From contig CM059431.1 of the NCBI GenBank assembly GCA_030390025.1, forward strand, positions 137,146,001-137,210,000: a stretch of 64,000 nt of DNA, in the 5' to 3' direction. The notes under the pieces were generated by a model. The model saw nothing but the letters and a program-made list of their open reading frames with translations, was not told the origin of the DNA and made no database searches. Positions 1 to 64,000 of this stretch are shown one piece after another (within the stretch, counting starts at the first letter, position 1; each line of letters opens with the position of its first letter). A program made the position numbers and the translations under genes. The DNA is from Squalus acanthias (Eukaryota).

Positions 1-10249: not shown

Positions 10250-11174
10250 GAAATGTCTTATGTTGATAAGAAATGTTAACTATTGGTTTGCCAAGTACAA
10301 ACGCTGATGGTGATCATCATCACACTAAAACATATGTGGGACTAAAAAAAAGACATCCCACCTCACAAATAAAACTCTACCTGTCCGATCCAGGAAAAGG
10401 ACCCAAATGTAAATGAACTAGAAGTAATTGAGTCATGAAATGTATTAAATAACGATGTGCGTTTTGAAATTGTTAATTGAAATCGAAAGTGTTAAGCAAG
10501 AGCTTGAATCTGTCAACTAGATTATGTGAAGGGAGATATTCACAATTAATAGACAACATGGTCGGAGAATTAGTAAAGGATGTGGCAGTACAGACTAGAA
10601 AACAGGAACCAAGTGCTGAGTAAGATAGGTAACATAAGGAGAATCAGTTTAAATCGCAAATAAAGCGAGAGCTGACAGGATAGTTAGGAAATAGAGCCAC
10701 GGCAAGATTAACAGGAGTAAACAGAATAGATATAGAAAGTATGTGGGAACACGATGAGGTAATGAAGAGGCAATTAAAAAGATTATTGGCAAACAATGAG
10801 GCTAACCAGAATCAAGGCCTTACTAGAGGCATCGTGTGTAGCCTCTCTGTGACATTTGTGATGAATGTAGTCCAGAAGGAACTGGACAATATACAGGGTC
10901 ATCAAATCCCTTTGTTTATTCATGAGGACAACTGAGAAAATGGTTTACAGGAACCACGGCATAGACTATGATGTCATACAGCAAATGGGAATGGCGTTTT
11001 TGTCCCCTAGGATCGGGAAATAAATGAAGATATTATGTCAGTGCGATTGGTCTTGCCTTTGTTAAGGAAAAATGGAAATGAAACAAAACCTTTGAAGGTG
11101 TATAGGGTAGAATCGATGGGAATGGTGGAAGACTCTGAGTTAGGTCCGATCCATAAACAGTATGAGGAATATCC
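10250..11174 (+). pseudogene. env: Envelope/fusion glycoprotein pseudogene, 5' part (short surface part, KSQIKR cleavage site, fusion peptide, heptad repeat)
   Basis: Frame reads LNLSTRLCEGRYSQLIDNMVGELVKDV...KSQIKR/ELTG*LGNRATARLTGVNRIDIESMWEHDEVMKRQLKRLL... then VRLVLPLL..KVYRVESMG..HKQYEEYP, with stops and frameshifts. Confidence 0.6.
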
Positions 11175-11175
11175 C

Positions 11176-11724
11176 GTGGTAAGGGGGGCCATTCAAGTGG
11201 GGGGAGTAAAAAGAAATGTTGTAGTGGTAGGGGATAGTATCATTAGGGGGATAGATAGGGTTCTTTGCAGCCAAGAGCGAGAGTCCCGAAGGCTGTGTTG
11301 CCTGCCCGGTGCCAGGGTTAAGGACATCTCCTCTGGGCTGGAGAGAAACTTGGAGTGGGAGGGGGAGGATCCAGTTGTCGTGGTCCATGTTGGTACCAAT
11401 GACATAGATAGGACAAGGAAAGAGGTTCTGCTGAGGGAGTTTGAGCAGCTAGGGGCCAAATTAAAAAGCAGAACCTCGAGGGTAATAATCTCTGGATTAC
11501 TACCTGAGCCACGAGCAAATTTGGCTCGGGTAAATAAAATCAGGGAGTTGAATGCGTGGCTCAAAGACTGGTGTGGGAAAAATGGGTTTTGCTTCTTGGG
11601 ACACTGGCACCAGTACTGGGGCAGGAGAGAGCTGTTCCGTTGGGACGGACTTCACTTGGCCAGTGCTGGGACTAGTGTCCTGGCGAATCGAATAACTAGG
11701 GCTGTGGAGAGGGCTTTAAACTAA
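11176..11724 (+). CDS. CR1 ORF1p C-terminal SGNH/GDSL esterase domain (5'-truncated)
   Basis: VVVGDSIIRG, CLPGARV, VHVGTND and DGLHL motifs. Confidence 0.9.
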   Translation: MVRGAIQVGGVKRNVVVVGDSIIRGIDRVLCSQERESRRLCCLPGARVKDISSGLERNLEWEGEDPVVVVHVGTNDIDRTRKEVLLREFEQLGAKLKSRTSRVIISGLLPEPRANLARVNKIRELNAWLKDWCGKNGFCFLGHWHQYWGRRELFRWDGLHLASAGTSVLANRITRAVERALN

Positions 11725-11762
11725 TTAGTGGGGGGGAGGTTTCAAGAGAGCAAAAAATAAAA

Positions 11763-14714
11763 ATGACAACAGAGAGGGTCATAGACATAGGTAGCAGTAG
11801 GGGAATCACAAATCAGAGCGTGGCAGGAAGGGACAGAGTGTGTGGAGTAAAAGGTAAACTGGTAAAAAGTGAAAAAGCAGGAACTAAGTGCCACAAAGCA
11901 TATTTGAAAGTTCTCTATCTGAATGCACGTAGCATTCGTAACAAAATAGACGAGTTAATGGCACAAATAACTACATATGGTTATGATATTGTGGCCATTA
12001 CAGAAACATGGCTGCAGGGTGACAATGCCTGGGAATTAAACATACCAGGTTATTTAACGATCAGGAAGGACAGGCAGGAAGGAAGGGGAGGTGGGGTGGC
12101 TATGTTAATAAAGGAAGGAATCACTGTAATACAGAGTAATGATATTGGGTCAAAAAATCATGATAATGAAACAGTTTGGGTGGAGATAAGGAATAATAAG
12201 GGGAAAAAAACATTAGTGGGCGTAGTCTATAGGCCTCCGAACAGTTGCAACTCTATTGGACGGAGTATCAATCAGGAAATAGTTGAGGCATGTAATAAGG
12301 GAACATCTATAATTATGGGGGATTTTAACTATCATATTAATTGGACAAATCAAATGGGGCAGGGCTGCCTTGAGGATGAGTTCATTGAGTGTATTAGGGA
12401 TGGGTTTCTTGAGCAGTATGTAACTGAACCGACCAGGGGGCAAGCAACCTTAGATCTGGTCCTGTGTAACGAGACAGGATTAATTAAAAATGTCCTAGTA
12501 AAGGATCCCCTTGGAATGAGTGACCATAACATGGTTGAATTCCATATTCAATTAGAGGGTGAGAAGGTTGGATCTCAAACAAGCGTGCTAAGCTTGAATA
12601 AAGGAGACTATGAAGGTATGCGAGCGGAATTGAGTAGAGTGGATTGGGAAAATAGATTAAAGGGTAAGACGACACATGATCAGTGGTGTACATTCAAGGA
12701 GTTATTTTACAACTTCCAAAAAAAATATATTCCACTGAAAAGAAAAGGGTGTAAAAGAAAGGACAGTCATCCGTGGCTAAGTAAAGAAATTAAGGATAGT
12801 ATTCGACTAAAAACAAGGGCATATAAGGTAGCGAAATCTAGTGGGAGGACAGAGGATTGGGAAAACTTTAAAAGGCAGCAAAAAATAACAAAAAGATTGA
12901 TTAAGAAAGGGAAGATAGATTATGAAAGTAAATTAGCAAAAAATATAAAAACAGATAGTAAGAGTTTTTATAGTTATATAAAAAGAAAAAGGGTGGCTAA
13001 AGTAAATGTTGGTCCCTTAGAGGATGAGACCGGGAAATTAATGGTGGGAAATATGGAGATGGCAAAAACACTGAATGAATATTTTGTATCAGTCTTTACA
13101 GTAGAGGACACTAAGAATATCCCAACACTGGACAAACAGGGGGCTATAGGGGGAGAGGAGCTAAACACGATCAAAATCACTAAGGAAGCGGTACTCGGTA
13201 AAATAATGGGACTCAAGGCGGATAAATCACCTGGACCTGATGGCTTACATCCTAGAGTCTTGAAGGAAGTGGCGGTAGGGATTGTAGATGCATTGGTAAT
13301 AATTTTTCAAAACTCCCTGGATTCCGCTAAGGTCCCGGCAGACTGGAAAACTGCTAATGTAACACCCTTATTTAAAAAGGGCAGTAGACAGAAGGCTGGT
13401 AACTATAGACTGGTTAGCCTAACATCTGTGGTAGGTAAAATTTTGGAGTCCATTATTAAGGAAACAGTAACAGGACATTTGGATAATCATAATTTAATAG
13501 GACAAAGTCAGCATGGTTTTACGAAGGGGAAGTCATGTTTGACAAATTTGCTGGAGTTCTTTGAGGAAGTAACATATAGAGTGGATAAAGGGGAACCAGT
13601 GGACGTAGTGTATTTAGACTTCCAAAAGGCATTTGACAAGGTGCCACACAAAAGATTATTGCTTAAGGTAAAAAATCACGGGATTGGGGGTAATATTCTG
13701 GCATGGATAGAGGATTGGCTATCTAACAGAAAGCAAAGAGTTGGGATAAATGGTTCATTCTCAGACTGGCAATCAGTAACTAGTGGTGTTCCACAGGGGT
13801 CAGTGCTGGGTCCCCAACTCTTCACAATCTATATTAACGATTTGGAGGAAGGGACCAAGTGTAACATATCAAAATTTGCAGATGATACAAAGATGGGAGG
13901 GAAAGTAGTGAGTGAGGAGGACATAAAAAACCTGCAAGGGGACATAGACAGGCTAAGTAAGTGGGCAGAGATTTGGCAGATGGAATACAACACTGGAAAG
14001 TGTGAGGTGATGCACTTTGGCAGGAAAAATCCTAGAGCAATTTATTATCTTAATGGCAAGAAACTGGAGAGTACTGAAGTGCAAAGGGATCTGGGGGTCC
14101 TGGTGCACGAAACTCAAAAGGTTAGTATGCAGGTGCAGCAAGTGATTAAGAAGGCAAATGGAATGTTGGCTTTCATTGCTAGGGGGATAGAATATAAAAA
14201 TAGGGAGGTATTGCTTCAGTTGTACAAGGTATTGGTGAGACCGCACCTGGAATACTGCATACAGTTTTGGTGTCCTTACTTAAGGAAAGACATCCTTGCT
14301 CTCGAGGCAGTGCAAAAAAGGTTCACTCGGTTAATCCCGGGGATGAGGGGGTGGTCATATGAGGAGAGGTTGGGTAGATTGGGACTCTACTCATTGGAGT
14401 TCAGAAGAATGAGAGGCGATCTTATTGAAACATATAAGATTGTGAAGGGGTTGGATCGGGTGGATGCGGGGAGGATGTTCCCGATGACGGGTGAGACGAG
14501 AACTAGGGGACATAGTCTTAGAATAAGGGGCTGCTCTTTCAAAACTGAGATGAGGAGGAACTACTTCACTCAGAGGGTGGTAGGTCCATGGAATATGCTG
14601 CCACAAAAAGCTGTAGAAGCTACAACATTAATTAAATTTAAAACAGAAATAGACAGTTTCCTAGAAGTAAAGGGCATTAAGGGTTACGGGGAGCGGGCAG
14701 GAATTTGGACATGA
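11763..14714 (+). CDS. CR1 ORF2p, APE endonuclease plus reverse transcriptase, 983 aa
   Basis: YLNARS, ITETW, YRPP, GDFN and SDH endonuclease motifs; [25 protein letters not shown] and KFADDTK RT motifs; no stops. Confidence 0.97.
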   Translation: MTTERVIDIGSSRGITNQSVAGRDRVCGVKGKLVKSEKAGTKCHKAYLKVLYLNARSIRNKIDELMAQITTYGYDIVAITETWLQGDNAWELNIPGYLTIRKDRQEGRGGGVAMLIKEGITVIQSNDIGSKNHDNETVWVEIRNNKGKKTLVGVVYRPPNSCNSIGRSINQEIVEACNKGTSIIMGDFNYHINWTNQMGQGCLEDEFIECIRDGFLEQYVTEPTRGQATLDLVLCNETGLIKNVLVKDPLGMSDHNMVEFHIQLEGEKVGSQTSVLSLNKGDYEGMRAELSRVDWENRLKGKTTHDQWCTFKELFYNFQKKYIPLKRKGCKRKDSHPWLSKEIKDSIRLKTRAYKVAKSSGRTEDWENFKRQQKITKRLIKKGKIDYESKLAKNIKTDSKSFYSYIKRKRVAKVNVGPLEDETGKLMVGNMEMAKTLNEYFVSVFTVEDTKNIPTLDKQGAIGGEELNTIKITKEAVLGKIMGLKADKSPGPDGLHPRVLKEVAVGIVDALVIIFQNSLDSAKVPADWKTANVTPLFKKGSRQKAGNYRLVSLTSVVGKILESIIKETVTGHLDNHNLIGQSQHGFTKGKSCLTNLLEFFEEVTYRVDKGEPVDVVYLDFQKAFDKVPHKRLLLKVKNHGIGGNILAWIEDWLSNRKQRVGINGSFSDWQSVTSGVPQGSVLGPQLFTIYINDLEEGTKCNISKFADDTKMGGKVVSEEDIKNLQGDIDRLSKWAEIWQMEYNTGKCEVMHFGRKNPRAIYYLNGKKLESTEVQRDLGVLVHETQKVSMQVQQVIKKANGMLAFIARGIEYKNREVLLQLYKVLVRPHLEYCIQFWCPYLRKDILALEAVQKRFTRLIPGMRGWSYEERLGRLGLYSLEFRRMRGDLIETYKIVKGLDRVDAGRMFPMTGETRTRGHSLRIRGCSFKTEMRRNYFTQRVVGPWNMLPQKAVEATTLIKFKTEIDSFLEVKGIKGYGERAGIWT

Positions 14715-14950
14715 GTCTAGGTTCGGATCGGTCATGGCCCTGTGGGTAGTGGAGCGGGCCCAGGGACTGTGTAGCCTGATTCTGCTCCTATTTCGTGTGT
14801 GCAATTCTGTTAGATGCAGGAGATGGTTCTGTGATAGATAGTAGATTGGCGGTTAGGATCAGATCAGCCATGATCTTATTGAATGGCGGAGCAGGCTCGA
14901 GGGGCCGATTGGCCTACTCCTGCTCCTATTTCTTATGTTCTTATGTTCTT

Positions 14951-15737
14951 ATATCTGATTAAGAAGGGAGGGACTTGGATAGCACCATACTACAACGTTA
15001 TACTCTGAAAGGGACAGCATGGGTTTGTAGATGTGACGTAGTCCATCAACATACTGTTCCAGCTTATGGGTTCACCCTCGACAAAGAATCACCAAAATGC
15101 CATATTGGAATAAGTAAATGGGGGCGAAGACCAAACTAAAATTGTTTATAAAGGAAAATGATTATATTGTGTGACTACTACGGCCACTTATATGATTGTG
15201 GGTTCTAGCAAATGCCCCATAGTATAACATCAGTTTTGTTTGATTCCAACGAGAAATACGCATATCGGTGCTAAAACGTTGGTGCTGGTACAGCATTATA
15301 AAGTTAGTAATCTGCAGGTGTAACTGCCTCTGGAGGATGAAGCCATTCGAGCCATTCCTCAAATGGAACATTACATACGTTCCCTGTCTCTGGCTTTAAA
15401 GGGCATAATTGAATGAACTCGGATATGCCAGAAACACATAGTGCAAATGATACAGACAAATAGAGAGACAGAACAGGCAATCCCGAGACTTGGGAATCAT
15501 GAATGTTGGGAAGTAGTATCGAGCTTGGAAATACATCCTTGGGTTAGATTGTTCCAGATGGGATTGTTGATAGCAGAGATAAAAGCTTTAGGGATTCTGG
15601 TCATTGCGTTCTGCTGTGTAAGGAAGTCGATAAGGGACATAGAAAATAATGAAAGGTTAGAAGTTAGCAAGGGCACTAAGAGGAAGCCAGGATTAGTAAA
15701 GACAAAGAATGATATAAAACACTTTGCCAAGAGGTAA
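14951..15737 (+). pseudogene. env: Envelope/fusion glycoprotein pseudogene, 3' part (Cys-rich region, TM helix, basic tail)
   Basis: Continues as YLIKKGGTWIAP, then across frameshifts GTAWVCRCDVV..C, IVYKGK*LYCVTT..C..FCLIP..IG and WVRLFQMGLLIAEIKALGILVIAFCCVRK. Confidence 0.6.
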
Positions 15738-15761
15738 AGTAACCGATAAAAAAGTGGGACA

Positions 15762-16322
15762 TGCTGGCATATAGACCCCGGTTAATTCAGCTTCTGAAAG
15801 GAGATCATGTTCAATTAATTCGATAGAGGGAAAATGCGTTTTGTATCATTAGAGAGAGAGAGAGAAAGAGACAGAGAGACTGATTTCACTTAGCAACAGC
15901 TGGTGTTTTGCGACCAACCAGCCTTCGATATACTTAATAGAATGTTTAGATTAGAAATATTATGTTAGGATAAGGAAAGTCCAGAACGAGTGGTTTATGC
16001 TCACCATCGCAAGGCCACGATGTTTGTCGGTGTGTTATTGATGTAGACTTGTGTCTCTGGACTATACAGTAGCCAGAGACGTCCATGTTCGGCAATGGCT
16101 GCAGAGGTTTGATAATAAAACAGTGTATAAATGTAAGCTTTTTCCTTTGTATGGGAGCATGGAGGTACCCATGATTAGGTACGCGTGCTCTATCTGCGAC
16201 TAGATTCCGCATGTAAACTGCTTTCTATGCTGAAGTTAAAGAATGAAATGATTCTAACCAGAAGACTGAATTCGTTACAACTCAAGTGAACAAACTGAAG
16301 GGAACAGGTTCTGCCCTTATAC
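15762..16322 (+). mobile_element. Candidate 3' LTR
   Basis: Starts with TG just after the polypurine tract that follows the env stop and contains TATAAAT at about 16126. No 5' partner is found in the window. Confidence 0.5.
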
Positions 16323-16585
16323 TTTTCGGCTACCTTGGACTGCACAAACTATAACAGTATTCCGCCAAGCTGAAGCCACGCTCGACATATTTATACGACA
16401 ATCTAATCCTTTTGGCCTCCAACTTTCCCCATATGCATTGTTTTTTGTACTTGAATGCGTGGGACAATCTTTATCTTTTACTGTGGTGTGTAGTGTCTTA
16501 GCAACTAGTCCCATATCGAGGTATGACAATGTCTTGGACTGGGTGTTTATTATTCTCAGTCTTCGCGTTTCCAAATTGTCTTTTA

Positions 16586-16932
16586 AAACTACAGGTATAC
16601 CCAATAGTACTATTTATCACAAAGATGTGGAAAACTGTAATATATTAAAATACAGGTATATCCAATCGTAATATTTATCAAAAAGACGTGGAAGATTGGA
16701 ATATATTAATACTACAGGTGTACCCAATTGTAATATGAATCACTACAGACATAGGCAATTGCAATATATTAAAACATCAGGTATATCCAATAGTAATATT
16801 TATCACAAAAATGTGGAAGATTGTAATATATTAAAACTACAGCTGTATCCAATTGTAATATTGATCACCACAGACATGGGAAATCGTAATATAATAAATC
16901 TACAGGTATATCCAATTGTAATATTGATCACC
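16586..16932. repeat. Degenerate ~62-bp tandem repeat, about 5.5 copies
   Basis: AAAACTACAGGTATATCCAAT.GTAATATT unit starts near 16586, 16647, 16708, 16771, 16833 and 16896. Confidence 0.85.
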
Positions 16933-17109
16933 CTGCTAACAAGGGCCCTGAATGAAACGCGTTAGACAAACTGTGTTTATTTGAGGGTTTTCGTGAGTGA
17001 GCGAGCCTGGGGAATAGTTTGAAACATTCTGATACCTGGGGCTGTTGGGTCGTCTTAACTTACCAGGTTACCTGTCCCGGACAAGCCCAGTTTCACTCTC
17101 GTCCCTGAC

Positions 17110-17340
17110 GATTGTAGGTTCACGACCCACGCCAAGGGCTTGAGCACATAATCGGAAATGATTGAGTGAGTTCTGCATTGTCGGAAGTGTCGTCTTTCGA
17201 AAGAAAAACTCAATCCAGGTCATGTCTGCCTCTACAGGTGGAAGGGAAATAACCCACGGCTCTACGGAAGGAAGAGTAGAGGACTCCTCTCAGTTTCTTG
17301 GTCCACCTTGAGATATCTTAAAAATTTAATACCAGATTAT
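17110..17340 (+). mobile_element. Deu-domain (SacSINE1/AmnSINE-like) SINE fragment
   Basis: CTTGAGCACATAATC...GCATTGTCGGAAGTGTCGTCTTTCG...CAGGTGG...GAAGAG resembles the DeuSINE core. Confidence 0.6.
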
Positions 17341-17365
17341 ACTCCCTGCAGTTTTCATTAAGTAT

Positions 17366-17588
17366 GAAGTCGCACAACACCAGGTTATAATCCAACAGTT
17401 TTATTTGAAATCACAAGCTTTCGGAGCTGCTGCTTCTTCGTCAGTTGAAGACTTCACCTGATGAAGAAACAGCAGCTCCAAAAGCTTGTGATTTCAAATA
17501 AAACTGTTGGACTATAACCTGGTGTTGTGCGACTTCTTACATTTGTCCACCCCAGTCCCAACACCGGTATCTTCACATCATGGCTTCT
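17366..17588 (+). mobile_element. Fold-back Penelope-derived element (head-to-head pLTR ends) with candidate TSD TTAAGTAT
   Basis: Near-perfect palindrome 17366-17537 centred at about 17450; same sequence as the pLTR end at 40470-40598. Confidence 0.85.
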
Positions 17589-17844
17589 TTAAGTATCCAC
17601 GTCTTTCCAATTTTCCCCAGCACCCTCACAGGTCAGTGTCTGTCCCGGATATTCAGGATCCCGCCCGCCCGCCCGCCCGCCCGACTAGTTCCCAGGTAGA
17701 CATGTACAGGTCCTTGGAGCACAAGGAATGGACTTAACATCACTGATCTCAGGTTACACCTGGAGATTTGCGGGGGTTCGGTGCCGCACAGCCGGGACCG
17801 CGGAATCGCCTATCCAGTGTATAATAACGATAACTGGTTCACGG

Positions 17845-18300
17845 AACCATAGTGGCTATGTTAATGGACTAATAATCCAGAGACCTATACTAATGATCGG
17901 AGATATGAGATCAAATACCACCACGACTGCGGGGGAATTTAAATTGAGTTAATTAAATAAATCTGGAATATCCTGTAACTACCGGATTGTCGTAAAAGCC
18001 CATTTTGTTCAGTAATGTTCTTTAGGGAAGCAAATCTGCCGTCCTTACCCGGTCTGCTATATATGACTCCAGACCTACAGCAATGTGGTTGACTCTCAAC
18101 TGCCCTCTGAAATGGCCTAGCAAACCACTCAGTTGTACCAAACCGTTACAAAGAAGTATATTGTGCGAGTACCTTCCCAACACGGACTGCAGCAGTTTAA
18201 GAAGCCGGCTCACCACAACGTTCCCAAGGGCAATCAGAGATGGGCAATAAACGCTGGCCTTGCCAGCGACGCCCACATCGAAGCGAGGAATAAAAAATGA
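17845..18300 (+). mobile_element. tRNA-derived SINE sharing its 3' tail with the LINE at 7728-9290
   Basis: tRNA-like head (TGGACTAATAATCCAGAG..TCAAATACCACCA) and tail GGGCAATAAACGCTGGCCTTGCCAGCGACGCCCACATC. Confidence 0.75.
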
Positions 18301-19819
18301 CAATTACAGTTGAATTAAATGGTTATTGAGATATAAACCGGTGAGAACTTTGTGACTCAGCGTTATTAGTTTTAAAGTAATTTTTTTTTACGTTAACTCC
18401 AATTAATTATTGTGTGTTTTGAGTCAGAATGAAGGCTCTCGGTGCTTTGCTGATCCAGCTCCCTGCCTCGGCCGAGGGTTTATTTTATTAAACTGAGAGC
18501 AGTGTTTGTACCCATACTTTCTGGATTTATTTTCCTTCTCGTTCAACACAGTCACCTGATTATTGTGGGGACGTTCTTTTAACAGGAAATAAAAACACAA
18601 TGCTTCAGTCGTTTAAAGAGGAACTGGAGTTTCATGAAGTGACGTGTCTATTCAAATTTTATAACATTTCTTATGTATAAATAAGGTGATTATCAGATGT
18701 TTTGCCATCGAATTCAGTATTTTAGCAGCAATTTAAATGGTCACTGTTAGCAGTTACAGATTTAAATGGTTTAAGACAATCAGATTTGCAGAAGTGACGG
18801 GGTCTATTTCTAACAATGTGACTATTTCATCGATGTATTTCTATAGATGCGGCGCTGCTTAATGTTCTGTACAGTTGGAACTGACGGTGGATTCAGTAAA
18901 CCCGCAGTGTCAGGTCTGGTGGTGTAAAAATCCGTTATTGGAATCGCAGCTTCATGGTTAGAAAAACTGGCTGAATGTTCAGGGTTAATGTTCTTCACTA
19001 AACTCCGAACATGTGATGTTGGTTTTGCTACTTCCGTTTTTGTTCTTTTCGCTGAGTGATTTCCTCTATTGCCAGGGTAACAATCTGTCAGATCTAAGTA
19101 AAAGAGGCCTCGGCACCATTTTATATCTGCAAGACCGTTTAAACTCCTGTCTGTGTATTCGGCATTCCAGGAGTAGGGACATCTTCTGAATAGTTTTAAT
19201 ACAATGGGCAGAATATTAAAATCAGATTATAAAGCTGTTGTGTAGGAGCAGTAGGTTTTATAGATACACATAATTCGTAAAACATCCTCTTACCATGGTT
19301 TAATAATGCTTCTTATATTGATAAAGCCTGTTTCAACCCGATGTTCGCACATGTTCTAACATTTCCACATGTTTACCTACCGATCTGACCTCTTCCTACA
19401 GACGCAGTGAAATGTTCATCAGTTAGAGTTTGAGCAATGTCATTGAGATTCACCAGTAATTAATTAATTCTTCTTTGTAAAGCACACTTCCTGTAAGATT
19501 CCCATTTACTGTTAACTCATCTCCTGTCACGTTCATTTCCTGTCACACCTCAGACATCACAGTTCTAGTGAATCCTTTCACTCGTTCCAAATGGCAGTGG
19601 ATCTGCGAGTTCTAATTACATGAGCCACGTTTATTGATCCTACAACTGTTTAGGGAGAGACATTATGTGATAGATTTTTAATATTGGTTCCAGATAATTA
19701 ACACATGATAGAAATATGGGACAGTACAAGACCGTAGACAGATAGGAATAACTGGATTCCATTCAGGCCATCTACTCTGTTCTGCCAATAACAATGAGAG
19801 CAGGAAAAGTAACCTGGCT

Positions 19820-20400
19820 CTGTTGCGCAGGCGCAGTCTATCTCCCTTGCTCTCACGCAGGCGCAGTCTCGCTCTCTTGCTCTCACGCAGGCGCAGTCTT
19901 GCTCCCTGCCGATATTCCCGGGATTCGCAGTCACGGGTCAGTTTGCCTCCTGTGACGGGGAGCGCGCGGCGATCGTTGAGAGATGGTAAGGATAAGGATC
20001 GTTGCCTTGGTGACAGGGGCCGCGCTCTGCGACTGAGGGAACTCAGCATAATTCAGCATACGGCCTGACAGCGCGGCTGCTCAGCCCAGAGTTTAGATCA
20101 CAGCGAGGGAGGGAGGGAGGGGCTTCACAGTGTCACAGACCCGCTTTGTAACTCGGCAGAGAAACGGAGGGGGGATTCCTGTCAGCATCCGCTCCCGGGG
20201 AATGTGCTGAACCGGCTCACAATACAGGGGCTGGGCCGGGGGTGGAGGGCGCGGTGGGTTCAGGCAGTTTGGACACAAAATGGCGCATTTCCGCCCAGAG
20301 CAGTGAGAATGGGGTAGTCTCAGGCGGCCGGAAATTTACTGTGTGGAAAATCAGCAAACTAAACACACAGCCCGGAACTGAGGGTTTGGAGAGAGGAGGG
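19820..20400 (+). promoter_or_regulatory. CpG-rich promoter: three tandem NRF1-like (G/A)CGCAGGCGCA sites at 30-bp spacing, downstream YY1 (AAAATGGCG) and ETS (CCGGAA) motifs
   Basis: Sharp rise in CpG density; motifs at about 19825, 19855, 19885, 20277 and 20327. Confidence 0.75.
19925..19985 (+). other. Candidate first exon of the NLR gene, ending ATG|GTAAGG (start position approximate)
   Basis: Strong splice donor directly downstream of the NRF1 cluster. Confidence 0.6.
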
Positions 20401-20417
20401 AGTTAGAATTAAACTAC

Positions 20418-22420
20418 CAGTGAGATCAGGCAGTGTGTAACCCGGGGAGGATGGGACCATTGAGATCAACACGGTGACATAATGGTTAGCACTGGTGCCT
20501 CACAGCGCCAGGGACCCGGGGTTCGAATCTGACCTCGGGTGACTGTCTGTGTGCAGTTTGCACATTCTCCCCGTGTCTGCGTGGGTTTCCTCCGGGTGCT
20601 CCGGTTTCCTCCCACAGTCCAAAAATGTGCGGGTTAGGTTGATTTGGCTATGATAAATTGACCCTTAGTGTTAGGGGGGGATTAAATATGTGGGGTTATG
20701 GGGATAGGATGGGATATGTTAGGGGGAATTAAATACGTGGGGTTACGGGGGTAGGGTGGGATATGTGTACTGTGGGGATTAAAGCAGGGACAGGGTACTG
20801 GATTTGGATGATCAGCCATGATCGTATTGAATGGTGGAGCAGGCTCGACGGACCGAATGGCCTGCTCCTGCTCCTAGATTCTATGTTTCTATGTTTCTAT
20901 CAGACTGTGTGTAACCCGGGGAGGATGCACCAGGTGAGATCAGACAGTGTGTAATACGGGGAGGATGGGCCCAGTGAGATCAGACAGTGTGTAACCCGGG
21001 GAGGATGGGCCCAGTGAGATCAGACAGTGTGTATCCCGGGGAGGATGGGCCCAGTGAGATCAGACCGTGTGTAACCCGGGGAGGATTTCCCAGTGAGATC
21101 AGGAAGTGTGTAACACGGGGAGGATGGGCCCAGTGAGATCTCACAGGGTGTAACCCGGGGAGGATGGCCCAGTGAGATCAGAGAATGTGTAACCCGGGGA
21201 GGATGGGCCCAGTGAGATCAGACAGTGTGTAACCCGGGGAGGATGGCCCACTGAGATCAGACAATGTGTAATCCGTGGAGGATGGGCCCAGTGAGATCAG
21301 ACAGTATATAACCCGGGGAGGAGGGGCTCTGTGAGATCAGACAGTGTGTAACCCGGGGAGGATGGGCCCAGTGACATCAGACGGTGTGTCACCCGGAGAG
21401 ATGGGCCCCGTGAGATCAGACACGGTGTAACACGGGGAGGATGGGCCAAGTGAGATCAGACAATGTGTAACGCGGGGAGGATGGCCCAGTGAGATCAGAC
21501 AGTGTGTAACCCGGGGAGGATGGGCCCAGTGAGATCAGACAGTGTGTAACCCGGGGAGGATGGCCCACTGAGATCAGACAATGTGTAATCCGTGGAGGAT
21601 GGGCCCAGTGAGATCAGACAGTATATAACCCGGGGAGGAGGGGCTCTGTGAGATCAGACAGTGTGTAACCCGGGGAGGATGGGCCCAGTGACATCAGACG
21701 GTGTGTCACCCGGAGAGATGGGCCCCGTGAGATCAGACACGGTGTAACACGGGGAGGATGGGCCAAGTGAGATCAGACAATGTGTAACGCGGGGAGGATG
21801 GGCCCAGTGAGATGAGGCAGTGTGTAACCCGGCGAGGATGGGCCCAGTGAGATCAGAGAGTGTATAACCCAGGGAGGGTGGGCCTAGTGAGATCAGACAG
21901 TTTGTAACCCGCGGACGATGGGCCTAATGAGATCAGACAGTTTGTAACCCGGGGAGGGTAGGCCTAGTGAGATCAGACAATGTGTAACCCGGGGAGGATG
22001 GGCCGAGTGAGATCAGACGGTGTGTCACCCGGGGAGGATGGGCGCCATGAGAGCATACACGGTGTAACTTTGGGAGGATGGGCCAAGTGAGATCAGACAG
22101 TGTGTAACCCGGGGAGGATGGGCCCTTTGAGATGAAACAGTGTGTAACCCGGGGAGGATGGGCCCAGTTTGATCAGACAGTGTGTAACCCGGGGAGCATG
22201 GGCTTAGTGTGAACAGACAGTGTATAACCCGGGGAGGATGGGCCCAGTGAGATGAGACAGTTTGTAACCCGAGGAGGGTAGGCCCAGTGAGATCAGGCTG
22301 TGTGTAACCAGTGGAGGATGGGCCCAGTGAGGTCAGGCTGTGTGTAACCAGGGGAGAATGGGCCCTGTGAGACCAGATAGTGTGTCACCTGTGGAGGATG
22401 GGCCCTGTGAGATCAGGCAG
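20418..22420. repeat. 40-bp minisatellite, about 39 copies (CAGTGTGTAACCCGGGGAGGATGGGCCCAGTGAGATCAGA), interrupted by a SINE after the first unit
   Basis: 40-bp period; a ~317-bp internal duplication is visible (about 21185-21490 versus 21505-21810). Confidence 0.97.
20469..20898 (+). mobile_element. HE1/V-SINE-type tRNA-derived SINE with CR1 tail
   Basis: TGGTTAGCACTGGTGCCTCACAGCGCCAGGGACCCGG..GTTCGAATC head, V-domain GGGTTTCCTCCGGGTGCTCCGGTTTCCTCCCACA, and (CTATGTTT)n tail. Confidence 0.92.
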
Positions 22421-22676
22421 CTTCGGTTTGCCTAAAGCACAGGGAGTAAATTGCACATTTCCATCCAGAAATTTGGAGTTTGGTTGGAAGGAAAGGCGGG
22501 CCGGTGCTCTGAGGAAAGAGAGAAAGTCAAACAAATGCTCGTCCCCGAACATTTATTTTTATTAAGCAGAAGAAATGTCTACATTACATTACTTCACACT
22601 ATTCATTTTGTTATTTTCTGTCATGCCATAATTAGATCTCGCTGTGAATGACTAAGTGATTAAGAAATGTCCACAG

Positions 22677-22777
22677 CTGGAAGTAAACACAGGTGAACCA
22701 GCACAGGATTGTGAGAATACCAACCAGAGAGAACCCTTCCGATTCAAAGAGCTTCTAGAGATCAACTGGGGCGAAAG
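22677..22777 (+). other. Candidate 5' exon (101 nt) of the NLR gene
   Basis: CCACAG| acceptor and AAG|GTAAGA donor; unique sequence; open in frame with the exon-1 ATG. Confidence 0.6.
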
Positions 22778-23344
22778 GTAAGAGAATGTCTCACTTACTG
22801 TAGAAAGTCCAAACGGTTACAAGGTAAGGCAGGAAATGGTGAGAATGAGACTGGGAGAGTCTGACCACTGAGCACAATTATCCAGCATGAGGCCGTACAA
22901 TGGGATGTGAAGTGAGATCTTTTTCTATCTCTAAACACACTATCACAAGTCAATCTTGTGTGTATTCTCGAGTAAAGAGGTTTGATCTAAGAGGTGACTC
23001 TAGTCTGGGGCAGAGCCCAGCAGATGGACATGTGTCTGTTTATTAGGCGGAGCTGAACTCGCACCGACACCATCAGATCTCAATGTTGAAATGTCTCAGA
23101 TCTGGTGACATATCAAGGGGCAAGATTGAACAGGGAAACTAATTATACTGAATTGATTGAACACGATGCAGAGACAAACCTCAAAGATCAGCACGGCCTG
23201 TGACCAGCGGGTACAGAGTATTGTCAGATAGTGAATGATGAGCACAGCTTCATTACCTTTGGATATCCCCAGTGTTTAGTACCGGGGACGGTGAAAGACA
23301 TTAAACGCTGGGTGAGTGTTTGCCCCCTGTTTCATTGGTCACAG

Positions 23345-23390
23345 ACACACACAATACAGAAGTAGAACAACACCGGTCAAAGCAAACAGG
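23345..23390 (+). other. Candidate 5' exon (46 nt)
   Basis: TTTCATTGGTCACAG| acceptor and AGG|GTATGT donor. Confidence 0.45.
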
Positions 23391-23507
23391 GTATGTGCTT
23401 CCAAAATCAACGTCAGATACACAGCGAGCATTAGATTCCCAGTGTATTCTGACATGGTGAGAACCCAAACCAAGTAAAGTGCAGAATATAGTCTGAAATG
23501 GGGATGA

Positions 23508-24225
23508 ATCATAGAATCATAGAAGATAGGAGCAGGATAAGGCCATTCGGCCACTCTAGCCGGCTCCGCCATTCAATGCGATCATGGCTGATCATCCAAA
23601 TTCAGTACCCTGTCCCTGCTTTCTCCCCATATCCCTAAAACCCTTTAGCCTTAAGAAATATATCCATGCCATTCTTGAATCTATTTAATGAATTGGCCTC
23701 TACTGCCTTCTGTGGCAGAGAATTCCACAGGTTCACCACTCTCTGGGTTAAGAAATTCCTCCTCGTTTCTGTCCTAAATAGCTTACCCCTTATCCTTAGA
23801 CTGTGACCCCTGGTTCTGGACTCCCCGACCATCGGGAACATCCTTCCTGCATCTAGATTGTCCTGTCCTGTCAGAATTTTATAAGTTTCAATGAGATCCC
23901 CTCTCATTCTTCTAAACTCCAGCGAGTATAAGCCCAATCGACCCAATCTCTCTTCATACGTCATTCCTGCCATCCCAGGTATCAGCCTTGTGAATCTTCG
24001 CTGAACTCCTTCCATGGCAAGAACATCCTTCCTCAGATAAGGCGACCAAAACTGCACACAGTACTCAAGGTGTGGTCTCACCAAGGCCCTGTACAACTGC
24101 AGAAAGGCATCCTTGTTCCTGTAATCAAACCCCCTCGCTATGAAGGCCAACATACCATTTGCCTTCTTAACCGCTTGCTGCACCTGCATGCTTACCTTCA
24201 GCGACTGGTGCACAAGTACACAAGG
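23508..24225 (-). mobile_element. CR1 3' fragment
   Basis: ORF 23635-24213 is the ORF2 C-terminus; (CATAGAAT)n tail. Confidence 0.92.
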
Positions 24226-24244
24226 ATGAGTAATAATAATAGTA

Positions 24245-24420
24245 CTTAATGCTGGAAACTCTCAGCGGGTCAGGCAGCGTCTGTGGGGAGGGAAGGTGGG
24301 GTTAATGTTTCAGATCCTGAACCCGTCCTCAGGAAATGATCGTTCACCAGAACTGTTAAACCCACCGTACCCTCCCCACAGACACTGCCTGACCCGCTGA
24401 GTGTTTCCAGCATTTTCAGC
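24245..24420. mobile_element. Palindromic Penelope-pLTR-derived (MER6-like) element
   Basis: AATGCTGGAAACTCTCAGCGGGTCAGGCAGCGTCTGTGGGGAGGG is inverted with CCCTCCCCACAGACACTGCCTGACCCGCTGAGTGTTTCCAGCATT. Confidence 0.7.
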
Positions 24421-25226
24421 TTTTATGACAGATTTCCAGATTCTCCAGTATTTTGCTGTCAGTAATAATATTAGAAATTGCTTTTGATTTTAGAAGAGGT
24501 GTATGTTTCCTCCCTTGTACAATATCCGTTATATTCAGGGGAAGACTGCCCAGAGTGCAATAAATTCCCGTTCCCGCTTTTCCCCCTGCCTCCCCCTCTC
24601 TTTCCGCTGCCTCTACCCCCGCCACACTGACCTAACTCCTGTGCCCGCTGGCGGGGGGGGGGGGGGGGGTGGTGGGCGGGGGGCTGGGACAGTGGGAGGC
24701 GGGGCCTGGCCAGTGGAGGGGGGGGGGGGGGCGACGGGTGGAGGAACAACATCACTTGAACTGTACAGGGTCGGTCAGAAGGCAAGCGACATTTTGGAGA
24801 GCCTCACTGCAAAACAAAATCATTGAATGAGATGTTTGATAAAGGTATGAGGGAGAATGGAATATAAGGTTATGCTGACGGGGTTAGATGAAGAGCGGTG
24901 GCAGCACGCTCGTGTGGACCAGAAACATCGGCACAGACCGCTCTCGAACCCTCCACAGCTTGTGCTTTGTCACGCTGCTTGTCCGACATCCATCTGTGAT
25001 GAGCTACACATTTCTCCAATTAAACATTGGGAAAGACCGAAGAAATGGTCTTCAGCCCCTGCCAGGAATTCTGTTCCCTCCCCGTCCCAATCAGTGTCTT
25101 TTATCACCTGGAGACTTGAATTTTCCAGTGCTCTCCCGGTCGGCTTTGATCCTTTCACCCTCCATAAACTTTAATGCATCAAAGCCGTGCTCACCGATCA
25201 CCCCTGTCCTTGTGAACCTACATTGG

Positions 25227-25638
25227 AACTATACTCAATGGAATTCAGAAGAATGATAGGTCATCTTATTGAAACATATAAGATACTGAGGGGGCTCGAC
25301 AAGTTAGATGCAGAGAGGATGTTTCCCCTCGTGGGGAAATCTAGAACTCGGCATAGTTTCAGAATAAAAGGGCGCCCTTTTAGAACTGAGATGAGGAGGA
25401 ATTTCGTCTGAGGGTGATAAATCTGTGGAATTCTCTGCCGCAGAGAGCTGTGGAGGCTGGGTCATTAAATACATTTAAGGCGGAGATAGACAGATTTTTT
25501 ACAAGATAAGGGAGTGAAGGGTTATGGGGAACGGGCTGGGAAGTGGCTTTGAGCACAAGATCAGCCATGATCTTATTGAATGGCAGAGCAGGCTCGAGGG
25601 GCCAACTGGCCTATTCCAAATCCTAATTCTTATGTTCT
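25227..25638 (+). mobile_element. CR1 3' fragment nested in an L2 remnant (about 25140-25910), apparent TSD ATTGG
   Basis: LYSMEFRRM..HLIETYKIL. The flanks rejoin as ACCTACATTGG|CTCCCGG, an L2 ORF2 motif. Confidence 0.85.
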
Positions 25639-26371
25639 TATTGGCTCCCGGTCCCCCAGCACCTCCAAATTAAAACACTCATCCTCCTTTAAATCCGTTC
25701 ATGGTCTTGTCCCTTCCTGTCTCTGTAACATCCTCCAGTCCCCCAAAACCAAGATCTCTCTGTTCCTCCTACTCTGGTCTCTTGTGCATTTCACCCTCTC
25801 CTCATCCCAACGGTGGCGGCTGTGCCTTCAGCTGTCCCGGCTCTGAAAATCCGTACCTAAACCTCTCTGCCTCCCTCTCCTCCTGTAAGAGCTGCCTAAA
25901 ACCCACTTCATTAAGAACATAAGAAATAGGAGCAGGAGGAGGCCATTTGGCCCTTCGAGCCTGCTCTGCCATTCAATAAGATCACGGCTGATATATTACC
26001 TCATCTCCACTTTCCTGCACAATCCCGATATCACTTGATTCCCTTAATATTCAAAAATCTATCGATCTCTGTCTTGAATATACTCAACGACAGAGCCTCC
26101 TCCACCCTCTGAGTGAAGACATGCCTCCTCATCTCAGTCCTAAATGGCCAACCACTTATTCTGAAACTGTGACCCCGGTTCTATCCTCCCCAACCAGCGG
26201 TATCATTCTCCCTGCATCTACCCTGTCAAGCTCTGTAAGAATTTTGTATTTTTCAATGAGATTACTTCTCATTCTTCTAAACTCTGAAGAATATAGGCCT
26301 AGTTTACTCAATCTGTCCTCGTAGGAAATTCCCCCGTCTCAGCAACCAGTCTGGTGAATCTTCGTTCCCTC

Positions 26372-27826
26372 CATTTAAGGGAGGAAATAGCAGAGACTCT
26401 AACAATCTTTTTCCAATCCTCTCTGGCTACAGGTGTGGTGCCAGAGGACTGGAGGACTGCTAACGTGGTACCGTTGTTTAAAAACGGAGAAAGGGATAGA
26501 CCGAGTAATTAAAGGCCAGTCAGCCGAAACTCGGTGGTGGGAAAATTATTGGAAAGCATTCTGAAGGACAGGATAAATCTTCATTTAGAAAGACACGGAT
26601 TAATCAAGGATAGTCAGTATGGATTTGTTAAGGGAAGGTCGTGTCTGACTAAATTGTTGGATTTTTTGTGGAGGTAACAAGGAGGGTCGATGAGGGTTGT
26701 GCGTTTGATGTAGTGTATATGGATTTTAGCAGGACTTTTGATAAGGTCCCACATGGCAGACTGGTCACGAAGTTAAAAGCCCATGATATGCTAAGCAAAG
26801 TGGCAAGTTGGATCCAAAATTTGCTCAGAAGGAGGAAGCAAAGGGTTATGGTCGATGGGTGTTTTTTGTGACTGGAAGGCTTTTTCCAGTGGGGTTCTGC
26901 AGGGCTCAGTACTGCGTCGCTTGCTTTTTGTGATACATATCAATAATTGAGATTGAATGTCCGGGGTATGATTAAGAAGTTTGCAGATGATACAAAAATT
27001 GGCCTTGCGGTGGATAATGAAGAAGAAAGCTGCAGACTGCAGGAAGATATCAATGGACTGGTCAGGTGGGCAGACCAGTGACACATGGAATTAAAACCGG
27101 TCAAGTGCGCGCTAATGCATTTGGGGAGGGCGAACAAGGCAAGAGAATACACAATAAATGGTAGGACACTGATAAATGCAGGGAACACGAGGGACCTTGG
27201 AGTGCATGTCCACAGATCCCAGAAGTTAGCAGGGCAGTTAGATATGGTGGTTAAGAAAGCATACTGGATACTTGCCTTTATTAGCTGAGGCATAGAATAT
27301 AAGAGCAGGGATGTTTTGCTTGAACTGTATACAACGCTAATTAGGCCACAGCTAGAGTACTGCGTGCAGTTCTGATCACCACATTACAGGAAGGATGTGA
27401 TTGTACTGTAGAGGGTACAGAGGAGATTTACTAGGATGTTGCCTGGACTGGAGAATTTTAGCTATGAGGAAAAATTGGAGAGGCTAGATAGAGTGGATAG
27501 GAAGGAACTAATTCCCTTAGCAGAAGGGTCAATAACCATGGGACATAGATTTAAAGTAATTGGTCGGAAGTTTAGAGGGATTTGAGAAGAATTGTATTCA
27601 CCCAGAGGGTGGTGGGGATCTGGAGCTCACTGCCTGAAAGGGTTGTAGAGGCAGAGACCCTCATCACATTTTAAAAGGACTTGGACATGCACTTGAAGTG
27701 CCATAACCTACAAGGCTACGGACCAAGTGCTGGAAAGTGGGATTAGGGGGGATAGCTCTTCGTCGGTCGGCATGGACAAGCTGGGCCAAATGGCCTCCTT
27801 TTGTGCTGTAAATGTCTATGATTCTA
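26372..27826 (+). mobile_element. CR1 (RT to 3' tail) nested in the minus-strand CR1
   Basis: VVYMDFSRTFDKVPH and KFADDTK motifs; ends ...CTATGATTCTATG. Confidence 0.88.
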
Positions 27827-29060
27827 TGGCAAGTATACCCTTCCTTGGGTAAGGAGACCTAAACTGTACAGAATACTCCAGGTCTAGTCTCAGCAGGGCC
27901 CTATATAATCGCAGTAAGACGTCTTTACTCTTATACTCAAATCCTATTCTGATAAAGGCCAACATACCATTTGCTTTCCTAATTGCTTGCATGTTAACTT
28001 TCAGTGATTCGTTTACAAGGACACCCAGGTCCCTCAGAACACCAACATTTCCCAATCTCTCAGCATTTAAAAATACTGTGCTTTTCTATTTTGCCTACCA
28101 AAGTGGATAACTTCACATTTCTCCACGTAATATTCCATTTGCCATGTTCCTGCCCACTCACATAGCCTGTTCTCACTCGTTTTGAAGCCTTCTTGCATCC
28201 TCCTCATAACTTACATTCCCACGCAGCTTTGTATCATCAGCAAAGATTTGGTCCCCTCATCCAAATCATTGATGTAGATTGTGAATAGCTGAGGTCCAAG
28301 CACTGATTCTTGCGGTGCCCCACTAGTTACAGCCTCCCAAACCAAAAATGACCCGTTTATTCCTACTCTCTGTTTTCTGTCAGTTAACCAATCCTCAATC
28401 CATGCGAGTATATTAGCCGCATTCCCATGAGCACTAATTTTGTTTAATAACCTCTTGTGTGGCACCTTATTGAATGCCTTCTGAAAATCCAAATACACCA
28501 CATCCACTGGTTCCCCCTTATCCATTCTGCGAGTTATAAACTCAAAAAACTCTAACAGATTTGTCAAACACGATTTCCCTTTCATAAGTCCGTGTTGACT
28601 CTGGCAAATCCTATTATTATTTTCTAAGTGCTCTGTTACCACGTCCTTAATCATAGATTCTAGCATTTTCCCTGTTACTGATGTCAGCTAACTTGTCTGT
28701 AATTCCTCGTTTCTCTCTACCTCCTTTCTTAAATCGTGTTGTTACATTTGATACCTTCCAATCCGCGGGAACCATTCTAGAATCTGTGGAATTTTGGAAA
28801 ATGACCACCAATGCATTCACTATCTCTATAGACACCACTTTCAAAACCATAGGATGTAGAACATCAGGTCCAGGGGATTGCTGGTCTTTCAGTCCCATTA
28901 ATTTCTCCAGTACTATTTTTTAAAACTAATACGAATTTCATTCAGTTCCTCATTCTCGCTCGACCCTTGGTTCTCCACTAGTTCTGGCAATTTTTTTGCG
29001 TCGCCTTCAGTGAAGACAAACACAAAATATTTGTTTAATTTCCCTGCCATTTCCTTATTC

Positions 29061-29241
29061 GGAGATGCCGGTGTTGGACTGGGGTGGACAGAATTGAGAG
29101 GTCGCACAACACCAGGTTATAGTCCAACAGTTTTATTTGAAATCACAAGCTTCACCTGAGGAAGGGGCGATCGATAGCTCCAAAAGCTTGTGATTTCAAA
29201 TAAAACTGTTGGACTATAACCTGGTGTTGTGCGACCTCTCA
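29061..29241 (-). mobile_element. Fold-back Penelope-derived element with 12-bp TSD ATTTCCTTATTC
   Basis: Inverted arms GAGAGGTCGCACAACACCAGG...CCTGGTGTTGTGCGACCTCTC; TSD copies at 29049-29060 and 29242-29253. Confidence 0.88.
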
Positions 29242-29760
29242 ATTTCCTTATTCCCCATTATAATTTCCCCTTTCTCAGTCTGTAAGGAACCAACGTTTAC
29301 TTTTGCTAATCTTTTCCCTTTTACAATACCTATAGAAGCTTTTACAGTCTGTTTTTATGTCTCTTGCTAGTTTACTCTAATTCTATTGTCCCTTTCTTTG
29401 TCTTTCTTGGTCCTCTTTGCTGAATTCTAAAATCCTCCCAATCCTCAGGCTTACTACTCTTTTTGGCAACATTTTAAACCTCTTCCTTTGATCTAATACT
29501 ATTTTAACTTCACTTGTTAGCCACGGTTGGACCACTTCTCCTGTGGAGTTTTTGTGCCTTAAAGGAATGTACATTTGTTGTAAATGATGAATTAATCCTT
29601 TAAATGCTAGCCATTGCTTGTCTACTGTCATACCTTTTAATCTAGTGTCCCAATCTAATTATCCAACTGGCCACTCATACCTACGTATTTGGCTTGGTTT
29701 CGATTTAAGTCCTTAGTTTCGGATTTAACGAAATCATTTTCAAACTCAATATAAAATTCA

Positions 29761-30438
29761 GACTCAGATATTCACTAGTCCTGGAGGTGGACTGGGGAGA
29801 AAGTTCCGAGAGTCCCATTGATTCCGATACACTCTGGTCCTGGAGATGGACTGGGGAGAAAGGCTAGAGAGAGTCCCATTGACTCAGATACACATTGGTC
29901 CTGGAGATGGACTGGGGAGAAAGGTCAGAGAGAGTCCCTTTGACTCAGATACACACCGGTCCTGGGGATGAAATGTCCGAAAGGTCAGAGAGAGTCCCAT
30001 TGACTCCGATACACTCTGGTCCTGGAGATGGACCGGGGAGAAAGGTCAGAGAGAGTCCCATTGACTCCGATACACTCTGGTCCTGGAGGTGAACTGGGGA
30101 GAAAGGTCAGAGAGAGTCCCATTGACTCAGATACACACTGGTCCTGGAGATGGACTGGGGAGAAAGATGCGAGAGAGACCCATTGACTCAGATACACACT
30201 GCTCCTGGAGATGGACTGGGGAGAAAGGTCAGAGAGAGTCCCATTGACTCAGATACACACTGGTCCTGGAGATGGACTGAGGAGAAAGGTCAGAGAGAGT
30301 CCCATTGACTCAGATACACACTGGTCCTGGAGATGGACTAGGGAGAAAGGTCAGAGTGAGTCCCATTGACGCAGGTACACACTGGTCCTGGAGATGGACT
30401 GGGGAGAAAGGTCAGAGAGCGTCCCATTGACTCAGATG
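29761..30438. repeat. ~61-bp minisatellite, about 11 copies, embedded in a CR1
   Basis: Unit GACTCAGATACACACTGGTCCTGGAGATGGACTGGGGAGAAAGGTCAGAGAGAGTCCCATT. Confidence 0.95.
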
Positions 30439-30774
30439 ATGTCCCCACACTATTACTGCAAATTTGGTTTGCCCAGTCTGTATGTAATTTAAAGTCCCCC
30501 ATGATTAATGTGTTACCCTTGCTACATGCGACTCTAATTTCCTGATTTATATTCTGCCCTACATAACAACTATTGTTTAGGGGCCTATAAACTACTCCCA
30601 CCAATGTTTTCTGCCCCTTGCTGTTTTTTCGCTCCCCCCAAACTGAATCTTCTACTTGAATTTCGGAGCTAAGATCATTTCTCTCTACCATCTTTATCCA
30701 TTACTTTATCGATAAGGAGAGCAAAACTGCTTCGTACTCCGGGTGTGTTCTCACCAAAGCCCTGCACAATTGTA

Positions 30775-33707
30775 GCATAGAAACATAGAAGATAGGAGCA
30801 GGAGTAGGCCATTCGGCCCCTCGAGCCTGCTCCTCCATTCGATGAGATAATGGCTGATCATCCAAACTCAGTACCCTGAACCTGCCTTCTCCCCATATCC
30901 CTTGATACCTTTAGCTTTATGAAATATATCTAACTCATTCTTGAATATATTTAATGACTTGGCCTCAACTACCTTCTGTGGTAGAGAATTCCAAAGGTGC
31001 ACTACTCCCTGGGTGCAGAAATTCTTCCTCTTTTCTGTCCTAAATGGCTTACCCCTTATCCTTAGATTATGACCCCTGGTTCTGGACTCTCCGACTATCG
31101 GGAACATTCTTCCTGCATCTAGTTTGTCCACACCTGTCAGAATTTTATATGATTCGATGAGATCCCCTATCATTCTTCTATACTCCAGCGAGTATAAGCC
31201 CAATCGAGCCAATCTCTCTTCATATGTCATTCCTGCCATCCCAGGAATCAGCCTTGTGAATCTTCGCTGAACTCCTTCCATGGCAAGAACATCCTTCCTC
31301 AGATAAGGCGACCAAAACTGCACACAGTACTCAAAGTGTGGTCTCACCAAGGCCCTGTACAACTGCAGCAGGACATCCCTCTTCCTATACTCAAACCCTT
31401 TCGCTATGAAGGCCAACATACCATTTCCTTCTTCACCGCCTACTGCACCTGCATGCTTACCTTCAGCGACTGGTGCACAAGGACACCCAGGTCTCCTTGC
31501 AGTTCACCTTCTCCCAATCTATTGCCATTCAGATAATAGTCTGCCTTTCAGTTTTTGACACCGAAGTGGATAAACTCGCATTTATCCACGTTATATTGCA
31601 TCTGCCACGCTTCTGCCCACTCACCCAACCTGTCCAAATCATCATGGAGTTTCTCGCCCACCCAGCTTTGTGTCATCTGCAAACTTGGAGATATCACATT
31701 TAGTTCCCTTATCTAGATTATTAATGTATATTGTATACAAGTCAATACCTTGCCCCCAATCCCATGTGCCTTAACTTTACACGCTAATCTCTTATGCGGG
31801 ACCTTATCGAAAGCCTTTTGAAAGTCCAAATACACCACATCTACTGGTTCTCCCTTATCTATTTTCCCAGTTACATCCTCAAAAAATTCCAGTAGATTAA
31901 TCAAGCACGATTCACCTTTTGTAAACCCATGTTGACTTTGTCCGATCCTGTCACTGTTTTTCAAGTGCTCAGCTATTACATCCTTTATAATGGACTCTTG
32001 CATTTTCCCCAATACCGATGTCAGGCTTACCGGTCTGTAATTCCCCACTTTCTCTCTACCACCCTTTTTGAATAGTGGGGTAACATTAGCTACCCTCCAA
32101 TCCATGGGTTCCAGATTCCATCGAATGTTGGAAGATGATCAGCAATGCTTCTACTATTTCTAGGGCCACTTCCTTAAGTACCCTAGGAATTAGATTATCA
32201 GGCCCTCTGGATTTATCGGCCTTCAATCACGTCAATTTCCCTAACACCATTTCCCTGCCATTACTGATTTCTTTCAGTTCCTCCCTTTCATCAGACCTTA
32301 TGTTCTCCTACATCTCTGGGAGGTTATTTGTGTCCTCCTTTGTGAAGACAGAACCAAAATATGCATTTAATTGGTCTGCCATTTCTTTGTTCCCCATTAT
32401 AACTTCCCCCGCTTCTGACTGCAAGGGACCTACACTTGGTTTCACTAATCTTTTTCTCTTCACATATCTATAAAAGCTCTTACAGTCAGTTTTTATGTTC
32501 CCTGAATGCTTACTGTCATACTCTATTTTCCCCTTCTTAATTAATCCCTTTGTCCTCATTTGTTGAAACCTAAACTGCTCCCAATCCTCAGGGTTACCGC
32601 TTTTTCTGGTCAATTTATATGCCCTCTCCTTGGATCTTATGCTATCCCTAATTTCCCTTGTTAGCCACGGTTGAGTCACACTTTTTGTTTTATTCTTATG
32701 CCACACTGGGATGAACAAATTCTGTAGTTCATCCATGCAGTCTTTGAATGTTTGCCATTGCCTATCCACCGTCAACCCTTTGAGTGACATTCCCCAGTCA
32801 ATCCTACCCAATTCGCGCCTCATACCATCGAAGTTTCCTTTATTTAAATTCAGGACCCTAGTTTCTGATTCAACTACTTCACTCTCCATCCTAATGAAGA
32901 ATTGGATCATATTATGATCACTCTGACCCAAGGGGCCTCGTACAACAAGATTGCTAATTAATCCTTTCTCGTTACATAATACCCAGTCTAAGATGGCCTG
33001 ATCTCTGGTTGGTTCCTCGACATATTGTTCCAGAAAACCATCCCGTAAACATTCTAGGAATTCCTCCTCCACAGTATTGTTTCTAATTTGGTTAGCCCAA
33101 TCTAGATGTAAATTAAAGTCACCCATGATGACTGCTGTGCCCTTACTGCATGCTTCTCTAATTTCCCTTTTAATGCCGTCCCCAAACTCCGTATTATTGT
33201 TTGGAGGTCTATATACCACTCCCACTAACGTTTTCTGCCCCTTGTTATTTCTCAGTTCTACCCATACAGATTCCGCATCATCAGAGTTACTATCCTTCCT
33301 TTCATTTGTGTTAATCCCCTCTTTAACCAGCAATGCTACCCCACCTCCCTTTCTTTTTTACCTATCTTTCCTAAATATTGAATACCCCTGGATGTTGAGT
33401 TCCCAGCCTTGGCCACCCTGGAGCCATGTTTTTTAATCCCAATCAAATCGTATTAATTTACCTCTATTTGCGCAGCTAATTCATCCACCTTGTTCCGAAT
33501 GCTCCTTGCATTAAGACACAAAGCCTTCAGGCTTGTCTTTTTTAATGCTCTCAGACCTGTATGAATTATTATTTACTGTGACCATGTTTGATTTAAACTG
33601 TTGAGTTCTTTGCCTTCTACTTTTGTTTTTCTCCTTCCTGTCGTTTGCTTTTATCCTTGTTTCCCTTTCCTCTGTCTCCCTGCTCAGGTTCCCAACCCCC
33701 TGCCACC
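30775..33707 (-). mobile_element. CR1 with near-complete but disrupted ORF2 and an internal deletion in the RT region
   Basis: ORF pieces 32308-33333 (EN), 31713-32105 (RT) and 30868-31419 (C-terminus); tail at about 30775. Confidence 0.92.
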
Positions 33708-35455
33708 TTACTATTGTACTCCAACCCGCTTGTGATAAAGTCTAACATGCCATTCGCCTTCCTAATTGCTTGCTGTTCCTGCATGCTAAATTTGTTTCCT
33801 GTACGAGAACACCTAAATCTCCCGGAACACCAACATTTAATATTTTTTCACAATTTGAAAGAGGTTCTGTTTTTCTATTCTTCCTAACAAAGTGAATAAC
33901 CTCACATTTCCCCAAATTATATTCCATCTGTCTCCTTATTGCCCACACACTTAACATGCCCATATCCCTTTGCAACCTCTGTGTGTCCTCCTCATAGCTT
34001 ACTTTCCCACCTAGCTTTATACCGTCAGCAATCTTGGTTACATTGCACTCTGTCCCTTCATCTAATTCATTAATATAAATTGTAAATAGCAGAGGACCAA
34101 GCACTGATCCTTGTGGCACCCCAATAGTTACAGCCTGCCCAGCTCAAAATGACCTGTGTATCCCTACTCTCTGTTTTCTGTGCGCTAACCAATCCCCTAT
34201 CGATGCTAATAGAGTCACAACGGCACAGAAGGAGGCCATTCGGCCCTTCGAGTCTGTGCCGGCTCTCTGTAGAGCAATCCAGTCAGTACCTTTCCCCCGC
34301 TCTATCCCCGTAGCCCTGCAAGTTTATTTCCCTCAAATGCCTATCTTGTCTCCACTTGAAAATATTGAGTGTCTCCGCTTCTACGAATTCCGTTGGCAGT
34401 GAGTTCCAGGCCCTCACCACTCGCTGCGTAAAAAAGTTTTTCGTCACATCCCCACTGCATCGCTTGCCCAAAACCTTAAATCTGTGCACTATTCGTTTTA
34501 CCATCCACTAAAAGCAACAGCCTTTCCCCGTCTAGCATATCCAAACCCGCCAAAATCTTGTACACCTCTATTAAATCATCCCTCAACCTCCTTTGTTCTA
34601 ATGAAAACAAATCCAGCTTCTCCAACCTGTTCTTGTAGATAATATAATACCCTCAACCCTATGAGCCCATAACTTGCGTAGCAACTTTTTATGTGGCACT
34701 TTAACAATTGCCTTTTGGAAATCTAAATATATTACATACACTGGTTCCCCTTTATCTACCCAGCTAGTTGCATCCTCAAAAAACACTAATAAATTGGTTA
34801 AGCATGATTTCCCTTTCATAAAAACATGTTGACTCTGCCTGATCATATTATGATTTTCTAAGTACCCTCTTACCACTCTCTTCATAATGGATTCCAGCAT
34901 TTTCCTGACGTCGGGCTCACTGGCCTGTAGTTCCCTGCTTTCTCTCTGCCCCCTTTCTTGAATATCGGGGTAACATTTTCTACCTTCCAATCTGCTGGAA
35001 CTGTTCCAGAATCTAGGGAATTTTGGAAGATCACAACCAATGCATCCATTATCTCTACAGCCACCTCTTTTAGAACCCCAGGATGTAGGCCATCAGGTCC
35101 AGGGGATTTGTTGGCTTTTCGGCCCATTCGTTTCTCAAGTACTTGTTTTCTCTACTGATATTAATTACTTTAAGTTACTTTCTCTCATTAGACCCTTGGT
35201 TCCCTGCTATTTTTGGTATGCTTTTTGTGTCTTCTACTGTGAAGACAGATACAAAATATTTGTTTAAATTCTCTGCCATTTCCTTATTTGCCATTATAAC
35301 GTCTCCAGTCTCAGGCTCTAAGGGACCAATGCTTACATTTGTTACTCACTTCATGTTTACATACTTTTAGAAGATCCTGCACTTCTTTATGTTTCTTGCT
35401 ACTATACACTCATTCTATTTTCTCCCTTTTTATCAATTTTTGGTCATCCTTTGCT
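33708..35455 (-). mobile_element. Older CR1 ORF2 fragments with another CR1 3' end nested at about 34210-34630
   Basis: PQGSVLGPLLF..IADGIK, YLDFQKA and SPGPDGLHP pieces; continues the stub at 30715-30775. Confidence 0.85.
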
Positions 35456-38400
35456 GGTTAACAGAATTAAACTTCCAAATGCAATTTCACACACTGAAGG
35501 TCTGCTTCTGTAATAGCATTCAAGTACATTTATCGTTTATTACACGCTTAGGAACAAACAGTTCGAGGTTGTTACCATCAGAAACTTGGAAACATACAAC
35601 AAAGAAGGAGAACAATCGGCTCAACGTGTCTGTACCTTTCTTTGCTCTTTGAAAGCAATCCAATGTGTTTCACTCCCCTGCTTTGTCTAATTTTCTCCCC
35701 TTTGTGTATTTACCAAATTCAGTTTTAAAAGTTATTTATTATTGACTCTGCTCCCACCACTCTTTCAGACATTGCATTCCAGATCATAATAACGCGATGC
35801 ATAAAAACAATCTGCTCATCTCACCTCTGGCTCTTTTGTCAATTACTTTAAATCTGTGTCCTCTATTTAACGACCCTTCTGTCGGAGGATAGATGCTCCT
35901 TATTTAGTCTATCGAAACACCTTCATGATTTTGAACACCTCTATTAAATCTCCCCTTAACATTTTCTGCTCTAAAGAGAACAATTCCAGCTCCTCTAGTA
36001 TCTCCATGTAGCTGAAGTCCCTCATCTCTGTTACCATTCTAGTAAATCTCCTCTCCACCCTCTCCAAGGCCTTGAAAGCATTCCTAAAGCTTGGTGCCAA
36101 GAATTAGACACAATGCTCCAGCTGAGGCATAGCCAGTGTTTGATGATGGCTGAGCATAATTTTGTTGCGTTTGTACTCTACGGACAAAACTCTGGCAGGT
36201 GGAATTTAATGTATGGTAATTCACTTTGGACCTAAAAAGAGAGATCAGAGTATTTTCTAAATAGTGAGAAGCTAGGAACTGTGGATGGGCAGAGAGAATT
36301 AGAGGTCCAAGTATAGAAATTATTAGAAGCTAGTGGAAAAGTACAAAATAAGTAAAACGGCTAAGGGAATGTTAGGCTTTATCTCAGGAGGGCTGGAATA
36401 CAAAAGTAATGATACACCTGTGCAGAGCTCTGGTTCGAACCGATTTAGAGTTCAATGATGTTCTGGGCACCGCACCTCAGAAAGGATATCTTGGATTTGG
36501 AGCTGATGCAGCTCAGAGTTAAAAGTTAAATTATGAAGACTGATTGCATAGACAAAGCTAGAATTCCCTTGCATATAAACTAATAAGGTAGTCTAATTGA
36601 GGTATTTCAGATAATCTAAGTAATTGATAATATAAAAAAAGATAAACTGTTTCTTCGAGTGGAGGAGTCCAGAACGAAGGGGCACAACCTTTAAAGTAGA
36701 GCTGGGCCGTTCAGTGGTGATGTTAGGTAGCATTTCTTCAAACAAAGGGTAGTGGAATTCTGGAACACTCGCCCTCAACAGCTGTTGAGACTGGGGGTCA
36801 ATTGAAAATTTTAAAACTGAGTTTGATAGATTTTTGTCAGACAAGGGTACTTAGGGTTATGGAACAATGTCGGGTAATGACGTTAGGATAAAGATCAGCC
36901 ATGATTGAATTGAATAGCGGAAAAGGCTCGAGCCAATTAATAGCCTACTGTTCCTCCATTCCTATATTCCTATGTCTCTATTTATAAAGCCAGTGATCCC
37001 ATATGCTTTTCTAAAAGCCTTATGAACTTGCCCTGCCACCTTCAAAGATTTCTGTATGTATACCTACATGTTTGTCTGTTCGTGCACCACCTCTTCTCTT
37101 GAACTATTTATTTTATAATGCATCTCCTCATTCTTTCTTGCAAAATGCATCACTTCACATTCCTCTGCATTTAATTTTACCTACCATGTGTCTGCCCATT
37201 TCACCAGACTGGCTACATCCTCCTGACGACTTCTATTATCCTCCTCAGGGTTTCCGACTTTTCCGAGTTTTGTATCATCTGCAAACTTTGAAATTGTGCC
37301 CTGTATATCTAAGTCCAGGTCATAAGTGCTTTGCTCGTAATACGACCCCTGGGGATACCACTGTACACTTCCCTCTAGTCTGCAAAACCTCGGTTCACCA
37401 CAACTTTCAGCTTTCTGTCCCTTCGCGAATTTAGTATCCACGCTAACATTGCACCTTTAATGTCGTTGTCTTCAATTTTGCCAACAAGTCTATTATGAGG
37501 TACATTGTTAAAAGTCTTCTAAAATTCCATATACACAGCATCAACTGTACAACCTTCAACAGTCCGCTCCCTAATTTCATCAAAGAAATTAAACAAGTCA
37601 GACTCGATTTGCCTTTACCCAATCTGTTCTGGGTGTCGTTTGTTAACCCATGTTCTTCCAAGTGACAAGTAATTTTGTCTCTGGCTATTGTCTCAATGAG
37701 CTGTCTCTAGAACTTTCCTCAACACTGGTGTTAGACTGATTCGCCTGTAGTTAATTGGTTTATTGCAATCCCCATTTTTTAAAGACTGGGGGTGACATTT
37801 GCAAATCTTCAGTCCTCTGTCACCACTCCCTTATCCAAGAAGGATTGAAAGATTGTGGCCAGAGCCTTACTTCTCTCAGCAACCCAGGATACATCCGATC
37901 CAGACCACTGACTTTTCCACTTTGAGCGCTGTCAACTGTTTTAGTACATCATCTTCGGCTATTTATATCCTGTCCAATTTCAATATCACCTTCTGCTTTA
38001 CTGTAACATTGGCAGCATCCTCTTCTTTATTGACGGCAGATGCAAAATACTTTTTTAGTACCTGAGCCATTCCCACTGCATCCACAAGAAGATTGCCCTT
38101 TGGTCCTTAATCGTTGCACCTTTCCTTTGATTGTCCTTTTAGGCTTTATATGTTTTAGAAAGATTTTAGTGTTACTTATTGTATTACCACTAATCTTTGC
38201 TCACACCTTTTCCTTGTACCTCTTAGTTCCTTTTTCATTTCTCCTCTGTACTTTCTGTATTCAGCTCGATTCCCTACTGTGCTGTTGTTACTGTCGTGTG
38301 TTTATTATACCAGTGTCTGCATGTGTGAAACAGCAGAAAACTGAATTTTATAAGGTCTCAAACTTGGTTATAATTTAATGCCGGTGAATAATTTCAACTA

Positions 38401-38575
38401 CAATTTGGGGAAATTACTGATCTGAGACTGAATCGCTTTTACATTTCCACAGTGGGGAAAGGAAAGGACGCTGACTGAGAGTTTGATTGGACGCACGTGC
38501 GAGGGCCCACACACACAAGTGAAGAATTATAATTGTAAAACAGCCATCATATCAAACCAGTTATGTATTTAAGGC
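35455..38575. repeat. Segmental duplication block B, copy 1 (paralogue of 46685-49650), containing a minus-strand CR1 with a nested plus-strand CR1 at about 36180-36975
   Basis: Same nested LINE junctions and same unique flanks (e.g. AATCGC.TTTACATTTCCACAGTGGGGAAAGGAAAGG) in both copies. Confidence 0.85.
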
Positions 38576-38714
38576 GTTTACGGAGATTATAAGAACCCTA
38601 AAGATATTCCAAACAAATATCTGCTTAAAGTTACACAACTGATAACATTGCACATTAGTTTAATATTAGTGGAACAGTGGTGAATGTCCTCACCTCCTTC
38701 AGTGCTCATTGGTC

Positions 38715-39340
38715 AGGTGCCAATGGTTTTATTCGTAGAGGAATAGAGATTAAAAGCAAGGAAGATATGTTAAACTGTTATAAAAGACTGGTTAGGCCTC
38801 AGCTGGAGTATTGTTTTCAATTCTGGGCACCGCACGCTAGGAAGGATATCAAGGCCTTGGAAATGTTGCATTAGAGATTTGAGAGAATTGTACCAAGGAT
38901 GAGGGAATTCAGTTATGGGGAGAGACTGGAGAAGCTGTTTTGTTCTATTTAGAGCAGAGATAGTTAAGAGGAGATTTCATAGAGGTGTTCAAAGTCATGA
39001 ATGGTTTTCATGAGTAAATAAGGAGAGTTTGTTTCCATTGACAGTAGGTTCGGTAACCAGAGGTCACAGATTTAAAGTTAGTAGCAAAATAACCACAGGC
39101 GACATGAGGAAACATTCTGTTACACGGCGAGTTGTTGTGATCTGGAATGCATTGCCCGAATGGGTGGTGGAAGCAGGTTCTGTTGTAACATTGAAAAGAG
39201 AATTGGAGGCAAAACATTTACAGGGCTATGAGGAAACAAGGAACAGTGGTAATAATGGGATAGCTCTTCCAAAGAGCGGGAACAGGCATGACGGGCGGAA
39301 TGACCTCCTTCTGTGCTGTATCATATTATGATTCTATGAT
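38715..39340 (+). mobile_element. CR1 3' fragment
   Basis: RLVRPQLEYCFQFWAP; tail ATTATGATTCTATGAT. Confidence 0.85.
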
Positions 39341-39663
39341 GCAGCCTCGCCTCGTCAATGGAGGTGCATGATGTGCCGATCTCAGCACAGAGATTTGAAT
39401 CCACCGCCATTTGCTAGACCCTGACTTTGAACCTGTCAAATCTGACATTGAAACAATCAAATCTGCCTCTGGTGCTACAGTAATCGGTTACTCTGCACCA
39501 GAAGCAGCATCATCGGTTCAATATTAGCCTACGAGAGGGATAGAAGGCTAAAAGTTAACCCTTTGCTGGAGATTTGCTATCTGCGGTCGGAGTGCTAGGA
39601 CAGTAAGCACACGAGGATCAGGTTTATGGGATGGACAATGGAGGCCATGACATGGAAAAGGAT

Positions 39664-40598
39664 AAATGTGAGAAGTCGCACAACACCAGGTTATAGTCCA
39701 ACAGCTTTATTTGAAATCACAAGCTTTCGGAGCGCTGCTCCTTCGTCAGGTGAAGTGAAGAGATGTATATAGGCACAGCATATATAGTCAGAGAACACTG
39801 CCAGATGATTACAGTTAATCTTTCCAACTGCCCTTTACCACACCTCGGCAGAGAGATAATCACGGCAATCACAGGTGTGGATGGTGTCCAAACAGGTCAG
39901 TCAGGAAATCGGCGAGACCATGCAGACACTGCGACAACATATGAACGGACACCGTGCAACACTCGCCAGGCAGGAGTGTTCCCTCCCAGTCGGGGAACAC
40001 TTCAGCATTCAAGGACATTCAGCCTCCGATGTTCGGGTAAGCGTTCTCCAAGGCGGCCTTCGAGGCACACGACAACGCAAAATCGTCGAGCAGAAACTGA
40101 TAGCCAAGTTCCGCACTCATGAGGACGGCCTCAACCGGGATCTTGGGTTCATGTCACGCTACATGTAACCCCATCTGACGTAGAGTCTACCAGACTCGAG
40201 TCGTCGTTGGCTTGTTCTCTCTACAGAGATGCGACCGGACCTGCTGTGATTTCCAGCAATAAAAGTTTTTAGTTTTCCATACAGATCCCAGCATCTGCCA
40301 TATTGTCATGGATGTAATGTTTTCCTGACTGACCTGTTTGGACACCATCCACACCTTTGATTGCCGTGATTATCTCTCTTCCGAGGTGTGATAAAGGGCA
40401 GTTGGAAAGATTAACTGTAATCATCTGGCAGTGTTCTCTGACTATATATGCTGTGCCTATATGCATCTCTTCACTTCACCTGACGAAGGAGCAGCGCTCC
40501 GAAAGCTTGTGATTTCAAAAAAATCTGTTGGACTATAACCTGGTGTTGTGCGACTTCTCACATTTTTCCACCCCAGTCCAATACCGGCATCTCCACAG
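39664..40598 (+). mobile_element. 5'-truncated Penelope-like element with inverted pLTR arms, GIY-YIG endonuclease C-terminus and 13-bp TSD CATGGAAAAGGAT
   Basis: Arms 39664-39908 and 40321-40565 are near-perfect inverted repeats. 39909-40168 encodes IGETMQTLRQHMNGH..VGEHF..EQKLIAKFRTHEDGLNRDLG. TSD copies at 39651-39663 and 40599-40611. Confidence 0.92.
40476..40512 (+). ncRNA. Minimal hammerhead ribozyme motif in the Penelope pLTR (mirror copy on the minus strand at 39717-39753)
   Basis: TCAC-CTGACGA-A-GGAGC(AGC)GCTCC-GAAA-GCTT-GTGA: core boxes, stem II, palindromic helix III (AAGCTT) and stem I TCAC/GTGA. Confidence 0.65.
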
Positions 40599-41484
40599 CA
40601 TGGAAAAGGATGCCAGATGAGACCATATCGAATGCTGTGGAAAGGTGAATGATGGACAAGGAAGGGTTGCACACCATGGTCACAATCACGGTGGTTGCAG
40701 TTTGTGACTTTGTTCGGGGCAGATTAGAATTAAATAGAAACTGCAGCAGAGAAACAGCCCATTCTGCCCAAGTGGTCTATGCTGTGTTTATACTGCACGG
40801 GGACCTCCTCCACTCTAATTACATCTTGACACCGTGTCCACACATACGTTCGAGGGCGATAGACTAGTGACACCAATATTAAATAACATTCAGAATGCCG
40901 GAGATCCAATCCTCCTGGAAAGAATTGAGTGAGTTTACCGCACTCCCCTCACTTCTTCAGAAAAAAATACCGACACTGATAATGAAGCAATTCCTTAATA
41001 ATTATAATGTGCTTTGTGACCCCCGTGACCAGAAACCCTGCTATAATTATTCACCTTACAATGAAGAACAGCAGATATGCCTGTAGCTTTAGAGTATTGT
41101 GTGCAGTATCGCGCTCCAGGCTTTAGGGAGGATATTGAGCCTCGAGAGAGTGATCGAAACAGATTCACCAGGAAGCTGCCAATAGCTGAAAACAAGTACA
41201 AACAACTACTTGGAATGAGGCCTTTTTTTATTGGAACAACACATATTATGGAGCGATATGATAGATGTGTTTAAAATTATGTGCGGATGGGACAGGGTAG
41301 ATAGACGCAGGCTGTTTTCAGCAGTTGAGCTAACACGTTCCGAGGAGCCAATGAATTTAATGTTCAGTTTCCCAGGCCCACAATGAATTGGATCCGGTAT
41401 GAAACATTTAATCGAAACAGGAAATGAAAAGGAGACATTTCAGCTCTGTGTATGAATGTTGACCGGTCAACGATGCTGAACTTT

Positions 41485-42620
41485 CACTTGTTTACCGCAC
41501 ACATTTACTGATTCAGTTCCAGTAAGTGAAAGCCGGTGCCTGACACTCATGGGTGTGAACATCCTTATCAAGACCCAGACTGTTACTCATTAACTGGAGA
41601 CTGGCTTCCGGATTTTAACACCATTGTTCTATGGTTAATAAATGACCTTCGTTGGAAAATAACCTGTACAGGTGAGGGGAATTGTAGAAATCTAGGGTAT
41701 CCAGATCAGATTAACATTATAAAAGTTCTAACACCGAGATCAATAGAGCTGTGAGCCGAATGTAATTAATTCCCGCAGAGTTAGAATCAGGACAAAGAAA
41801 CAGCTAAAGATCGAAAGGTCAGATAATTCCAAAGAATTGTGCTGTGTTAACACAAAGAGCTCAGTGTGCCCTTCCCTCTGGTGTTTGATCCCAATAAACT
41901 AACAGCGATGTTTGTCCCTGGCGATCTATGCCCTTTCATAGTCCGATAATAAACACGTTTTATGGTGAGCAATATAATCGAATTGATATCACGGATATGA
42001 ATCGGGATACAGAACGCGGTTTCCGTGCGGGATCTTCTGAACCGCAGATGGAAGAGATGGGGGAAATGAAGTTATTTTTACCAAACAAATGATTAATTAC
42101 TTTGGGTAAAAGATCAATAATTCATCAGAACAATTCAAACAGAATGAGACCGTGTGTGATTGAGTCCGAGCCCTGCACCAGAGAACAGGGCGGGGTGGGA
42201 TTATACTGATCAGACTGAAGGTCGGGTTTAGGACTGTGCTGTGTAACTGATCTTTACCCAGGCTGTGTTCATTAAACTGTGTAACCCACAATGCTGACTT
42301 ACCCGGACTCTGGAACCAGAATAAGGGAACGCAGCACAAGGTATGGACCCGGAATATACTGAGCACCATTATAGTGTTTAATTGTAGCAGAACTGACCCA
42401 GTGCCATTTACTAGTGGAGTAGTTCAATCAGTGAAAAGTTGATATATCAACATTGGATCAGGTAAGAAATCATTGTTTTATGTTTTAGAAATTGCAGCAG
42501 CGACATTTAACAGAATACATCTTCCAAATGTAACCTCACACATTAACATTCTGCTGTTGGAAATATTATTGAAATAGATTTCTAGTTTATGACACGCTTT
42601 TGAATAAACAGTTTGAGATC
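41485..42620. repeat. Segmental duplication block A, copy 1 (paralogue of 45195-46795), with GC box and splice donor AAG|GTATGG at 42340
   Basis: Collinear unique sequence in both copies, e.g. CGAGCCCTGCACCAGAG..CAGGGCGGGG.GGGATT.TACTGATCAG.CTGAAGG. Confidence 0.85.
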
Positions 42621-42929
42621 GAGACATTTCAACATAAAACACAGCCCCGAACCTTCACTGAAATCCAATATATCCAGCCATGGAAGGTTTCCTCTTTGAC
42701 CCACATTGACTCCAGGATGCTGGGACTCATTGGGGCCAAACCGAGGCAAATGCTGCCTTGTTATCGAGGCGAGTTACGGTCCCTCTAGTGATGAGTTCAT
42801 CCGTCACTTTGCTGATCATTGTGGGCTGGCTGGTAGGGAGGTAATTGGCCTGATTCGTTCTGTCCTTAATTTTGCGGATAGGACATTGCTGGTCTTCCAA
42901 ATCATATCCCTAAGGAGGTAAAATTTCAC

Positions 42930-44035
42930 GTGTACAGTCAAACAACCATGGTCTACATGTGCGGTAAGAAGCAGTATAAAGTTAAAGGAAGTGGCTCACA
43001 AAAATGTCAAGAAAAGCGGCAATCCAGAGCCTTGAAAAGGGATTACTGGATACCTTGCAAGTAATATAAAAGCTAACAGTAACAATTCATGTAAATATGT
43101 TAAGATTTAGAAAGTGGCTGAGGGAGATGTGGCCCATTACAGACAAACACAGATGATACGGTAAAATCTAACAAGGTAACAGCAGATTTATTTAATGAAA
43201 AATTTGTCAGTTGTGACAGTAGATGAAAAGGACAAAATAACAGCGAGAGAAGGTAAAATAAAAATAAATCAAGGAGAGGAATTTACTGCGCTCATAATAG
43301 TAAAAATGTTGCTGTAGAAAATAGTGGAAGTTTGGAAAGATAAATCTCTCCCACCTGATGATTTCCACCCAATGTTATTGAAATAAGTCGGGTGGAAATT
43401 GCGAAGCGTTAGTTAGAATCCTTCAAAGCTTTCTTGATTCGGGAATTATGCTGTTAGACTGGAAATTGCTATCAATAGTGCACTTTTTAAGATGGGTGTG
43501 ATAGAAATTTAACTCCATGCATGTCAGTTTAACGTCGGTTGAAGAGAAGCTACTAGAATCGGTCATTAAGGATCGAGTGACTGAGCATTTGAGCAAAATG
43601 AGCTGATCAGAGAACCAGCATGGCTTTATTAAAGGCCTGTCATGTCTGACTAATCTAGCGGAATATTTTGAGGAGATCACTTATAAGGAAGGCAAATGAG
43701 TGCCTGTGTATGTTATCTATGTGGACTTCCAGAAGACATTCGATAAGGTTCTACACAAAAGATAATTTGCATAAATGAGAGCGCAGGGAAAAAGAGGCAG
43801 CCTTTTAACTTGGTTTAGAAATTGTTATGGAGTTAGGAGAAAGAGTGGGGATCAATGGCATGCACTCACATTGACAGGTTGCAAAAGCCTGGCTTTAATG
43901 TGCTTGAGTATAGAAGTTTGAGGGGAGATTTGACCGAGGTGTTTAAAATGTTAAAAAGTTTCGAGATGGTAGATAGAGAAAAACTATTTCCACTGATCTG
44001 GGAATTAAGAACATGGGGAGAGAGTAGAACTTTAG
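42930..44035 (+). mobile_element. Heavily decayed CR1 ORF2 fragments
   Basis: CAGCATGGCTTTATTAAAGG..TCATGTCTGACTAATC and GGACTTCCAGAAGACATTCGATAAGG; LRGDLTEVFKML. Confidence 0.75.
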
Positions 44036-44269
44036 AATGAGGCCCTAACCTAGTGAAACTACAACAAAGACAAAGTACCACAAGGGTACTTTTAAACACG
44101 GAGATGTGTGATCAAACAAATAAAATATTGAAGAGGAACATTATCCAGCTGGTTAATGCTGGTTCATTATTGTGGGACCATTCTCGAGTCTGTAACAACA
44201 TTCGGTGCAGAGAATATGGAATGGGTATTGGATTATGCATTACTTCAAATAGCTTTTACATATTAAAGT

Positions 44270-44455
44270 TAAATACCGCAGATCCTGGAAATCTGAAATA
44301 GAAACACAACAGTTGGAAATGCTCAGCCGGTAAGGCAGCAGCTGTGGAGAGAGAACGTTTCAATTTCCGCCGAAAGGTTACCGGCCTGAAACGTTGAATC
44401 TTACTCTCTCCACAGATGCGGCCTGACCTGCTGAGTATTTCCAGCATTTTCAACT
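44270..44455. mobile_element. Palindromic Penelope-pLTR-derived (MER6-like) element
   Basis: GTTGGAAATGCTCAGCCGGTAAGGCAGCAGCTGTGGAGAGAG is inverted with CTCTCTCCACAGATGCGGCCTGACCTGCTGAGTATTTCCAGC. Confidence 0.7.
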
Positions 44456-45194
44456 CTTATACATTGTTTGTGGTGGATGGGAAATTAGACAGGCAGCAGA
44501 GGAGGGAAGCAGGGAGGGTAATCAGACATGGTGCAGGTGGACAGTGAAGGAGAGGGAGAGTCAGATATAGAGCAGGAGGGCAAACGGGTGTGGGAAGATC
44601 GGCACGGAGCAGGAGGAAAGAAAGGACAATGAAAAACTTAGTATTGCAGCAGGTGGGGAGGAATAAAGGGGTAGCGGGAGATAGTTAGAGGTGGAGGAAG
44701 GCTTTAGAGCAGGAGGCAGTTACAGATGCCAGGGGACATTCAGGCATGGAGCAGGTGGGATGGAGCATCTGGGGAAAGGAAGTTACTGCAGAATCAGACA
44801 AAGAACTGCTGGGAATGGAAACAGGGGGAGAAGCAGGGAGGGAAGAGGGAGGGAAGAAAACATTAAAGACCAGGCACGGCACCGGTGGGGGAAGCAGACA
44901 AGTAAAAGGCAGAGCTTTCAGACACGGAGCAGGGAGAGCTGTAAACAGACTGGGAGCGGCAGCACAGAGAGGCAGGAAGGAGATTCAGAAACGAAGCATT
45001 CGCAACAGACAGCCTGAAATTTTAATATTTCTATTAAATACAAGAGCTAATTAGCAAATTAATTAAATTTTCAGTGTTTCCCAGTATCATAACAAAAATA
45101 ATCCGCCGCCAAACTTTTGAAGGAAAGATTAAAAGAAAATGTGAAATTATATCACGACCACTAAAAGTTAACAGGCTGATGAACCAGAAATATC

Positions 45195-46795
45195 ACGTGT
45201 TTACCGCCCACATTGGCTGATTCAGTTCCAGTTACTGAAACTCGGGGCTGGATTTTCAATGAATCGGGGAGTCGGGTTTGGAGGCGTGTGGGTGGTTAAA
45301 GTTGCAAATTCGGGGGTCCCGATCGCATCCCGACTCCATTCCGCCTCCACGCAATTTTGACAAAATCGGTCGCGGGGTTCCCGACTCCGTCCCGCCTCCA
45401 AGAGGCGGGAGAGGCCATTAAATCCCTTAACAAGCCCTAAATTGGCTCTGTAATGCCATTTTGAAACGTTTTAGCTAGTTTAATCCTTTTCCGACGTGAA
45501 GTACGCCTGATGTGAAACACGCCAGTGAAACCTGGCGGGAGCGCAAGTGAATAGCTGACTATCAGCTGCAGGTCCACTATTACAACGGAGATGTGATGAA
45601 GGTTGTAGTAGTATTGTGATGAAGGTAGTAGTAGTATTAGGTCTGAAAGTCGCCTCTGATGCTGCTGCATTGAATGTCTTCAGACACTGCCTAGGAGGAC
45701 TTGGTTGCAAAAAAAATTATCTCTCTCTCTCTCTCTCTGAGATGCTGCTCATTTTGCATCCAGGTCCTCTTACAGCAAAGGCCAGGCAATCTCTGGGACC
45801 AGGCAGTCTCTGACCTGCAATGTTGACATCATCAGAGGCGACTTTCAGACTGAAACCACTAATTGGTTCATGGGTTCCCACATGCTGGAACTCAATTGCC
45901 CAATTAAGTGAAAATTGCATCAATCTCCCACATCCAATTGCAGGCAGGAGGATAAAACGACCCCAACCCGCCCCCAGTATCAAAATCCAGCCCTCGGAGC
46001 CTGAGAGTCGTGGGGGTGAAGATCCTGATCAAGGCCCATACTGTTACTCATTAACTAGAGGCTGGTTGTTAGAGATTTTAATCAGCGATCTTTGTCCCTT
46101 GTCATCTCTGCCCTTCTCTGGTCCGATAATAAAGACGTTTTATGGTGAATAATGAAATCTAATTGAGGATCTGAAACTGATTCCCGCTCCAGAACACGGT
46201 TTCACTGCGAGGTCTTCTGAACCACAAATGGAAGAGCTGTGGGGAAATGTAGTCATTGTGACCACACAGAGGATTAATGACTTTGGTTACAAGATCAGTA
46301 ATTTATCAGAACAATTCAAACTGAATGAGACCGTGTGTGATTCTGATCGAGCCCTGCACCAGAGCACAGGGCGGGGAGGGATTGTACTGATCAGGCTGAA
46401 GGTGGTATTTATAACTGTGAGGTGTAACTGATCTTTACCCAGGGTGTGTTCATTAACCTGCAGAACACACAACGCTAACTTACTCAGATTCTCTGGAACC
46501 AGAATCAGGAGCCGCAGGACAAGGTAAGGACCCAGAATATACTGAGTAAAATTATTGTGTTTTAATGTAGTGAAATCGCCGTTTATTTCTGCAGTAGTTC
46601 AAAGATAGAGACAAGTTAACATAACAATAATGGACAGGTAACAACGGATGTATTTTCAGAAAATAATTTACTGGGAGTTGTTTGATTTAACAGAATAAAA
46701 CTTCCAATGTAATTTCACACGTTAAAATTCTGCTGCTGTAAATAATATTCAAATACATTTATCATGTAAAACACGCTCAGGAACAAAGAGTCAGA
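45195..46795. repeat. Segmental duplication block A, copy 2, with splice donor AAG|GTAAGG at about 46523
   Basis: Collinear with 41485-42620 apart from a MITE insertion and an internal deletion. Confidence 0.85.
45245..45993. mobile_element. Non-autonomous DNA transposon (MITE), PIF/Harbinger-like
   Basis: TIRs GGGCTGGATTTT / AAAATCCAGCCC and 3-bp TSD TCG; absent from the paralogous site at about 41533. Confidence 0.8.
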
Positions 46796-49650
46796 GGGCT
46801 ACGTCATAGAAGCATAGAATCATTCAACACAGACGGTCCATCGAGCCTGTCCCAGAACTGTAAAAGAGCAATCGAATTAGTCCCACTCCCCGCTCTCTCC
46901 CCTGAGCCCTACAATTTTCTCTCCTTTTATTATTTAGCCAATTCCCTTTTAAAAGGTAGTATTGCATTTTCTTCTACCACTCTTTCAGGCATTACATTCC
47001 AGAAACCTAATAACTCGATGCCGAAAATAATCTCCTCATCTCTTTTGCCAATTACATTAAATCTGTGTTGTCTTTATGCCGACCCTTCTGTCGGTAGCTA
47101 AAGTTTCTCCTTATTTATTCTATGAAAATAGCGAAACGTTTCATGATTTTGAACGCCTCTTTTAAATCTCGTCTTAACCTTCTCTGATTTAAGAGAACAA
47201 TTCCATCTTCTCTAGTCTCTGCATGTAGCTGAAGCCCCTCATTTCTCTTACCTTTCCAGTAAATCTCCTCTGCACCCTCTGCAAGACCTTTACAGCCTTC
47301 CTAAAGTGTGGCACCCAAAATTGAACACAATGCTCCAGCTGCGACCTAGCCAGTGTTTGGTAAAGGTTTAGCAGAACTTCCTTGCTTTGCACTCTCTGGG
47401 CACAACTGTGGCAGATGGAGATCAGTTTGGGAAAGTGTGAGGTCATTCTCGTTGTACCTAAAAAGGAAAGATCAGATACATTTTGAAGTTAGGAACTGTG
47501 GATGAGCAGAGAGAATTAGGGGTCCAAGTACAGAAATCACTAGAAGCTGGTGGACAGGCACCAAAAATAAGTAAAATTCTAATGGAATGTTGGCCATTAT
47601 CTCGAAGGCTGGAATACAACGCGGTAGAAGTTCTGTTCCAGCTGTACAGAGCTCTGGTTAGACCCATTTACAGAACTGTGTTTAGTTCTGGGCACCGCAC
47701 CTCGGTAACAATATCTTCGCTTTGGAGGTAGTACAGCTCAGATTCGCCAGCACGATACCAGTGCTAAAAGCTTTAATCTATGTGGATAGATTGCATAGAC
47801 GAAGCTTTTATTCCCTTGATTTTACAAGATTAAGGTGCGATCTAATTGATCAGTTTAAGATGGTCAAAGGATTTGCCAGGATAGAAAGAGTTAAACCATG
47901 TCCTTTGGTGGACGTGTACAGCAAAAGGGGGCACAACATTAACCGCAGAGTTAGGCCGTTCAGGGGTGATGTTAGAAAGCATTTCTTCAGAAACAGTGTA
48001 ATGGAAATCTGGAACACTCGCCTTCAACAATCTGTTGAGGCTCGGTCAATTGAAAATTACAAAACTGTGATTGATAGATTTTTGTTAGGCAATGGTATTT
48101 AGGCTTATGGTACAAAGGCGGGTAGATGGAGTTGAAATACAGCTCAGCCATGTGCGAATTGAATGGAGGAACAAGCTCGAAGGAATGAGTGGCCTACTCC
48201 TGTTCCTATGTTCCTATTGTCCTATGCCTCTATTTATAAAGCCAATGGTCACGTATTCTTTTCTAAAAGCCTTAACGTCCTGTCCTGCCACTTTCAAAGA
48301 TTTCTGTATGTGTACCACACGTTTTTCTGTTCCTGCAACCCCTTAAAATTGTACCAGTTAGTTTATATTGCATCGCCTCATTCTTCCTTCCAAAATGCAT
48401 CACTTAACACTTCTCTGCTTTAAATTTCACCTGCCATGTGTCTGTCCATTTCACCAGACGGTCTATTTCCTCCTGAAATCTGCTATCCTCCTCACGGTTT
48501 ACGACTTTTCCGAGATTCGTCTCATCTACAAACCTTTAAGTTATGCCCTGTATACTCAAATCCAGATCAGAAAGAGCAGTGGTCCTAATAACGACCCCTG
48601 GGGAAACCATTGTATACTTCCCTCCAGTGAAAAAAATATCGGCTCACAACTACTGTCTGTTTTCTGTCCTTTCACCAATTTAGTCTCCACGCTGCCTCTT
48701 CTCCTTTAATATCATTGGCTTCAATTTTGTTAACCAGTCTATTATTAGGTAGTATATCAATCGCCTTCTGAAAGTCAATATACAGAACATCAACTGCACT
48801 ACCTTCATTAACCCTCTCCTATTTCATCCATTAGCTCATTCAAGTCAGCCAGATTTGAATTGCCTTTAAAAATTCATTTTGGCTGTCGCTAATTAACCCA
48901 TGTTCTTCCAAGTGACAGTGAATTTTGATTCGGATTTTTTAACCTAGAAGCTCCCTCAATACCGATGTTAAGCTGAGTCGCCTGTAGTTATTTGGTTCAT
49001 CACTCTCTCCTTTTTTGAAGAGCGAAGTAATGTTTGCAACCCTCCAGTCCTCTGGCACCTTTCCCATATCCAAGGATTGGAAGGTTGTGGCAGAGTAGGT
49101 GACATTTCTACTTTGAGCCCTATTAGCCGTTTTAGTACATCGTCCCCTATTTATATCCTCTCCCATTTCTGTACCACCTCCTCCTTTACTGTACGATTGG
49201 CAGCATCCTCTCCTTTAGTGAATACGGATAAAAGTGTTAATTTAGTAGCTCAGCCATGTCCTCTGCTTCAACAGGATGATTGCCTTTTTGGTCCCAAACT
49301 AACCCCACGTTTCCTTGGACTTTTCTTTCAAGCTTTATATGTTTATAAAAGGGGTTAGTGTTCCCTATTATGTTAACGCTAATCAATTCTCATACATTCT
49401 CCTTGCCCCTCTGCTGTTGCTGTTGTGTGTTTATTACACCAGTGGCAGCATTAGTGAAACAGCAAAGTACTGAATTTTACAAAGTCTCAAACTGTTTATA
49501 AATGAACTTAATCGCCTTTACATTTCCACAGTGGGGAAAGGAAAGGCCGCTAATTGATAGTTTCAATTGATGCACGTGCGCGGGCACACAGGCAGATGGA
49601 GAATTATGATTGTAAAACAGCAGTCAAATCTACCACTTGTATATTCATGG
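46685..49650. repeat. Segmental duplication block B, copy 2 (minus-strand CR1 with nested plus-strand CR1 at about 47395-48220)
   Basis: Collinear with 35455-38575. Confidence 0.85.
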
Positions 49651-49769
49651 TGCTTTCTGAGATGCCAGAGTTACCAGCTGCTGCACTGATGCGGGAGGAG
49701 GGAGTTGATATCAGGTTTAACAAGGCAACGTTCTCCTTTTCATTTTAATATTTCCCTCTAACACTTCTA

Positions 49770-52700
49770 TTATCAATCCTCACAGGGGATTTTGCTAGTG
49801 CTGTTGGGAAGGATTTAAACTAGTTTGTCAGGGGGCTGGGAACTAAGTGTGTTCCCTGAATGGAGAGAAACAAAGCTGGAAGTGCAAGTTAGAAAAGTAG
49901 TCAGCAAAACTAGTAGGGAGTACAAACAAAGGCCAACAGTATAGTGGGTCAAAGTGCAAAAAAAATGTAAACAGGAAAAGTTGAAGGCACTATATCTAAA
50001 TGCACGTAGCATTCGCAACAAGGTGGATGAATTAATGGCACCAAGAGAGGTAAATGGGCATGATGTAATTGCCATTACAGAGACATTGTTGCAGGGTAAA
50101 CAAAGCTGGGAACTGAATGTTACAGGGCACTTAACATTTAGGAAGGACAGACAAAAAGGAAAAGGAGGTGGCATATCGCTGTTAGTAAGGGGTGTGATCG
50201 GTACGGTAGAGATAAACGATCTTGGCTTGGCAGATAGTGATGTAGAACTGGAATCAGTTTGGGTGGAGCTAAGAAACAGCAAAGGGTGGAAAACATTGGT
50301 GGGAGTTGTGTATAGGTCACCAAACAGTAATGGTAATTTAGGGCACAGTATCAATCAAGAGATTCGACGTGCATGCAACAAGGGCAATACGGTAATCATG
50401 GGGGACTTTAATCTACATATTGGACTGGGAAACTCAAATTACCACGAATGGTGTGGAGGTCGATTTCTTGGAAGCATGCGAGATTGTTTCCTGGATCAGT
50501 ATGTGGAGGAACCAACCAGGGAACAGGCTATTCTGGATCTGGTACTGTGTAATGAGAAAGGGATAATCAATAATCTTGTGGTAAAGGAGCCTTTAGGGAC
50601 AAGTGACCATAATATGATTGAATTTTACATTAAGTTTGAGAGTGATGTAGTTCAATCTGAATCTAAGGTCTTCAATCTAAACAGAGGAAAAAACAAGGGT
50701 ATGAGAGACATGTTGACCATGGTAGACTGGGAGACTACACGAAAAGTTATGAAGGTGGACATAACATTCAAGGAAATAATGCATAATTTGCAACAAACAT
50801 ATATTCCACTAGGGCATAAAAACCCAAAAGGAAAAGTGATCCAATCATGGCATCAAAAGAAATTAAAGCTAGTATTAAGTGAAAGGAGAAAGCTTATAAA
50901 TTTGCCAGAAAAAGCAGTCAGCCTGAGAATTGGGTTATTTTTAGAAATCAGCAAGAAATTGATAAAGAAAGGGGAAATGGAATATGAGCACAAACTGGCG
51001 AAAAATATTAAAACGGATTGTAAAAGCTCCGATAGGTATGTGAAAAGGAATGTAGGTCTATTACAGTCAGAGACGGGAGAATTTATAATGGGGAATGAGG
51101 AAATAGCAAGAGAAATTAAAGAAATGCTTTGTTTCTGTCTTCACGGAGCAAGACACAAAAAATCTCCCAGAAATACGAGAAAACCAAGGGTGTGACGAGA
51201 ATGAGGAACTTAAAGAAATTGTTATTAGTAAAAAATCAGTACTAGCAAAATTAATGGGACTAAAAGTCGACAAATCCCAAGGACCAATGACGTACATCCT
51301 AGGTTTTGAAAGCGGTGGCCATTGGAATAGTGGACGCTTTGGTTGTTAGCTTCCAAAAATCTGGAACGTTTCCTGCAGATTGGAGGGAAGCAAATGTAAC
51401 CCCGCTATTTAAGAAAGGAGGGAGAGAGAAAACGGGGACCTACAGACCTGTTAGCCTTACATCAGTAGTTCGGAAAATGCTGGAATCAATTATAAAGGAT
51501 GCATAAACTGGGCTCTTAGAAACTAATATTAAGATTGGGCAAAGTCAACATGGATTTATGAAAGGGGTATCCTGTTTGACAAAACTATTGGAGTTTTTTG
51601 AGGATGTAACTAGTGGAGTAGACAAAGGGGAACTGGTAGATGTGGTGTATCTGGATTTTCAGAAGGCCTTCGATAAGGTCCCAAACAAGAGGTTGGTGAA
51701 CAAAATTAGGGCACATGGAATTGGGGGTAATATACTAGCATGGATCGAGAATTGGTTAACAGACAGAAAACAAAGAGTATGGGTTAAACGGGTGTTTTTT
51801 TCAGGATGGCAGGCTGTGACTAGTGGGATACCGCAAGGACCGATGCTTGGGACCCAGCTATTCACAATATATATCAATGATTTGGATGAGGGGACAAAAT
51901 GTAACATTTCCAAATTTGCTGATGATACAAAGCTAAGTGGCAGTGTCAGTTTCGTAGAGGATGTGAAGAGGCTTCAAGGAGATCTCGACAGGCTCAGTAA
52001 GTAGGCGAAAAAATGGCAGATGGAATATAATGTGGATAAATGTGAAGTTATCCACTTGGGCAGAAAAAACAGAAAGGCAGAGTATTTCCTAAATGTTGCA
52101 AAATTGGGGAATGCAGATGCTCAAAGGGACCTGGGTGTCCTTGTACATGAGTCACTGAAAGTGAATGTGCAGGTGCAGCAAGGCAGTAAGAAGACAAATG
52201 GTATGCTGGCCTTCATTACAAGAGGATTTGAATACAGGTGTAAAGAAGTCTTACTCCAATTATATAGGGCGTTGGTGAGACCACAAATGGAGTACTGTGT
52301 TCAATTTTGGTCACCTTACCTAAGGAAGGATATATTTGCCATAGAGAGAGGGCAACGAAGGTTCACGAGATTCATTCCTGGGATGAGGGACTGTCGTATG
52401 AGAAGAGATTAAGTAAACTAGGCCTGTATTCTCTTGAATTCAGAAGAATGAGAGGGGATCTCATTGAAGCAAACAAAATTATTACAGGGCTTGATAGGAT
52501 GATGCTGGAAGAATGTTTCCCTTGGCTGGGGAGTCTAGAACCAGGTGTCACAGCCTCAAGATAAAGGGTAGACCATTCAGGACTGAGATGAGAAGAAATT
52601 TCTTCACACAGAGGGTGGTGAATCTTTGGAATTCTCTATCCCAGAGGAGTGTTGAGGCTCAATCATTGGGTATATTCAAAACAGAAGTCGATAGATTTCT

Positions 52701-52848
52701 GACTAGTAAGGGCATCAAGGGATATGGCGATAGGGCCCGTGAATGGACCTGAGGCAGGAGATCAGCCATGATCTCATTGAATAGCGGAGCTAGCTCGAAG
52801 GGCCGAATGGCCTACTCCTGCTCCTAAGTCTTATATTATTATGTTCTT
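49770..52848 (+). mobile_element. CR1 with near-full but frameshifted ORF2 and 3' tail
   Basis: ORF pieces 49954-51195 (EN), 51558-52004 (RT, KFADDTK) and 52020-52752. Confidence 0.93.
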
Positions 52849-52872
52849 ATTAATATTATATTTATTACACAG

Positions 52873-52940
52873 CCTCAGAATCTGGGGTCCAAACAGGGGA
52901 GAAGATCCAACATCTTCAACAAGAATGAGAATGGACACAG
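52873..52940 (+). CDS. NLR gene exon (..GPNRGEDPTSSTRMRMDT), in-frame ATGs at 52925 and 52931, phase-1 end
   Basis: TTACACAG| acceptor and CAG|GTAGGT donor; joins the next exon in frame. Confidence 0.75.
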
Positions 52941-53129
52941 GTAGGTTCAGAAAATACTTTAAAATACAATTTCTGTCCCGACAAAATGTCCAGATCGCGT
53001 GCATGAACCTGCAGCTCACCCAGTTCTAGGGAACAGGACAGGGACTCTGTACAAAGAGGGAAGTGAGGGACCATCTAGAGGCGCAACGCAGTCACAGGTG
53101 ATGGGAGCCCCAGAGTACTGGAACTGTCT

Positions 53130-53720
53130 GGATTGGGGACTATAAGGTGGATAGAGACAGTGACTAAGAGGTCGGTCTTGCTTTGCAGTGGCACCAGAGA
53201 GCAAACGGACATCTCGAGAGGGGCAGGGGTGAGAGGCAGGAAGGACACCGGAATAGGAGAGAGCGATAGTGGTGGGAGATTCTTTCGTCAGCGGAATAGA
53301 CAGACACTTCTGCAGTCCTGAGCATTTCAGGTCTGAATAGTTACCTCCCTGCTGCCAGAGGGAAGAAAATCCTGAATAGGGTGGGACCGTCTGAGGGAAG
53401 AAAATGCGAGCAGAAAATAGCCAGTGACGGAACCAGTAACACGGATAGAAATACGTTTATAGGAGGAATATTAGGACTGAGGCATTAAAATAACAAACAA
53501 GGCCTCAAGCTGGTGATCTCCGGATTGTTTTGCAGTGGGCTGCTTAAGGAGGGTAATATGAGGCCTGTCAATGCGCGGCTGCAGGGCTGGAGCAGCGGGA
53601 AAGGTTCACGTTCTTGGGGCACTAGAGTGAGTTTAGTCGGAAGGGAAGGGACGGCCGCGATCTGAACTGAAAAACAACAATGGTTTTCCAGAATAGGTGA
53701 ATGGAGCAGTGGGAGGGAAT
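53130..53720 (+). mobile_element. Decayed CR1 ORF1 esterase remnant
   Basis: ATAGTGGTGGGAGATTCT (IVVGDS), CTCCCTGCTGCCAG and GTGATCTCCGGATTG motifs. Confidence 0.6.
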
Positions 53721-54437
53721 CAGCTGATATGACTGGAGGTTGGGAAATATCCGAAGCTGAGATTAGAGAGCGGAATGACTAAAACTGTTGAAACAGGAGC
53801 ACTTGGGTAGGGCTTTCAATGATGTTGACCCAGTGATGAGGACCCACGGCGATATATGTCCAAGTCGGGTCGGTGTGTGACTTGGAGGGAAAATGGGAGC
53901 TGATAGTGTTCCCATGCACCTTCTGCCCTTGTCCTCTTGGGTGCTGTGATTTATTAACGATGAGACAGGACTAAGGTTTGAACGGAACCATCCTAGTTAT
54001 AACAATTTGAGGAGAGTGAAACAATATTTGTGAATGCCAGTATTACTAAAGGGTTCTATGTTTGCGCTGGAACACAAGGATGTTCTCTGGAGTTATGTTC
54101 AGATAGATTCTATATGTACACAGTTAAGGAATAGGAAGGGGAATCGCATATTTCTCGGTGGGTTTTGCAGGCTATCGAGCAGTGGAGATGAGTTAGAGTT
54201 GGAGGACAGTGTTGTGAGCAAACTCCTGGAATATGTATTTGAAGGTCGAATCAGTGAATATTTATAGATACAGGGGATGATTGGGGTAGATGGAACGGAT
54301 AAGCTGTCGATATGCCGTGATTGACAATTTTTCACACTGCTTTTAAGAAATGACTGCATAGATTGATGGAATGAAACGCGTGCGGTGTATATGGGTTTTC
54401 AGAAGGTGCTTGATATTGTGGCCATTTGTGTTCACAG

Positions 54438-54604
54438 ATCCGAACTCTACAATCACAGAGTTCTTGACAAAGTGCGACGATTACCAGCTGTTTCAGTTTA
54501 CGAAATTCTACCGGGACAGACTGGAACAGGCGATTGAAGAGGATGTGGAGGGACTCGGTCTCTGGTTAACAGGCGAGGACCATTTCAGTAGGCAAGAGTA
54601 TCAC
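54438..54604 (+). CDS. NLR (NACHT-LRR, NLRC3/NLRP3-like of cartilaginous fish) exon, first half of the N-terminal CARD-like death fold
   Basis: TTCACAG| ... CAC|GTAAGT, 167 nt. DPNSTITEFLTKCDDYQLFQFTKFYRDRLEQAIEEDVEGLGLWLTGEDHFSRQEYH resembles the N-terminus of the expanded shark NLR family. Confidence 0.88.
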
Positions 54605-54734
54605 GTAAGTGAGAGGGACAGAATGAGTTTAGATTATTCTGAAATCACAGAACTGACAGAATCTCCGAACATAGGAACAAAAGGAATTGATAGATGAGAA
54701 TTACACAAGACCGAGGTCTGTGTAATTTATCTCC

Positions 54735-54835
54735 TAAATTCCCCAGCTGCCATGGTGGGATTTGAACTCACGTCTCTGGATCATTAGACCAGGCCTCTGG
54801 ATTACTAGCCCAGTGACATTAGCACTACGCACCCG
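54735..54835 (-). mobile_element. SINE head fragment
   Basis: CCAGCTGCCATGGTGGGATTTGAAC..CTCTGGATTACTAG is the reverse complement of the SINE head at about 17850. Confidence 0.65.
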
Positions 54836-54839
54836 TTAC

Positions 54840-56555
54840 CATTCCACCAAGTCTAATCCCAACCTCCTTATCACTACCCATTACTGTCAATATCCCATTT
54901 AGTTAAATCCCAAACTCCTGCTCACTACCCATTACCGTTAGTATCTCACCGAGTCTAATCCCAATCTCCTGTTCACTACTCATTACCGTTAATATCCCAC
55001 CTAGTCTAATCCCAACCTTCTGCTCACTACCCATTACCGTTAATATCCCACCTAGTCCAATCCCAACCTCCTGCTCATTACCCATTACCGTTAATATCTC
55101 ACCGAGTCTAATCCCAACCTCCTGTTCACTACTCATTGCCGTTAATATCCCACTTAGTCTAATCCCAACCTCCTGCTCACTGCCCATTACCGTTAATATC
55201 CCACCTAGTCTAATCCCAACCTTCTGCTCACTACCCATTACCGTTAATATCCCACCTAGTCTAACCCCATCCTCCTGTTCACTACACATTACCGTTAATA
55301 TCCCACCTAGTCTAATCCCAACCTCCTGCTCATTATCAATTACCGTTAATATCCCACCGAGTCTAATCCCAACCTCCTGCTCACTACACATTACCGTTAA
55401 TATCCCACCTAACTAATCCCAACCTCCTGTTCACTACTCATTACCGTTAATGTCCCACCTAACTAATCACAACCTCCTGCTCACTACGCATTACCGTTAA
55501 TATCCGACCTAGTCTAATCCCAACCTCCTGCTCACTACCCTTTTACCGTTAGTATCTCACCTAGTCTAATCCCAACCTCCTGCTCACTACTCATTACCGT
55601 TAATATTCCAACTAGTCTAATCCCAACCTCTTGCTCACTACCCGTCACCGTTAATATCTCACCTCGTCTAATCTCAACCTCCTGTTCACTACCCATTACC
55701 GTTAATATCTCTCATAGGCTAATCCCAACCTCCTGCTCACTACGCATTACTGTTAATATCCCAGCTCCTCTAATCTCAACCTCTTGTTCACTACCCATTA
55801 CCGTTAATATCCCTCCTAGTCTAATCACCACCTCCTGCTCACTACCCATTACCGTTAATATCACACCTAGTCTAAACCCAACCTCCTGCTCACTACCCAT
55901 TACCGTTAGTATCTCACCTAGTCTAATCCCAACCTCGTGCTCACTTCTCATTACCGTTAATATTCCAACTAGTCTAATCCCAACCTCTTGCTCACTACCC
56001 GTCACCGTTAATATCTCACCTCGTCTAATCTCAACCTCCTGTTCACTACCCATTACCGTTAATATCCCTCCTAGGCTAATCCCAACCTCCTGCTCACTAC
56101 CCATTACTGTTAATATCCCACCTCGTCTAATCTCAACCTCTTGTTTACTACCCATTACCGTTAATATCCTCCTAGTCTAATCCCAACCTCCTGCTCACTA
56201 CTCATTACCATTAGTATCCCACCTAGTCTAATCCCACCTCCTGCTCACTACCCATCAGCGTTAATATCCCACCTAGTCTAAGACCAAACTCCTGCTAACT
56301 ACTCATTACCGTTAATATACCACCGAGTCTAATCTCAACCTTCTGTTCACTACCTATTACAATTAATATCCCACCTCGTGTAATCACAACCTCCTGCTCA
56401 CTACCCATTACTGTTAATATTCCACCTAGTCTAATCCGAACATCCTGTTCACTATGCATTACCGTTGATATCACACCTTGTCTAATCCCAACTCTCTGCT
56501 CACTACCCATCACTGTTAATATCCCACATAATCTAATCTCAACCACCTCTTCACT
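54840..56555. repeat. 51-bp intronic minisatellite, about 33 copies
   Basis: Unit CCCACCTAGTCTAATCCCAACCTCCTGCTCACTACCCATTACCGTTAATAT; 17-aa period in the ORF track. Confidence 0.97.
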
Positions 56556-57009
56556 CCATTAACTCTAACATTCCTTTTTCTCCAAAACAATCGAATGAAA
56601 TTTCAAAGTAGTTTATCGACTTGCTTCCTCAGCAGGTTGTGGGAGTAAATTAAGCATTCTAACCACGATGTACTGAAATAAATGTATCCATCCTCACCCA
56701 TAACACTTCGAATTAGCCCTCTGAACAAACAGTGGAAACAATCTGTAAACATTTATTTCATCATAAGCTTTCAGAAACTGAAGACTTTCATCAACTCCTC
56801 ACCTAATCCATTGAACTCGCATAGCATGAGCCCTAAATTCTCAAATCCCCTCTAACAGGAGTTCCACATCCCAGCGAACCTGCTGAGCAGTTTTTCAAAT
56901 AATTTTATTTCCTTGATATAATTGAGTTTCCAAAATTATACACAACTGGGTAAATTACCTGCCCCTGTGCTCTTGCTGTGGAATGTCACGCCTCCTTTTT
57001 CCTCCAGTT

Positions 57010-57456
57010 AAACATAGAAACATAGAAACATAGAAACATAGAATCTAGGAGCAGGAGTAGGCCATTCGGCCCGTCGAGCCTGCTCCGCCATTCAATACGA
57101 TCATGGCTGATCATCCAAATCCAGTACCCTGTCCCTGCTTTAATCCCCACAGTACACATATCCCACCCTACCCCAGTAACCCCACGTATTTAATTCCCCC
57201 TAACATATCCCATCTTATCCCCATAACCCCACATATTTAATCCCCCCTAACACTAAGGGTCAATTTATCATAGCCAAATCAACCTAACCCACACATTTTT
57301 GGACTGTGGGAGGAAACCGGAGCACCCGGAGGAAACCCACGCAGACACGGGGAGAATGTGCAAACTCCACACAGACAGTCACCCGAGGTCAGATTCGAAC
57401 CCGGGTCTCTGGCGCTGTGAGGCACCAGTGCTAACCACTATGCCACCGTGTTGCCC
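57010..57456 (-). mobile_element. HE1/V-SINE-type SINE, full length
   Basis: Reverse complement of 20469-20898 with an (AAACATAG)n tail. Confidence 0.92.
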
Positions 57457-57479
57457 TCACATTCGGAAGACTGATGCCA

Positions 57480-58222
57480 GCGTCTGCTGACCCCACTACA
57501 AGCTGCGTCTCCTCGTCGCTTGAGGCCATCTCCCTCCCTGGCCACTGCTGGAGACTAAGCCAGGTTGTCTGCAATCTCCGGGTCCAACCTTGAGCTGAAC
57601 TCCCTGCCCCATTTACTCGTCTACACAAAGATCCCCTACTTCTATGCCCGTAACATTGCCCGCCCCTGCCTCGGCCCATCTCCAAACCCGACTGTCCCAA
57701 TGCTCCCCTGGCCGGCCTCCCTCCTTGCACCCTCTCTAATCTTCAGCAACTCCAAAATTCTGCTGTCTGCAACCTGCCCAGGTGTCATTCAGATATCACT
57801 CGTGTGCTCACTCACCTTTCATGGCTCCCGCTCCTCGAATGCCGTCATTTTAAAATTCCCGTGCTGCTCTATAAATAACTTAAGGACCTCAACCCTTCCT
57901 ATCTCTGTAACCCACTCCAGCCCTACAACCTCCCGTGCCACTGGAATTCTCCGTTGCTCTGACTCTTGCCTCTTGTGCACCCAGTCCTTCACACCACCAT
58001 TGGTGGCTGAGCGTCTTAAGCCCCACGCTCAGTAATTCACTCCGTCAACCCCTCCGCCTCTCCACCTCCCTCTGCTCCTTAAACCTTACCTTTCCTCTAG
58101 CTTCTGGCCACATCTGCTAAATTATCCTTCTTTGTCTCTGCTCCATTGTCTGACTCCGCCTCTCTGAAACACCCTGGGACTAATTTCTACTTTAAAAGCC
58201 CAATATACATGTAAGTTGTTGA
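57480..58222 (+). mobile_element. Old L2-clade LINE 3' fragment
   Basis: C-rich ORF2 remnant (CACCTTTCATGGCTCCCG..TTTAAAATTC) ending ATATACATGTAAGTTGTTG. Confidence 0.65.
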
Positions 58223-58912
58223 TGGAAGTCCTGACTATCCATTGGTGGACACGTGCTCCCGGTTATTGAGGTTTCAGACCGGCAGCAATTGTGTAAAAAA
58301 TTGAGTGTCTATCATTTCAATTACCGAGCAAACAAGTGATTGGAGTGATTGGATTTTTCTCATTATTATTATTATTATTGGTCGATTCTACTGACCAATC
58401 AACAGTGGTTGCTTTGATTAGTCGGTCTAATTTCCCGGACAGTTTTCTAGCTGCTTCCCAAACTTTAGATTCACCCCTTCCCTGCCACTGGAGTTCTGAT
58501 TCGCTGCTGTTTTATTTCTAAGCAAATCACAAAGTGTGACAGCAGAAAGTAAGTGTGAGAAACAAGTGAATCATACAGTCAGTTAGGAATCTGATGTCAT
58601 TTTGGACACTTAAGGACAGAGAAAACTAATCCCATTTAAACTATTGCTGATTCTCAATGATTCCTCACTCTCCCAGATCAATATTTCAGCTTTCTATTTA
58701 CATTCTATCTCATTTATTTGCGTTAATGAGTGAATCAAGATGTTTACAGAATATTCAGCCCCTGTTCAGAATGGATCAATACCCGGCCCAGTGATTGCTT
58801 TCTGTGCTAAAAACAACTGAGAGATCCCATCACTGAGCAGATCCTTTCCTTTTCATTCTCAGTGTTTGTCTTTCAATCCGCTCCTCAATATATTAATTAT
58901 TATTCTTTACAG

Positions 58913-59084
58913 AAAGTCACCGAGCTCGTGGAGAAGGGAAGCCGGGCTGACAGTTCCAAACTCCTCCTAAATCTGGTAATGGAGAAAGGCTCTCGAGCCC
59001 GAAGGGCGATTTGGGAATCTTTTGTGAAAAGGCTCCATGGGGTACCAAAGCTGGACAAAATACTAAAAGAAATGCAGGAACTTG
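58913..59084 (+). CDS. NLR exon, second half of the CARD-like death fold
   Basis: TTCTTTACAG| ... TTG|GTACGG, 172 nt, phase 0 to 1. KVTELVEKGSRADSSKLLLNLVMEKGSRARRAIWESFVKRLHGVPKLDKILKEMQEL; the LL.LV..KG..A motif is typical of CARD helices. Confidence 0.88.
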
Positions 59085-59188
59085 GTACGGTAAAATCACA
59101 CACTGAATTCAAATTCAGATTCAAACATTGCAGATTTTACTATAATATTACACAGATCTGATATCATGTAAGTTAATTGTTTAAACAG

Positions 59189-59254
59189 GTTCTGATCCAT
59201 TTGATTACATGAACATCGCACAAGGTTTATCAGAAGTGCATATTAACCTGAAAG
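59189..59254 (+). CDS. NLR linker exon preceding the NACHT exon (outside the window)
   Basis: TTTAAACAG| ... AAG|GTAAGA, 66 nt, phase 1 to 1; GSDPFDYMNIAQGLSEVHINLK. Confidence 0.8.
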
Positions 59255-59519
59255 GTAAGAGATTAAATGGAGAATTATAAACTTTTGTTTCACTTCAGAA
59301 TCAGAATGTTTGACAACAGCCTTTTGTTTAGAGATTTTCAGAATCTGTGAATCAGAGGGTGAAAGGCTGAGGAAACGGGATTGAACGTTATTTGGTTCCG
59401 TGGTTAATCCACACAAGTTCAGCCTAGGTTAATTTTACAATTAACTCCAGTTTTTGAATTATTGCTTAATTTGCAGCTCTTGTATGCTCCAGTTAATCCA
59501 ACTGCTCATCGCCTACTTC

Positions 59520-62500
59520 TTGCAGGATCCCGATACACTGTGAAATCCCAAACACACCTAGCAGGATCCTGATACACTGTGATAGCTCATAGACACATGG
59601 CAGGATCCTGATACACTGTGAAACATCATACACACCTGTCAGGATCCAGATACAGTGTGAAACCTCATACACACCTGGCAGGATCCAGATACACTGTGAA
59701 ACCCCATATAAAACTGGCAGGATCCTGATACACTGTAAAACCCCATACAAACCTGGCAGGATCCTGACACACTGTGAAACCCCATACATACCTGTCAGGA
59801 TCCTGATAAATTGTGAAACCCCATACACACATGGCAGGATCCTGATACATTGTGAAACCCCATACACACCTGGCAGGATGCTGATACACTGAACAAACTC
59901 CATAAAAACCCGGCAGGATCCTGATACACTGGGAAACCCCATACAGATCTTGCAGGATACCTGATACACTGTGAAACCCAATACACATCTGGCAGGATCT
60001 CGATGCGCTGTGAAACCCCTTACACACCTGGCAGGAACCTGATACAGTGTGAAACCCCATACACACCAGCCACGATCCTGATACACTGTGAAACCCCATA
60101 TAAACCTGGCAGGATCCTGATATACTGTGACTCCCCATACACACCTGGCAGTATCCTGCTTTACTGTGAAACCCTATACACACCTGTCAGGATCCTGATA
60201 CACTGTGAAACATCATACACACCTGGCAGGATCCAGATACAGTGTGAAACCTCATACACACCTGGCAGGATCCAGATACACTGTGAAACTCCATATAAAA
60301 CTGGCAGGATCCTGATACAATGTGATAGCTCATAAACACCTGGTAGGTTCCTGATACACTGCGAAACATCATAAACACCTAGCAGGATACTGATAAGCTG
60401 TGAAACCCTTTACACATCTGGAAGCATCCTGACACACTGTGAAACTACAAACACACCTGGCAGGATCATGACAGACAGTGATACCCCATATACACCTGGC
60501 AGTAACCTGATACATTTTAAAACCCCATACACAGCTGGCAGGATCCTGATACACTGTGAAACCCCATACACACCTGGCAGGATCCAAATATACTGTGAAA
60601 CCCCATACACACCTGGCAGGAACCTGATACACTGTGAAAACCCATACACACCTGGCAGGATCCCGCTACACTGTGGAACCCCATACATACTAGGCAGGAT
60701 CCTGATACAGAGTGAATCCCTAAACACACCTGGCAGTATCCCGACACACTGTTGAACCCCGTACAGATGTCAGGATCATGATAAACTGTGAAGCCCCATA
60801 CACCTGGAATGTTCCTGAGACACTGTGAAAACCCATACACACCTGGAAGGATCCTGCTACACTGTGAAAACCTATACACACCTGGCAGTATCCAGATACA
60901 CTGAGAAACTCCACTCAAACCTTGCAGGATCCTGATACATTGTGAAACCCCAAACACACCTGGCAGAATCCTGACACATTCTGAAACTCCACTCAAACCT
61001 TGCAGGATCCTGATAAACTGTGAGTCACCAATACGCTCCCGGCAGGTTCCTGACACGCTGTGAAACTCCGTACTCACCTGGCCAGATCCTGATACACTGT
61101 GAAACCCCATACACACAAGGCAGGATCCTAATACACTGTGAAACCACATGCACAACTGGCAGGTTCCTGATACACACAGAAACCCCATACACAGCTGGCA
61201 TGTTCCTGATACACGGTGGAAACCCCTTACACGACTGGCAGGATCCTGACAAACTATGTAACCCAATACACAATTGGCGGATTCTGATACACTGTGTTAC
61301 TCCATACACACCTGGCAGGACCCTGATATACTGTGAAACTCCATACACACCTGGCAGGATCCTGATACACTGTGAAACTCCATACACACCTGGCAGGATC
61401 CTGATAAACAGTGAAACCCCATACACACCTGGCAGGATCATGATAAACTGTCAAACCCCATACACACCTGACAGGATTCTAATAAAATCTGAAACCCTAT
61501 ACACACCTGGCATAACCCACATACACTGTGAAACCCTATACACACCTGGCAGGATCCAGATACACTGTGAAACCCCATACAAAGTTGGCAGGATCCTGAT
61601 AGACTGTGAAACCCCATACAAACCTGCCAGGATCCTGACACACTGTGTAACCCCAGACACACCTGTCAGGATCCTGATACACTGTGAAACTCCTTACACA
61701 CCTGGCAGGATCCTGATACACTGTGAAACTCCATAAACACCTGGCAGTATCCTGTCACATTTCGAAACTCCATACACACATGGCAGGATACTGATACACT
61801 GTGAAACCCCTAACGCACCTGGCAGGATCCTGATACACTGTGAAACCCCATACACACCTGGCAGGATCATGATAAACTGTCAAACCCCATACACACCTGG
61901 CAGGATTCTAATAAAATCTGAAACCCTATACACACCTGGCATAACCCACATACACTGTGAAACCCTATACACACCTGGCAGGATCCAGATACACTGTGAA
62001 ACTCCATACAAAGTTGGCAGGATCCTGATAGACTGTGAAACCCCATACAAACCTGCCAGGATCCTGACACACTGTCGAACCCCGTACAGATGTCAGGATC
62101 ATGATAAACAGTGAAGCCCCATACACCTGGAATGTTCCTGAGACACTGTGAAAACCCATACACACCTGGAAGGATCCTGCTACACTGTGAAAACCTATAC
62201 ACACCTGGCAGCATCCAGATACACTGAGAAACTCCACTCAAACCTTGCAGGATCCTGATACATTGTGAAACCCCAAACACACCTGGCAGAATCCTGACAC
62301 ATTCTGAAACTCCACTCAAACCTTGCAGGATCCTGATAAACTGTGAGTCACCAATACGCTCCCGGCAGGTTCCTGACACGCTGTGAAACTCCGTACTCAC
62401 CTGGCCAGATCCTGATACACTGTGAAACCCCATACACACAAGGCAGGATCCTAATACACTGTGAAACCACATGCACAACTGGCAGGTTCCTGATACACAC

Positions 62501-64000
62501 AGAAACCCCATACACAGCTGGCATGTTCCTGATACACGGTGGAAACCCCTTACACGACTGGGAGCATCCAGATACACTGTGAAACTCCATACACACCTGG
62601 CAGGATCCTGACACACTATGTAACCCAATACACAATTGGCGGATTCTGATACACTGTGTTACTCCATACACACCTGGCAGGACCCTGATATACTGTGAAA
62701 CTCCATACACACCTGGCAGGATCCTGATACACTGTGAAACTCCATACACACCTGGCAGGATCCTGATAAACAGTGAAACCCCATACACACCTGGCAGGAT
62801 CATGATAAACTGTCAAACCCCATACACACCTGGCAGGATTCTAATAAAATCTGAAACCCTATACACACCTGGCATAACCCACATACACTGTGAAACCCTA
62901 TACACACCTGGTAGGATCCAGATACACTGTGAAACCCCATACAAAGTTGGCAGGATCCTGATAGACTGTGAAACCCCATACAAACCTGCCAGGATCCTGA
63001 CACACTGTGTAACCCCAGACACACCTGTCAGGATCCTGATACACTGTGAAACTCCTTACACACCTGGCAGGATCCTGATACACTGTGAAACTCCATAAAC
63101 ACCGGGCAGTATCCTGTCACATTTCGAAACTCCATACACACATGGCAGGATACTGATACACTGTGAAACCCCTAACGCACCGGCAGGATCCTGATACACT
63201 GTGAAACCCCATACACACCTGGTAGGATCATGATAAACTGTCAAACCCCATACACACCTGGCAGGATTCTAATAAAATCTGAAACCCTATACACACCTGG
63301 CATAACCCACATACACTGTGAAACCCTATACACACCTGGCAGGATCCAGATACACTGTGAAACTCCATACAAAGTTGGCAGGATCCTGATAGACTGTGAA
63401 ACCCCATACAAACCTGCCAGGATCCTGACACACTGTGTAACCCCAGACACACCTGTCAGGATCTTGATACACTGTGAAACTCCTTACACACCTGGCAGGA
63501 TCCTGATACACTGTGAAACTCCATAAACACCTGGCAGTATCCTGTCACATTTCGAAACTCCATACACACATGGCAGGATACTGATACACTGTGAAACCCC
63601 TAACGCACCTGGCAGGATCCTGATACACTGTGAAACCCCATACACACCTGGCAGGATCCTGATACAGTTTGATACACCATACAGAACTGGCAGATTCCTG
63701 ATATACTGGGGAACCCCATAGACACCTGGTAGGATCCAGATACTCTGCAAAACCCCATACACACCTGGTAGGTTCCTGATGTACTGCGAAACATCATAAA
63801 CTCCTGGCAGGATCCTGATACACTGTGAAAGCAAACACACATCTGGCAGGTTCCTGATAGACTGTGAAAGCACACACACTCCTGGCAGGATCCAGATACA
63901 CAGTGAAACCCCATATACACCTGGCAGGTATCAGATATACTGTGTAAACCCATACACACGTGACATGATTCTGAAACTCTGTGACACCCCATTCACACTT
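59520..64000. repeat. 39-bp intronic minisatellite, more than 110 copies, running off the window, with higher-order blocks
   Basis: Unit GGCAGGATCCTGATACACTGTGAAACCCCATACACACCT. Blocks 60745-61500 and 62068-62860 repeat, and ~428-bp blocks start at 61435, 62797 and 63225. Confidence 0.98.

Follow-up and report, generated by a model that had tools for sequence, protein, structure and literature searches.

A dead, probably F-type envelope gene of a probable LTR element in Squalus acanthias, split by a LINE and related to intact shark proteins

Lokiretroviruses are defined by the phylogeny of their reverse transcriptase (RT) together with a tether and RNase H in pol, and the Env described for them has a signal peptide, an R-X-K-R-type cleavage site, a fusion peptide, a coiled coil and a transmembrane (TM) helix, with env adjoining the 3' LTR (PMC7947760). 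A CGIN1-like integrase is a further trait of the group. Foamy virus Env is likewise a retroviral Env with the core of a paramyxo/pneumovirus F protein, to which a binding module has been added, in the form of a large receptor-binding domain lying before the furin site (PMC11468914). An F-type env with furin site and fusion peptide is also widespread in the errantiviruses, LTR retroelements in which it is described from invertebrates only, and the authors report that vertebrates yielded no intact homologs of these elements (PMC13524379). Since F-like Env is found in foamy viruses and errantiviruses as well, no one lineage can be read from the layout.

Here we analysed 64,000 nucleotides of the Squalus acanthias genome (GCA_030390025.1, contig CM059431.1, positions 137,146,001 to 137,210,000; the window), in which an initial annotation had read a fossil env of F-like layout hidden by a 3.8-kb LINE. 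The env resembles that of lokiretroviruses in the features listed above and in its place beside the 3' LTR. We consider it probable that the remnant represents the 3' end of one dead member of a multi-copy chondrichthyan endogenous retrovirus family, with an F-type class I Env that falls outside the described lokiretrovirus Env group and a pol lineage that is putatively class III.

The decayed env and its intact counterparts

The two halves of env were translated separately, with stops written as X. A phmmer search of 1.84 billion representatives with the 5' half of env gave a single match, the 739 aa hypothetical protein P0003 of Chiloscyllium punctatum (E 6e-24). The 3' half, which was not used in that search, matched P0003 too (BLASTP, E 4e-34). 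P0003 led to P0004 of Scyliorhinus torazame (2 matches, including the query itself, among 8,000 candidates scored) and to a third intact relative, P0005 of Heterodontus francisci. These three uncharacterized proteins (GCC29952.1, XP_072333160.1 and XP_067889054.1; 739-754 aa) represent three galeomorph orders and show a hydrophobic N-terminus, a G/A-rich segment, heptads and a single strong TM peak. Their cleavage site reads RKRR or RRRR at 287-290 (272-275 in P0003) and is followed by 464 residues.

The window env lies on the plus strand in two halves and is colinear with the intact proteins across the whole F core and TM. The 5' half (10225-11174, start codon assumed) holds an F2-like part, a degenerate cleavage site, a fusion-peptide-like segment and a shortened heptad region, and the 3' half (14951-15737) holds a Cys-rich region, a membrane-proximal helix, a TM helix, a basic tail and the stop. 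In a frameshift-aware alignment, the 5' half (from 10382) mapped to residues 198-499 of P0004 with 97 of 253 positions identical (38%), and the 3' half mapped to residues 502-732 with 90 of 229 identical (39%). The halves scored 306 and 448, respectively, whereas no shuffled sequence exceeded 50 (30 shuffles for each half). The best path through the 5' half had 4 frameshifts and 5 stops with 3 of 3 cysteines kept, and that through the 3' half had 2 frameshifts and 4 stops with 6 of 10 cysteines kept (9 of 13 over both aligned spans). Thus, with 6 frameshifts and 9 stops on the best paths, this env copy is dead.

The mapping of the 3' half, together with a hydropathy peak at about 15564-15620 for the TM helix, bore out the Cys-rich region, TM helix and basic tail proposed initially; by coordinates, about 430 codons follow the QIKR tetrapeptide, in agreement with the proposed length after the cleavage site. 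The class I order of basic site, fusion peptide, heptads and C-terminal TM is present in the intact homologs, and the window keeps the positions with a degenerate site and peptide. QIKR (10657-10668, plus strand) had been taken as a basic cleavage site; it stands opposite RKRR 287-290 of P0004, but lacks the first arginine and is non-canonical for furin. The G/A/T-rich segment after it likewise occupies the place of the fusion peptide, but is degenerate, the 19 residues following QIKR having a mean hydropathy of -0.43 as against 0.66 in P0004.

The heptad region is present but incomplete: at 10789-10800 (plus strand) the window lacks a counterpart to some 40 residues that P0003 and P0004 have in their first heptad region. 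The distance from cleavage site to RIP motif is about 80 residues in the window family, compared with about 120 in P0004 and in the lokiretrovirus Env Loki-Bsp. Since at least 5 contigs from 3 sequencing runs cross this place, near 10795, without extra length, the loss looks like a trait of the family, whose Env may therefore have been fusion-defective; the family might then have spread with help in trans.

The proposed N-terminal part of about 140 aa depends on the start assumed at 10225, and the intact relatives have 275-290 residues there. They carry about 200 N-terminal residues more than the window env, including an Ig-like module of about 125 residues, so that a short F2, as had been proposed, is uncertain. 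By eye, a resemblance to this Ig-like head was seen in the window near 10010-10105, but its score was reached by 12, 42 and 20 of 60 shuffles; in a second test the scores were reached by 24-87 of 150 shuffles in local and 82-140 of 150 in anchored alignment. The resemblance was thus not significant, and an Ig-like head there is no more than a possibility. Comparison of the upstream DNA with the head of the intact proteins gave no significant match. The window env thus differs from the intact proteins in its decay, its cleavage site, the heptad residues and a head undetected in the window.

Other copies, flanks and the LINE insertion

Parts of 14951-16330 occurred in 20 sequencing runs from 7 studies and 8 organisms (best share 0.29). 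No RNA data set was listed among them, which bears neither for nor against expression. We placed contigs of four of these runs (X1, X7, X11 and X16) on 9300-16500 at 80% likeness, and in all four the env halves were joined. The joint from 11174 to 14951 was present in two contigs of X1, one of X7, three of X11 and one of X16, with one further contig each in X7 and X16 joining 11171 to 14951. The shorter side of the joint measured at least 31 letters in X1, X7 and X11 and 21-25 in X16. The best joint-spanning record, from X11, was 837 nt long and covered 10768-11173 and 14951-15337. Contiguity of the two halves in other copies was thereby confirmed. Deletion of 11175-14950, proposed to restore the env, does so in that the halves are joined elsewhere and colinear with P0004, although the junction is inexact by a few letters; in part of the contigs the two sides are separated by a few additional letters, so that the present copy must have lost a little target sequence at the insertion site. 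Divergent contigs of the four runs cover 9669-11174 and 14951-16474 in number, which points to a multi-copy family common to several organisms; summed contig depth is no measure of copy number.

The insert at 11175-14950 (plus strand) is a CR1/L2-type LINE, identified by its Pfam domains, its tail repeat and its absence from other copies. Its ORF1 piece, truncated at the 5' end, matched Lipase_GDSL_2 (E 8e-11), its ORF2 is intact with 1004 codons without a stop and matched Exo_endo_phos (E 4e-13) and RVT_1 (E 3e-30), and an 8-nt tandem tail closes the element at 14950. An esterase ORF1, an endonuclease/RT ORF2 and a short tandem 3' tail make up what we take to be the layout of the CR1/L2 clade, and all three are found in the insert. 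The initial reading of a 3.8-kb LINE hiding the env was therefore correct. A clean target-site duplication was not seen around the LINE, where a 5-nt match does not abut both edges. Across their coding parts, the further LINE copies of the window show 66-73% likeness to this insert. The LINE is younger than the env around it; the env probably decayed by stops and frameshifts first, the CR1/L2 LINE arriving later.

The remnant is ordered as upstream stretch, env, polypurine tract (PPT) and LTR, and the 5' part of the element would be missing from the window. The upstream stretch (9590-10224, plus strand) belongs to the same element, as contigs over 9669-10137 continue into env, and a repeat fragment of high depth bounds it on the 5' side. 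The stretch gave no Pfam match. Its frame 9598-10131 is interrupted by 2 stops over a length of 178 codons, and the stretch could be an accessory ORF, the tail of pol or a diverged Env head.

A PPT-like run (15747-15761, plus strand) lies between the env stop and the TG that opens the LTR-like block, as had been noted. Its placement directly before TG is apt, but 12 purines in 15 positions is unremarkable by itself; of 150 nearby TG sites, 3 are preceded by a more purine-rich run. The putative 3' LTR (15762-16941, plus strand) begins with TG and carries TATAAA at 16126 and AATAAA at 16114 and 16893. The TG-starting block of the earlier reading, which had ended at 16322, was upheld in its start and by contig coverage, but reaches farther, family contigs extending to at least 16474. 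The end, perhaps at 16941, is inferred; 6 of 8 letters at its CA match the LTR start, and at least 5 further sites, out of 136, match equally well. An array of 5.6 copies of a 63-nt tandem unit (16583-16931, plus strand; Tandem Repeats Finder score 411) possibly lies within the LTR. Summed contig depth was raised in bins 15566-15806 and 16048-16288 in all four runs. The window held no second copy of the LTR-like block and no primer-binding site, 5' LTR or target-site duplication of the element.

Probable F-type homology and lineage of the element

In the ESM Atlas, residues 200-735 of P0004 scored highest (0.95, 214 shared features) with a cluster named Envelope protein, of whose members 21% carry Fusion_gly and 11% Baculo_F; next came a Fusion glycoprotein F0 cluster (0.94; PF00523 in 82% of members), and then Gypsy/Baculo_F clusters (0.93-0.94). 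Only named clusters were considered here, and the score is that of a language model without calibrated error rates. The whole protein matched only an unnamed chordate cluster (0.82). Pfam and PDB sequence searches with both env halves gave no match, nor did the intact proteins match F families, including PF00523 and PF12259, in Pfam/HMMER and PDB sequence searches. Word-indexed searches with each env half found no homolog, and scans of viral and metagenome contigs found no relative. A full-length AlphaFold2 model of an intact protein (5 rows) reached a pLDDT of 31.6, and Foldseek with that model gave no hit at E<=0.001, F0 entries appearing only at ranks 10, 12, 25 and 41. With no Pfam or PDB match and a model of low confidence, the F assignment rests on one language-model search with part of a homolog, on the layout and on motifs compared by eye. 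On this footing, class I homology of the F type is very likely, with the fold itself as a prediction.

The motifs in question are a basic residue followed by IP, an LP..YK-type motif and a Cys cluster, which occur in the same order in the shark proteins and in lokiretrovirus Envs, an order that supports remote F-type homology. A cysteine on either side of the cleavage site, as in paramyxo/pneumovirus F0, would be expected to link F2 to F1. By analogy with F proteins, furin would have cleaved the active Env to yield a head/F2 part and an F1 anchored in the membrane, whose new N-terminus would enter the target membrane while the heptads zip into a hairpin. Unlike F0, the env sits in an LTR element, its relatives have a longer N-terminal part and a direct Pfam match is lacking. 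In comparison with foamy virus Env, the Ig-like module of the shark proteins lies near the N-terminus and, unlike foamy viruses, the window element has no accessory genes between env and LTR, the 25-odd letters from the env stop (15737) to the TG (15762) leaving no space for them.

For the lineage, we looked for gag, RT and integrase among 139 plus-strand stop-free stretches of the window (62 with 40 aa or more from 1-10400 and 77 with 70 aa or more from 16900-59400, exclusive of the minus strand and of the tandem blocks at 1430-2400 and 59400-64000) and found none of retroviral origin, a screen that short or broken remnants could escape. The four matches at E<=0.01 comprised two in a LINE at 49945-52001, one weak RT at 26653 and one unrelated weak match.

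The element is unlikely to be a genuine lokiretrovirus with a diverged Env, which would make it the first of its kind from a cartilaginous fish. Its F-type layout agrees with the lokiretrovirus-like character first proposed, as do the shared motif order, the cleavage-to-RIP distance (about 123 and 120 residues in Loki-Bsp and P0004, respectively), the PPT and long LTR-like block directly after env, and the 148 codons of the assumed N-terminal part, not far from the roughly 120 in lokiretrovirus Envs. Membership itself, a matter of RT and pol structure, is conjectural, no pol being present in the window. In Fig. S1 of Wang and Han, lokiretroviruses are recorded in none of 6 chondrichthyan genomes, and C. 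punctatum and S. torazame were among those screened (PMC7947760). The phmmer search with the 5' half found no protein of lokiretrovirus Env length, the shark protein being its sole match. Among 8 of 23 lokiretrovirus entries compared by eye, 6 full-length Envs had in common an N-terminal PGP..G..L..GLL.T.C and a fusion peptide starting with F(L/I)(G/A), both absent from the shark proteins; these Envs in turn lack the extra cysteines and the Ig-like head of the intact shark relatives. An R-X-K-R site with similarity to the F proteins of Mononegavirales, given as a trait of lokiretroviruses, is present in the intact shark homologs by layout and in the Atlas, and the trait is not unique to lokiretroviruses. 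The fossil is a further indication that F-type envelopes are no speciality of that group and are present in a number of retroelement lines, in this case in chondrichthyans, a group whose screened genomes gave no lokiretrovirus. The wider wording of the initial annotation, an otherwise unusual enveloped LTR element, fits best; the evidence supports an LTR element with an F-like env.

Quite improbable is an env-bearing Ty3/gypsy (or BEL/Pao) retrotransposon that is no retrovirus: the Gypsy/Baculo_F clusters tie with F0 in the Atlas and errantiviruses commonly carry such an env, but those Atlas rows are arthropod or rotifer clusters without an alignment, and the errantivirus survey speaks against vertebrate homologs. 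Least probable of all is an origin of the env outside any LTR element, whether by retroposition or duplication of the intact shark gene or through insertion of the F gene from a negative-strand RNA virus. In favour of this, its sole protein relatives are single host-annotated shark proteins, a paramyxovirus-like EVE is reported from a shark (PMC11089739) and the window has just one LTR-like block. Against it, the 38-39% identity of the env to the shark proteins is far under their mutual 85-88%, the divergent contigs run over env and over upstream and downstream DNA with depth raised over the LTR-like block, and a poly(A) tail is absent 3' of env.

For the endogenous retrovirus that we favour, we suppose a class III pol (snakehead-retrovirus-like or foamy-like) to be likelier than that of lokiretroviruses, though any such placement is putative. 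Class III ERVs are abundant in chondrichthyans, with 2,843 RT loci in 6 genomes (PMC11089739), an SnRV-like lineage has been described from the elephant shark (PMC4422223), and foamy-like elements occur in sharks (PMC5512871, PMC10699275).

The intact shark proteins as candidate host genes

The greater yield of this fossil is its link to three unannotated shark proteins that resemble a captured env. Each species has one sequence, on one contig, and the alignment of the three is gap-free except at the N-terminal start. Identity is highest in the F1 ectodomain (89-93%), followed by the head (82-83%) and by TM and tail (66-75%). As judged from sequence, the proteins are candidates for a host-captured fusogen, and the identity pattern with one sequence on one contig per species fits a host gene that was captured and is under selection; alternatively, they may be young copies of a virus that moves horizontally, in genomes that evolve slowly. 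We found no published description of these genes in the literature searched, which omitted surveys of shark foamy ERVs and of co-opted retroviral genes. Env co-option is common in vertebrates, 177 events being cited in PMC8922424, and a co-opted foamy element has been reported from geckos (PMC6669660).

We regard the chances as even that a chondrichthyan retrovirus lineage had an F-type, Ig-headed Env, that a galeomorph ancestor captured one such env, which horn sharks, catsharks and bamboo sharks still possess intact as a host gene for a very old syncytin-like fusogen or receptor-blocking factor, and that the window holds a fossil of a related viral family. If synteny and selection agree, the host genes of sharks would include one for an ancient viral fusogen of the F type that bears an Ig-like head, and such a gene would be a candidate for tests of a role in cell fusion or antiviral defence, in animals of varied reproductive modes.

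The Ig-like head itself gave a weak match to Pfam Ig_3 in 2 of the 3 members (best E 0.014). Its model had a pLDDT of 47, and Foldseek returned mostly Ig domains and antibody chains, none at E<=0.001. When Foldseek's own matches were re-examined, the head superposed on antibody V domains with a VIA Z of 8.6 and an rmsd of 2.7 over 103 residues.

Intact Env relatives in other sharks

Intact homologs of the decayed env of the putative LTR element (10225-11174 and 14951-15737) were found in three sharks, one in each of three shark orders. These proteins, P0003 of Chiloscyllium punctatum, P0004 of Scyliorhinus torazame and P0005 of Heterodontus francisci, are all intact Ig-like plus probable F-type Env proteins, share 85-88% mutual identity and are all unannotated. 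They are candidates for a co-opted env gene.

The LINE within env and the frame upstream

The LINE that splits env (11175-14950) retains an intact ORF2. Its 3' end is partly duplicated (about 14700-14800 and 14857-14950), and about 155 nt in this duplicated end were absent from contigs of other copies. Within the element, 5' of env, the forward strand carries a low-stop frame at 9598-10131, with 2 stops in 178 codons. A Pfam search of this frame gave no match, and it is possibly an accessory ORF or a pol tail.

Other repeats in the window

A 249-nt inverted repeat (39660-39908 and 40321-40569), whose arms are 97% complementary and have 412 nt between them, resembles a MITE. Two nearly identical copies (94-98%) of one repeat of roughly 400 nt lie in opposite orientation at 20516-20922 and 57000-57405. 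The weak RT match on the forward strand at 26653-26868 (E 0.002) is probably a LINE fragment. Long open frames are contained in the long tandem array of a 39-nt unit at 59400-64000 (about 90 overlapping registers, roughly 80% identity). A second tandem array occupies 1480-2410; its unit is short, some 30 nt as judged by eye, and both strands keep open frames there.
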